A stretch of DNA of 64,000 nt from the NCBI GenBank assembly GCA_951406725.2, contig OX597842.1, positions 23,312,001 through 23,376,000 on the forward strand, read 5' to 3'. The position numbers were made by a program, and so were the translations under genes. This DNA comes from Octopus vulgaris. Taxonomy: Eukaryota. Under the pieces are notes generated by a model. The model was given only the letters and a program-made list of their open reading frames with translations, was not told the DNA's origin and searched no databases. Below, one piece after another: positions 1 through 64,000 of the stretch (positions within the stretch are counted from its first letter, which is position 1; each line of letters begins with the position of its first letter).

Positions 1-2
1 TA

Positions 3-829
<827 letters not shown>

Positions 830-1974
830 TCACAAATATCACAATAATAGTGTGTTTTTCCAAATTCTGTGGATGTTAGTGTTTAGTTGTGTCTGTATTT
901 CCAGAGAATAATTTAATGTTATGTTTCTTTCATTTGTTATTTTACTCAATGTCTAAAATAGAAAATGTAAACTGTCAAATCTTTTGTAAAGTTATCCAAC
1001 GTTAATCAAACTGTTAATTGATAATCTCCTCTACATTCCAGACAGTGAAGAAAATCAATGTTGTTGTCAAATACAATGTCCAGAAATTTTTTCCCATCAT
1101 TTGTTTAAGATCAAATTTATATTAAGAGTTTGATGTATTGATGAATGGTTCTTGTTAATACGTGGACGTCCTTCAGTCAAGGAAAGTCAATAAAAACAGA
1201 GGCACATCTGAATGAAGAAATTTCTTTTATGTTGACACGATGTGATAATCTGAAATAAGAAAAGAGGCAGTAAGATAAAATGGATAGTTAAACAACAGAG
1301 TAATTCAATTTTACGACATCAATTGTCATCCATTTAATATCTACGTTTGCATGGGTCAGAATCCATTGAGGCATTGAAACTTTTACAACATTCTGTATAT
1401 AGATGAATCGCTTCCACATTTCTCTAATTATTTATCTGTTTTCTTTCTCTTCTCTCCTTTCACTTGTTTCACCTGTGAAGTGGCATGGCTTAGTGGTTAG
1501 GGTATTTCACTCACAATTGTAAAGTTGTGAGTTCGATACACAGTGGTGCAATGAGTCTCCAAGCCATTTTATTTCACTTTGCATTAGTCCACTCAGGTGT
1601 GAAAAATGAGTTTCACCTGTAATTCAAAGGGCCAGTCTTCTCACCATCCGTGTCATGCTGTGCCTCCCTGAAGACTATATTAAGGGTCCCCATGTCTGTG
1701 GAATACTCAGACATTTGCATGTTAATTCCATGAGCAGGCTTTTCAGTTAATTGGATGAACTAAAACACAGAATGCCAGCTACTGTTTCACTCAGGGACTG
1801 TGGCCATGCTGGAGTACTTCTTTTAGAGATTTCATTTAAAAATACCAATTTTTCAGAAAGTGACGAGGAAATGAAGTCGGTGGAGCACACTTAAGTAATT
1901 ACCCCAGACGAATTTATAGTTATTCCATCAGAATTAATTAGGCAAGTTTCCTCTTATTGTGCAGTAATTAAATG

Positions 1975-2473
1975 GGATCGTTTCCCTTTGAATGGCAGAC
2001 AATTTCTAGTCAACTAAACACTTTGAAACTTCGTATACTGGTAGAATGTGTCAAAAGAAAACATTTTTTTCTCTTGGCTTTCTTGAGAAAGTTGTAATTT
2101 GTTTGTTTAACGTAGTTTAATTTTTCGAATTTTAACCAATCCTATGCTCTCTCAAAACTAAAGCAATGGAAAGTGATTTAAACAATTAACAATCAAAATA
2201 ATTCTATAAACAATTAAGAAAAAAAAAGTTAGGGTTAGTTACAGGATGTTGTCTCAGTTTTAGACGCAGCAAATGATTTTAGCTCAATAGAGGGCATAGG
2301 ATTGGTTAAAATTCAAAGAATCAAACTACGTTAAACAAACAAATTACAATTTTCTCAAGAAAGCCAAGAGAAAAAATGTTTTATTTTGACACATTCTACC
2401 AGTATACGAAGTTTCAAAGTGTTTAGTTGACTAGAAATTGTGTTGAAAACTGCCGTTCAAAAGGAAAAGATCC
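1975..2473. mobile_element. Fold-back MITE, GGATC-terminal family
   Basis: Inverted arms of ~175 bp; 8-bp TSD ATTAAATG at 1967-1974 and 2474-2481. Confidence 0.85.
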
Positions 2474-2784
2474 ATTAAATGTAAAGAACATGTAACGATT
2501 CTGAATTACCGTTAATCTACGAAATCTTTTATCTATTTACTTTCTATCACATGTAACTCTCATCGGATTTTACTCTAAAAGTTCAAATTCCACTGTGGTT
2601 CATTTTGCCTTTCAGACTTTCGAGTTCAATAAAATAAGAAGCAGGGGTCCATACAATAGAATTACACCTCCCAACCAAATTACAGGCCTTATGCCTTAAG
2701 TAAAAATGCTTATCATCATCATCATCATCATCGTTATTATTTATACACTCTGAAAAGAATTCAAGTCAAATCTCGACTTCGGCG

Positions 2785-3235
2785 GAAGGTTCTGAGTTCA
2801 AATACGGCCGAGGTCGATCTTGCCTTTCATTCCTTTCTGGAAATACTGGGGTCCATATATTCTTATTTCTTTATTGCCCACAAGGGGCTAAACAAACGGA
2901 TTAAGTCGATTACATCAACCCAGTTCGTAACTGGTCCTTAATTTATCGACCCCGAAAGGATGAAAGGCAAAGCCGACCTCGGCGGAATTTGAAACCAGAA
3001 CGTAACGGCAGACGAAATACCTGTTTCTTTACTACCCACAAGAGTCTTAAACACAGAGGGGACAAACAAGGACAGACAAAGGGATTAAGTCGATTATATC
3101 GACCCAGTGCGAAACTGGTCCGTAATTTATTGACCCCGAAAGGATGAAAGGCAAAGTCGACCTCGGCGGAATTTGAACTCAGAGCGTAACGGCTGAGGAA
3201 ATACATATTTCTTTACTACCCACAAGGGACTGAAC
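2785..3235. mobile_element. Cluster of SINE family B fragments (mostly minus strand)
   Basis: Repeated GTTCAAATTCCGCCGAGGTCGACTTTGCCTTTCATCC core with B-box-like GTTCAAAT. Confidence 0.75.
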
Positions 3236-3449
3236 CCAGAACCATAAGCTTGGTACACAAGCTACTTACCACACAGCCACTCCAGTGCCTACGTGGAAAT
3301 TATTTAAAAGAACTGCCGTCCAAACAGAAATGCGAATAAATATGACACCCAACAGAATGGGCGATTATGAGCGGAATAGAGAAGCGGTATTAATTAGATC
3401 AGGATCAAGTGGAGAGGAGGGACAATAATTGGAAAAGAGAGGAAATGCT

Positions 3450-3495
3450 GCGGGGGAGGGAACCGGAAGAGCAACGGCATGATGTCACGTCAGGA
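3450..3495. promoter_or_regulatory. Candidate promoter between divergent ZNF genes 1 and 2
   Basis: GC-richer patch with ACCGGAAG (ETS-like) and GTCACGTCA (CRE/E-box-like). Confidence 0.3.
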
Positions 3496-4035
3496 TGCCA
3501 CACCCTCAAGATGGATTATTTCATAAGGTATTTGCGGTGAAGTCATGAGCAGGAAACGGTCGTAGGATAGAATTGTTATAATAATCTGGTGGAAATTTGG
3601 AAGTGAAGTTGTTGACTGAATGCGACGAAGAAAAAGACCGGAACGAATTCAACGGATCTTTTCGGTTTGAACGGCAGTTTTTTCTAGCGGTGTGATATGA
3701 AATTATGACCCAGGGCCAGCAATGTTTCATTCAGGCGGGACCTGAGTTTTTCTCGAAAAGGATAAAAGGCGAATTCGGCTGCGGTCTTATTTGAGCTTGC
3801 CGCCAAGTGAATAAAATAATGACGATGATAATCCTTTCTACCAGAAGCACAAGGTGTCGGAAGAACATGTCCCTTCTATGTTAGCCCCCGGGGGGGGGGT
3901 AATTAAGAAATCATTCCGATGAGATCCACTTTCATCCTTTCGGAGTCGTTTAACGTCTGTTTTCAATGCTGGCATGGGTTGGACGGTTCGACTGAGGCCT
4001 GGCAAGCCAAGGAGGCTGCACCAGGCACCAAATTG

Positions 4036-4444
4036 GGATCTTTTCGGTTTGAACGGCAGTTTTTTTCTAGCGGTGTCATATGAAATTGTCACCCATAATT
4101 ATGACCCTAGTATTGATCTATTGCATTTCAATCTATTTTCGGGTTAGGGTTAGGGGTGAGGGGAAGGGAATCTTTTTTTCTTGACAAATGTAAATAAACC
4201 CAATCTGTTTCTTAAATGAGGGACATATTCATACGGCACAGAATGTTTTCACCTCAATAGACGTCATTGATTGATTGAAATTGAAGAAAAAAAACAACAA
4301 TTATTTTACAAACTATAGAATTTTCTCAATAAAGCCAAGAGAAAAAGATGTTTCATAAACACATTCTACCAGTATACGAAGTTTAAAAGTGTTTAGTTAT
4401 GTGGAAATTATTTTAAAAAACTGCCATTCAAATGGAAAAGATCC
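4036..4444. mobile_element. GGATC-terminal MITE nested in a family C repeat
   Basis: TIR GGATCTTTTCGGTTTGAACGGCAG; 8-bp TSD CCAAATTG; internal TTAGGG repeats. Confidence 0.85.
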
Positions 4445-4684
4445 CCAAATTGATCTTGTAATATTTCTAGAGCTGGATGCACTTCCTAACGCCAACCACT
4501 CTGAGAGTGTAGTGGGTGTTCTTTACATACCACTGACATCAACCAAGTTCGAATCGTGCTTTTTACATGCCACCGGCACAAGATCCAGTTGAGGCAGCAA
4601 AAGGCTCAATGCCTCAATGAATTCTGACCCCTGCAAATATTGACGTTAAATGACTGAGAGTGTTTAAGGGGTTGATGTCGTACA

Positions 4685-5050
4685 TTAGTATGCCCGGCGA
4701 AATACTTAGCGATATTTCGTCTGTCGCTACAGTTTTTAGTTCAAATTCTGCCGAGGTCAACTTTGCCTTTCATCCTTTCGGGGTCGATAGATTAAGTATC
4801 AGTTACACACTGGGGTCAATATAATCGACTTAATCCGTTTGTCTGTCCTTGTTTGGCCCCTCTGTGTTTAGCCCCTTGTGGGCAGTAAAGAAATAGGTAT
4901 TTCGTCTGCCGTTACGTTCTGAGTTCAAATTCTGCCAAGGTCAACTTTCCAGGGCAATAAATTATGTACCAGTTGCGTACTAAGGTTGATCTAATCAACT
5001 GGCTCTCTGCCACCAAATTATGGGCCTTGTGCCTAGAGTAGAAAAGAATA
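4685..5050 (+). mobile_element. SINE family B (tandem pieces)
   Basis: GTTCAAATTCTGCCGAGGTCAACTTTGCC core; matches copies at 24692 and 55535. Confidence 0.75.
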
Positions 5051-5541
5051 TTTGCAATGTTGAATTGCTATGTCATTTAACTATCCTCTTTATCTCACTG
5101 ACTCTTTTTTTCTGTTTCAGAATATCACATTCTGTTGACATAAAAGAAATTACTTCATTCAGATGTGCCTTTAATGTTTTTATCAACTTTTATTGACTAA
5201 AGGAAGACGATATATTTATAAGGAGCATTCATCAATACATCTACGTTTTTATATAAAGAAAGTCTATAACAAAATATGGTGAGATATTTCTTCTGGACGA
5301 TGGAATTAACAGCAACAATTTGAAGTCTTTGCTGTCTGGAATATAGAGGAGATGATTGCTTTACAGGTTAATCAAGCTTGGATGACTTTACAAAGGCGTA
5401 GACAATTGTCACCTCCTGATTTAGATATTAAGCAAGATCTCAGCTGAAAGAAACGGCATTAAATTATTCCCTAAAAATAGTGACAAAACTGAACACAAAC
5501 ACTCTCATAGAAATGAAATAAACACTATCATTGTGATATTT

Positions 5542-6295
5542 ATGACAGATTATCCTCTCATGATGAATCCTTTAACTGAAGCAAATAACCCTGATACAGG
5601 TGAGAAACCATATCACTCTAATACCTGTAGTGTATCATTCTGTCAGAGTGGTGTCTCGACTATACATGAACATAAACATACAGAAGAAAAGCCATACCAT
5701 TGTGATATCTGTGATAAATCATTCACTCAGAGTAGTGTCTTAACTAAACACATACGTACACATACAGGAGAGAAGCCATACCATTGCGATATCTGTGGTA
5801 AGTCATTCTCTCAGAGTGGTCATTTGACTGCACACATCCGTACACATACATGAACATAAACATACAGAAGAAAAGCCATACCATTGTGATATCTGCGGTT
5901 AATCATTCTCTAATAGTAGCAACTTAATTAAACACAACCGTACACATACAGGAGAGAGACCCTATCATTGTGATATCTGAGGTAAATCGTTCTCTCAAAG
6001 TAGTATTTTAAGTGACCACAAATGTACACATACAGGTGAGAAACCACACCATTGTGATACCTGTGGTAAATCATTCTCTTTTTGTAGTGAATTGACTAAA
6101 CACAAATATACACATACAGGTGAGGAGCCATATCCTTGTGATATCTGTGGTAAATCATACTTCAGAAATAGTCAGTTGACTATTCACAAACCTGTTCATA
6201 CAGGAGAGAGGCCATATCATTGTGGTATCTGTGGTGAATCATTCCCTCAAAAAGGTCACTTAAGTAGACATTTGAGTATTCATACACAAGTGTAA
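5542..6295 (+). pseudogene. C2H2 zinc-finger gene 2, disrupted
   Basis: ATG 5542 and stop 5853 after a short internal duplication. Later fingers contain TAA and TGA. Ends in the family terminus HTQV*. Acceptor at 5120; AATAAA at 6514 and 6535. Confidence 0.8.
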
Positions 6296-6689
6296 AACTA
6301 TCAATATAAAAATTTATTACAACATATCAACAATTATGAGTTTTTTGTCCTCTACCAGACAAGGTGTCTCCCTCTTCAAGCTTCATGTATTCAACTTCAA
6401 TTTCATGAATATCAACTTCAGTATCATGGATATATCTAAATATATCAACACAGTGAGAACTTTGATGTTTGAAGATGATTGTGCTGGAGTTTTTGAAGAA
6501 CTTGTTAGGAGAGAATAAAGGAATGGGAATAAGGAATAAAAGTTTTAAGTGACATTGATTTCGTCTTTGTTGTGTTTTCATCATCATCATCATCCTTTGA
6601 CCTTCATGCTCCTACCTCGTTTAAACAGTTAAACATCAATGTAGAGCTGTGGATAGGTCCCCAATGTAACCACAGTGTACACTGACATA

Positions 6690-7050
6690 TATCATCATCA
6701 TCATTTAGCATCCGTTTTCCATGCTAGCATGGGTTGGACGGTTCAACTGGGGTCTGGGAAGCCAGAAGGCTGCACCAGGCCAGTCAGATCTGGCAGTGTT
6801 TCTACAGCTGGATGCCCTTCCTAATGCCAACCACTCTGTGAGTGTAGTGGGTGCTTTTTACGTGCTACCGACACAGGTACCAGACCAGACGAGGCTGGTG
6901 AACAGCCACGCTCGGATGGTGCTTTTTACCTGTCACCGGCACGGAGGCCAGGCGAGGCTGGCAACAGCCACGATCGGGTGGTGTTTGTTACGTGCCACCG
7001 GCACGGAGGCCAGTCGATGTAGCGCTGGCTACGGCCACGTTCGGATGGTT
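6690..7050 (-). mobile_element. Family C repeat (SINE-like, (GAT)n tail); other copies 7805-8035, 9135-9577, 38045-38350, 38650-38940
   Basis: Shared CAGCTGGATGCCCTTCCTAATGCCAACCACTC core and CATCATCAT end. Confidence 0.75.
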
Positions 7051-8539
7051 CTCTTATATACTTACTAAATTATATACGAATTTATCCTTCAAATTATGCA
7101 TACATCCAGAAATAACTGTCTTCACATTCATAAAGAACTACACTCACTGCACGTATTCCACTGTTGACTCCATATGTATTTCTTTACTTCTTTTAATCAA
7201 TGTATTTCTTTACTTGTAGACTCCATATGATGTGAACCACTTTACAGAGTGTGTTGGATGCTTTTATGTGGCACCACACAGACACTTTTATATGCTACCA
7301 CAAGGGCATTTTTACGTGACACCACATGAATGCTTTTACATGAACCACACTGGCACGTTGCTGCACAAGTGCTACTCCCCGTCTCCAAACAGGGACTTTT
7401 ACATGGTACCACCATGGGTACTTTACACAACCACATCTTCTTGAGTACATCCAGGTCCTTTCTCATCTCACCTGAAAGGTTGAGAATCCTGAGGGTTGTT
7501 CTTCAGTATTTCATCCCATGTCTTCCTGGCTCTCCCGTTTCCATCCACTGAGAGACCAGCACTTCTTTATGAAGCTGTCAGCATCACATGACCAAACCAT
7601 TGCAGTCTCCTCTCTTGCACGCAGCAACAAATTCCTCTCATGCCTAACTTCTCTCTCAAATATGTACACTTACATAACACATCCAGTGGAGCATACTAAC
7701 CTATAAAGGTTATTTTAACGTAACGATATACTTGGTAAAATCATTAATTAATTGATTCATTAATATATATATACATATATAATTTCAATATGGAGCAAAT
7801 AATTTATCATCATCATCATCGTTTAACGTCCGTGTTTGCACGGGGTCTGCACCAGGCTCCAGTCTGATCTGGCAGTGTTTCTACAGCTGGATGCCCTTCC
7901 TAACACCAACCACTCCGTGAGTGTAGTGGGTGCTTTTTACGTGCCACCAGCACAGAAGCCATTTAAGGCGGCGCTGGAATCGGCCACATTCGGATGGTGC
8001 TTTTTATGTGCCACCGGCACAGGGGCCAGGCGAGGCTGCCCAAAAGTTGAGAGAAATTCGTTGTTTTATCAATTTGTTCCACAATTCCCATAATAAAGAT
8101 ATCATCATCATTTAACGTCCGTTTTCCATGCTAGCATGGGTTGGACGGCTCGACCTGGGCCTGGTAAGCCATAGAGGCTGCACCAGGCTCCAGTCAAACC
8201 GTCCAACCCATACTAGCATGGAAAACGGATGTTAATTGATGATGATGATGCAAACAATTTTCTTTCTCTAGGAATGTCTTACCAAAGCGAGTTTCATTTT
8301 TGCACTATTATGAATTGGTGATTGTAGATATATTCACTTGCTTATGTACTAATGCTCTTGGTTTGTTATTTTATTATTCTAGTACTTTTCCCTTCTGGAA
8401 GTCCAGCTGTCTCTATGGAAACTTCATTGTTTTTAAACATAGGAGAAATAATACAGGCTTAGATGGAAACCTTATTTCTGCGATACAAAGAAAGAAACAC
8501 CAAGTGATGATACTTGACCGCTATCTATCTTATCAGCTC

Positions 8540-9080
8540 AGTCAAAGTCGACTCTTGGTCACACGTTGGATCAGTGTCCTCCAGTCAGTTCTATCCTGGG
8601 CTGCTTCTTTCAGATTGGCTATGTCCATTCCGGTATCACTCTTGATGGTGTCAAGCCAGCAGGTTCTTGGTCGGCCTCTTCCTCTCTTGCCACTGACCAT
8701 TCCATAAATATAATATCTATCTATCCGCTCAGTCAAAGTCGACTCTCGGTTACTTGTTGGATCAATGTCCTCCAGTCAGTTCTATCCTGGGCCACTTCCT
8801 TCAGATTGGCTATGTCCATTCCTGTATCACTCTTGATGGTGTCAAGCCAGCCGGTTCTTGGTCAGCCTCTTCCTCTCTTGCCACTGACCATTCCGAGCAT
8901 GATGTCCTTCTCCAGGGATTTTCTCCGCATAATATGACCAAAATATGCCAATCTATGCTTGGTGATCCTAGCTTCTAGCGACAGTTTCGTCTTGATCTGG
9001 TTAAGAAGTTCTCCATTGGTAAGCCTCGATGTCCATGGAATCAGTAAAAGTCTTCTCCAACACCAAATTTTTAATGCACT
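8540..9080 (-). mobile_element. RTE-clade LINE 3' fragment with duplicated 3' end
   Basis: WCWRRLLLIPW...YFGHIMRR...GKRGRG..W motifs; 8540-8704 repeats 8728-8893. Confidence 0.85.
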
Positions 9081-10450
9081 ATCATTAAAAATTATTATTC
9101 TATATATATATATGTTTATATAATTATTTATCCTATGAAAGGGCACCATTCGAGCGTGATCATTACCAGCGTCGCCTTACTGGCACTTGTGCCCCGTGCT
9201 AGTAGGGTGCAAAGAGCACCATCCGAGCGTGATCGTTTCCAGAGCAGCCAACTGGCTTCCATGCCGGTGGCACATAAAAGGGCACCATTCGAGTGTGATC
9301 GTTACCAGCATCGCCTTACTGGCACCTGTGCTGGTGGCATGTGTAAAAGGATTCGAGCGAGGTCATTGCCAGTACCGCCTGACTGACCCCCATGCCGGTG
9401 GCACGTAGAAAGCACCCACCACACTCTCAGAGTGGTTGGCATTAGGAAGGGCATCCAGCTGTAGAAACTGTGCCAGATCAAGATTGGAGCCTGGTGCAGC
9501 CATCTGGTTCACCAGCCCTCAGTCAAAATCGTCCAACCCATGCTAGCATGGAAAGCGGATGTTAAACGATGATAATGACACGAATGAAGTCTCTGTTGAG
9601 ACAAGTGGACTTTCAGAAGTGAAAAGTACTAAAATGGTAAAACAAACCAAGAACATTGGTACGTAAGGATGCAAATAACATCCAGAATCATCAATCGATA
9701 ATAGAGCAAAACTGATGCCCACTTCGATAAGATATCAGCCTCGAATTACATTCTATTGAGAGTAAGAGTGAGAGAGTGTTTGTGAAAGAGACAGAGAAAG
9801 ATGGAGATGATGAGAAAGAGAAAAAAATGTGGTAGGTCTCTCCATGTTCGAAAGGTTGACAAAAATCATGGTGGGGTTGAGAATAAGAATCTCCTCCAAA
9901 ATATTTATTCTCAGTTTTATGAAAATAATCTCTATCTTGTACATTTGAAAACTCATCTCTGTAAAGTTTAATTTAAAGAAACCATTATTGAAAAGCTTAC
10001 AAGGAATCAGTCTGGCGTGGGGCACTAAACTGTACATATGCCTCATGTTCTTCCTTTGTGGTCGCTTCTCTTTTGTATCCGGGGGAAAGGGGGGTCATTG
10101 TTTATGTAGATATTGACAACTTTACAATATTCCTGAGTATAAAATAATTAACAACTTATGTCATTGTATAACATATTTAATGAGTGAAGCATTCAAAATA
10201 CAATAAACAATAAATATACTGTAATTACAAGATGCAATATTCAAGAAAGAATAATGTGTAGGGGTGTCAGGAAGAGGAGATTTGGTATAAGAGGTCCTTA
10301 CAACCTTGAAAGGAAACTGCATGAGTGGTCAAGGATGGAGTGTGAGGTGAATATTGCAAACAACAAAACAAAAAAACTTTAAAACTTTAATGATAATTTC
10401 TATTGCATAAAACACTTTCTGTGTTTTAAACAAATATAGCAAAGAAGACA

Positions 10451-11758
10451 CTACACACACGATCCTTTTGCTTTCTCTCCTGTATGAAGATGTTTGTGTC
10501 TTCTGAAGTTACTCTTATCAGAGAATGATTTACCACAAATATCACAATGGTAAGGTGTCTCTCCTGTATGAATATGTTTGTGTATAATTAAGACACTATT
10601 TTGAGAGAATGATTTACCACAGATGTCACATTGATATGGTTTCTCTCCTGTATGAGTACGTATGTGTGTAGACAAGTGACCACTTTGAGAGAATGATTTA
10701 TCACAGATATCACAATGATATGGCTTTGCTCCTGTATGAATACGTTGGTGTGACTTCAAGATATAATTTTGAGAGAATGATTTACCACAGATATCACAAT
10801 GATATGATCTCTCTCCTGTATGAATATGTTTGTGTATGGTTAAAACATTGTTTCGAGAGAATGATTTACCACAGATATCACAACGATATGGTTTCTCACC
10901 TGTATGAATACGCATGTGTGTAGATAAGTGACCACTTTGAGAGAATGTTTTACCACAAATATCACAATGATATGGTTTCGCTCCCGTGTGAGTACGTTTG
11001 TGTGACGTTAAGATATAATTTTGAGAGAATGATTTACCACAGATATTACAGTGATATGGTTTCTCTCCTGTATGAATACGACTGTGTTTTGTTAATGCAG
11101 TATTTTCAGAGAATGATTTACCACAGATATCACAATGATATGGTTTTTCTCCTGTGTGAGTACGAGTGTGCTTTGTTAACGCAGTACTGTCAGAGAATGA
11201 TTTACCACAAATATCACAACGATACTGCTTCTCGCCTGTATGAATAGTCTTGTGTATAGTTAAGACATTATTTTGGGAAAATGATTTACCACAGATATCA
11301 CAGTGATATGGCTTCTCTCCCGTATGAATATATTTGTGTTTAGATAAGTGACTACTGCTAGAGAATGATCTATCACAGATATCACAGTGATATGGTTTCT
11401 CTCCCGTATGAATACGTACATGTGTAGATAAGTGAATACTTTGAGAGAATGATTTACCACAGATATCGCAGTGATATGGTTTCTCCCCTGTATGGGTACG
11501 TTTGTGTCTAGTTAAGTGACTGCTTTGAGAGAATGATTTACCACAGATATCACAATACGATCTCTCTGCCTTATGAGTACGTTTGTGCAAAGCAACGTCA
11601 CTACTTTTAGAGAATGATTTACCACAGATATCACAGTGCAATGGTTTCTCTCCTGTATGAATATGTTTGTGTCTAGATAAGTTACTATCCTTAGAGAATG
11701 ATTCACCACAGGTATCACAATGATACACTTTCTCACCTGTATGAGTATGTTTGTGCAT
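10451..11758 (-). CDS. C2H2 zinc-finger protein 3 (15 complete fingers, plus one more in frame upstream of the Met)
   Basis: Uninterrupted 435-aa ORF of TGEKP-linked fingers. Predicted intron 12215..13584 (GTAAGT donor, tttcAG acceptor). Confidence 0.9.
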
Positions 11759-12977
11759 AATTAGGTTGCTTTTTCGAGAGAACGACTTTGTACAGATATC
11801 ACAGTCATATGATCTCGTCTATTTTCTCATGTGTTCAGGGGAAAACCAATTCTATAATTTTCTCTCTCTTTTCTATTACTTTTCCTCTGAAATCCCAGTT
11901 AATATATTTTTCTTGCTTTCGTTTTTATACTTTACTCCTTACGTACACTTCTGCTGCTGTATTTCTGTCCAGTGTTACCGTTGTTTAGCAACACTTCCAT
12001 AAATTTATCCAACTTTAATCAGCACGCAAGCACTTTTTCCTGACATTCCAGTCAGAGATGCTCAGAATTGTTGCTAATATTATTATTCCAGAGCAAATAT
12101 TTTTCAAGAGACAGATTGGTAGAAACAATGTTATATATCCGTTTTGTATAATATTTTCCTTTAGTCTTTAAAACCTTGTAGATATTTAGGATTCTTCTTC
12201 TGTCATCTGATGTTCTGAAATTATAGAGAAACAACAGCGTAAAATGTAGAGGCTACTTAAAAAATACAGATTCAATCCTATGGAGATAAACTGTAGAAAA
12301 AAACATTTACCTTAACAAATGACGATTTCTTAAGGTAAATTTTATATGACACCGCTAGAAAAAATGGGAGTTTTTTCTAGTGGTGTCAAATGAAAATGTC
12401 ACCCACAATTATGACCCTAGTATCGATCTATTGCATTTCAATCTCTTTTAGGGTTAGTGGTGGGGGAAGGGTATATATTTTTTCTTTAGAAATGTAAATA
12501 AACCCAATCTGTTTCTTAAACGAGGGACATTTTCATACGGCACAGAATGGTTTTTTTTTATTACCTCAATAGAGGTAATTGATTGGTTGAAATTGCAGAA
12601 ATTGAAGAAAAAAACCCACAAATATCTTACAAACCGTAGAATTTTCTCAATAAAGCCAAGAGAAAAAGATGTTTTAAAAACACATTCTACCAGTATACGG
12701 AGTTTAAAAGTGTTTAGTTACCTAGAAATTGTTACAAACTGCCGTTCAAACCGAAAATATTATGTAATTTGTGTAAAAAAATTATAGATATTTAAAAAAA
12801 AACCTTAGTTTGTTCATAAAAATGAATTGCTTTGCGATTTAATCGCGCATGCGCGAATCAAATCATATGCATACGCCTAAGTCGTTGTAGGATCGACTAC
12901 TTACGACTAGCTAGCGCGGATACGCGACTGCGCGCATCGGGACCACTCTTCGCTAGCAGTACCGAGATCGATAGTAA

Positions 12978-13151
12978 GGTACTATTTAAGAACAGTGGTT
13001 CCGGTGCGCGCACTCGCTAGTCGTGACTGGTCGATCCTACAATGACTACCAAGCAAAGTAAATAAAACACAAAGGATGGATCGACTAGTCAAGACTAGCT
13101 AGCGCGGACATGCGAGTGCGCGCCCCGGGACCATTCTTCTTATATAGTACC
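12978..13151. mobile_element. GGTAC-terminal MITE
   Basis: TIR GGTACTATTTAAGAA / TTCTTATATAGTACC; perfect 9-bp TSD CGATAGTAA. Confidence 0.85.
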
Positions 13152-13301
13152 CGATAGTAATACTGAGAAACAATCGATAAACTAAAATAAAGTATTGATT
13201 TCCAGACATTTCAGTGGTTGGAAAGTATTTGAGAATATTTCTCAAACTAAAACACACAACGATGTAACCATGCAACAACGGACAGGGCAGAAGGTAGCTT
13301 C

Positions 13302-13490
13302 CATAGCTAGAAATAGCAGCCAAAACCCGCACAATTCATAGACATCTGTCTCCCATAGCTAGAAATAGCAGCCAAATCCCACACAATTCATAGACATCTG
13401 TCTCCCATAGCAAGAAATAGCAGCCAAATCCCGCACAAGTCTTAGACATCTCTCTTCCTTAGCTAGAAATAGCAGCCAAATCTTGCACAA
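13302..13490 (+). repeat. 52-bp intronic tandem repeat (~4 copies)
   Basis: Unit CATAGCTAGAAATAGCAGCCAAATCCCACACAATTCATAGACATCTGTCTCC; starts at 13302, 13354, 13406. Confidence 0.9.
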
Positions 13491-13584
13491 ATGATTCATA
13501 AAAGAGAGAAGAGGAGCAAATAATTACGCGCCAAACACCGAAAATTAAAGAAAACATTGAATCTTTTCATTGTTTAATACTTAC

Positions 13585-13812
13585 GCAAATGTTTCATAGA
13601 GGACAGTGTTGTTTATATACGTGTGTATATGGCAGTTGAGAAATGCATTATAAGTACGTATTTTAAGTATTATAAATGTATTATTATTATTATCAGCTGA
13701 TTAAAAGAAATTCATTCGAAGGACGTTTGACCCGGAAGTCAACATCAAGTAGAAACCACGTTCAATGCGCATGCGTCTCAAAATAATACATCAAAGACTA
13801 ATTATCTCCCTT
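13585..13812 (-). promoter_or_regulatory. Non-coding exon 1 and promoter of ZNF gene 3
   Basis: CCGGAAGT (ETS) at 13732, TGCGCATGCG (NRF1) at 13766, donor at 13584; all conserved in the paralog at 18269-18505. Confidence 0.65.
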
Positions 13813-14178
13813 CCACAAACAGTATAATGCTTTTGATTTGTAGGTTCGATCCACAGCTACAATTAATCCATTCCTCGTGGGCCCCGTGTTTTAAAGTGTT
13901 GTTTATAGTTTAATAATCTTTCTTGACGCCAACCTCTTCCCTGCCTTTTATAGCATAGAGTGACATGCTTTCCTGTCGAAATTCCTTCTACGTATAACAG
14001 AAAATCACCAGTCAATGACTTTAGATTTATTCATACACAAAAACAAATATAATAGTTTGCACCAGCTGCATATTTGTTCTGCAGCTCTACACAAACTACC
14101 TCAATGGATATTCCAATTGTCATTCATCTCCCCGTTTTTCTCAAAGTCTTTCATTAGTTCTTCTCCAACTGCTTTTAA

Positions 14179-14643
14179 CCCTTTCATGACCAACCTGCCT
14201 GACGCTGCCTCAGGCTCTGTAATACAAATGTCTTGTTTTCAAAAGATCTGAATTAAAATCTTCCACCAAACCTTAGTCACAATTTATGTTCCTAACACCA
14301 GCTTAATGATAACTAAGTTATTTTACAAAATTCTTTGTTATATTTAAAATTATTGAAAGAAACACAGAGCATCTCAAAAGAAATATGCTAACAAAAGGGT
14401 TAAAATATATAATACAGAAACAATTGTTAACCCATTTGATACCAGCCCTGCTGAATTTGCCTCTGTAGTACAAATGTCTCATTTTCAAAAGATCTGAATT
14501 AAAATCTTCCACCAAATCTTAATTGCAATTTGTTCCTTACTCTAGCTTAATGATGACTACATTATTTTAATAATTCTTTGTTATATTTAAAATTAATTGA
14601 AAGAAACACAGAGTATCTCAACAGAAATATGGTATCAAAAGGC
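14179..14643. mobile_element. Tandem pair of piggyBac-like MITEs
   Basis: TTAA|CCC...GGG|TTAA ends; two ~220-bp units joined by a short spacer; the same dimer occurs at 33209-33683. Confidence 0.8.
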
Positions 14644-15457
14644 TTAAGAATCCCTAAATTTCTAGGCCTTCCATTTTTAGACGGGTTGAAATCTCTCAGA
14701 CCTTCAAGCTCTACGTCTCAAATCACTCACTGCCAACCCATGTTGTTAATTCCATTCTTTACCTGGGAAGAACTGGGCATTCACAAGTATCTTCCTGTTC
14801 TGCTTTCTAGTGAGAATGTAGCCAGTCTGGCTGGTGTGCCACCAGATTTTTAGTTGATCAAGTCTTGTAGGGTTCCCGAAGTTATGAAGTTAGGGTTGAC
14901 AAAAACAGGGTGGGGTTCATAATAAGAATCCCTTCCAAAACGTTTGTTCTCAAGTTTATGAAAATAATCTTAATCTGGACCTTTGAACACTTATCTCTGA
15001 AAAGTTTAATTTGAAGAAACCATTATTCAGAAACTAACAAGGAATCCATCTAGTGTGGGGCACTAAACTATACATATGCCTCATATTCTTCCTTTCTGGT
15101 TTCTCCTGCTTTTATAGCTCTGGAAACTTCCCTGATCAACCATTTTGTCACCCTTCACCTGGCTGGCATATTTAATGAGTGAAGCATTTAAAATACAATA
15201 AACAATAAATATACTGTAATTACAAGATGCAATATTCAAGAAAGAATAATGTGTAGGGGTGTCAGGAGGAGGAGATTTGGTATAAGAGGTCCTTACACCA
15301 TGGAAAGGAAACTGCATGAGTGGTCAAGGATGGAGTGGGAGGTGAATATTGCAAAAACAAAACAAACAACTGAAATTTTGGGAAATATTTTAATCATAAT
15401 TACCATTGCATAAAACAGGAATGTTAAACAAATATAGCAAACAGGAAACTATAGAGA

Positions 15458-16639
15458 CTACCCTTTTCCTTTCACCCCTGTATGAGTATGTTTGTGTTTT
15501 GTTAAGTTATTACTGTGAGAAAATGATTTACCACAGATATCACAGTGATATGGCTTCTCTCCCGTATGAATACGTTTGTGTCGTGTTAGTGAACTACTTA
15601 CAGAGAATGTATTACCACAAATATCACAATGATAGGGTTTCTCTCCCGTATGAACACGATTGTGTGCTGTTAAGGTACTATTTTGAGAAAATAATTTACC
15701 ACAAATATCACAGCGATAGTGCTTCTCTCCCGTATGAACACGATTGTGTGTAGTTAAGTGAATACTTCGAGAGAATGATTTACCACAAATATCACAGTGA
15801 TATGGCTTCTCTCCTGTATGAATTCGTATGTGTCTTAGTAAGGCACTATTGTCAGAGAATGATCTACCACAAATATCACAGTGATATGGCTTCTCTCCCG
15901 TATGAGTACGTTTGTGTACAGTTAAGTAAATACTTCGAGAGAATAATTTACCACAAATATCACAGTGATATGGCTTCTCTCCTGTATGAATATGTTTGTG
16001 TGTTGTTAAGGCACTATTGTCAGAGAATGATTTACCACAGTTATCGCACTGATATGGCTTCTCTCCTGTATGAATACGTTTGTGTGCTGTTAAGATACTA
16101 TTGTCAGAGAATGATTTACCACAGATATCACAATGATATGGTTTCTGTCCAGTGTGAATATATTTGTGTCTAGATAAGTTATTATTTAGAGAGAATGATC
16201 TACCACAGATATCACAGTGATATGGCTTCTCTCCTGTATGAATACGTAGGTGTTTTGTAAGAGAACTATTTGCAGAGAATGATTTACCACAGATACCACA
16301 ATGATATGGTTTCTCCCCTGTATGAATACGTATGTGTCTTGTTAAGACACCACTTTGAGAGAATGATTTACCACAAATATCGCAATGATATGGCTTCTCT
16401 CCTGTATGAATATATTTGTGTGCAGATAAATGACCACTTGTGGAGAATGATTTACCACAGATATCACAATTATATGGCTTCTCTCCTGTATGAATACGTA
16501 GGTGTTTGGTTAAGTCACAATTTTCAGAGAATGATTTACCACAGGTATCACAATGATACAGTTTCTCCCCCGTATGAGTATGTTTGTGCATAATTAGGTT
16601 GCTTTTTCGAGAGAACGACTTTGTACAGATATCAGTCAT
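15458..16639 (-). CDS. C2H2 zinc-finger protein 4 (13 complete fingers), tandem paralog of gene 3
   Basis: Uninterrupted 393-aa ORF. Predicted intron 17036..18268. Flanks align with gene 3. Confidence 0.9.
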
Positions 16640-17204
16640 ATGATCTCGTCTATTTTCTCATGTGTTCAGGGGAAAATCAATTCAATAATTTTCTCTCTCT
16701 TTCCTATTTCTTTTCCTCTCAAATCCCAGTTGATATATTTTTCTTGCTCTTGTTTTTATACTTTATTCCTTACACTTCTTCTCCTCTATTTCCTTCTACT
16801 GTTGTCTTTGTTTAGCAAAACATCCGTAAATTTATCCAAGTTCCAGTGGCACATATGCTTCAGTTCTTGACACACTAGTCTGTGATGTTTAGAAATTTGA
16901 CTAAAATGTTATTTCAGAGCAAATGTTTCACAAGAATTCTTCCTCAAATTTGCAGAAACAGTTTTCTATAATATTTTCCTTTAGTCTTTTAAAACCTTGT
17001 AGATATTTAGGATTCTTCTTCTGTCATCTGATGTTCTGAAATTATAGAGAAACAACAGCGTAAAATGTAGAGGCTACTTAAAAAATACAGATTCATTTCT
17101 GAGATAAACTGTAGGAACAAACATTTATTTTAACAACAGTTGCATAAAAAAGTGCCAATCTCTGAAATCGATGGAAGACGTGGAAGTGGGACACCCAAGA
17201 CGTC

Positions 17205-17420
17205 ATGTTTGTTTGTTCCTTCTCAACCCATGCCTGGCTCATAAGGGCCGGATTCCCAGTTTCTTGGCGTATAGATTCCCCACCTGAACAGAACGCCGGT
17301 CCATCGCAGGTGAGCTGCAAGATGCAGGAGGAAAGAGTGAGAGAAAATTGTGGTGAAAGAGTCAGCAGAAGTTTTGCCATAACCTTCTGCCAGAGCCGCG
17401 TGGAGCTTTGGTGTTTCACT
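17205..17420 (-). mobile_element. SINE family D; second copy at 34420-34700 (+)
   Basis: The two copies are reverse complements; the 34420 copy has a tRNA-like head with GGTTCGAATC. Confidence 0.7.
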
Positions 17421-17734
17421 TTAGCAATGCATAAATGTAAATATAATTAATATAACATGGAAGCTGTACATGTATTTTATATAAAATGGAAAAGAAAATC
17501 TCTTTTGTGGGAAAACCTAACAGTTATTGACATTTGAAATTAGATTCCTGAATTAGATTTACAATCTCTACATTTGTTTGGCTATGGATATTCATCAAAA
17601 TATGGTATAAATGAATCACTGCTAGGCACATTTGTGACTGTGTGATAAGAAACCTGCTTTCCAACCACATGGTTCCAGGTTCAGTCCCACTGCATGACAC
17701 CTTGGGCATCTTCTACAGTAATCTCAGGCCAACC

Positions 17735-18170
17735 AAATTCATAGACATCTCTCTCTCATAGCTAGAAATAGTAGTCAAATCCCACACAATTCAAGGACAT
17801 CTCTCTCCCATAGGTAGAAATAGCAGTCAAATCCCACACAAATCAAAGATATATCTCTTGCATAGCTAGAAATAGCAACCAAATCCCACACAATTCATAG
17901 TCGTCTCTCTTCCATAGTTAGAAATAGCAGTCAAATCCCACACAAATCAAAGATATATCTCTTCTATAGCTAGAAATAGCAGCCAAATCACACATAATTC
18001 ATAGTCATCTCTCTTCCACAGTTAGAAACAGTAGTCAAATCCCGCACAAATCAAAAACATTTTTCTTTCACAGCTAGAAATATCAACAAAATATCGTACA
18101 AATCATAGAATCTCTTTTTCGTAGCTAGAAACAGCAGCAAAAACCCGCTCAAATCAAGGACATCTCTCAT
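17735..18170 (+). repeat. 52-bp intronic tandem repeat (~8 copies)
   Basis: Same unit as 13302, period 52 (17757, 17809, 17861...). Confidence 0.9.
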
Positions 18171-18268
18171 TCATAAAACACAGAAAAGACACGAAGAATT
18201 GAGGCGCCAAAAACCCGAAAGTCTCAGAATTGAAAAAACATTGAATCTTTTCATTGTTTAATACTTAC

Positions 18269-18505
18269 GCAAATGTTTCATAAAGGACTGTGTTGTTTAT
18301 ATATGTGTGTATATGGCAGTTGAGAAATGCATTATAAGTACGTATTTTAAGTATTATAAACGTATTATTATTATTATCAGCTGACTAAAAGCAATTCATT
18401 CAACGGTACATTTGACCCGGAAGTCAACGTCATGAAGAAACCACGTTCAATGCGCATGCGTCTCTCGTCTCCTGAAATAAGACATCAAAGACTAATTATC
18501 TCCCT
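18269..18505 (-). promoter_or_regulatory. Non-coding exon 1 and promoter of ZNF gene 4
   Basis: CCGGAAGT, TGCGCATGCG and GACTAATTATCTCCC conserved with gene 3; GTAAGT donor at 18268. Confidence 0.65.
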
Positions 18506-18700
18506 TTACCTATCCTTATATTCTTCTCTATTTTAGGCACAAGCCCCGTTCTTTTCGGTTTGACCGGCAGTTTTTTGTAGCGGTGTCATATGAAATTGTC
18601 ACCCATAATTATGACCCTAGTATCGATCTATTGCATTTCAATCTGTTTTAGGGTTAGGGTTGGGGGAAGGGTATCTTTTTTATCTTCACAAATGTAAATA

Positions 18701-19085
18701 GGCGTAGGAGTGGCTGTGTGGTAAATAGCCTGCTTACCAACCACATGGTTCCGGGTTCAGTCCCACTACGTGGCATCTTGGGCAAGTGTCTTCTACTATA
18801 GCCTCGGGCCGACCAAAGCTTTGTGAGTCGATTTGGTAGACGGAAACTGAAAGAAGCCAATCGTATATATGTATATATATATGTGTGTGTGTGTGCATGT
18901 ATGTTTGTTTGTGTTTGTCTCCCCAACATCGCTTGACAATAGATGCTGGTGAGTTTACGTCCCGTAACTTAACGGTTCGGCATAAGAGCCCGATAAAATA
19001 AGTACTAGGCTTACAAAGAATAAATTTGTGTACTGGGGTCGATCTAATTGACTGGCCCCCTCTCGAAAATTTCCGGGCTTTGCGT
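18701..19085 (+). mobile_element. tRNA-derived SINE family A; other copies 19190-19345, 21985-22378, 35091-35452, 36714-37033, 42325-42717(-), 54842-55232, 57362-57709, 63062-63445(-)
   Basis: Head GGCGTAGGAGTGGCTGTGTGGTAAG (A box), GGTTCAGTCCC (B-box-like), CTTGGGCAAGT core; the family tail AAATGACTGAAACAAGTAAAAGAG is present in most copies. Confidence 0.85.
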
Positions 19086-19378
19086 CTAGAATTTAAAAGA
19101 ATGTGTGTGTGTGTCTAAAAAAATAATGTAATTTGAATGGCATAACAGTGCACTATAATAACAACTATGGATTATTACAACTGTTATTAGGCGCAGGAGT
19201 GGCTGTGTGGTTCTGGGTTCAGTCCCACTGCATGGCATCTTGGGCAAATGTCTTCCACTATAGCCTCGGGCTGACCAAAGCCTTGTGAGTGGATTTGGTA
19301 GATGGAAACTGAAAGAAGCCTGTCGTATATATATACATATATATTCAGGAGTGGCTGTGTGGTAATTAGCTTGCTAAC

Positions 19379-20850
19379 GCGCATGCGTCGAGTTGTTTAC
19401 TGTGTCAAGTTTTGACTAGGCGGACAGAATCCTTTGAGCTGCTCGCCAGCGGTTTGTTGGCGAGTGGAAAATAATGTATTCGGACCTTAGCGAGTACGAG
19501 CTGTCCACATCTGAGGAGGAGCTCGTTAAGGCGGTGAACAGGATGGACCAACATTTGGAGAAAATGAAGAGTTTTGCTGACGCGGCGGGAGTGAAGAGAA
19601 AGGAAGTGGACCTGACTGAACTGAAGGAGCTGTATAAGATGACACAGAAGGTGGGAAGTGACGTAAAGTTACTACCCCCGAAATCGGTCATGGTGAATAT
19701 GGAAAGGAAAACCATCACCTACAAGGTGCACTCAGTGGAGAGTAGGAGAGTGGAGCAGATGAATATGGAAAAAATAGAAAAAGCTCTCAATGGGCTTTCG
19801 AACGAAGTAGCATACATAGCAAATGGAAGCGGATATGGAACGGTGGTTGTCCAGTTTAAAACAGAGGAGGAGGCTGGCAAGTGCAACCGTAAAAGCTGAG
19901 GAACTGGTGCTTCTACCCTCTTATCTTGGAAGAAAAAATTCTAAGGTGAGGGTAGAAGGAATTCCACCTGACATAAAGGTGGCTTGGGTTGCGGCAGCCG
20001 TCCTCGTTGGAAGTGAGGAGGTGACTGTCCTCCAAGCCACAGAGACAGAGGAAAGAAGTTACAAAGGAAAATTACTGGAAATGACTATACAAGCGGAGGC
20101 GAAGGAGCTGGAAAATTTGGCGGAAACGGTGTCAGTGGGAGAAATGGTACTGAGAGTATGGGTAGAAGGCAGAACCCCGCGGTGCTTTAAATGTGGCCAA
20201 AAAGGCCACATTAGAGCACACTGCCCCCTACAGAAGAAAAAGAGGAAAAAATAGATGAACCAGTTGCGGAGACAAAGAAGAAAAAAGAGGACGAAGACAA
20301 AGACGGACGGAAGGAGGAAGAATGGATAGTAGCAGAGAGCAGAAGTAAGAAGAGGAAGAAAAGAAAGAACACTGAGTGTGAAATTGTACCCTAGTCCAAC
20401 TCCATCCCACCCAAGACCACTCAGACCCACCCACCCCATACAGACACCAGACCCACCCACTCCCTTTCCCCACAAGAAAAAAAGAAAAAGAAAAAAGAGC
20501 AGACACCACAGAATTCAGAAAACCCCTCCCCCGGTGAAAAAGGTTGCGAAAGAAAGTTGTCTTTAAGTGATAGCGAGAATGGAAAAAGAAGGACTAGACC
20601 AGAGATTAGAGAAGAATTCAGACTCAAAGGCAGCGAGTGGTGTTGCTCAAAGTGGGGTGAGTAGCACACTCGTCATATTTCATACTTCATTTTCAGATAT
20701 CATGCATGTTATCATAAACTTAATTTATTTTCTCACGTTCATTTTCATGTCACTCACAGTACCATTTTATTTTTAATTGTTATATGTCTCCACATGTTTT
20801 TGTAGTGTCCCCTCTATGTAATGCCTTTATGGCAAAATAGTTGAAATAAA
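19379..20850 (+). mobile_element. ORF1-only non-LTR retroelement (L1/Tx1-like ORF1 with CCHC knuckle, frameshifted)
   Basis: ORFs 19474-19899 and 19823-20254 with CFKCGQKGHIRAHC. No EN/RT follows. Ends in AATAAA; TSD-like TAGCTTGCTAAC/TAGCTTGTTTAC inside a SINE A head. Confidence 0.75.
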
Positions 20851-21199
20851 GTAGCTTGTTTACCAACCACATGGTTCCAGGTCCAGTCCCACTGCGTGGC
20901 ACCTTGGGCAAGTCTCTTCTACTATAGCCTCAGGCCGACCAAAGCCTTGTGAGTGGATTTGGTAGACGGAAACTGAAAGAAGCCTGTCGTATATATGTAT
21001 ATATATATGTGTGTTTGTGTGTCTGTGTTTGTCCCCCTAGCATTGCTTGACAACCGATGCTGGTGTGTTTATGTCCCCGTTACTTAGCAGTTCGGCAAAA
21101 GAGACCGAAAGAATAAGTACTGGGCTTACAATCGAGTTGCTCGATTAAAGGCGGTGCTCCAGCATGGCCGCAGTCAAATGACTGAAACAAGTAAAAGAG

Positions 21200-21253
<54 letters not shown>

Positions 21254-21289
21254 AACTCGATTTATACATTTCTTGTACTTTTTTTTGAC

Positions 21290-21900
21290 CACAGTTCTGT
21301 AGGGAGCAGAAGCATGGACTCCCTTTCAGAGAGAAATAAAAAAACTTGAAACTTTTTTCACATGTGGTGTTTGCGCAATGTATGCAACAAAATGGTAAGT
21401 TAAGGCATCAAATGTAAATGTCCTAGGAAAATGTGATATGTCCAGCATCCAAAGCACGTTGATGAAAATTCAGTGCAGATGGGTAGGACATGTTTTACAA
21501 GTGAAAAATGATCGCATTCCAAAAATTCTTCTGTAAGGCCAACTAGTAGCAGGATATCATGGCAGAGGAAGACCTGTCTTTAGGTGTAAGGATAAGCTGA
21601 AGCAATAAATAAAATCTATGCAGCTTGATTTGACATGTTGGGAAAGCCATTGCCTAAATCCATCTGTATGGTGTAAAATGTGTCAGGTTGCCATGTGAAG
21701 AATTTGAGTTGATGGAAATGAACAATAGCGGACTTATATCCTGCAACAGATAGACACATTTGCACAATCAAAGTCATCGGTGTCCCCATTGTGACTTCAT
21801 TGCAAAATCCATTTCTGGACTCAAATTCCCTTCCACACATCCATTGCAAATAGATGCAGATTCTTTGTTGCTTTCTTTCTTTCTTTTACTCTCTTTAACT
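21290..21900 (+). mobile_element. Old RTE LINE relic co-duplicated with ZNF 3' flanks (also 25790-25910, 33860-34420, 56230-56480)
   Basis: SIQSTLMKIQCRWVGHV...DRIPKILL motif with stops. Confidence 0.7.
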
Positions 21901-22572
21901 CCAAGTCTTCTCCTTCAAACATGCATACATTGAAACCGACGGGGGCAACCGTCATCATCATCATCCTCAGCAATTTATATATAAGCGTAGGAGTGGCTGT
22001 GTGGTAAGTAGTTTGCTTACGAATCACATGGTGCCGGGTTCAGTCCCACTGCGTGGCACCTTGGGCAAATGTCTTCTACTATAGCCTCGGGCCGACCAAA
22101 GCCTTTTGAGTGGATTTTGTTGGCGGAAACTGAAAGAAGCCTGTCGTATATATGTATATATATGTGTGTAAATGTTTGTGTGTCTATGTTTGTCCCCGCA
22201 ACATCGTTTGACAACCGATGCTGGTGTGTTTACGTCCCCGTAACTTAGCGGTTCGGCAAAAGAGACTGATAGAATAAGTACTAGGCTTACAAAGAATAAG
22301 TCCTGGGGTCGATTTCCTCGACTAAAGGCGGTGCTCCAGCATGGCCACAGTCAAATGACTGAAACAAGTAAAAGAGTATATATATATATATATATATACA
22401 TACAAATTGAGATAGGGGTTGTAAAAGCAACCCTCCATGGGATAACATATATCCAACACACTGCTAGTGAAATACCCAACAAAGTTAATACATAAATGTT
22501 AAGGATTGCGATGCAATCAATTCATTTACTGTATTATATGGGCAAAGGTAAAATGATTTACCACAATTACTA

Positions 22573-22725
22573 ATACAAGATAAGAAAATGGAGAAAAACA
22601 TCTAAATCAAATATCAATTATCAGATAATACTCAATCACATACTTTGTTAATAAAGTATGTGACTGAGTATTATCTGATAATTGATATTTGATTTAGATG
22701 TATTTCTCCATTTTCTTATCTTGTA
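22573..22725. repeat. Near-perfect AT-rich hairpin
   Basis: ~75-bp inverted arms centred near 22648, in a segment bounded by (TA)n tracts. Confidence 0.85.
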
Positions 22726-22749
22726 TATATATATATATATATATATATA

Positions 22750-23474
22750 TGCTGATGGAGCACGACAACAAAAGCTCTGCAGTTGGTCTCAAGATGAACC
22801 ACATGAAAACGAAGTTCATGCGGTCAGACAATGTACCAACAGGTCGAATGGTGATCGGCAGTGATGAAATAGAGGAGGTAAAGGAATATGTCTACCTGGG
22901 ACAGGAAGTGAATATGTGCCGAGGTATCGAAAAGGAGATCTCACGGTGAGTAAGGGCCGGATGGAAGGCGTTTAATGGCATAAGGGATGTGCTGAAGGGA
23001 CGGTTGGACAGGACCACCCGCGCTTACCTCATCAACATTACAGTTCTACCTGCAATGTTATATGGTAGTGAAAGATGGGCTACCACAAAGAGAGAAGAGC
23101 AGAGACTGGTAATGGTTCAAAGAACCATGGAAAGGTCAATGCTTGGAATCTCGTTGAGAAAGCACATAAGTAGCAAGATCATCAGAAAGAAGTCCGGCGT
23201 GAGAGATGTCATCGCAGAGTATACTTGCAGCAAGTATAGATGGGCTGGACACATCGCCCAGCTCACCGATAATCGGTGGACGCACGCAGTTGTTGATTGG
23301 TACCCGCACGAGCGGAAAAGACCAACCGGAAGACCTCCACGTCGGTGGAGTTACGACTTAAGGAGGACGATTGGGATCACGTGGATGAGAAAGGCGCGAT
23401 CCAGAGAGGAGTGGACAGCGTGCTGTGACCAGCGGTGTCAAATGGACACCCAACAGACTGGTCGGTCAAGGTGA
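22750..23474 (+). mobile_element. RTE-clade LINE 3' fragment
   Basis: YVYLGQ, LPAMLYGSE.W, RWAGH...RW...W.P...KR..GRP..RW motifs; flanked by (TA)n. Confidence 0.85.
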
Positions 23475-23989
23475 TATATATATACACGTACATATATATG
23501 TATACACACGTATATATATATATATACGTGTGTATACATATATATATATGTATATACACAAACATAGATATATAAATGATGACACAGACGGGCTGAGGTC
23601 GGTTTTCGTTGTTTCAGGTTTTTTTATTTTCGAACAAATCAATTACATTTGGTAAAGATTTCCAGGTAAATTATGAGTGAAATTTAGCATTTAGGATTTT
23701 TTACACAAACAGTATAGGACTTGTATTGACTCTACCAGTTGAGACTGTGTTATTAGTTATACTACACTACACCCAGGTCCTTCCCTGTGTTGGCTCTTGA
23801 ACCTACGGTCAGCCATGGACAGCATTATGACTTTATATACATGTCATATTTTATTTATTCTTGTGAATATATGCATAAATGGAAGTGTGTAAGTATACAT
23901 GAATGTATGTGTTTATGTATATATTTGTCTTTATTTATATGCATAATCAATGCTGGTGAGATTACGTCCCTGTTTGGTAAAAGCGTCCG

Positions 23990-24182
23990 ATACATACATA
24001 CACAGATATATACATACATACATACACACATATATACATATATATATACACATACATACATACATACGTACATACATACACATACATACATACACACATA
24101 CATACGCACATACAAACATACATACATTCACACACATACATACATACAAACACACATACATACATACACTCATACACACACG
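23990..24182 (+). repeat. (TACA)n/(CA)n microsatellite
   Basis: Direct inspection. Confidence 0.9.
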
Positions 24183-24269
24183 TACCAATAAGTCCTGGGG
24201 TCTATTTGCTCGACTAAATGCGGTGCTCCAGCATGGCCCGAGTCAAATGACTGAAACAAGTAAAAGAGT

Positions 24270-24690
24270 ATGTTTGCAACTATTCCATGACATCAGGACA
24301 GTATTCAAGAGTAACACAACACTTCGCAAATATCTCCTTCAAGTAAAACCACCAACAGAAGAGAATATGACCAAAAACTGCGTGTACTCCATCCCATGCA
24401 GCTGTGGTAGGTTATACAAAGGTGAAACATGCCACCCCCATAAATAAGGGTTGAGGAGCATCACAAAGCTGTGACACAGGGAGATATTGATAAATCGGGT
24501 ATAGCTGATTATGTATGGAAAAATAGAGACCACCTCTCACTGTGGGATGAAGTTAAAATAGTAGACAGAGAACACCACTGGAAAATACGAAAACTAAAAG
24601 AAGCAGCACATATTCTAGGACACAACAACCTCCTAAGCAGACCGAGTGCAGATATGAGTAGAATATGGGAACTGGTATTAAGGAAGGATC
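24270..24690 (+). mobile_element. Penelope-like element GIY-YIG endonuclease fragment
   Basis: NCVYSIPCSCGRLYKGET...R..EH...SGIADY.W...H...WDEVKIVDRE..W..RKLKEA. Confidence 0.85.
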
Positions 24691-24691
24691 A

Positions 24692-24925
24692 AGGTGGTGA
24701 GCTGGCAGAGACGTTAGCATGCCAGGCGAAATGCTTGGCAGTATTTCGTCTGCCGTTACGCTCTGAGTTCAAATTCCGCCAAGGTCGACTTTGCCTTTCA
24801 TCCTTTTGGGGTCGATAAATAAAGTACCAGTTATGCACTGGGGTTGATATAATCGACTTAATCCGTTTGTCTGTCCTTGTTTGTCCTCTCTGTGTTTAGC
24901 CCCCTGTGGGTAGGAAAGAAATAGG
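24692..24925 (+). mobile_element. SINE family B; other copies 30290-30647(-), 55535-55750, 56070-56230
   Basis: Head GGTGGTGAGCTGGCAGAGACGTTAGCA and B-box-like GAGTTCAAATTCC; inserted into the PLE fragment. Confidence 0.8.
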
Positions 24926-25174
24926 TATTAAGGAAGGATAGAAGAATATTAGATTTATATGAGTGAATTTTAGGTTTTATAAATCTAATATTCTCCTAAG
25001 CACATAACAAGTGATGAGCGATAAGATACAATCACTTGAGTAAGGAATGACCATGCTTCTATTTCTCTTTTAATAATGCCTGTTCTTGTTCCAACCATGG
25101 CTGCCTCTGTGTAGTTATTTGTGTTGTAGTTTATTTTGTAAAGCAGAGGGTTGCTAGCACATCACCCTCTACCC

Positions 25175-25602
25175 ATCTCGAAAGAGTCCAGAAGCTGGCT
25201 ACCCACATGGTTCTTGGTCTCAAGCATTTGTCTTATGAAGAAAGGCTGAAGACACTCGACCTTTATTCTCTAGAAAAACGCCGCCGCCGTGGTGATCTCT
25301 TTCTCGCTCACAACATCATAAGCGGAAAGTGTAAACTCTCGAAAGAGCTGTTCTTCACTCCTGTTCCAGAGCGTCGGCTGCGGGGTCACTCCAAAAAGCT
25401 CTATCTGCAACGATTTCATCTCAATCGAAGGAGAGGGGCTTTCTCCGTCCGGGTTACGGATCAGTGGAATAAACTGCCAACGACTGCTAGTTTCAAAGTC
25501 TCCGTTGACCACAAATGGCAGGATCACCCTCCCTGTACATAACTCCATGTCCCTCTACATGGCCTTGCTTTTCGCTTTTTGAGCCAAAAAATTAACTTAA
25601 CT
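25175..25602 (+). mobile_element. CR1-group LINE 3' fragment
   Basis: LERVQKLAT.MV.GLKHLSYEERLKTLDLYSLEKRRRRGDL...FS.RV...WN.LP; (TTAAC)n tail. Confidence 0.85.
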
Positions 25603-26083
25603 TCCCTGATAACAGGTATAGATGCAAATCTAATTACTTGTCGCCTTTTAAAATGTGGCATAACTTGGTGATCAGTCGACTTACAACACCTTTCTTCATC
25701 TTGAGTTTATTTGGTAGAGTATGTTCGTTAACTTGACAACAAGGTCATGGTGAGATCTTATTGGCTGTAAGCAAATGAGTCCATATTACTAAGATTTTAC
25801 ATTGAATGTCTTATCTTGCCATTTTGTTGCATACATTGAGCAAACACTACATGTGAAAAAATTCCAATTTTTGTTATTTCTCTGTAGAAGGGAGTCCATG
25901 CTTCTGCTTCATATAAAAAAATACTCAAAATACAAGATTTCTATTATGTTAGTTGTCAGACTGATATCATGTTCACACAAGTACATATATCAAATTAAAT
26001 ACACAACTGAAAGCGCTACTACTTGTTTGATACTGTTATGATTCTTGAACAGGAATATTTATAAGATGCGCCATGTATCTTAA

Positions 26084-26305
26084 CCCTTTCATTACCATAT
26101 TTCTGTTGAGATGCTCTGTGTTTCTCTCAATTAATTTTAAATATAACAAAGAATTTAGTAAAATAACTTCATTATCGTTAAGCTAGTGTTAGGAACATAA
26201 ATTATGAGTAAGGTTTCGTAGAAGATTTTAATTCAGAACTTATGATAACAAGACATTTGTACAACAGAGCCAGAACTGGTTTTGGCTGGGTTGGTATTGA
26301 AAGGG
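26084..26305. mobile_element. piggyBac-like MITE (single copy)
   Basis: TTAA TSD; CCCTTTC/GAAAGGG ends. Confidence 0.85.
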
Positions 26306-26749
26306 TTAAGGGCATAGAGCCAAAGAAACCAAGCCCAATCTGACAGGAACGTGGAGCAGCACTCTGGCTTGCCAGCTCATGTCACACTTTCCCATCCAAG
26401 CCTGCATAGAAGACGGATGCTAAAAATGGATGTTAGAGGATGATGATGAAAACACAACAAAGACAAAATCAATGTCACTTAAAACTTTTATTCCTTATTC
26501 CCATTCCTTTATTCTCTCATAACAAATTCCTCAAAATTCCAGCACAATCCTCTTCAGAAATCAAAGTCATCTCTGTGTTGATATATTTAGATATATAAAT
26601 GATATTGAAGTTGTGATTCATGAATTTCATGTTGACATCCAAGAAACTGAAGTTGATAATGTCAAGCTTGAAGAGGAATAAACCCTGTCTTTTAGCAGAC
26701 AAAATATTCATTAATTGGTATGTTGTAATAAATTTTGATATTCATACGG

Positions 26750-27174
26750 TTACACTTGTGTATGAATATTCAAATGTGTAATTAAGTGGCGTTTTTGAGA
26801 GAATGACTCACCACAGGTATTACAATGATATGGCTTCTCTCCTATATGAATAAGTTTGTGATTAGATAAGTTGATTTTTTGAAAGATTGATTTACCGCAG
26901 ATATCACACTGTTATGCAGTAACTGGTCAAGTTACTATTTCTAGAGAATGATTTACCGCAGATATTACAAGGATATGCTTTCTCTCCTGTATGTGTAAGT
27001 TTGCGTTTAATCAACTCACCACTTTGAATGAAAGATTTACCACGAATATTACAATGATATGGCTTCTCTCCGGTATGAATATGTTTGTGACGAGTTAAAT
27101 CACTATTATGAGAAAATGATTTACCACAGATATCACATGGATATGGTTCTTCTCCAGTATGAATACGTTTGTGA
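26750..27174 (-). pseudogene. Out-of-frame degenerate finger tail of ZNF gene 5
   Basis: Fingers continue after the stop at 27175 with more frameshifts, ending HTQV* at 26750. Confidence 0.75.
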
Positions 27175-28014
27175 CTAGTCACATTTATATGGCTTTTCTC
27201 CTGTATGTGAAAGTTTGTGTTTAGCCAAGGCATCACTCCGAGAGTAAGATTCACCACAGATATCACAACGATATGGCCTCACTCCTGTATGTGTATGTTT
27301 GTGACAAGTTAAGGTACCATTTTGAGAAAATGATTTGCCACAGATATTGCAATGATATGGTTTTTCCCCAGTATGAATATGTTTGTGACTGGTCAAGTTA
27401 CTATTTCTAGAGAATGATTTGCCACAGATATTACAATGATATGCTTTCTCTCCTGTATGTGTAAGTTTGTGTTTAGTCAAGTTGCTATTTAGAGAGAAAG
27501 ATTTACCACAGATGTTACAATGATATGGCTTCTCACCTGTATGAATACGTTTGTGATAAGTTAAAGAGCTATTATGAGAAAATGATTCACCACAGATATC
27601 ACAATGATACGGATTTTCCCCTGTATGAGTACGCTTGTGCCTAGTCACATGGCCACTTTCAGAAAATGATTTACCACAGATGTCACAATGATATGGTTTT
27701 TCTCCCGTATGTGTACGTTTGTGTCTAAACAAGACACCACTTCGAGAGAATGATTTACCACAAATATCACAATGATATGGCTTCTCTCCCGTATGTGTAC
27801 GTACGTGAATAGTCAAGGAACTACTTTGAGAGAATGATTTATCACAGGTATTGCAATGAAATGGCTTCTCTCCCGTATGTGTAAGTATGTGGCTAGTCAA
27901 GGAACCTCTTTGAGAGAATGATTTACCACAGATATCACAGTGATATGGCTTTTCACCTGAATCAGTTTTGTTTGGTTTTCTTAAATCATTCATTATAAGA
28001 TAATAATTTCTCAT
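27175..28014 (-). CDS. C2H2 zinc-finger protein 5 (9 fingers, truncated by frameshift)
   Basis: First ATG 28014. Predicted intron 28400..29262. Confidence 0.75.
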
Positions 28015-29079
28015 ACGTATCACAATGATAATGATATTTTCATTTCTATGAATATATCTGTGTTCAGTATTTTCAGAGAATAATTTAACACTATGTGTCT
28101 TTCGTGCGTGTTCTTGCTTAATATCTAAAACGGCAGATGTAAATAGTTACAACTTTTGTAAATTTATCCAAGCTTAATTAATCAAGCAATCACCTTCTCT
28201 AAACTCCAAACAGTGAAGACAAGTGAATGTTGCTATCAATTCCATCGTAGAAGAAATATTTTCTTATCGTTTGTCGTTGATGCATTAATGAATGTGCCTT
28301 ATGAATATATGGTCTTCCTTTAATTGATGAAAGTCAATAGAAATATCAGAGGCACATCTGAATGGAGAGATTTCTTTAACGTCAACATGATGTGATATTC
28401 TGAAATAGAAAAAGAAGCAGTGAGATAAAGAGAATCGTTAAACGACATAGTAATTCAACATTGCAAATCTTACAACATCAACACTGTCATCCATTTAATG
28501 TCAATGTCTGCAGGGGTCGGGGTTCATTGAGGCATCGAAAGTTTTAAAATATATGAAAATGGTTGGAGGGTGAAATTTCCGTGGGTTCCACTCACACCAT
28601 ACCCCGTTTTCTCGACACCCCCAAAAGTGTTTCGTGGCACATAAGGTGGTCACCATAATTCATTAAACGAGGAAAAAAATAATTCCAATGATACCGGGAT
28701 AGGGGTTTCTCACCCCCTTTTCCTAATAAAAAGAAGGGGTTCGCGGTACATTACGAAGTCAGGGTACTTGGGACTACATTGATCTTTTCATGTTGTGATT
28801 TAGACACTATCATCTCTTTTTCTTTGTTTTTGTACCCGGGTCAGACGCTTTCGGAAATTCTCGATGTGAATTTTCCGAGGCTTCTTCCCCACCCACCCTT
28901 TCACGTGCGCGCATTTTTTTGCCATATTCGTTCAGAGGAAGTTGTTTTACACCTATTACACACATTTTGTTTTTGTTTCTTTGAATGGTGTAACGCTTTA
29001 GTTTAACCTGAAATTCTACTATATCCCACAGTCCCCGAAAAAGATTTTGGTAACAAAAAAAGTATGTAATCATCATTTC

Positions 29080-29903
29080 AGTTTGGAAGTTATTAATTAA
29101 GACGAGCAAATTATATTTTCTTAATTGCTGTCAGGTTCCCGCTTCGAAAAATAATTACCGTAACATCGAGAGGTTCACAGAATTCTATCATTTACGTTAT
29201 TATTATTATTAGTAGTAGTAGTATCACCTTTACAGCCTTAAAGCAAATCTTTATCAACTTACCGTATTAGAAAATAAGCAACGAGTCAGTGAATCAGTAA
29301 TTAAGCACCTTAATTAAGAATTTAAAAGAAGCAAAGTTGAGGTGTTGTGTGGTTATTTCCCTTTACACGATTGTATTTCTGCTATGCTCTAATAGATGGC
29401 TCTACTGGAGAATTTAAATACAATCATATAAAAAGGAATTAAAATGTTTAGATTCAAATAATTTGGAGGAAATTTGGGATCTTTTCGGTTTGAACGGCAG
29501 TTTTTTTTAATAATTTCTACGTAACTAAACATATTTAAACTTCGTATACTGGTAGAATGTGTTTAAAAAAATTATTTTTCTCTTGGCTTTATTGAGAAAA
29601 TTCTATGGTTTCTATGATATTTGCTGTTTTTTTCTTCAATTTCAACCAATCAATGACGTCTATTGAGGTGAAAATTTGAAAAAATGTTGAAGGGAGGTTC
29701 CTGACAGAAAGGGACAAAGAAAAATCAGTGGAGCCATCTATTGGAAGAAAGAAAATCATGTAAAGGGAAATAACCTCTACAACAATTCAACCTCGCTTCT
29801 TTTAAATTCTTAATTAAGGTGCTTAATTACTGCTTCACTGACTCGTTCCTTATTTGTGAATACGGTAAGTTGATAAAGATTTCCTTTAAGGCTGTAAAGG
29901 TGA

Positions 29904-29935
<32 letters not shown>

Positions 29936-30066
29936 ATAATAATAATAATGTAAATGATAGAATTATGTGAACCTCTCGATGTTACAGTAATTACTTTTCG
30001 AAGCGGGAACCTGACAAGAATTAAGAAAATATAATTTGCACGTCTTAATTAATAACTTCCAAAACT
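29080..30066. promoter_or_regulatory. Inverted-repeat divergent promoter/exon-1 region of genes 5 and 6
   Basis: Arms 29080-29407 and 29726-30066, each with a CG|GTAAGT donor (29262 on -, 29865 on +). Confidence 0.7.
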
Positions 30067-30918
30067 TGAAATGTTGATCTGTTGTTTATGAAAACCTATG
30101 AACCACCGTTACGTGTGATATAAAGGAAATTAATTGAAAAATGAGAGTAAAACAGTTTAATTAATTAGTAAAATGAGGGAAAACCGATTGACGAATACCA
30201 TATTAATACTAATGATGATGTAGGTTTGAAATTTTGCCGAGGCTTGCAGTGTTTGAGGGGATAGCGAAGTCGAATATATGGAACCCAGTATTTCCCGAAA
30301 GGGATGAAAGGCAAAGTCGATCTCGGTCGTATTTGCTGTCAGGAGTTTCCGCTGAGGTCGACATTGACTTTCCTTCGTTTCGGGGTCGCTATAATAATAA
30401 TAATAATAATAATATATTTCTTTACTACCCACAAGGGGCTAAACACAGAGTGGACAAACAAGGACAGACAGACGGATTAATTCGAATACATCGACTCCAG
30501 TGCGTAACTGGTACTTAATTTATCGACCCCGAAAGGATGAAAGGCAAAGTCGACCTCGGCGGAATTTGAACCCAGAACGTAACGGCAGACGAAATACGGC
30601 TACGAATTTCGCCCGGCGTGCTAACGTTTCTGCCAGTTCGCCGCCTTAGCCTATCATTATCATAATAATAATAGTGTTGATGACAATAATCTTTTGTACT
30701 TTAGACACAAGTTCAGAAAATTGGCGGAAGAATCGGACGTCGCTTCCATGGAACAATGTGCGCTAATGTTTCTTGTTTGTTTTTACCTCGAAAGAATGAA
30801 AGCCAAAGTCGACCTGGATGGGATTTGAACTTTTAGAGTGTAGACGGACGAAATGCTGTTATGCATTTTGTTCGACATGTGAACGATTCTGCTAGTATAA
30901 CGTATTATTGCATATGTA

Positions 30919-31095
30919 TTGGGTTGTCCGGAAAGTTCGTGCCGATATTTGAAGGAAAGAAAAAGGTCAATAAATACTTGCCAATACATTTTTAATCAAC
31001 CAAATATGAACCGTTTTGTTGCACAATGCGTCTCCATCTTTCCTTTAACTTGAAAATACCCTCTTCCCAGAATTGAGGTGGTTTCATGCCAAAGA
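30919..31095 (-). mobile_element. Mariner transposon 3' end
   Basis: TA|TTGGGTTG TIR; minus strand encodes FWEEGIFKLKERWRRIVQQNGSYLVD*. Confidence 0.8.
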
Positions 31096-31689
31096 AAAAA
31101 GGTAATGGAGGAAAACAGGTTAGAATTTAGAGAAATGTAGAAACGCTTCATCCATGTACAGAATGTTGTAAAACTTTCAAAGCCTCAGTGAATTCTAACC
31201 CATGCAAACGTAGACATTAAATGGATGACAGTGTTGATGTTGTAAGATTTGCAATGTTGAATTACTATGTCGTTTAACGATTCTCTTTATCTCACTGCTT
31301 CTTTTTTTCTATTTCAGAATATCACATCATGTTGACGTAAAAGAAATTTCTTCATTCAGATGTACCTCTGATATTTTGATTGACTTCCATCAATTAAAGG
31401 AAGACCATATATTCATAAGGCACATTCATCATCGCATCAATGACAAACGATAAGAAAATATTTCTTCTATGATGGAATTATGAGCAACATTTTTATTGTC
31501 TTCGCTGTTTGGAATGTAGGGAAGGTGATTGCTTGGATAAATTTACAAAAGTTTTAACTGTTTACATCTGCCATTTTAGATGTTAAACAAGAATACAGAT
31601 GAAAGAAACACAGTGTTAAATTATTCTCTGAAAATACTGAACACAAATACATTCATAGAAATGAAAAAATCATTATCATTGTGATACGT

Positions 31690-32508
31690 ATGAGAAATTA
31701 TTATCTTATAATGAATGATTTAAGAAAACCAAACAAACCTGATTCAGGTGAGAGGCAACATCACTGTGATATCTGTGGTAAATTATTCACTGAAGAAACA
31801 GTCTTGACCAAACACAAATGCATCGATACAGGTGAGAAACCACATCACTGTGATGTCTGTGGTAAATCATTCTCTCAAAGTAGTTCTTTGACTAGGCACG
31901 TACGTACACATACGGGAGAAAAACCATATCATTGTGACATCTGTGGTGAATCATTTTCTGAAAGTGGCCACGTGACTATGCACAGGCGTACTCATACAGA
32001 TGAGAAGCCATATCATTGCAATATTTGTGGTAAATCATTCTCTCGAAGTAGTGACTTGTTTAGACACCAACGTACACATACGGGAGAAAAACCTTATCAT
32101 TGTGATCTCTGTGGTGAATCATTTTCTCAAAATAACTCTTTAACTTATCACATACGTGTTCATACAGGTGAGAAGCCATATCATTGTAACATCTGTGGTA
32201 AATCTTTCTTTCTAAATAGTAACTTAACAATACACAGACGTATTCATACAGGAGAGAAGCCATATCATTGTGATATCTGTGATAAATCATTCTCTAGAAA
32301 TAGTCATTTGACTCGTCACAAATATATTCATACTGGAGAAAAACCATATCATTGTGATATCTGTGATAAATCATTCTCTAGGAATAGTGACTTGACTAAA
32401 CATAAACGTATTCATACTGGGGAAAAACCATATCATTGTGATATCTGTGATAAATCATTCTCTAGGAATAGTGACTTGACTAAACATAAACATATCCATA
32501 CTGGATAA
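31690..32508 (+). CDS. C2H2 zinc-finger protein 6 (8 intact + 1 degenerate fingers; premature GAA>TAA stop)
   Basis: ATG 31690. Predicted intron 29865..31317. Degenerate fingers continue to HTQV* at 32762; AATAAA at 33001 and 33022. Confidence 0.75.
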
Positions 32509-33208
32509 AAACCATATCATTGTGATATCTGTGATAAATCATTCTCTACGAATAATCATTTGACTAATCACAAACATATTCATACTGGGAGAAACCTTAT
32601 CAGTGTGATGTTAGTAGTGAATCATTTTCTCAAAATAACATTTTATCTCATCACACACTTATTCATATAGGAGAAAATCCATATCATTGTGATGTCTGTG
32701 GTAAATCATTCTCTCAAAAAGGCTATTTAAGTACACATTGGAGTATTCATACACAAGTGTAACTGTATCAATATCAAAATTTATTAAAACATGACAACAA
32801 TTATGAACATTTTGTCTGCTAAAAGACAGGGTTTATTCCTCTTCAAGCTTGACATTATCAACTTCAGTTTCTTGGATGTCAACATGAAATTCATGAATCA
32901 CAACTTCAATATCATTTATATATCTAAATATATCAACACAGAGATGACTTTGATTTCTGAAGAGGATTGTGCTGGAATTTTGAGGAATTTGTTATGAGAG
33001 AATAAAGGAATGGGAATAAGGAATAAAAGTTTTAAGTGACATTGATTTTGTCTTTGTTGTGTTTTCATCATCATCCTCTAACATCCATTTTTAGCATCCG
33101 TCTTCTATGCAGGCTTGGATGGGAAAGTGTGACATGAGCTGGCAAGCCAGAGTGCTGCTCCACGTTCCTGTCAGATTGGGCTTGGTTTCTTTGGCTCTAT
33201 GCCCTTAA

Positions 33209-33683
33209 CCCTTTCAATTCCAACCCAGCTGAAACCTGCTCTGGCTCTGTTGTACAAATGTCTTGTTATCATAAATTTTGAATTAAAATCTTCCACCAAA
33301 CCTTAGTCACAATTTATGTTCCTAACACTAGCTTAATGATAATGAAGTTATTTTACTAAATTCTTTGTTATATTTAAAATTAATTGAAGGAAACACAGAG
33401 CATCTCAACAGAAGTATGCTAACAAAAGGGTTAAAATATATAATAGAGAAACAATTCTTAACCCTTTTGATACCAACCTACCTGAAACCACCTCTGGCTC
33501 TGTAGTGCAAATGTCTTGTTATCATAAGTTCTGAATTAAAATCTTCCATCAAACCTTAGTCACATTTTATGTTCCTAACACTAGCTTAATGATAATGAAG
33601 TTATTTTACTAAATTCTTTGTTATATTTAAAATTAATTGAAGGAAACACAGAGCATCTCAACAGAAATATGGTAATGAAAGGG
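33209..33683. mobile_element. Tandem pair of piggyBac-like MITEs
   Basis: TTAA-bounded units 33209-33430 and 33462-33683. Confidence 0.85.
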
Positions 33684-34881
33684 TTAAGATACATGGCGCA
33701 TCTTATAAATATTCCTGTTCAAGAATCATAACAGTATCAAACAAGTAGTAGCGCTTTCAGTTGTGTATTTAATTTGATATATGTATTTGTGTGAACATGA
33801 TATCAGTCTGACAACTAAAATAATAGAAATCTTGTATTTTGAGTATTTTTTTTTATATGAGGCAGAAGCATGGACTCCCTTCTACGAAGAAAGAAAAACT
33901 GAAATTTTTTCGTAAGTGGTGTTTGCACCACAACATATGCAACAAAATGGCAAGATAAGACATTAAATGTAAAAATTTTAGTAAAATGTGATATGTCCAG
34001 TATCCAAGGCGTACGGATGAGAATTCAGTGCAGATGGGTGCAGGAGATGTTTTCCAAAGACGAAATGATCGCATTCCAAATATTCTTCTGTAAGGCCAAC
34101 AAGTGGCAGAGGAAGACATTTCCTTACATATACGGATAAGTTTAAGCAATAAATAAAATCTCTACAGCTTGATGTGATATCCTGGGAAAGCCATTGCCTA
34201 GATCCATCTGTATGGTGCAAAATGTGTCAGGATGTCATGTGAAGAATCTGAGTTGATGAAAAAGAAGAATAGCAGACCTGTATCCTCCAACCAACAGACA
34301 CATTCGCTCAATCCTTTGCACAATCAAAGTCATGAAAGTCCCCATTGTGACTTCATAGCAACATCCATTTCTGGACTCAAATTACATTCACGCATTCATT
34401 GCAAATAGATGCAGCTCTTCTAGTGGTTAGAGCAGAGGACTCATGGTCGCAGGTTCGAATCTCAGACTGGGCGATGTGTGTGTGTGTTTATGAGTGAAAC
34501 ACCTAAGCTCCATGCGGCTCCGGCAGAAGGTAATGGCGAACTTCTGCTGACTCTTTCGCCACAACTTTCTCTCACTCTTTCATCCTGCATCTTGCAGCTC
34601 ACCTGCGACGGATCGGCGTCCTGTCCAGTTGGGGAACCTATATGCCAAGGAAACCGGGAATGTGGCCCTTATGAGCCAGGCATGGCTCGAGAAGGAACAT
34701 ACATACAGCTCTTCTAAGTGTTTTGACTTTTTGTTTCTATTACTCTCCTAAGTCTTCTCCTTCAAATATAAACATTGAAACCATCTTGAGTGACTGCCAT
34801 ACACACACACACATATATATAATGATGACACAGATGGGCTGAGGTCCATTATTGTTGCTTCAGATATGTGTGGGACATTGC

Positions 34882-34955
34882 CACATATGTACACATACAG
34901 GAGAGAAGCCATATCATTGCAATATCTGTGGTAAATCATTCTCTTGAAGTGGTGA
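34882..34955 (+). pseudogene. Solo zinc-finger fragment (another at 55982-56070, minus)
   Basis: [21 protein letters not shown] isolated among repeats. Confidence 0.7.
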
Positions 34956-35670
34956 CAGACGACTTATAGACAGGAATTTCACTGAGCAAAGAAGGGAATT
35001 CCGATTAGTCACAAGGGAGGGCTGAGAATTCAGATGGCCATTTGTGTTCACCCCAAACGTGTGTAGTTGATGAGAGCGGAATAAACAACAGGTGCAGGAG
35101 TGGCTGTGTGGTAAGTAGCTTGTTTACCAAACACATGATTCCGGGTTCAGTCCCACTGCATGGCACCTTGGCCAAGTGTCTTCTACTATAGCCTTGGGCC
35201 AACCAATACCTTGTCAGTGGATTTGGTAGATGGAAACTGAAAGAAGCCCGTCATATATATATGTGCATATTTGTGTGTATGTGTTTGGCCCCCTAGAATT
35301 GCTTGACAACCGATGCTGGTGTGTTTATGTCCCCTGTTACCTAGCGGTTCGGCAAAAAGAGACTGATAGAATAAGTCCTGGGGTCGAGTTGCTCGATGAA
35401 AGGTGGTGCTCCAGCATGGCCGCAGTCAAATGACTGAAACAAGCAAAAGAGAGGAAAATGAGAGGAAACCAATTAGAGAATACCACATTAATTAGTGTTG
35501 TCGTGTTTGTTAATGAGGCACTAAATAATTGGTGAGTTGATAAAGACTTACTTGAAGGTTATATTAATAATAGTAATGATGATGATGATGGTTTTCAATT
35601 TTGGCCCAGGACCAGCAATGTTTGAGGCGAGCAGAAAGTCGATTACATGTACCCCATATACCTTTAACGG

Positions 35671-36497
35671 GGTACTATTTAAGATGAGTGTTCCCGGTGC
35701 GCACATCTGGGATGGTTAGTCGATCCTATAGCGAGTACCTAGCGTGAGTACCTATGCAAATTAATAGATGGTTTTTTTTTTTTAAACAAAATAAATAATT
35801 TTTTTTACACCCGTAGTGTGTTATTTTTATTTAATTTGTTTAGAAAAAAATTATTTACTTTGTGTAAAAATTATTTATTTTGTTTAAAAAAAAACCATCT
35901 ATGATCTTTTTGGTTTGAACGGCAGTTTTTTAAAATAATTTCCACGTAACTAAACACTTTTAAACTTTGTGTACTGGTAGAATGTGTTTATAAAACATCT
36001 TTTTCTCTTGGCTTTATTGAGAAAATTCTATACTTTGTAAGATATTTGTTGTATTTTTTCTGCAATTTCAACCAATCAATGACGTCTTTTGAGGTAAAAA
36101 ACATTCTGTGCCGTATGAATATGTCCCTCGTTTAAGAAACAGATTGGGTTTATCTACATTTGTGAATAAAAAAAGACACCCTTCCCTCTAACCCTAACCC
36201 TAAAATAGATTGAAATGCAATAGATCGATACTTGGGTCATAATTATGGGTGACAATTTCATATGACACCGCTAGAAAAAACTGCCGTTCAAACCGAAAAG
36301 ATCCCCATCTATTATTTACTTTGGGTAAAAAAAGTTATTTTGTGTAAAAATTATTTATTTTGTTTAAAAAAACCCTATTTGTTTAAAAAAAAAAACATCT
36401 ATTAATTTGCATACGCGTACTCGCGCAAGGTGTTCATGGTAGGATCGACTAGCTAGCGCGGGTGTACGCACGTGGACGACTCTTCTTAAATAATACT
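35671..36497. mobile_element. GGTAC-family MITE with a nested GGATC-family MITE (35903-36304)
   Basis: Outer GGTACTATTTAAGA...TCTTAAATAATACT; inner element has TSD CCATCTAT. Confidence 0.75.
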
Positions 36498-37034
36498 AGA
36501 TCTGTTATTTTAAAACAGCCCTGGTTCGAGTGTTACATGTGGTATGAATTAAATCGTTGGAAGATTTTGTGGCTTTACGGTAATTCAAAATTTTTTATTA
36601 CTAGATTTCTGGTGATGTAGATTACAATGATAATACTTTTCAGATTGTGTAGATTACGATTATATACGAATTATTTGTGTAAAACTTGGAATTTGTTGGA
36701 ATAAACTTTTCTAGGCGTAGGAGTGGCTGTGTGGTAAGTAGCTTGCTTACGAACCACATGGTTCCAGGTTCAGTCCTACTGCGTGGCACCTTGGGTAAGT
36801 GTCTTCTGCTATAGCCTGAAAGAAGCCCGTCGTATATATATATATACGTGTATGTGTGTTTGTCCCCCCCCCCCCAACATCGCTTGACAACCGATGCTGG
36901 TGTGTTTACGTCAGCAGAAGAGACCGATAGAATAAGTACTAGGCTTACAAAGAATAAGTCCTGGGGTCTGTTTGCTCGACTAAATGCGGTGCTCCAGCAT
37001 GGCCCGAGTCAAATGACTGAAACAAGTAAAAGAG

Positions 37035-37304
37035 TATGTCTACAACTATTCCATGACATCAGGACAGTATTCAAGAGTAACACAACACTTCGTAAATATC
37101 TCCTTCAAGTAAAACTACCAACAGAAGAGAATATGAACAAAAACTGCATGTACTCCATCCCATGGAGCTGTGGTAGGTTATACAAAGGTGAAACATGCCA
37201 CTCCTGTGAAATAAGGGTAGAGGAACATCGCAAATCTGTGACACAGGGAGATATTGATAAATCAGGTATAACTGATTATGTATGGAAAAATGGCGACCAC
37301 CTTT
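37035..37304 (+). mobile_element. Penelope-like GIY-YIG fragment (near copy of 24270)
   Basis: NCMYSIPWSCGRLYKGETCH...IRVEEHRK. Confidence 0.85.
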
Positions 37305-37950
37305 AGTCAATAAAAGTTGATAAAAATATCAGAGGGACATTTGAATGAAGAAATTTCTTTTACGTCAACATGATGTGATATTCTGAAATAGAAAAAGAAG
37401 CAGTGAGATAAAGAGAATCGTTAAACGGCATAGTAATTCAACATTGCAAATTTTACAACATCAATACTGTCATCCATTTAGTGTCTATGTTTGCATGGGT
37501 CAGAATCCATTGAGACATTGAAACTTTTACAACATTCCGTATATAGATGAATCGCTTCAACATTTCTCTAATTATTTATGTTTTCCTCTCATTTCACCTG
37601 TAAAGTGGCATGGCTTAGTGGTTAGGGTATATGCCTCCAATTCTAAGGCTGTGAGTTCAATTCCCAGTCACACATTGTGTCCCCAAACCAATTTATTTCA
37701 CTTCACATCAGTCCACTCAGGTGGTAAAAATGAGTTTCACCTGTAATTCAAAGGGCCAGTCTTCTCACCATCCGTGTCATGCTGTGCCTCACTGAAGACT
37801 ATATCAAGGGCTCCCATGTCTGTGGAATACTCAGCCATTTGCATGTTAATTCCATGAGCAGGCTTTTCAGTTGATCGGATAAATTAAAACCCAGAATGCC
37901 AGTTATTGTTTCAGCCAGGGACTGTGGCCATGCTGGAACACTTCTTCAAA
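37305..37950 (-). pseudogene. Orphan ZNF intron end, acceptor (37383) and leader start with no finger array
   Basis: Aligns with 1185-1830 and 28330-28540; truncated at the PLE fragment. Confidence 0.75.
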
Positions 37951-39258
37951 GAAGGGCAACTAGAAGTGGCCCTTCTTTAAAGGGCTACTTCTAGTCTCAT
38001 GCACTTACAATCGTTGAACAGGCATATTTATAAAATACAGTTGTGATACCTGTGCCGGTGGCACATAAAAAGCACCATCCAAATGTGGCCGATGCCAACA
38101 CCGCCCTAACTGGCTTCCGTGCCGGTGGCACGTTAAAAGCACCAACCGATTGTGGCCGCTGCCAGACTCCCCTGGCACGTAAAAAGCACCCACTACACTC
38201 ACGGAGTGGTTGGCATTAGGAAGGGCATCCAGCTTTAGAAACAGTGCTGGATCAGACTGGAGCCTGGTGCAGCCTCCTGGCCTCCCAGACCCCAGTTGAA
38301 CCGTCCAACCCATGCTAGCACGGAAAATGGACGTTAAACGATGATGATGATGTATCTTAAGGGCATACAGCCAAAAAAACCAAACCAAATCTGAGTGGAA
38401 CACGGAGCAGAACTCTGGCTTGGAAGCTCAAGTCACACTTTCCCACTCATGCCTGCAAAGAAAAAGGACATGAAAGCATAGTGATGGTGAGGAAACCATG
38501 ATTCCAAGAAAGTACTCAGTGTCTTATAGAGGCAGAGTTGATATTTGTTTTATTAAGCAGGTGATGCCTTACAATTGTACAATTGTCTAAATATATTCCT
38601 GTGTTTCGCTGTGTGTGTGTATATATATATAGATCTATATATATATATCAAGACTGGAGCCTGGTGCAGCCATCTGGTTCGCCAGCCCTCAGTCAAAATC
38701 GTCCAACCCATGCTAGCATGGAAAGCGGATGTTAAACAAAGATGATGATGATGATATATAATGTAAAAAGCACCCACTACATTCTCGGAGTGGTTGGCAT
38801 TAGGAAGGGCATCCAGCTGTAGAAACACTGCCAAATCAAGATTGGAGCCTGGTGCAGCCATCTGGTTCGCCAGCCCTCAGTCAAAATCGTCCAACCCATG
38901 CTAGCATGGAAAGCAGATGTTAAACGATGATGATGACGATGAAAAGAGAACAAAGACAAAATGAACGACACTTAAAACTATTATTATTCCTTATTCACAT
39001 TCCTTTATTCCCTCAAAATAAATTCTTGAAAAATCCAGCACAATCATCTCCAGGAATCAATGGCATGGCTGTGTTCATATATTTCCATATACACATGATA
39101 ACAAGGTCCATATTCACGAATTTCATATTGACATTAATGGAACTGAAGTTGATAACATCAAGCTTGAAGATAAATAAACCTTGTCTTTTAACACAAAATA
39201 TTCATAATCATTTTCCTGCTGTAATAAATATTGATATTGTTACACTTCTGTATGAATA

Positions 39259-40524
39259 CTGTAAATCCCCGAGTATAGTCTGCCCTTGAGTATAATACGC
39301 AGGGGATTTTTAGGGGGCTGTACCTCCAAAAAACCTAAACCTTGTGTATAATACGCACTTCTCTAACTTGAGTCGTGCGTAATTAAGCCAGCAGCACCTA
39401 ATCGAACGAACACTTCCGTGCATGGGTAATAGAATAATGGTGATGTTCTTAACTGTTATATGGGAATGTAAATATATTTGCAAATTGTTTTTGTTACATG
39501 TTATTCTGTGTTCTGAATACTTTTATTATAATAAATGTTGCTTACTGCAAGTTATGGATGTTTCTTTTATGACTTCATTGCTTTCAGGTTTAGCTTAACC
39601 CTTTCATTACTGTATTTATTTTGAGATGCTCTGTCTTTTTTCCAATTATTTTAAATATAACAAAGAATTTAGTAAAATAACATCATTATCATTAAGCTAG
39701 TGTTAGGAACATAAATTGTGACTAAGGTTTTGTGGAAGATTTGAATTCAAAACTTATGAAAACAAGACATTTATACTAAAGAGCCAGAGCCAGGTTAGTA
39801 ATGAAAGGGTAAAGGTATTTTCATGCCCGACATCACAAAATGTGTCTGAATAAAAATTGTCGGACACAAATAGAGACTCGGAGATTGCTTAGAAAATATT
39901 TTTCATTTTTAACCTTATATATAGTACGCACTAGGGATTTTGACCTTTAAATTTTTGGGGGGAAATGCGGATTATACTCGAGGATTTATGGTATATATTT
40001 ATATATATATACCGTAAATCTTGGAGTATAGTCCGCCCTTGAGTACAATATGCAGGAAATTTTTAGGGGGCTGTATCTCTGAAAAACCTAAATCTTGTGT
40101 ATAATACGCACCTCTTCTCTAACTTGAGTCAATAAGGTCTATATAACGTCCTTGGTTTGTAAAAATGTATATGGTAACGTCCGTTATTATTATTGTATAT
40201 ATAACATAATGCAAACGTGTAGCTTTTTTGTGCATTTTGTTTGCAGAAAATAAAGAAATAACAGTAATAACGTTTAATAAATGTTGCTTACTGCAAGTTA
40301 TGGATGATTCTTTTATGACTTCATTGCTTTCAGGCTTAGCTTAAGGTATTTTCGTGCCCGACATCACAAAATGCGTCTGAATAAACATTGCCGGACAACA
40401 AATAGAGACTCAGACATTGCTGAGAAAATACTTTTCATTTTTAACCTCGTTATATAGTACGCACTTGGAATTTTGACCTTTACATTTTGAGAAAAAACTG
40501 CGGATGATACTCGAGGATTTAAGG
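39259..40524. mobile_element. Two tandem Tc1/mariner(pogo)-type MITEs (39259-39991, 40012-40524) in the last finger of gene 7; nested TTAA MITE ~39599-39809
   Basis: TA|C(C/T)GTAAATC..GAGTATA TIRs with TA TSD; the ZNF terminus resumes at 39258. Confidence 0.8.
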
Positions 40525-40540
40525 TACTCACATGTGTACT

Positions 40541-41470
40541 TCAGTGGCGTTTTCGAAAGAAGGACTCACCACAGATATCACACTGATATGGGTTTTCTCC
40601 AGCATGAATACCTTTGTGACTAGTCAAGTGACTATTTCTAGAGAATGAGGTTCCACAGATATCACAATGATATGATTTCTCTCCTGTATGTGTAGGTTTG
40701 TGTTTAAGCAAGTGAATTTTTTGAGAGAAAGATTTACAACAGATATTACAATGATATGGCTTCTCTCCTGTATGAATACGTTTGTGAATAATTAAAGCAT
40801 TATTTTCAGCAAATGATTTATCACAGATGTCGCAATGATACGGCTTTTCTCCTGTATGTGTAGTTCTGTGTTTACTCAAATCACCACGCCGACGGAATGA
40901 TTTACCACAGATATCACAAGGGTATGGCTTCTCACCCGAATGAATACGTTTGTGTATTGTTAGATGACCCGATTCAGAGAACGATTTATCACAGATATCA
41001 CAGTGAAATGGTTTTTCCCCGGTATGAATACGCTTATGAATAGTCAGCTTACTAGTTTCAGAAAATGATTTACCACAGATGTCACATTTATGAGGTCTTT
41101 CCCCAGTATGAACACGGTGGTGCCTAGTCAATTGACTGTTTCTGGAGAATGATTTACCACAGATATCACAATGAAATGGTTTCTCTCCTGTATGTGTAGG
41201 TCTGTGTTTAATCAGGTCTCCACTCTGAGTGAATGATTTACCACAGATATTGCAATGATACGGCTTCTCCCCTGTATGCGTACGCACGTGACGGGTCAAC
41301 ACAATACTTTGAGAGAATGATTTACCACAGACATTACAGTGATATGGTTTCACCGTTGTCTGAATGCATTTCTGTTTAGTTAAGACTCTTTCTTCGGTGA
41401 AAGGCTTCTCTTCTGTATCAGCGATTTTTGGTTTATTTAAATTACTCATTTTAAGAGAATAATTTGTCAT
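40541..41470 (-). CDS. C2H2 zinc-finger protein 7 (9 complete fingers)
   Basis: First ATG 41470 (the ORF-track start at 41581 is a GTG in an inserted sequence). Acceptor 42016; candidate donor 44746. Confidence 0.8.
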   Translation of the reverse strand: MTNYSLKMSNLNKPKIADTEEKPFTEERVLTKQKCIQTTVKPYHCNVCGKSFSQSIVLTRHVRTHTGEKPYHCNICGKSFTQSGDLIKHRPTHTGEKPFHCDICGKSFSRNSQLTRHHRVHTGERPHKCDICGKSFSETSKLTIHKRIHTGEKPFHCDICDKSFSESGHLTIHKRIHSGEKPYPCDICGKSFRRRGDLSKHRTTHTGEKPYHCDICDKSFAENNALIIHKRIHTGEKPYHCNICCKSFSQKIHLLKHKPTHTGEKSYHCDICGTSFSRNSHLTSHKGIHAGENPYQCDICGESFFRKRH

Positions 41471-43666
41471 ACATGACACAAAGATGTCTTTTTCATTCCA
41501 ATGAATATGGTAGCATTCAGTTGCGTCACTATTTTCAGAGAATAATTTAATATTTACGGAGATATACTTGCATAGCTGCACGGATTTTCGTCAGTGAACA
41601 GGTCGCGGTCTTAAAGCGACGAAAATATTTCAACAAATTAAACTTAAATGTTGAAGTGAATCGAACGGTTTTTGTGTGTTTCTTGAATGGCTTACAAACA
41701 CCTTCCACGCTGCAATTTAATATTATATTTTTTTATCTCTGATTTTGTTTAATATCCAAAACAGATGAAAACTGTCAAGTCCTTTGTAAAGCTAATCAAG
41801 TTTATTTAATCTGTAATGCAATCATCTTCTCTACATTCCACACAGCAAAAACAAGAAAATGTTGCCGTTATTTCCATCATCCAGAAGATATATTTTCCAA
41901 TTCTTTATCATAGATTTTTACTTATATAAAGTAGTTGATTTATTGGTGAAAGCTTTGTAAATTCCTCGTCTTCCTTTAATTGATGATGCGGAAAAAAATC
42001 ATCGGATGTGATATTCTGAAATAGGAAAAGATGGATGGTTAAATGACTTAATTATTCAACATGGCAAATATTACATTAACTTTCATCCATTAAATGTCTA
42101 TGTTTGCATGGACCAGAATCCATTGAAGCATTGAAAGTTTTACATTTTATCCATGGGTGAATTGTTTTTAGGTTTCTCTATATTTTTTTCTTTTATTCAT
42201 TTCAGTCATTTGACTGCAGCCATGCTGGAGCACCGCCTTTAGTCGAGCAAATTGACCCAAGGACGTATTCTTTGTAAGCCTAGTACTTATTCTATCGGTG
42301 TCTTTTGCCGAACCACTAAGTTTACTCTTTTACTTGTTTCAGTCATTTAAATGTGGCCATGCTGGAGCACCGCCTTTAGTTGAGCAAATCGACCCTTGGA
42401 CTTATTCTTTGTAAGCCTAGTACTTATTCTATCGGACTCTTTGCTGAACCGCTAGGTTACGGGGACGTAAACACACCAGCATCGGTTGTCAAGCAATGCT
42501 AGGTGGACAAACACAGACACACACACAATATATATATATATATATATAGAGATATGATGGGCTTCTTTCAGTTTCCATCTACCACATCTACTCACAAGGC
42601 TTTGGTCGGCTTGAGGCTATAGTAGAAGACACTTGCCCAAGGTGCCACGTAGTGGGACTGAACCGAGAACCATGTGGTTGGTAAGCAAGCTACTTACCAC
42701 ACAGCCACTCCTATGCCTATTTATTTATATTTTCCTCATTTTTTCTTTGCTTTCAACTGTTTCCCCTGTGAAGTGGCATGGTCTAGTGGTTAGCGTAAGG
42801 AGGTGAGTTTGATACCCAGTGGCACAATGTGCCCCCAAGGCACTTTATTTCACATTGCATCAGTCCACTCAGCCGGCAAAAATAAGTTGCATCTGTAATT
42901 CAAAGGGCCATCCATGTCATATTGTGTGTCATGCTAGATGCTCCTGAGGACTATATTTAGGGTCCACATGTCTGTAGAACCCTCAGCCATTTGCATGTTT
43001 CTTCTAACACAAAGACACACACATAATTGTATGAATGATACAGATTCCATGCACCAAATTCCCTCATAAGGCTTTAGTTGGCCCAGGGCTGTAGTAGAAG
43101 GCACTTTGTCTAGATGCCACATAGTGTGGGTCAACACAAGACCACTTGCTTTGAAAGCAAATATATGGTTCAATATCCTTTATTTATAATTTTGAGAAAT
43201 ATTTTTGGCTGCTATTTCCAGCAGCTTGTGTGATCTATGTAAAAGCCCTTTTACTGAACAAGGCCCTCGTCATTGTCAGCATTTTAACATCCACTCTTCC
43301 GAGCTCGAAGCAGACATTCTACAGCTGGATGCCCTTCCTGTTGCCAATCCTCACCTGTTTCCAAGTGAAGTGATTTTCCACCAAGTCCAAACATATTTAC
43401 ACGGAACATGGGAAAGAAAGAACATCACCTCCATGATGATAAGGCTTCAGTTGGCCCAGGGCTATAGTAGAAGTCACTTTGTCGAGATGCCATATAGTGT
43501 GGGTCAACACAGGACCACTTGCTTTGAAAGCAAATACATGATAAAAGCCATATAATGACTGCTATTTCTAGCATAGTAAACGACCAGCAGAGGATGAGTT
43601 TTAATGGGTATATGATTGTTCTTATTGTCTGGTTGGTAATGTGGTGATTAGACGAGGGTTACATGT

Positions 43667-44147
43667 AAATGAAGGTACTACTTAAGAAGAGAGGTCCCGG
43701 TGCAAATGAAGGTACTACTTAAGAAGAGAGGTCCCGGTGCAAATGAAGGTACTACTTAAGAAGAGAGGTCCCGGTGCAAATGAAGGTACTACTTAAGAAG
43801 AGAGGTCCCGGTGCAAATGAAGGTACTACTTAAGAAGAGAGGTCCCGGTGCAAATGAAGGTACTACTTAAGAAGAGAGGTCCCGGTGCAAATGAAGGTAC
43901 TACTTAAGAAGAGAGGTCCCGGTGCAAATGAAAGTACTACTTAAGAAGAGAGGTCCCGGTGCAAATGAAGGTACTACTTAAGAAGAGAGGTCCCGGTGCA
44001 AATGAAGGTACTACTTAAGAAGAGAGGTCCCGGTGCAAATGAAGGTACTACTTAAGAAGAGAGGTCCCGGTGCAAATGAAGGTACTACTTAAGAAGAGAG
44101 GTCCCGGTGCAAATGAAGGTACTACTTAAGAAGAGAGGTCCCGGTGC
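43667..44147 (+). repeat. 37-bp tandem array, 13 copies
   Basis: Unit AAATGAAGGTACTACTTAAGAAGAGAGGTCCCGGTGC; one substitution seen (copy at 43926). Confidence 0.95.
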
Positions 44148-44253
44148 GCTCACTCGCGCTAGCTAGTCGTGTTTTATTTACTTAGTTTTAAAAATTATTT
44201 ACTTTGTGTTTGGCGTAACTTCGGTATAAGTACCGGATACATTTCGAGAAAGT

Positions 44254-44305
<52 letters not shown>

Positions 44306-44574
44306 GGGGTTAGGGTTAGGGGTGGGAGAAAAGGGTTTTTGTTATCTTCAGAAATGTAAACAAAGTCATGTTTGTACTTATACCGAAGGATCGCCTTGCG
44401 TTTTTCTGTTTTATTTACTTTGTTTAACAAAAATTATTTATTTTCTGTTTTATTTACTTTGCTAGGTAATCGTTGTAGGACCGACTAGTCACGACTAGCT
44501 AACCCGGATACGCGAGTACGCGCACCGGGACCACTGTTCGGTAGTAGTACCGATCACTCTTCTTAAGTAGTACC
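44118..44574. mobile_element. GGTAC-terminal MITE whose left end forms the 37-bp array
   Basis: GGTACTACTTAAGAAGAG ... CTCTTCTTAAGTAGTACC perfect 18-bp TIR. Confidence 0.85.
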
Positions 44575-44746
44575 GAAAATCAAGAATAAAGATTCCCTAA
44601 ATAGGACCAAAAACCATTTTAATTCTGTTGATTCGTTGCAAGACGTTGGCGGCATTCTAGTAAAAAAAGGAGGATATCCGGGAAGGATCTCCGTCCATCA
44701 AAAGGAAAAGATCCGGAGGGGAATATATTGTGAGATGGTAACTTAC

Positions 44747-45476
44747 TGTGAGAGAAGGGTATCGGGACACCATGTGTTGGGAGTCGGAGCTAAGAGAGCC
44801 AGCAGCATCAGTTCTAGGGGCAGTGAGGGACCTGACTTGCCAAAAGGAAAAGAGGAACAGTCTTGGCAATTGGGTTCCTTTATACGTCCTTCACAATTTC
44901 CATTCAAGGCTGTTGTGATTTGCACATGCGTCGTCGCTGCCTGCATTGTCTCTTTCCGGGTTATTTTTTATGTTTAGCCCTGGGACAGTCCAAGGGGACA
45001 CGGCGGGAATGATCCGTTGTTGAGAACAGGGGTCCCGGTTCGTGCACTTGCGTACTCGCGCATCCCCGCTTGCTAGTCGTGATTAGTCGATCTTTGTGTT
45101 AAAAAATTATTGGATCTTTTCGGTTTGACCGGCAGTTTTTAAAAATAATTTCCACGTAACTAAACACTTTTAAACTTCGTATACTGGTAGAATGTGTTTA
45201 TAAAACATCTTTTTCTCTTGGCTTTATTGAGAAAATTTTACAGTTTGTAAGATATTTGGTCTTAATTATTTAAATTATATATTAGGGTATCTGCAAGATA
45301 CCACCATGCTGAAAATAGCAGCCATGATCCGACTCTAAGGTGGTTTCTAGCGCGTAGAGCCATCTCCTGGAGGATCGGGGAAATATAATCATTTAAAGGG
45401 GAATACCTTTTTACAGCAGTGGAAAATTTAAATATTCATGGTGGTTTAATTTCGGGCACTGATGCGTAAGAATACG
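44747..45476. promoter_or_regulatory. Candidate divergent promoter and first exons of genes 7 (-) and 8 (+)
   Basis: GC-richer. TGCACATGCG and TTTCCGG at ~44921-44958. GAATACG|GTAAGTTGACAAAG donor at 45477 is homologous to 29865. Confidence 0.5.
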
Positions 45477-45578
45477 GTAAGTTGACAAAGATTTATTTTT
45501 AGGTTGTAATAAGAAAAAGTAATATTAAGGAATTTTCCTACGTGTCGTTCGTAAAATGATATAAAAATTTTAAAATTT

Positions 45579-46002
45579 GGCAATCTTTTGTCTCTAGTAG
45601 ACCTTTCCGTCGATTTCCGTAAAAAAATTATTATTTTTTTTTACATATGGGCTTGCGGGAACTTTTGAAGTAATGAGAGCGAAAGAGACTAAGAGAAAGC
45701 GATTGTATGACGAGGGAAATTCTTTTGAAGTTACCGTGCATGTGAAGCATTGATGTACATGTGTGTGTGTGTTTGATGGGGTGTGGGAGACAGACAGTAT
45801 GTTGTGTAAGTGAAGTGCTTCTGTTAGTGTGTGTGAAGAGACAGAGTAATGTGTGAAAGAAAGAGATAACTGAAATTTTTTACTCGGTGTATGTGTATAT
45901 GTATGTACATTACTTCAAAAGTTCCCGCAAACCCATATGTAAAAAAAAAAAAAAATTTTTACGGAAATCGACGGAAAGGTCTACTAGAGACGAAAGATCG
46001 CC
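45579..46002. mobile_element. GG-terminal MITE
   Basis: ~95-bp inverted arms GGCAATCTTTTGTCTCTAGTAGACC.../...GGTCTACTAGAGACGAAAGATCGCC. Confidence 0.8.
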
Positions 46003-46500
46003 AAAAAGTTGATCTCAAAACGTATATTTCAGTAAAACATTTCATAATTATAAGTGGAACACACTACGAACAATGAATGAAAAGTGAGGGAAGATGTTTG
46101 AGTTATTTTGAATAGAGTTTCCCCCTGGACATATTTGAGAATTGTTCAACAATCCACGGCGAGAACACAAAGTAATACAAGTAGCTGGATCTGAGAAAGA
46201 TCGAACCAGTATCGTAATTGTAAGGCTTTAATTGATTATGGGCTGATCTGTAAGTATTTCGTTGGAATTCACAATAAAACGAAGAACAGCCAGGTGTCGC
46301 CGCAAGACATACTAATCGAAATGAAATAAAATTTAGACTAAAACAAATTCGATTTTACGGACATCAAATAGGAAATGACCAATAATAATGTTGAATAGGA
46401 AAATCTGTTTCCTTGTCTTTGACAATTACTTCCAAATCGAAAAGTTGAAAGCCTATTTTTGATGTTACATGCGATGTACATTAATTTAAATGGTTTGTGT

Positions 46501-46502
46501 TA

Positions 46503-46545
<43 letters not shown>

Positions 46546-48876
46546 TGTGTACAGTGCTCAGGTGCACTACAACTCATCTAAAGTGTATATATAATCAGGT
46601 GAAGTTTCGGCGGATTTCGGAAAGCATGAGGGCCTTAAAAGATGCAGTGTCATGGCAGTCAACAACTGACGCAGGCAGTTTATTCCATGCTTCAGCAACT
46701 CTGAGCGTGAAAAAATGTTTCCGAAAGTCATGGGAGCTGTATTGTTTTCTGACTTTGTAGGCATGTCCACGTGTGTTAGACACATGGAGATCAAAAAGGT
46801 GTTTAGTGTTGTTGTTGGTGAGGTGGTTGATAACTTTGTGGGTGTTTACCAAGTCCGTCGCCAAACACCGGAGCTTCAGTGAATCCATGCCCAGGGAAAC
46901 AAGGCGCTCAGAATATGGTAGGTGTCTGATGGAGGGTATGCGTTTGGTTGCACGTCTCTGGACAGATTCCAGGAGGTCAATGTTCTGTGCAAGATAGGGG
47001 TTCCAAACTGATGATGCGAATTCCAAGTGTGGTCGTACCATAGCTGTATACAGTTTTAAATAGATGGCTGGAGAGCGGCTAACAAAAGACCTGCTGAGTG
47101 ATGCCAAGACACCCTCGGCCTTCCTGACAATCTTAGAGATATGCTTTGACCAACGCAAATCACTGCTGACAGTGATGCCTAGGTCACGATCGCAAGAGGA
47201 TTTCTTGATATCAGTGTTGTGGAGGGAGTATGTGAACGCAGGGTTTTTTCTCCCAAAATGCATGGTGGTACACTTGTCCACAGCCAGTTTCAGTTGCCAG
47301 TCTGTGATCCATTGCTGCATTGTGTCTAGGTCTGATTGCAGGAAAGAGTTGTAGACATCAGGATCTGTCCTCTTGATTTCAAGGTACAGCTTGATGTCGT
47401 CTGCATATTTCAATACTGTGGCATTCTTTAAATTGGCATCTATGTCGTTAATGTATGCCACAAACAAGAGGGGGCCAAGGACAGATCCCTGTGGTACACC
47501 CGATGACATCTCATATGGTGTAGAGTGCTGTCCTAGAACTGTGACTACCTCCTTTCGGCTGAGGATGAAGGATTTCAACCAGTTAAAAAGGTCATCCCCC
47601 ACACCCATTGCAGAGAGTTTCACCATAAGCCTTTTGTGTGGCACAGAGTTGAAAGCCTTAGCAAAGTCAAGGTAGACAACATCCACCCATGAGCCACTGT
47701 CAGTAATCTGAGTAATGTCCTCAAGGAACTCGACAAGCTGGTCACTGCAGCTGGAGTTAGGGACAAATCCATATTGTGAGGGTTGGATGAGACTGTGAGA
47801 GCTCCAGAAGTTCCAGAGTGTTTCTCTGACACACGATTCCATCAGTTTTGCAATACAGCTAGTGAGACTGACTGGGCGATAGTTGACAGGTGATGTGCGG
47901 TCGCCCTTTTTGAACAGAGGAATGACACTGGCAGTTTTCCACTGCTCCGGAGTAGCACCATTGTTGAGACAGTACTGGAAGAAAATAGAAAGCTGGTGTA
48001 AAAGGAAGTGCCTGCCACGTTTGAGAAGCAGGTATGTAACTCCATCGAGACCAGGGGAGGCATAGTTGCGCTTATTTTGAAGGTGACGTCGCAGCATTGC
48101 AGGTGTAAATTCCATAGTTGTTATGGAGTTTGCTGTTAGTGATGGTGAAGATGGTACATTTTGACTTTCAACAGTGAATATGTTTGCATAGCACTCGGCA
48201 ATGAGTTCTGCGCATTCCTTGGGGTCGTCAGTGATCTGGTTTGTGTGAGGGTTGCGAAGAGGGCCCACTGGAGAGTGAGGTCTCTGCTTTGAGTGCACAT
48301 ATTTCCAGAAAACCTTGCTGTCAGGATTGGCTGCTATGCACTGTTCAAATTCAAGCACTGCTTTTTTTGTCACTTGCTTGAGATGGTTGGAGGATTTATT
48401 CCGCTTCTTCCTGTTGGTGTCTGATTTATGCAACCTGTATTCCCGTTCAGCAGTCCGACGTTCCCTCCTGGCAAGTCGGACCGCTGAAGTTTCCCAAATT
48501 GCCCTTTTGGGGCGGTTCTTCTTTTTTTGTTTACGTGGCACTGATGCTGCACATGCTGCCCATATTGAGTCCAGGATACTCTGGAGTATAGTATTCACAT
48601 CTCCAGAGTTGTAGAATTCACGCCAGTTTGGGTGCTGTAGTTCAGTGTGGTACAGGTTCCAATCTGCTCTCTTCCAATCGAAGGAAGCAGATTGGAGATG
48701 GTTCAGGTTTTTGTTGCCCGCAAGAGCCAGATTGGCGATGATCATAGCATGATCAGAGTCACCTAGAGGTTCCTCCGTAGTGCAATTGATAACCGCTTCA
48801 GGAGTTGTGGTGAAGAGCAGGTCCAAGGTGTTGTCGCCTCTTGTTGGAGAGGTGACTACTTGTGACCAGTTTGAGT
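46501..48876 (-). mobile_element. 5'-truncated CR1-group LINE with open ORF2 (EN C-terminus + RT), antisense in the intron of gene 8
   Basis: 743-aa ORF with PTRG.NTLDL, NYRPVSLT, GVPQGSVLGPLLF, KYADD; short 3' UTR and (TTA)n tail. Confidence 0.95.
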
Positions 48877-49053
48877 CCGGCGTAATTGATAAATAAAATG
48901 AGAGGAAAGCCAGTGAAAAATATATTAATCGGTTAATCTACAATTTAAGACATGGTCACCTAAAAAAAAAACCCAGCCTACTATGTGTAGAAGACGAATG
49001 TGTAAAAATAAAATTTACGCAAACGAACGTGGATTATTATTATTATTATTATT

Positions 49054-49402
49054 AGGATCTTTTCGGTTTGACCGGCAGTTTTTTAAAAATAATTTCCACG
49101 TAACTAAACACTTTTAAACTTCGTATACTGGTAGAATGTGTTTATAAAATATCTTTTTCTCTTGGCTTTATTGAGAAAATTCTATAGTTTGTAAGATATT
49201 TGTTGTCGTTTTTTTTTTCAATTTCTGCAATTTCAACCTATCAATGATGGTGAAAAACCTTCTGTGCCGTATGAATATGTCCCTCGTTTAAGAAACAGAT
49301 TGGGTTTATTTACATTTCTGAAGAAAAAAAGATACCCTTCCCCCCACCCCTAACCCTAAAACAGATTGAAATGCAATAGATCGATACTAGGGTCATAATT
49401 AT
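49054..49402. mobile_element. GGATC-family MITE (partial); others at 12345-12755, 18548-18700, 29477-29670, 45112-45260, 57035-57331
   Basis: Shared TIR and internal sequence with 4036-4444. Confidence 0.75.
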
Positions 49403-50168
49403 GTCCACGGGTGTTAGACAGGTGGAGTTTGAAAAGGTGCTCAGAGTTATTGTTTGTAAGATGGTTTATTTTTTTTATGTGAACCCTTCCAAGTTATAGT
49501 ATTCACATGGAATCAAAGACACATAAGAACTTTGGTAAAATATGGTTCTCTGTTCTTAGATGTATCAAGCTTTGCTTTTTCTGAAAGATATGAGGAGATA
49601 ACTTTAGACTGGCCATACCTAAACATTTGTTTAGGTATGGCCAGTTTTTCAACACCTCAATGAATTCCGACCCATGTGAAAATAGGCATTAAATGGATGA
49701 CAGTGATGATGCAGTAATATTTGCAATGTTCAATTACTTTATCATTTATCTTCTACTCTTTATCTCACTGTTTCTTTTCTTATTTCAGAATATCCCACCT
49801 TGTTGACGTCAAAGAAATGTCTTCATTGAGATGTGCCTCTGATGTTTTTATCAACTTTTATTGACTAAAGAAAGACGATATATTTATAAGGAGCATTCAT
49901 CAACACATCAATCTCTTTATATAAATAATATCTATGACAAACAACAGTGAAATATTTTTCTTGTCTTCACTGTCTGGAATGTAGAGGAGGTGATTGCTTT
50001 ACATGTTGGATAACTTTACAAACAAGTTGACAGTTTTCACCTGCTGAGTTAGATATTAAATAATCCCACAGATGAGAGAAACATAGCCTTAAATTTTTCC
50101 CTGAAAATAGTGACTCAACTGAACATGAACATATTCATAGAAATGAAAAAAATATCATTGTGATATGT

Positions 50169-51656
50169 ATGGTAAATTATTCTCTCATGATGAATAATTT
50201 AATAAAATCTGACAACTGTAATACAGGAGAGGAATCATATTCCTGTGATGTCTGTGGTAAATCATTCTCTGGAAAAAGTTACTTGACTGTTCACAAACGT
50301 ACACATACAGGAGAGAAGCCATATCAGTGTGATATCTGTGGTAAATCTTTCTCTTGCAGTAGTCACTTGTGTAGACATAAACGTATTCATACCGGGGAAA
50401 AACAATATCATTGTGACATCTGTGGTAAATCATTCTTTCAGAGCAGTACTTTAATTAGACACAGAAGTGTTCATACAGGTGAGAAGCCATATCATTGTGA
50501 TATCTGTGGTCAGGTATTCTCTCAAAGTAATTACTTGACCATTCACAGACGTGTCCATACTGGAGAAAAACCATATCACTGTGATATCTGTGGTAAATCA
50601 TTTTCTCAAAATAACACTGTAACTAGTCACAAACGTACACATACAGGAGAAAAGCCATATCATTGTGACATCTGTGGTAAATCATTCATGGAAAATGGTC
50701 ACTTGACTAAACACAAACTGATTCACACAAAAGAAAAACCATATCATTGTGATATCTGTGGCAAATCATTTTCTCAAAATGGTCACTTGACTGGTCACAG
50801 ACGTATCCATACTGGGGAAAAACCATATCACTGTGATATATGTGACAAATCATTTTCTGAAAACAGCGCTTTAACTAAACACAAACTTGTTCATACAGGT
50901 GAGAAACCATATCATTGTGATATCTGTGGCAAATCGTTCTCTCAAAATAGTCAGTTGACGAGTCACAGACTTACTCATGCTAGAGAAAAGTCATATTCCT
51001 GTGATGTTTGTGATAAATCATTTTCTAAAAATAGCACTTTAACTAAACACAAAAATATTCATACAGGTGAGAAGCCGTATCATTGCAATACCTGTGGTAA
51101 ATCATTCTCTTGTAATAGTGCTTTAACTAGTCACAGACGTATTCATACTGGGGAAAAACTATATCATTGTGATATCTGTGGTAAATCATTTGCTGACAGT
51201 AGCAATTTAACTTATCACAAACGTGTTCATACAGGAGAGAAGCCATATGATTGTAACATCTGTGGTAAATCATTCTCCCGAAGTAGTTACTTGACTAGTC
51301 ACAGACGTGTTCACACAGGAGAAAAACCATATCATTGTGATATCTGTGGTAAATCATTTTCTCACAACAATACTTTAAATAATCACAAACGCGTTCATAC
51401 AGGAGAGAAGCCATATCATTGTGATATCTGTGGTAAATCATTCTCTGAAAGTAGTTACTTGACTATTCACAGACGTGTTCACACTGGGGAAAGACCATAT
51501 CACTGTGATATTTGTGGTAAATCATTTTCTTACAATAACAATTTAACCAGTCACAAGCGTATTCATACTGGAGAGAAGCCATATCATTGTGATGTCTGTG
51601 GTAAATCATTCTTTAAAAAAGGCCATTTAAGTACACATGTGAGTAGTCACACATAA
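50169..51656 (+). CDS. C2H2 zinc-finger protein 8 (17 fingers)
   Basis: Uninterrupted ORF from ATG 50169. Predicted intron 45477..49788. Conserved 3' UTR displaced to 52945-53200, with AATAAA at 53141 and 53162. Confidence 0.9.
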
Positions 51657-51696
51657 GTGTTACTGTAACTGTACATTTACTATAGAGCAGTTGTAT

Positions 51697-51908
51697 ACTC
51701 TCTCTTTTACTTGTTTCAGTCATGTGACTGTGGCCATGCTGGAGCACCGCCTTTAGTCGATCAAATCGACCCCGGGACTTATTCTTTGTAAGCCTAGTAC
51801 TTATTCTATTGGTCTCTTTTGCCGAACCACTAAATTACAGGGATGTAAACACACCAACATCGGTTGTCAAGTGATGCTGGGGGGACAAACACAGACACGC
51901 AAACACGC

Positions 51909-51943
<35 letters not shown>

Positions 51944-52115
51944 CTTATATACGACAGGCTTCTTTCAGTTTCCGTCTACCAAATCCACTCAGAAGTCTTT
52001 GGTCGGCCCGAGGCTATAGTAGAAGACACTTGCCCAAGGTGCCACACAGTGGGACTGAACCCGGAACCGTGTGGTTCATAAGCAAACTACTTACCACACG
52101 GCCACTCCTACGCCT
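51697..52115 (-). mobile_element. SINE family A (inverted partner at 52451-52835, +)
   Basis: Full-length copies in opposite orientation within the predicted 3' UTR of gene 8. Confidence 0.85.
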
Positions 52116-52276
52116 ATTGTCCTACTGTCAACTTAACGTGACAGTCCCATAAAAGGAATTACACCACCGTTGTTTAGCCCTAGGAAGCATCAACGCTCCC
52201 TATTGGCCTTGACACATTTTCTGTGTCCTTATGTTTACAAGGGGTAGACAAGCACCCTCATCCAGCTAAGCCTTAA

Positions 52277-52318
52277 TCCAGAGACTAGTTTCTGAGTTTT
52301 ACTCTTCATCAGTCTGGA
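52277..52318 (-). ncRNA. Candidate minimal type I hammerhead ribozyme
   Basis: UCCAGA CUGAUGA aGAGUaaaACUCa GAAA CUAG UC UCUGGA: 6-bp stem I, both core boxes, palindromic stem III, GUC cleavage triplet. Confidence 0.7.
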
Positions 52319-53431
52319 GTAGCATGGCTTGCTGGCTGGTTGAAGATGCCTGTCTAGACCTTGCAAACATATAGAATTTCAGTGAAGTAAATTCACTGAT
52401 CAGAAAAAAAAAAAATAGAAATATTAAATTTCTAAATATCTAAATATATAGGTGCAGGAGTGGGTGTGTGGTAAGTAGCTTGCTTACCAACCATATGGTT
52501 CCGGGTTCAGTCCCACTGCGTGGCATCTTGGGCAAGTGTCTTCTACTATAGCCTCAAGCTGACCAAAGCCTTGTGAGTGGATTTGGTAGATGGACACTGA
52601 AAAGAAGCCCGTCGTATATATGTATATATACATGTGTGTTTGTCCCCCTAGCATTGCTTGACAACCAATGCTGGTGTGTTTATGTCCTCTGTAACTTAGC
52701 AGTTTGGCAAAAGAGACCGATAGAATAAGTACTAGGCTTACAAAGAATAAGTCCTGGGGTCGATTTGCTCGACTAAAGGCAGTGCTCCAGCATGACCACA
52801 GCCAAATAACTGAAACAAGTAAAAGAGTAAAGAGTATCTCAGATAGATATAAGCAGTGGTGGGACGATAGAGCAGTTGTATAATGTCTCAAAATATCTGT
52901 CTCTGAGATATTTAGAAATTTAATATTTCTATTTTTTTTGTAATTATGACTATGTTTTCTGCTAAAAGATGTTTTTTTATCTCTTCACGTTTGACATTGT
53001 CAACTTCAATTTCATCGATGACTTCAAATTCATGAATATGAACCTGAATGTTATGTATATATGTAAATATATCAACTCAACAAGGACTTCGATTTCTTTA
53101 AGAGGATTGTGCTGGATTTTTGAGGAATTTATTATGAGAGAATAAAGAAATGGGAATAATGAATAAAAAATTAAATTGACATTGATTTTGTCAGTGTTGT
53201 GTTTTCATCATCATCCTTTAGCGGAAATTTTTTTATATGCATGGCGGGGGCAGTGTGACATGAGCTGGCAAACCATAATGCTGCACTAGGTTTCCAATCT
53301 GATTTGTTTGGGTTTCTTTGGGTGTATTCTCCTAATGCTAACCAGTTTACAGTTCATGCCATGTGCTGTACATATATATGTATGTGTCTGTGTGTGTGTG
53401 TATGCAAATACATACATACATACATATATAT

Positions 53432-53630
53432 ATATAATATTAATTAGAGACAAAACCACTATTTTGCAAAACAAACAAGGAAAGACTTAATCAATACATA
53501 AAATTTTATTTTTTTAACTTTTTATTTTTTACTTTTTATTTTTTACTTTTTATTAAAATTTTATGTATTGATTAAGTCTTTCCTTGTTTGTTTTGCAAAA
53601 TAGTGGTTTTGTCTCTAATTAATATTATAT
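53432..53630. repeat. AT-rich fold-back repeat; similar hairpins at 54275-54547 and 63480-63820
   Basis: ~75-bp perfect inverted arms. Confidence 0.85.
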
Positions 53631-53767
53631 AATATTTTACTATAAAATTGGATTTAATCCTAAATCTGATTTTTTCCCTGTAAATTTGGATTTATTCCCT
53701 AATATTTATTATTATATATATATATATATATATATACTCAAAAATAAGCAACAAGAATGAATCCGGT

Positions 53768-53859
53768 AATTTAGTACAATTGTTTCATACTACAACATTT
53801 TATTAAAAGCTGTAAATATTAAAGCAGTTATAAGATGTCAAGTAATCTTCAGCTAATTT
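53768..53859 (-). ncRNA. Candidate hammerhead ribozyme, long stem II variant
   Basis: UUAG CUGAAGA [~59-nt imperfect hairpin] GAAA CAAUUG UA CUAA; GUA triplet. Confidence 0.5.
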
Positions 53860-56658
53860 TATATTATATTATTGGAAAACCTATATGAAATTAGCTGAAG
53901 ATTACTCGGCATCTTAAAACTGCTGTAATATTGGAAACCTAGTGCAGCATTATGGTTTGCCAGCTCATGTCACACTGCCCCTGCCATGCATATAAAGAAA
54001 TTATAATCACCGCGCATATTTTTATGGGTCACACCATAAAAAATTCTGGTGCATCTAAGTTAAGTGCCATATTCACTTGAATCTAAATTGTTGCTGAACT
54101 TAGATATGATTTTTGATTTTTTTGATTTTGATTTTTTCCAGTTTCAGCTTATGAGCTGTGGCCATGCTGGGGCACCGCCATATATATATATATATATATA
54201 TAGGGTGGGGAATACTCGTTATAAATATCACCACCAGTGGCCTAGAATGTATTAAAAGTCAATAGACAACATATTCGTATTTCAAAATAGAAAATTACCC
54301 TTTAACAGGTAATTTTACATGCTAGAAATAGCAGCCAACACGGCCAAAAACCACAATTTTATACTTCGAAATTTGCTATAAAATTATGGTTATACCATCG
54401 TATAACCGTTATATAACAAGGTAAAGGTTTTTATTTTTCATTTACTTCGAAATTTGCTATAAAATTGTGGTTTTATAGCCGTGTTGCCTGCTATTTCTAG
54501 CATGTAAAATTACCTGTTAAAGGAAAATTTTCTATTTTGAAATACGTATACATACATACATGCATGCATGTATGTATGTATACATATTTCAAAATACGTT
54601 ATGTCATTTTTAGCACAGTGTCAACAGACATACTTTCGAGAGATGTGGTAAAAATAGCAGCCAAATAGACCTTAAGTCAAGCAGCCCGTAATTTTTTAAA
54701 CAAAATACGGGTACTAAGCAGTGGTGTGTATAAATGCAATGTTATTACCATTTTGGATATGTCGGTGACAGGTTCAAACTCATACACATTCATTGTTTTG
54801 TTATGAAGAAAATTTCTTCTTGTAGAGAAAAAATGTAAATAGGCATAGGAGTGGCTGTGTGGTAAGTAGCTTGTTTACCAACAACATGGCTCCGGGTTCA
54901 GTCCCACTGCGTGGCACTTTGGGCAAGTGTCTTCTACTATAGCCCCGGGCCGACCAATGCCTTGTGAGTGGATTTGGTAGATGGAAACTGAAAGAAGCCC
55001 ATCGTATATATGCATATATATGTTTGTGTGTCTGTGTTTGTCCGACCAACACCGCTTGACAACCGATGCTGGTGTGTTTACATCCCCGTAACTTAGCGGT
55101 TCGGCAAAAGAGAACGATAGAATAAGTACTGGGCTTACAAAGAATAAGTCCCAGGGTCGATGTACTCGACTAAAGGCGGTGCTCCAGCATGGCCGCAGTC
55201 AAATGACTGAAACAAGTAAAAGAGAAAGAGAGTACTAAGCAGTGGTGTGTATAAATGCAATGTTATTACCATTTTGGATATGTCGGTGACAGGTTCAAAC
55301 TCCTACACATTCATTGTGTTTTGTTATGAAGAAAATTTCTTCTTGTAGAGAAAAAAATGTAAATACACCTAAATCAGATTTACACCATTTGTCTAGAGCC
55401 AGAAATTTTACACCATGGAAGTGGATCCAGGCAATGACTTACCCCAACATGTCAAATCAAGATGTAGAGATTTTATTTATTGCTTTAGTTTATTCTTATA
55501 CCTAAAGATAGGTTTTCCTGTCACGATATCCATTGGTGGCAAGCTGGTAGAATCGTTAGCATACCGGGCAAAATGCTTAGCGGTATTTCATCTGTCTTTA
55601 CATTCCGGGTTCAAATTCTGTCGAGGTTGACTTTGCCTTTCAGCCTTTTAGGATCGATAAATTAAGCACCAGTTATGCACTGGGGTTGATATAATCGACT
55701 TAATCTGTTTGTCTTCTCTATGTTTAGCTCCTTGTGGGTAGTAAAGAAATATGATAGAATCAAGATATAGTGGAGCAAGAATGTGAAACTTTGTAAGACC
55801 AGAGGGTTCTTTGAATAGTTTACAAATGGAAGTGGTCAAGTAATGGTCAGCATTGCCACACATAAGAGAAAGAGATAGCAGTAAAGGGCTTGAGGCTTTT
55901 AGGATCATAGCAAAGAATGGAAACACAATGAGTATGTAATATGGTTTAAAGGTTTATTGAAAAAGTTAAGAATTATAAGCGACAGATATTACAATGTATG
56001 TGTATTTTTGTGTCTAGTCAAGTTACCACTCCAAGAGAATGATTTACCACAGGTATCACATTGATATGGCTGTCTTTACATTCTGGGTTCAAATTCTGTC
56101 GAGGTCGACTTTGCCTTTCATCCTTTTAGGATCGATAAATTAAGTACCAGTTACACACTGGAGTCGATATAATCACCTTAATCTGTGTGTCCTCTCTGTG
56201 TTTAGCCCCTTGTGGGTAGTAAAGAAATAGATATCCATCCACTTGTTTGCCATATTTTTTTAATGCATTCACTTTCCATTTGAAAATCATGTCCTACCCA
56301 TCTGCACTGAATTCTCATCAACACGCTTTGGATGCTGGACATACCACATGTGCCTAAGATTTTGACATTTGATGTGTTATCATGCCATTTTGTTGCATAT
56401 TTTGTGCAAACATCATATGTGAAAAGTTTCAAGTTTTTTTTTTATTTCTGTGTAGAAGGGAGTCCCTGCTTCTGCCCCATACAAAAATATACTAAAAATA
56501 CAAGATTTGTATACACTTATTTTAGTTATCAGACTCATCATGTTCACACACATACATACATATATCAAATTAAATACACAACTGAATGGGCTACTACTAG
56601 TTTCATGCTATTATGATACTTGAAAAGGCATATTTATAAAATACATCATGTATCTTAA

Positions 56659-56878
56659 CCCTTTTGTGTTTAAACCGGCCATACCAGGCCAAAATTATCT
56701 TCCTGTTATATGCTCAAACCAACCAGCTCTGACCACTCACACCTACCCTACAAAGTCATTCTAAAAATAAACAGGGACATCATCAAAATCTCAGAGTTAC
56801 AAGATACTGTACAATTCATTTAAAACAATGTGATTAAACAGGCTTTACATTTGACAGAGTAATCTGAATGCTAAAGGG
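56659..56878. mobile_element. piggyBac-like MITE, second family
   Basis: TTAA|CCCTTT...AAAGGG|TTAA; interior differs from the 26084 family. Confidence 0.8.
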
Positions 56879-58185
56879 TTAAGGGCATACAGCTGAAGAA
56901 ATCAAGCCAAAACTAACAGGAACCTGGAGCAGCATTCTGGTTTGACAGCACCTATCACACTTGCCCACCCAAGCCTACATACAAAAGAATGATGATGATG
57001 ATCAAAACACAACAAAGACAAAATCAACGTCACTTTTTCTCTTGGCTTTATTGAGAAAATTCTATAGTTTGTAAGATATTTGTTGTTTTTTCTTCTTCAA
57101 TTTCTGCAATTTCAACCAATCAATGACGTCTATTGAGGTAAAAAACATTATGTGCCGTATGAATATGTCCCTCGTTTAAGAAACAGATTGGGTTTATTTA
57201 CATTTATGAAGAAAAAAAAGATACCTTTCCCCCAACCCCTAAAACAGATTGAAATGCAATAGATCGATACAAGGGTCATAATTATTGGTGACAATTTCAT
57301 AGAAAAAACTGCCGTTCAAACCGAAAGATCCCATGGTTGTACTAACGGTATCAAAAAGGGCTCATGGTTCCGGGTTCAGTCCCACTGCATGGCACCTAGG
57401 GCAAGTGTCTTCTACTGTAGTCTCGGGCCGACCAAAGCCTTGTGAGTGGATTTGGTAGACGGAAACTGAAAGAAGCCCGTCATATATATGTGCATATATA
57501 TATGTGTGTGTGTGTGTATTTGTCCCCCTAGCATTGCTTGACAACCGATGCTGGTGTGTTTATGTCCCCGTTACTTAGTGGTTTGGCAAAAAGAGACCGA
57601 TAGAATAAGTACTGGGCTTACAAAAGAATAAGTCCCGGGCTCGAGTTGCTCGATTAAAGGCGGTGCTCCAGCATGGCTGCAGTCAAATGACTGAAACAAG
57701 TAAAAGAGTATATATATACATGTATGTATATGGAAAGCACAGCATAAACTGTAAACTGGTTAGCATTAGGAGAATACATCCAAAGAAACCCCAACAAATC
57801 AGACTGGAACCTAGTGCAGCATTTTGATTTGCCAGCTCATCTCAAACTGTCTCACCCATGACAGCATATAAAGAGAAGCTATCGCTGAAGGATGATGATG
57901 ATAAAAATGACGACAATGATGAAAGTACATAGACAAAACCAATTTCAGTTTAATTCAGTTTTTATTCATTATTCCCATTTCTTTATTCTCTCATAACAAA
58001 TTCCTCCAAAATCCAGCATGACCATCTTCAGAAATCAAAGTCTTTGCTGAATTAGATGTTGACATTGATGAAATTGAAACTGATACCATGAAATTTGAAG
58101 AGATAAAAAAAATCCCTGTCTCTTTGCAGAAAAACTAGAAGTAATTTTAGGCATATTGTAATAAATTTTAATACTTACACAGTCA

Positions 58186-58305
<120 letters not shown>

Positions 58306-58639
58306 TCAAAGACATTGTTGTGTTGATATATTTCCATAAATACACGGCATTCAGGTTCGTATTCATGAATTTGAAGTTGATAACATCAAATTTGAAGAGA
58401 TAAAAAAAAAAGCGCCTTTTAGCAGAGAAAAATAGAAGTTATTGTTGTCGTGTTGTAATAAATTTCAATACTGGTACAGTTACAGTTGTGTGTGAATACT
58501 GACATGTGTACTGAAGTGGCCATTTTGAAAGAATTATTCACCACAGATATCACAGTGATGTGGTTTTTCCCCCAGTATGAATATGTTTATGATTAGTCAA
58601 GTGAGTATTATAAGAGAATGATTAACCACAGATATCTCA

Positions 58640-60557
<1,918 letters not shown>

Positions 60558-61069
60558 ATATATCACAAAGATTTTTTCTTTTCTATGAATATATTTGTGT
60601 TCAGTTCAGTTAGTATTTTCAGGGAATAATTTAATGCTATGTTTTTCAGCTGTGATCTTACTTAATATCTAAATTAGCAGGTGAAAACTGTCAGGTCCTT
60701 TGTAAAGTTATCCAAACTTGTAAAGCAATCACCTCTACATTCCAGTGGAGACAAGAAAAATATTTTGCTGTTGTTTGTCATAGATTATATCAATATAAAA
60801 AGGTCGATGTATTGATGAAGGCTCCTTATAAATATATCGTCTTCCTTTAGTTTATGAAAGTCCATAAAAATATCAAAAGTCACATCTGAACGACAAGATT
60901 TCTTTTACGTCAACAAGATGTGATATTCTGAAAGAGGAAAAGAAACAGTAAGATAAAGAGAATAGTTAAGTGACATAATAATTCAACATTGCAAATCTTA
61001 CAACATCAATACTGTGATCCATTTAATGTCAATGTTCGCAAGGGTCAGAGTTCATTGAAGTGTTGAAAG

Positions 61070-61225
61070 AATGGCATACCTACACAACTGTGCTACACTG
61101 TTGAAATGGCCGCCACGTTCACCTGAGCTGACACCTTGCCATTTCTTTCTCAGGGTAGGCCTAGTCTATGTCTCCCCTCTTCCTGCAAGCCCAGAGGAAC
61201 TTAAGCAGAGAATTATTACCATACT
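61070..61225 (+). mobile_element. Tc1/mariner transposase fragment
   Basis: WPPRSPELTPCHFFL...VY...P.S.EELKQRI. Confidence 0.75.
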
Positions 61226-61657
61226 GGTCGTGAGATGTGCGAAAAATAACAGCTAAATAGCTCATAAATCACAGTTCATTTTTTTCTTTTTCTGGTTGCA
61301 TGACCGAACGAATTCTCGTACGCAAAAATTTCTGAAAATTCCCCCAAATAAAAATATGTGACGAGGGATTATATTAGGTGCTTAAAGCAGGACTCCACAC
61401 ACACAAAAATTAAATAAATTAGAAAAATATCTTAATTCTAACTTTTAATCATGCAGAAGAACCGCCAGAAATAAAGACTTCCTATGTCTCAAATAGAAGC
61501 CGTTCCATTTCCTCTCGATACGATATTTGCTTTTCGTTTCAGTATTTCAAGTGCACACTCGTATTTTTATACATTCCCCATTTCTTACTAATTACATCGT
61601 AATTTTCCCGCATTTAACAAAATTGTCGAATTTACACGTTAGAAAGAAAGATAAATG

Positions 61658-62171
61658 GGTTAATATCTAGATCCGCACCCGGTGGGAAAAATGAGATCCG
61701 CACCCGGTGGGAAAAATGGAAACGAAAATGTGTAACAGTTGTAAGGCATCGTATATTGACGGAATAAGACGGGAAAAAAGCGCGCTGACAAACGGGGGGG
61801 GGGGCTCGGGAAATTCCCAGGATCAAACGTGGAGGCAAAAATGGAAAAAAATGTGTAACAGGTGTTTAAACGCATTTCACACACATAGCCCAATGTCATA
61901 ATTCAAAACTAACGCAGCGAAAATTTTGAAAAGTTCCCCCAGTTCTGAAAAAAATCGATAAATTCGACATGGGGTCGCGAATCAGAAACACAATGGTGAA
62001 AATTGATGGTAAATTTTTCTTTAAATCGTAGGCAATTTTCCGAGCCCCCTCCCCCCCCCCGTTTGTCAGCGCGCTTTTTTTTCGTCATATTCCTTCAATA
62101 TACGATGCCTTACAACTGTTACACATTTTCGTTTCCATTTTTCCCACCGGGTGCGGATCTAGATATTAACC
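61658..62171. mobile_element. GG-terminal MITE
   Basis: TIR GGTTAATATCTAGATCCGCACCCGGTGGGAAAA; perfect 8-bp TSD GATAAATG. Confidence 0.9.
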
Positions 62172-63824
62172 GATAAATGTTATCTAAACAAGCGATTGAT
62201 CCGACGTTTTTACAAATAATTTAGAAAATAACCAAAAGTGCAATGAAATGTCTAAAAGAAAACGACAACACAATGAAAGTATCAAAATTACAGCCTTTCG
62301 TATAATTTCGTCTTGGTGAGATTTTTTTCCTTTTAACATAGAAATGTTTAAATAAATACTTACATAGTAATAGATATGGAGAGAAAGAGTGAACGAGGAA
62401 GATGTAAGAACTGGAGTCAGAGTGGACAACGTCAGCTTCAAGAGAATTTCTAGATTTCTACAACAAACGTTAATTAATATTTTTCAGGTCCACATAATCG
62501 TAAATGCTGTATCTGTTTCTTTAGACACTTAATGAACAATCATTTGTATATATTTGATTGGATTTTCTCTTAAATATCAGTTGTCAAGTGGAACGGATCA
62601 AACAATCAAGGTGCGTGAGTCTTTAAAGAATTGCGGCTCTACTTTATAGATTTGGTATTTTGTGAAAGAGATTTCTTCAATATTCGGCTTCATCACTGTT
62701 ATGTGTTGTTTCGTTCTAATGGGATAGACAACTCAATACGAAGCATAGTTATTCTTTTACGTGTTTATTTACTTTTTCATGTTACACGAACTGGACTACA
62801 TTCAGCGCAGCGACACCGATATATCTTTAGACACAGCGTAGTAATACTTATAAAATAGTGCCAACAGCGGGGACGTATTCAACACACGCACATATATGAA
62901 TGTGTAACATCCCTTTTTCTTGAAAAAAAAAAGGGGTCTTTTGGCAGTGAAGACAAATATAGTAGTTTCCCTTACTCTAATAGATTGCCAGCGCGAGGTG
63001 GCCATCCTGCAGCAGAAACCGTGAGATTATTCTGCCTCTGCTTTGTAATCTCTTTCTCATTCTCTCTTTTACTTGTTTCAGTCATTTGACTGCGGCCATG
63101 CTGGAGCACCGCCTTTGATCGAGCAACTCAACCCCGGGACTTATTCTTTGTAAGCCCAGTACTTATTCTATCGGTCTCTTTTGCCGAACCGCTAAGTAAC
63201 GGGGACATAAATACACCAGCATCAGTTGTCAAGCAATGCTAGGAAGACAAACACACACACACACATATATATACATATATACGACAGGCTTCTTTCAGTT
63301 TCCGTCTACCAAATCCACTCACAAGGCTTTGGTCGGCCCGAGGCTATAGTAGAAGACACTTGCCCAAGGTGCCACGCAGTGGGACTGAACCCGGAACCAT
63401 GTGATTGGTAAACAAGCTACTTACCACACAGCCACTCTTGCGCCTATAATCGAGCAGAATTAGTTACTTATCTTTTCATTTTTCTTCTTTTCTTTTGAAA
63501 AAACTTTATCATGAATAAAAAGAGAAAATATTTACATTTTTTAAAATCAAAATATACCATTAGTTTCAATTGCCTAAAAAAAATTTAATAAGAAAATGAA
63601 AACCAAATTAAGTAAAATTAAATTAATCATAGCAGTTTTTGAAAGTTCATGTATATTTTTTTTTTTTGGTTTTCATTTTCTTATTAATATTTTTTTTTTT
63701 AGGCAATTGAAACTAATGGTACATTTTGATAAAAAAAAATGTAAATATTTTCTCTTTTTATTCATGATAAAGTTTTTTTTTTGAAAAAACTTTATCATGA
63801 ATAAAAAGAGAAAATATTTTTTCT

Positions 63825-63998
63825 TTAACGGTAACGAACTGGTGGCAGGATGTTCTTTCCCCATCTGGTGGATCTTGTGCTTCGCACTGGTGTCTGAGGT
63901 GTGTTGTTGGGCTGCTGATGGGTGGTTGGTGCCCACTGGGATGATGATTCTGTGGGTGTTGTCACTGATGCTGTAGGTGTTGTACACGTTGTCTGCTG
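63825..63998 (-). mobile_element. Probable Gypsy-like LTR retrotransposon pol C-terminus
   Basis: Frame not in the ORF track reads ...TPQTPVRSTRSTRWGKNILPPVRYR*, resembling the RRS.R...PP.RY tail after Gypsy integrase; abrupt GC increase. Confidence 0.55.
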
Positions 63999-64000
63999 AT

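What the first reader, a model, noticed from the sequence alone, without database searches (positions are those of the whole stretch)
52277..52318. Minimal hammerhead ribozyme antisense inside a ZNF 3' UTR
Seen: the minus strand reads UCCAGA-CUGAUGA-aGAGUaaaACUCa-GAAA-CUAG-UC-UCUGGA, with a perfect 6-bp stem I, both conserved boxes, a palindromic ACUAGU stem III and a GUC site (cleavage 52283/52282). Known: such minimal type I hammerheads mark Penelope-like elements and retrozymes, and the palindromic stem III is thought to favour dimeric cleavage. Seen: it lies between an inverted SINE pair, within a segment bounded by an ATAGAGCAGTTGTATA direct repeat (~51681, ~52867) that separates the gene 8 stop from its polyA signals. 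Inference: it could process antisense RNA across this gene. The A-A pair at the base of stem II may have inactivated it.
Basis: partly seen in the sequence, partly recalled or inferred. Interest (0 to 1): 0.72.

Follow-up and report, generated by a model that had tools for sequence, protein, structure and literature searches.

The report
Decayed retrozyme copy behind zinc-finger gene
The hammerhead motif is real, but it is one worn copy of a 355-base repeat with hundreds of copies, likely spread by Penelope-like enzymes, and it lies backwards behind a zinc-finger gene, so it likely does not cut that gene's RNA.

Summary
The motif is there as described (52277-52318, minus strand; 0 matches in 300 shuffled windows). 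It is not a minimal hammerhead and not locus-specific. It is the canonical type I hammerhead of a ~355-nt protein-free repeat; 595 genomic sites match the core exactly. The family has tandem arrays, two fixed 3' ends, ragged or inverted 5' ends and 10-14-bp target duplications. That is a non-LTR retrozyme with a Penelope-like insertion footprint. The 16-bp 'direct repeat' is the unit junction, not a target duplication. Both SINEs jumped into the unit later and point away from the ribozyme. The family majority does not repair the base of stem II: it is C·A in 235 of 595 sites, U·U in about 175, A-U in 53, and canonical G-C in 1. This copy's A·A is a rare private change, and its loop II and distal stem I are also damaged. 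Stem III is one pair plus a palindrome, so cleavage should need a dimer, and this copy is single and antisense to the gene. Verdict: a likely inert insertion of a known element type. The scan noted other retrozyme families in this genome before.

The parts
50076..51656 (+). Last coding exon of a C2H2 zinc-finger gene (17 fingers by regex), stop TAA at 51654-51656
51682..52939 (-). Whole retrozyme insertion: about 1.05 units plus an inverted tail, with two nested SINEs. It starts about 25 bp after the stop. No target duplication; about 20 bp of the paralogous site are missing
51682..51699 (-). 3' end of the element at the unit junction (first copy of the 16-nt 'direct repeat')
51700..52118 (-). 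SINE copy 1, inserted into the unit; its head is at about 52118 and reads away from the ribozyme
   Evidence: SINE identity from copy number in the window and recalled tRNA-like head
52123..52441 (-). Body of the 355-nt unit (unit positions 343 to 30), 87% identical to the L008 unit, 8.4% from the family majority
52256..52345 (-). Full type I hammerhead with extended stem I and the UAC/U internal loop 1; the 3-bp helix next to loop 1 is broken in this copy
52277..52318 (-). Hammerhead core as reported; predicted cleavage between 52283 and 52282
52293..52305 (-). Stem-loop II: A·A at 10.1·11.1 (family C·A), three pairs GAG/CUC, loop II with a private C to U change
52284..52289 (-). Palindromic stem/loop III ACUAGU (the sister subfamily has ACAUGU)
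52448..52834 (+). SINE copy 2, inserted into the unit, reading away from the ribozyme; with SINE 1 it is predicted to form a ~350-bp duplex in the sense 3' UTR
52835..52882 (-). Unit positions 34 to 1 and the preceding junction (second copy of the 16-nt repeat at 52867-52882)
52894..52939 (+). Inverted 'tail' (unit positions 18-61) at the element's 5' end, a Penelope-like footprint
53141..53167 (+). Two AATAAA hexamers in sequence conserved in paralogous ZNF 3' regions

Best explanation
This is a single, mutated copy of a ~355-nt hammerhead-bearing repeat (a non-LTR retrozyme) that was likely pasted in by a Penelope-like reverse transcriptase/GIY-YIG enzyme, and it is likely inert here because it lies antisense to the zinc-finger gene. 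Shown: unit length, copy number, insertion footprint, nested SINEs, orientation and private damage. Inferred family cycle: multimeric transcripts would fold two neighbouring hammerheads into a dimer through the palindromic stem III and cut at GUC. They would release unit-length RNA that may circularise. A Penelope-like enzyme would then copy it from two fixed points, leaving ragged or inverted 5' ends. Inferred for this locus: the mRNA carries only the complement, which cannot cleave. An antisense transcript would carry one damaged ribozyme with no partner in cis. If the insertion affects the gene at all, the likelier route is the inverted SINE duplex in the 3' UTR.
For: High-copy family: 3,234 first-look candidates; the best non-self full-length hits are 86-90% identical; 595 exact core matches versus 0 for the reversed control. 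Tandem trimer with period 355; units fold as highly paired circles, z -4.7 and -9.8. Among 67 distinct loci, 64 end at one of two points (39 at unit 345-355, 25 at a 40-80 tail), 5' ends vary, 24 have an adjacent inverted arm, and only 2 of those have the tail at both ends. This is the pattern described for Penelope-like elements (PMC8557442 passages). 11 of 49 loci show 10-14-bp target duplications (read by eye). The genome holds many 781-aa RT+GIY-YIG open frames. Structure is supported across 70 distinct copies: 87.8% of cells paired against 17-47% when slid, with A-U/U-A swaps in distal stem I and in the stem III palindrome. Loop 1 U, loop 1 C and loop 2 A are kept in 68, 71 and 70 of 71. 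Private mutations hit the core about as often as the rest of the unit, 1.9% versus 2.6%, p 0.53, as expected for neutral decay after insertion. The active monomer fold is 6.2 kcal/mol above the minimum; a 6-bp stem III mimic is 1.9 above for this copy and 0.7 for L012.
Against: Cleavage was not measured for any copy. No autonomous element sharing sequence with the unit was found: none in 30 GIY-YIG loci, and the Penelope-like fragments in 4 family loci look like independent insertions. The window copy has no target duplication. Only 1 of 67 loci starts at the cleavage site, so the DNA record does not show cleavage. Copies were retrieved by similarity or by the core pattern, which biases the tallies. 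Covariation rests on a few subfamily-level events and related sequences (caveat). All 13 core nucleotides of the window copy are intact, so residual activity is not excluded.
Confidence: 0.85

Rival explanations
1. The copy has been co-opted to cut antisense or read-through RNA, for example from the convergent minus-strand ZNF gene at 58719-60605, and so shields the plus-strand gene.
For: The core is intact. A convergent ZNF gene lies about 6 kb away. Natural mismatches at the base of stem II can be active (PMC3088659; PMC7229834).
Against: There is no dimer partner in cis. The copy has three private lesions (10.1, loop II, distal stem I) and is among the more diverged copies (8.4% against a mean of 5.7%). 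Paralogous ZNF genes lack the insert. No minus-strand transcript is shown, and contigs of runs guessed to be RNA span the site uncut.
Confidence: 0.05
2. The unit is the solo pseudo-LTR of an autonomous Penelope-like element that is extinct or was not found, rather than a self-propagating retrozyme.
For: Retrozymes match pLTRs in Xenopus (bioRxiv 10.64898/2026.07.22.740005). The tail and inversion footprint is the same.
Against: Copies that run past the unit start continue into more of the same unit, not into coding sequence. Upstream flanks share no junction-adjacent sequence apart from one SINE match to the window copy. The young autonomous family has a different, minimal U3-A8 ribozyme.
Confidence: 0.07
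3. The C·A and U·U ribozymes were already dead when they spread. The family moved as uncut read-through RNA and the hammerhead is a relic.
For: 10.1·11.1 is non-Watson-Crick in 451 of 595 sites. Only 1 of 67 loci starts at the cleavage site. Eight of nine predicted Xenopus retrozyme dimers did not cleave.
Against: No shared subfamily variant falls in the 13 core columns, against 44 of 253 other columns (p 0.14, suggestive only). Compensatory swaps keep the palindrome and distal stem I. The axolotl U·U ribozyme cleaves, better as a dimer.
Confidence: 0.15

Closest known systems
Metazoan non-LTR retrozymes (Cervera & de la Peña 2020, PMC7229834; mussel 350-390 bp, axolotl 330/350 bp)
   Same: Protein-free, AT-rich (43% GC), 355-nt highly paired unit with one canonical type I hammerhead; monomers and short tandems; long target duplications.
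   Different: An older, decayed family (mean 5.7% from the majority), mostly monomers. Circular RNA and cleavage are not shown. No autonomous partner was found.
Axolotl HHR_Amex1 and HHR_Amex2 (PMC7229834)
   Same: Like Amex1: single-pair stem III with a palindromic tetraloop and the loop 1/loop 2 contact nucleotides. Like Amex2: a mismatch at the base of stem II.
   Different: Both weaknesses occur in one ribozyme, and the mismatch differs by subfamily (C·A, U·U, G·U, A-U). I did not find C·A described.
Schistosoma mansoni type I hammerhead (loops as given in PMC2632901)
   Same: Internal loop 1 with a 5' U and an extrahelical C; a 5-6-nt loop 2 starting with C and ending with A.
   Different: The stem III here is palindromic and minimal, and 10.1·11.1 is rarely G-C.
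Minimal hammerheads of Penelope-like pLTRs (Cervera & de la Peña 2014, PMC4209133)
   Same: Palindromic positions 15.2-16.2; dimer logic; Penelope-type insertion footprint.
   Different: [quoted passage not shown] None of these holds here.

Membership tests
Canonical type I hammerhead | Core CUGANGA, GAAA and UH with stem I closing around the core | tested here: met
   core intact in 26 of 31 similarity-retrieved copies
Canonical type I hammerhead | 6-bp helix I, 4-bp helix II, 1-2-bp helix III with a palindromic loop | tested here: met
   helix II has 4 positions, with a true basal pair only in the A-U and U-A copies
Canonical type I hammerhead | Standard pair (usually G-C) at 10.1-11.1 | tested here: not met
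   A·A in this copy. Over 595 sites: C·A 235, U·U about 175, U-A 86, A-U 53, G·U 10, A·A 9, C-G 4, G-C 1. Natural U·U exceptions are published
Canonical type I hammerhead | Loop 1/loop 2 tertiary nucleotides (loop 1 5' U, extrahelical pyrimidine, loop 2 3' A) | tested here: met
   68, 71 and 70 of 71 sequences; in the window copy the loop 2 A may be tied up in a new U-A pair
Canonical type I hammerhead | Self-cleavage | not testable with these tools
   needs a transcription assay
Rfam Hammerhead_1 / clan CL00010 | Score at or above the gathering threshold | tested here: not met
Minimal hammerhead of Penelope pLTRs | Long helix II (7-8 bp), short helix I, poorly defined loop 1, G10.1-C11.1 | tested here: not met
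Non-LTR retrozyme | 150-450-bp unit with one type I hammerhead, also found in tandem | tested here: met
   355-nt trimer L008; further multimers L097, L123, L144
Non-LTR retrozyme | No protein; GC below 50% | tested here: met
   longest ATG frame 51 aa, GC 43%
Non-LTR retrozyme | Target duplications longer than 4 bp when present | tested here: met
   10-14 bp in 11 of 49 loci, read by eye; none at the window copy
Non-LTR retrozyme | Highly self-paired unit RNA | tested here: met
   circular fold z -4.7 and -9.8 for two L008 units; the antisense strand is also stable
Non-LTR retrozyme | Expression as linear and circular monomers | tested here: inconclusive
   only contigs of runs guessed to be RNA were available
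Non-autonomous Penelope-like element | 5' truncation, partial tandems, adjacent inverted copy, tail at one end only | tested here: met
   the tail here is about 50-60 bp, longer than the 30-40 bp in PMC8557442
Non-autonomous Penelope-like element | Sequence shared with the pLTR of an autonomous element | tested here: inconclusive
   none in 30 of 148 GIY-YIG matches examined or near family loci

The most novel reading that the evidence does not exclude
This lineage keeps its hammerhead weak and family-specific on purpose. Successive subfamilies fixed different weak oppositions at the base of stem II (C·A, U·U, G·U, A-U, almost never G-C) on top of a one-pair stem III. They also swapped the stem III palindrome (CUAG versus CAUG), so a ribozyme would cut only as a dimer with its own kind. 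The lineage would be a natural mutational series for how retrozymes tune self-cleavage and avoid cross-dimers.
Probability: 0.25. Interest if true: 0.55.

Novelty: new member of a known kind. Interest (0 to 1): 0.3.

Why it matters
For the locus, little: it is an ordinary transposon insertion behind a zinc-finger gene, in the orientation that cannot cut the mRNA. For ribozyme specialists the family is a modest resource. Several hundred copies reached high number with a C·A or U·U mismatch where nearly all hammerheads have G-C. Searches that demand a pair there would miss them (PMC3088659 rejected such hits by rule), and Rfam missed both copies tested. Natural dimers are available for a direct test of whether such variants cleave and whether CUAG and CAUG palindromes keep subfamilies apart.

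Tried and rejected
Rfam found no hammerhead at gathering or useful E-values; I read this as a limit of the models, not as absence. The 16-bp repeat as a target duplication was rejected because it is the unit junction. 'Minimal' hammerhead was rejected. The search for an autonomous partner found none: 30 GIY-YIG loci, flanks of 49 loci, and widely spaced pairs L091, L141, L142, L143. 5' ends at the cleavage site are not enriched, 1 of 67. Selection on the core in individual copies was not detected, p 0.53. Expression: no RNA holder is listed on record; the laid runs are contigs, give no strand, ends or level, and cannot show circles. The bacterial promoter scan is irrelevant here. Lünse et al. 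2017 on dimeric Penelope-associated hammerheads was not held and is recalled only. Look-ups of earlier scan findings by sequence and near this place returned nothing.

Full report
Observation. It has a 6-bp stem I, CUGAUGA, stem-loop II with A·A at its base, GAAA, the palindrome ACUAGU, and GUC with the scissile bond between 52283 and 52282. It is the only match in the window. A scan with the same demands found 0 hits in 300 Markov-simulated 64-kb windows. Rfam does not report it: nothing at gathering, no hammerhead at E up to 10 in 51000-53600, and only Hammerhead_3 at E 7.7 for a better copy. The 56-nt motif alone does not fold better than shuffles.

It belongs to a repeat family. The 288 bases around the motif gave 3,234 first-look candidates in the window's own 2.8-Gb genome. 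40 were scored, and the non-self full-length matches were 86-90% identical. Locus L008 holds 2.8 head-to-tail units of 355 nt. The 16-nt 'direct repeat' is the junction between units. The window therefore holds one unit plus a 16-nt overlap on the minus strand, then a short filler and an inverted piece of unit positions 18-61. Two SINE copies interrupt the unit, so they are younger. Their heads point away from the ribozyme; the SINE label rests on copy number in the window and on recall. Paralogous ZNF genes in the window have the stop-side and AATAAA-side sequences about 31 bp apart with no insert. The element thus sits about 25 bp behind the stop, with about 20 bp lost and no target duplication.

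Insertion footprint. I tallied 67 distinct loci, leaving out the window copy and 22 duplicate fetches. 39 end at unit position 345-355 and 25 at a tail ending at 40-80. The 5' ends are scattered. 24 have an adjacent inverted arm, and only 2 of those have the tail at both ends. Eleven of 49 loci have 10-14-bp target duplications, read by eye. PMC8557442 (passages) describes 5' truncation, partial tandems, an inverted 5' copy and a one-sided tail as marks of Penelope-like elements. The genome has many RT+GIY-YIG frames of 781 aa. None of the 30 loci examined out of 148 matches shares sequence with the unit. The main autonomous family carries a different, minimal U3-A8 hammerhead-like motif. The mobilising enzyme is therefore inferred, not identified. 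The unit codes for nothing (longest ATG frame 51 aa, 43% GC) and folds as a highly paired circle (z -4.7 and -9.8). This fits non-LTR retrozymes (PMC7229834, parts 2-3 of 6 and passages). It also fits their proposed status as non-autonomous Penelope-like elements (bioRxiv 10.64898/2026.07.22.740005, parts 1-3 of 5). That preprint reports that exon-overlapping copies tend to be in 3' UTRs and that only 1 of 9 tested dimers cleaved.

Canonical, not minimal. PMC4209133 (parts 1-2 of 4) defines canonical metazoan hammerheads by a 6-bp helix I, a 4-bp helix II and a 1-2-bp palindromic helix III. It defines minimal ones by a 7-8-bp helix II and a poorly defined loop 1. In 71 aligned copies, stem I continues beyond a UAC/U internal loop. 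For my named structure 87.8% of cells pair, against 17-47% when the partners are slid. There is a U-A/A-U swap in distal stem I (48 versus 6) and a UA/AU swap at the centre of the stem III palindrome (45 versus 23). These are a few subfamily-level events among related sequences, so the support is modest. The nucleotides that make the loop 1/loop 2 contact in the Schistosoma ribozyme (PMC2632901, passages) are kept in 68, 71 and 70 of 71 copies.

The base of stem II. A relaxed core pattern gave 595 exact matches and 0 for the reversed control. Sub-patterns split them into C·A 235, U·U about 175, U-A 86, A-U 53, G·U 10, A·A 9, C-G 4, G·A 3 and G-C 1. These counts come by subtraction and hand counts. 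The U·U figure is approximate because (178 matches) used a slightly wider pattern. All patterns fixed the three upper pairs. The U·U, A-U and G·U sites belong to sister subfamilies 70-80% identical to the L008 unit. U-A looks like CpG decay of C·A, since other CpG sites change at similar rates. The majority therefore does not restore the pair, and the window's A·A is a rare private change from C·A. A U·U at this position is published for natural ribozymes (PMC3088659, passages; axolotl HHR_Amex2). I did not find C·A, or this family, in the library. Supplements of these papers and Lünse et al. 2017 (not held) were not seen and may list them.

This copy. It is 8.4% from the family majority, against a mean of 5.7%. 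Besides 10.1 it has a C to U change that can close loop II to three bases and two changes that break the helix next to loop 1. Stem III is one pair plus a palindromic tetraloop. The active monomer fold is 6.2 kcal/mol above the minimum. A 6-bp stem III mimic brings the gap to 1.9 for this copy and 0.7 for L012. Private mutations hit core columns at 1.9% and other columns at 2.6% (p 0.53). No shared variant lies in the 13 core columns, against 44 of 253 other columns (p 0.14). This fits constraint on source elements and neutral decay of inserted copies, but neither test is significant. Only 1 of 67 loci begins at the cleavage site, which gives no DNA evidence of cleavage.

Transcription. No holder is on record as RNA. 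In three runs guessed to be RNA, low-depth contigs match this exact copy and span the site uncut with 0-2 differences. A large run of unrecorded kind (X12) also carries the A·A variant. This is compatible with the insert lying in the sense 3' UTR, but contigs give no strand. The sense transcript would carry the complement of the ribozyme and a predicted ~350-bp SINE duplex. Repeats in cephalopod 3' UTRs are frequent A-to-I editing targets (PMC9068888, passages). That the genome is an octopus-like cephalopod is my inference from the ZNF cluster, the SINE and the genome size.

Verdict. The motif is real but is a likely inert antisense copy of an older retrozyme family with a Penelope-like footprint (confidence 0.85). 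Co-option against antisense RNA is unlikely (0.05). Earlier notes of this scan describe other, younger retrozyme families in the same genome; none matched this sequence. What is modestly new is the subfamily series of weak oppositions at 10.1·11.1 and the two alternative palindromes, both directly testable in vitro.

Noticed in passing
L067, L072 and relatives (e.g. L072 about 2667-2710): A young autonomous Penelope-like family with many 781-aa RT+GIY-YIG frames. Its 3' end carries a minimal hammerhead-like motif with U3-A8 in place of C3-G8 and a CAUG palindrome.
   Followed up: partly
L123 (G000:C12:23423309-23426482): A 2.5-unit array whose 5' end falls at the cleavage site, with 3 bases of microhomology. 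Both downstream units share a 22-nt deletion of the ribozyme's stem II region, while the inverted arm has an intact ribozyme and different variants, as if two templates were used.
   Followed up: partly
G000:C3:4.1-7.0 Mb (L144-L148): Six of the ten G·U (10.1·11.1) copies cluster within 3 Mb of one contig, suggesting local hopping or segmental copying.
   Followed up: partly
window 51702-52117 with 52448-52827: The inverted SINE pair is predicted to form about 350 long-range pairs in the sense 3' UTR, a candidate editing substrate.
   Followed up: partly
window 53226-54002, 53431-53631, 53815-53932, 54272-54550: Nested, near-perfect inverted repeats (50-79-nt arms) just downstream of the AATAAA sites; possibly MITE-like or Penelope-like inverted insertions.
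   Followed up: no
window 54698-54833 and 55219-55356: A SINE at 54836-55230 is flanked by an unusually long (~135-bp) direct duplication.
   Followed up: no
window 46595-48937 (-): A 780-aa open frame with RVT_1 and a weak endonuclease match: a LINE inside the ZNF cluster.
   Followed up: partly
window 27175, 32508, 58719 (3' of the stops): Three ZNF paralogues have premature stops followed by 250-430 bp of degenerate finger repeats before the shared 3' region.
   Followed up: no
L004:1581-1658 joined to 1945-2009 (run X1): One contig joins an antisense piece ending at the cleavage site to a sense piece of the unit; a genomic inversion or an artefact, not resolved.
   Followed up: no
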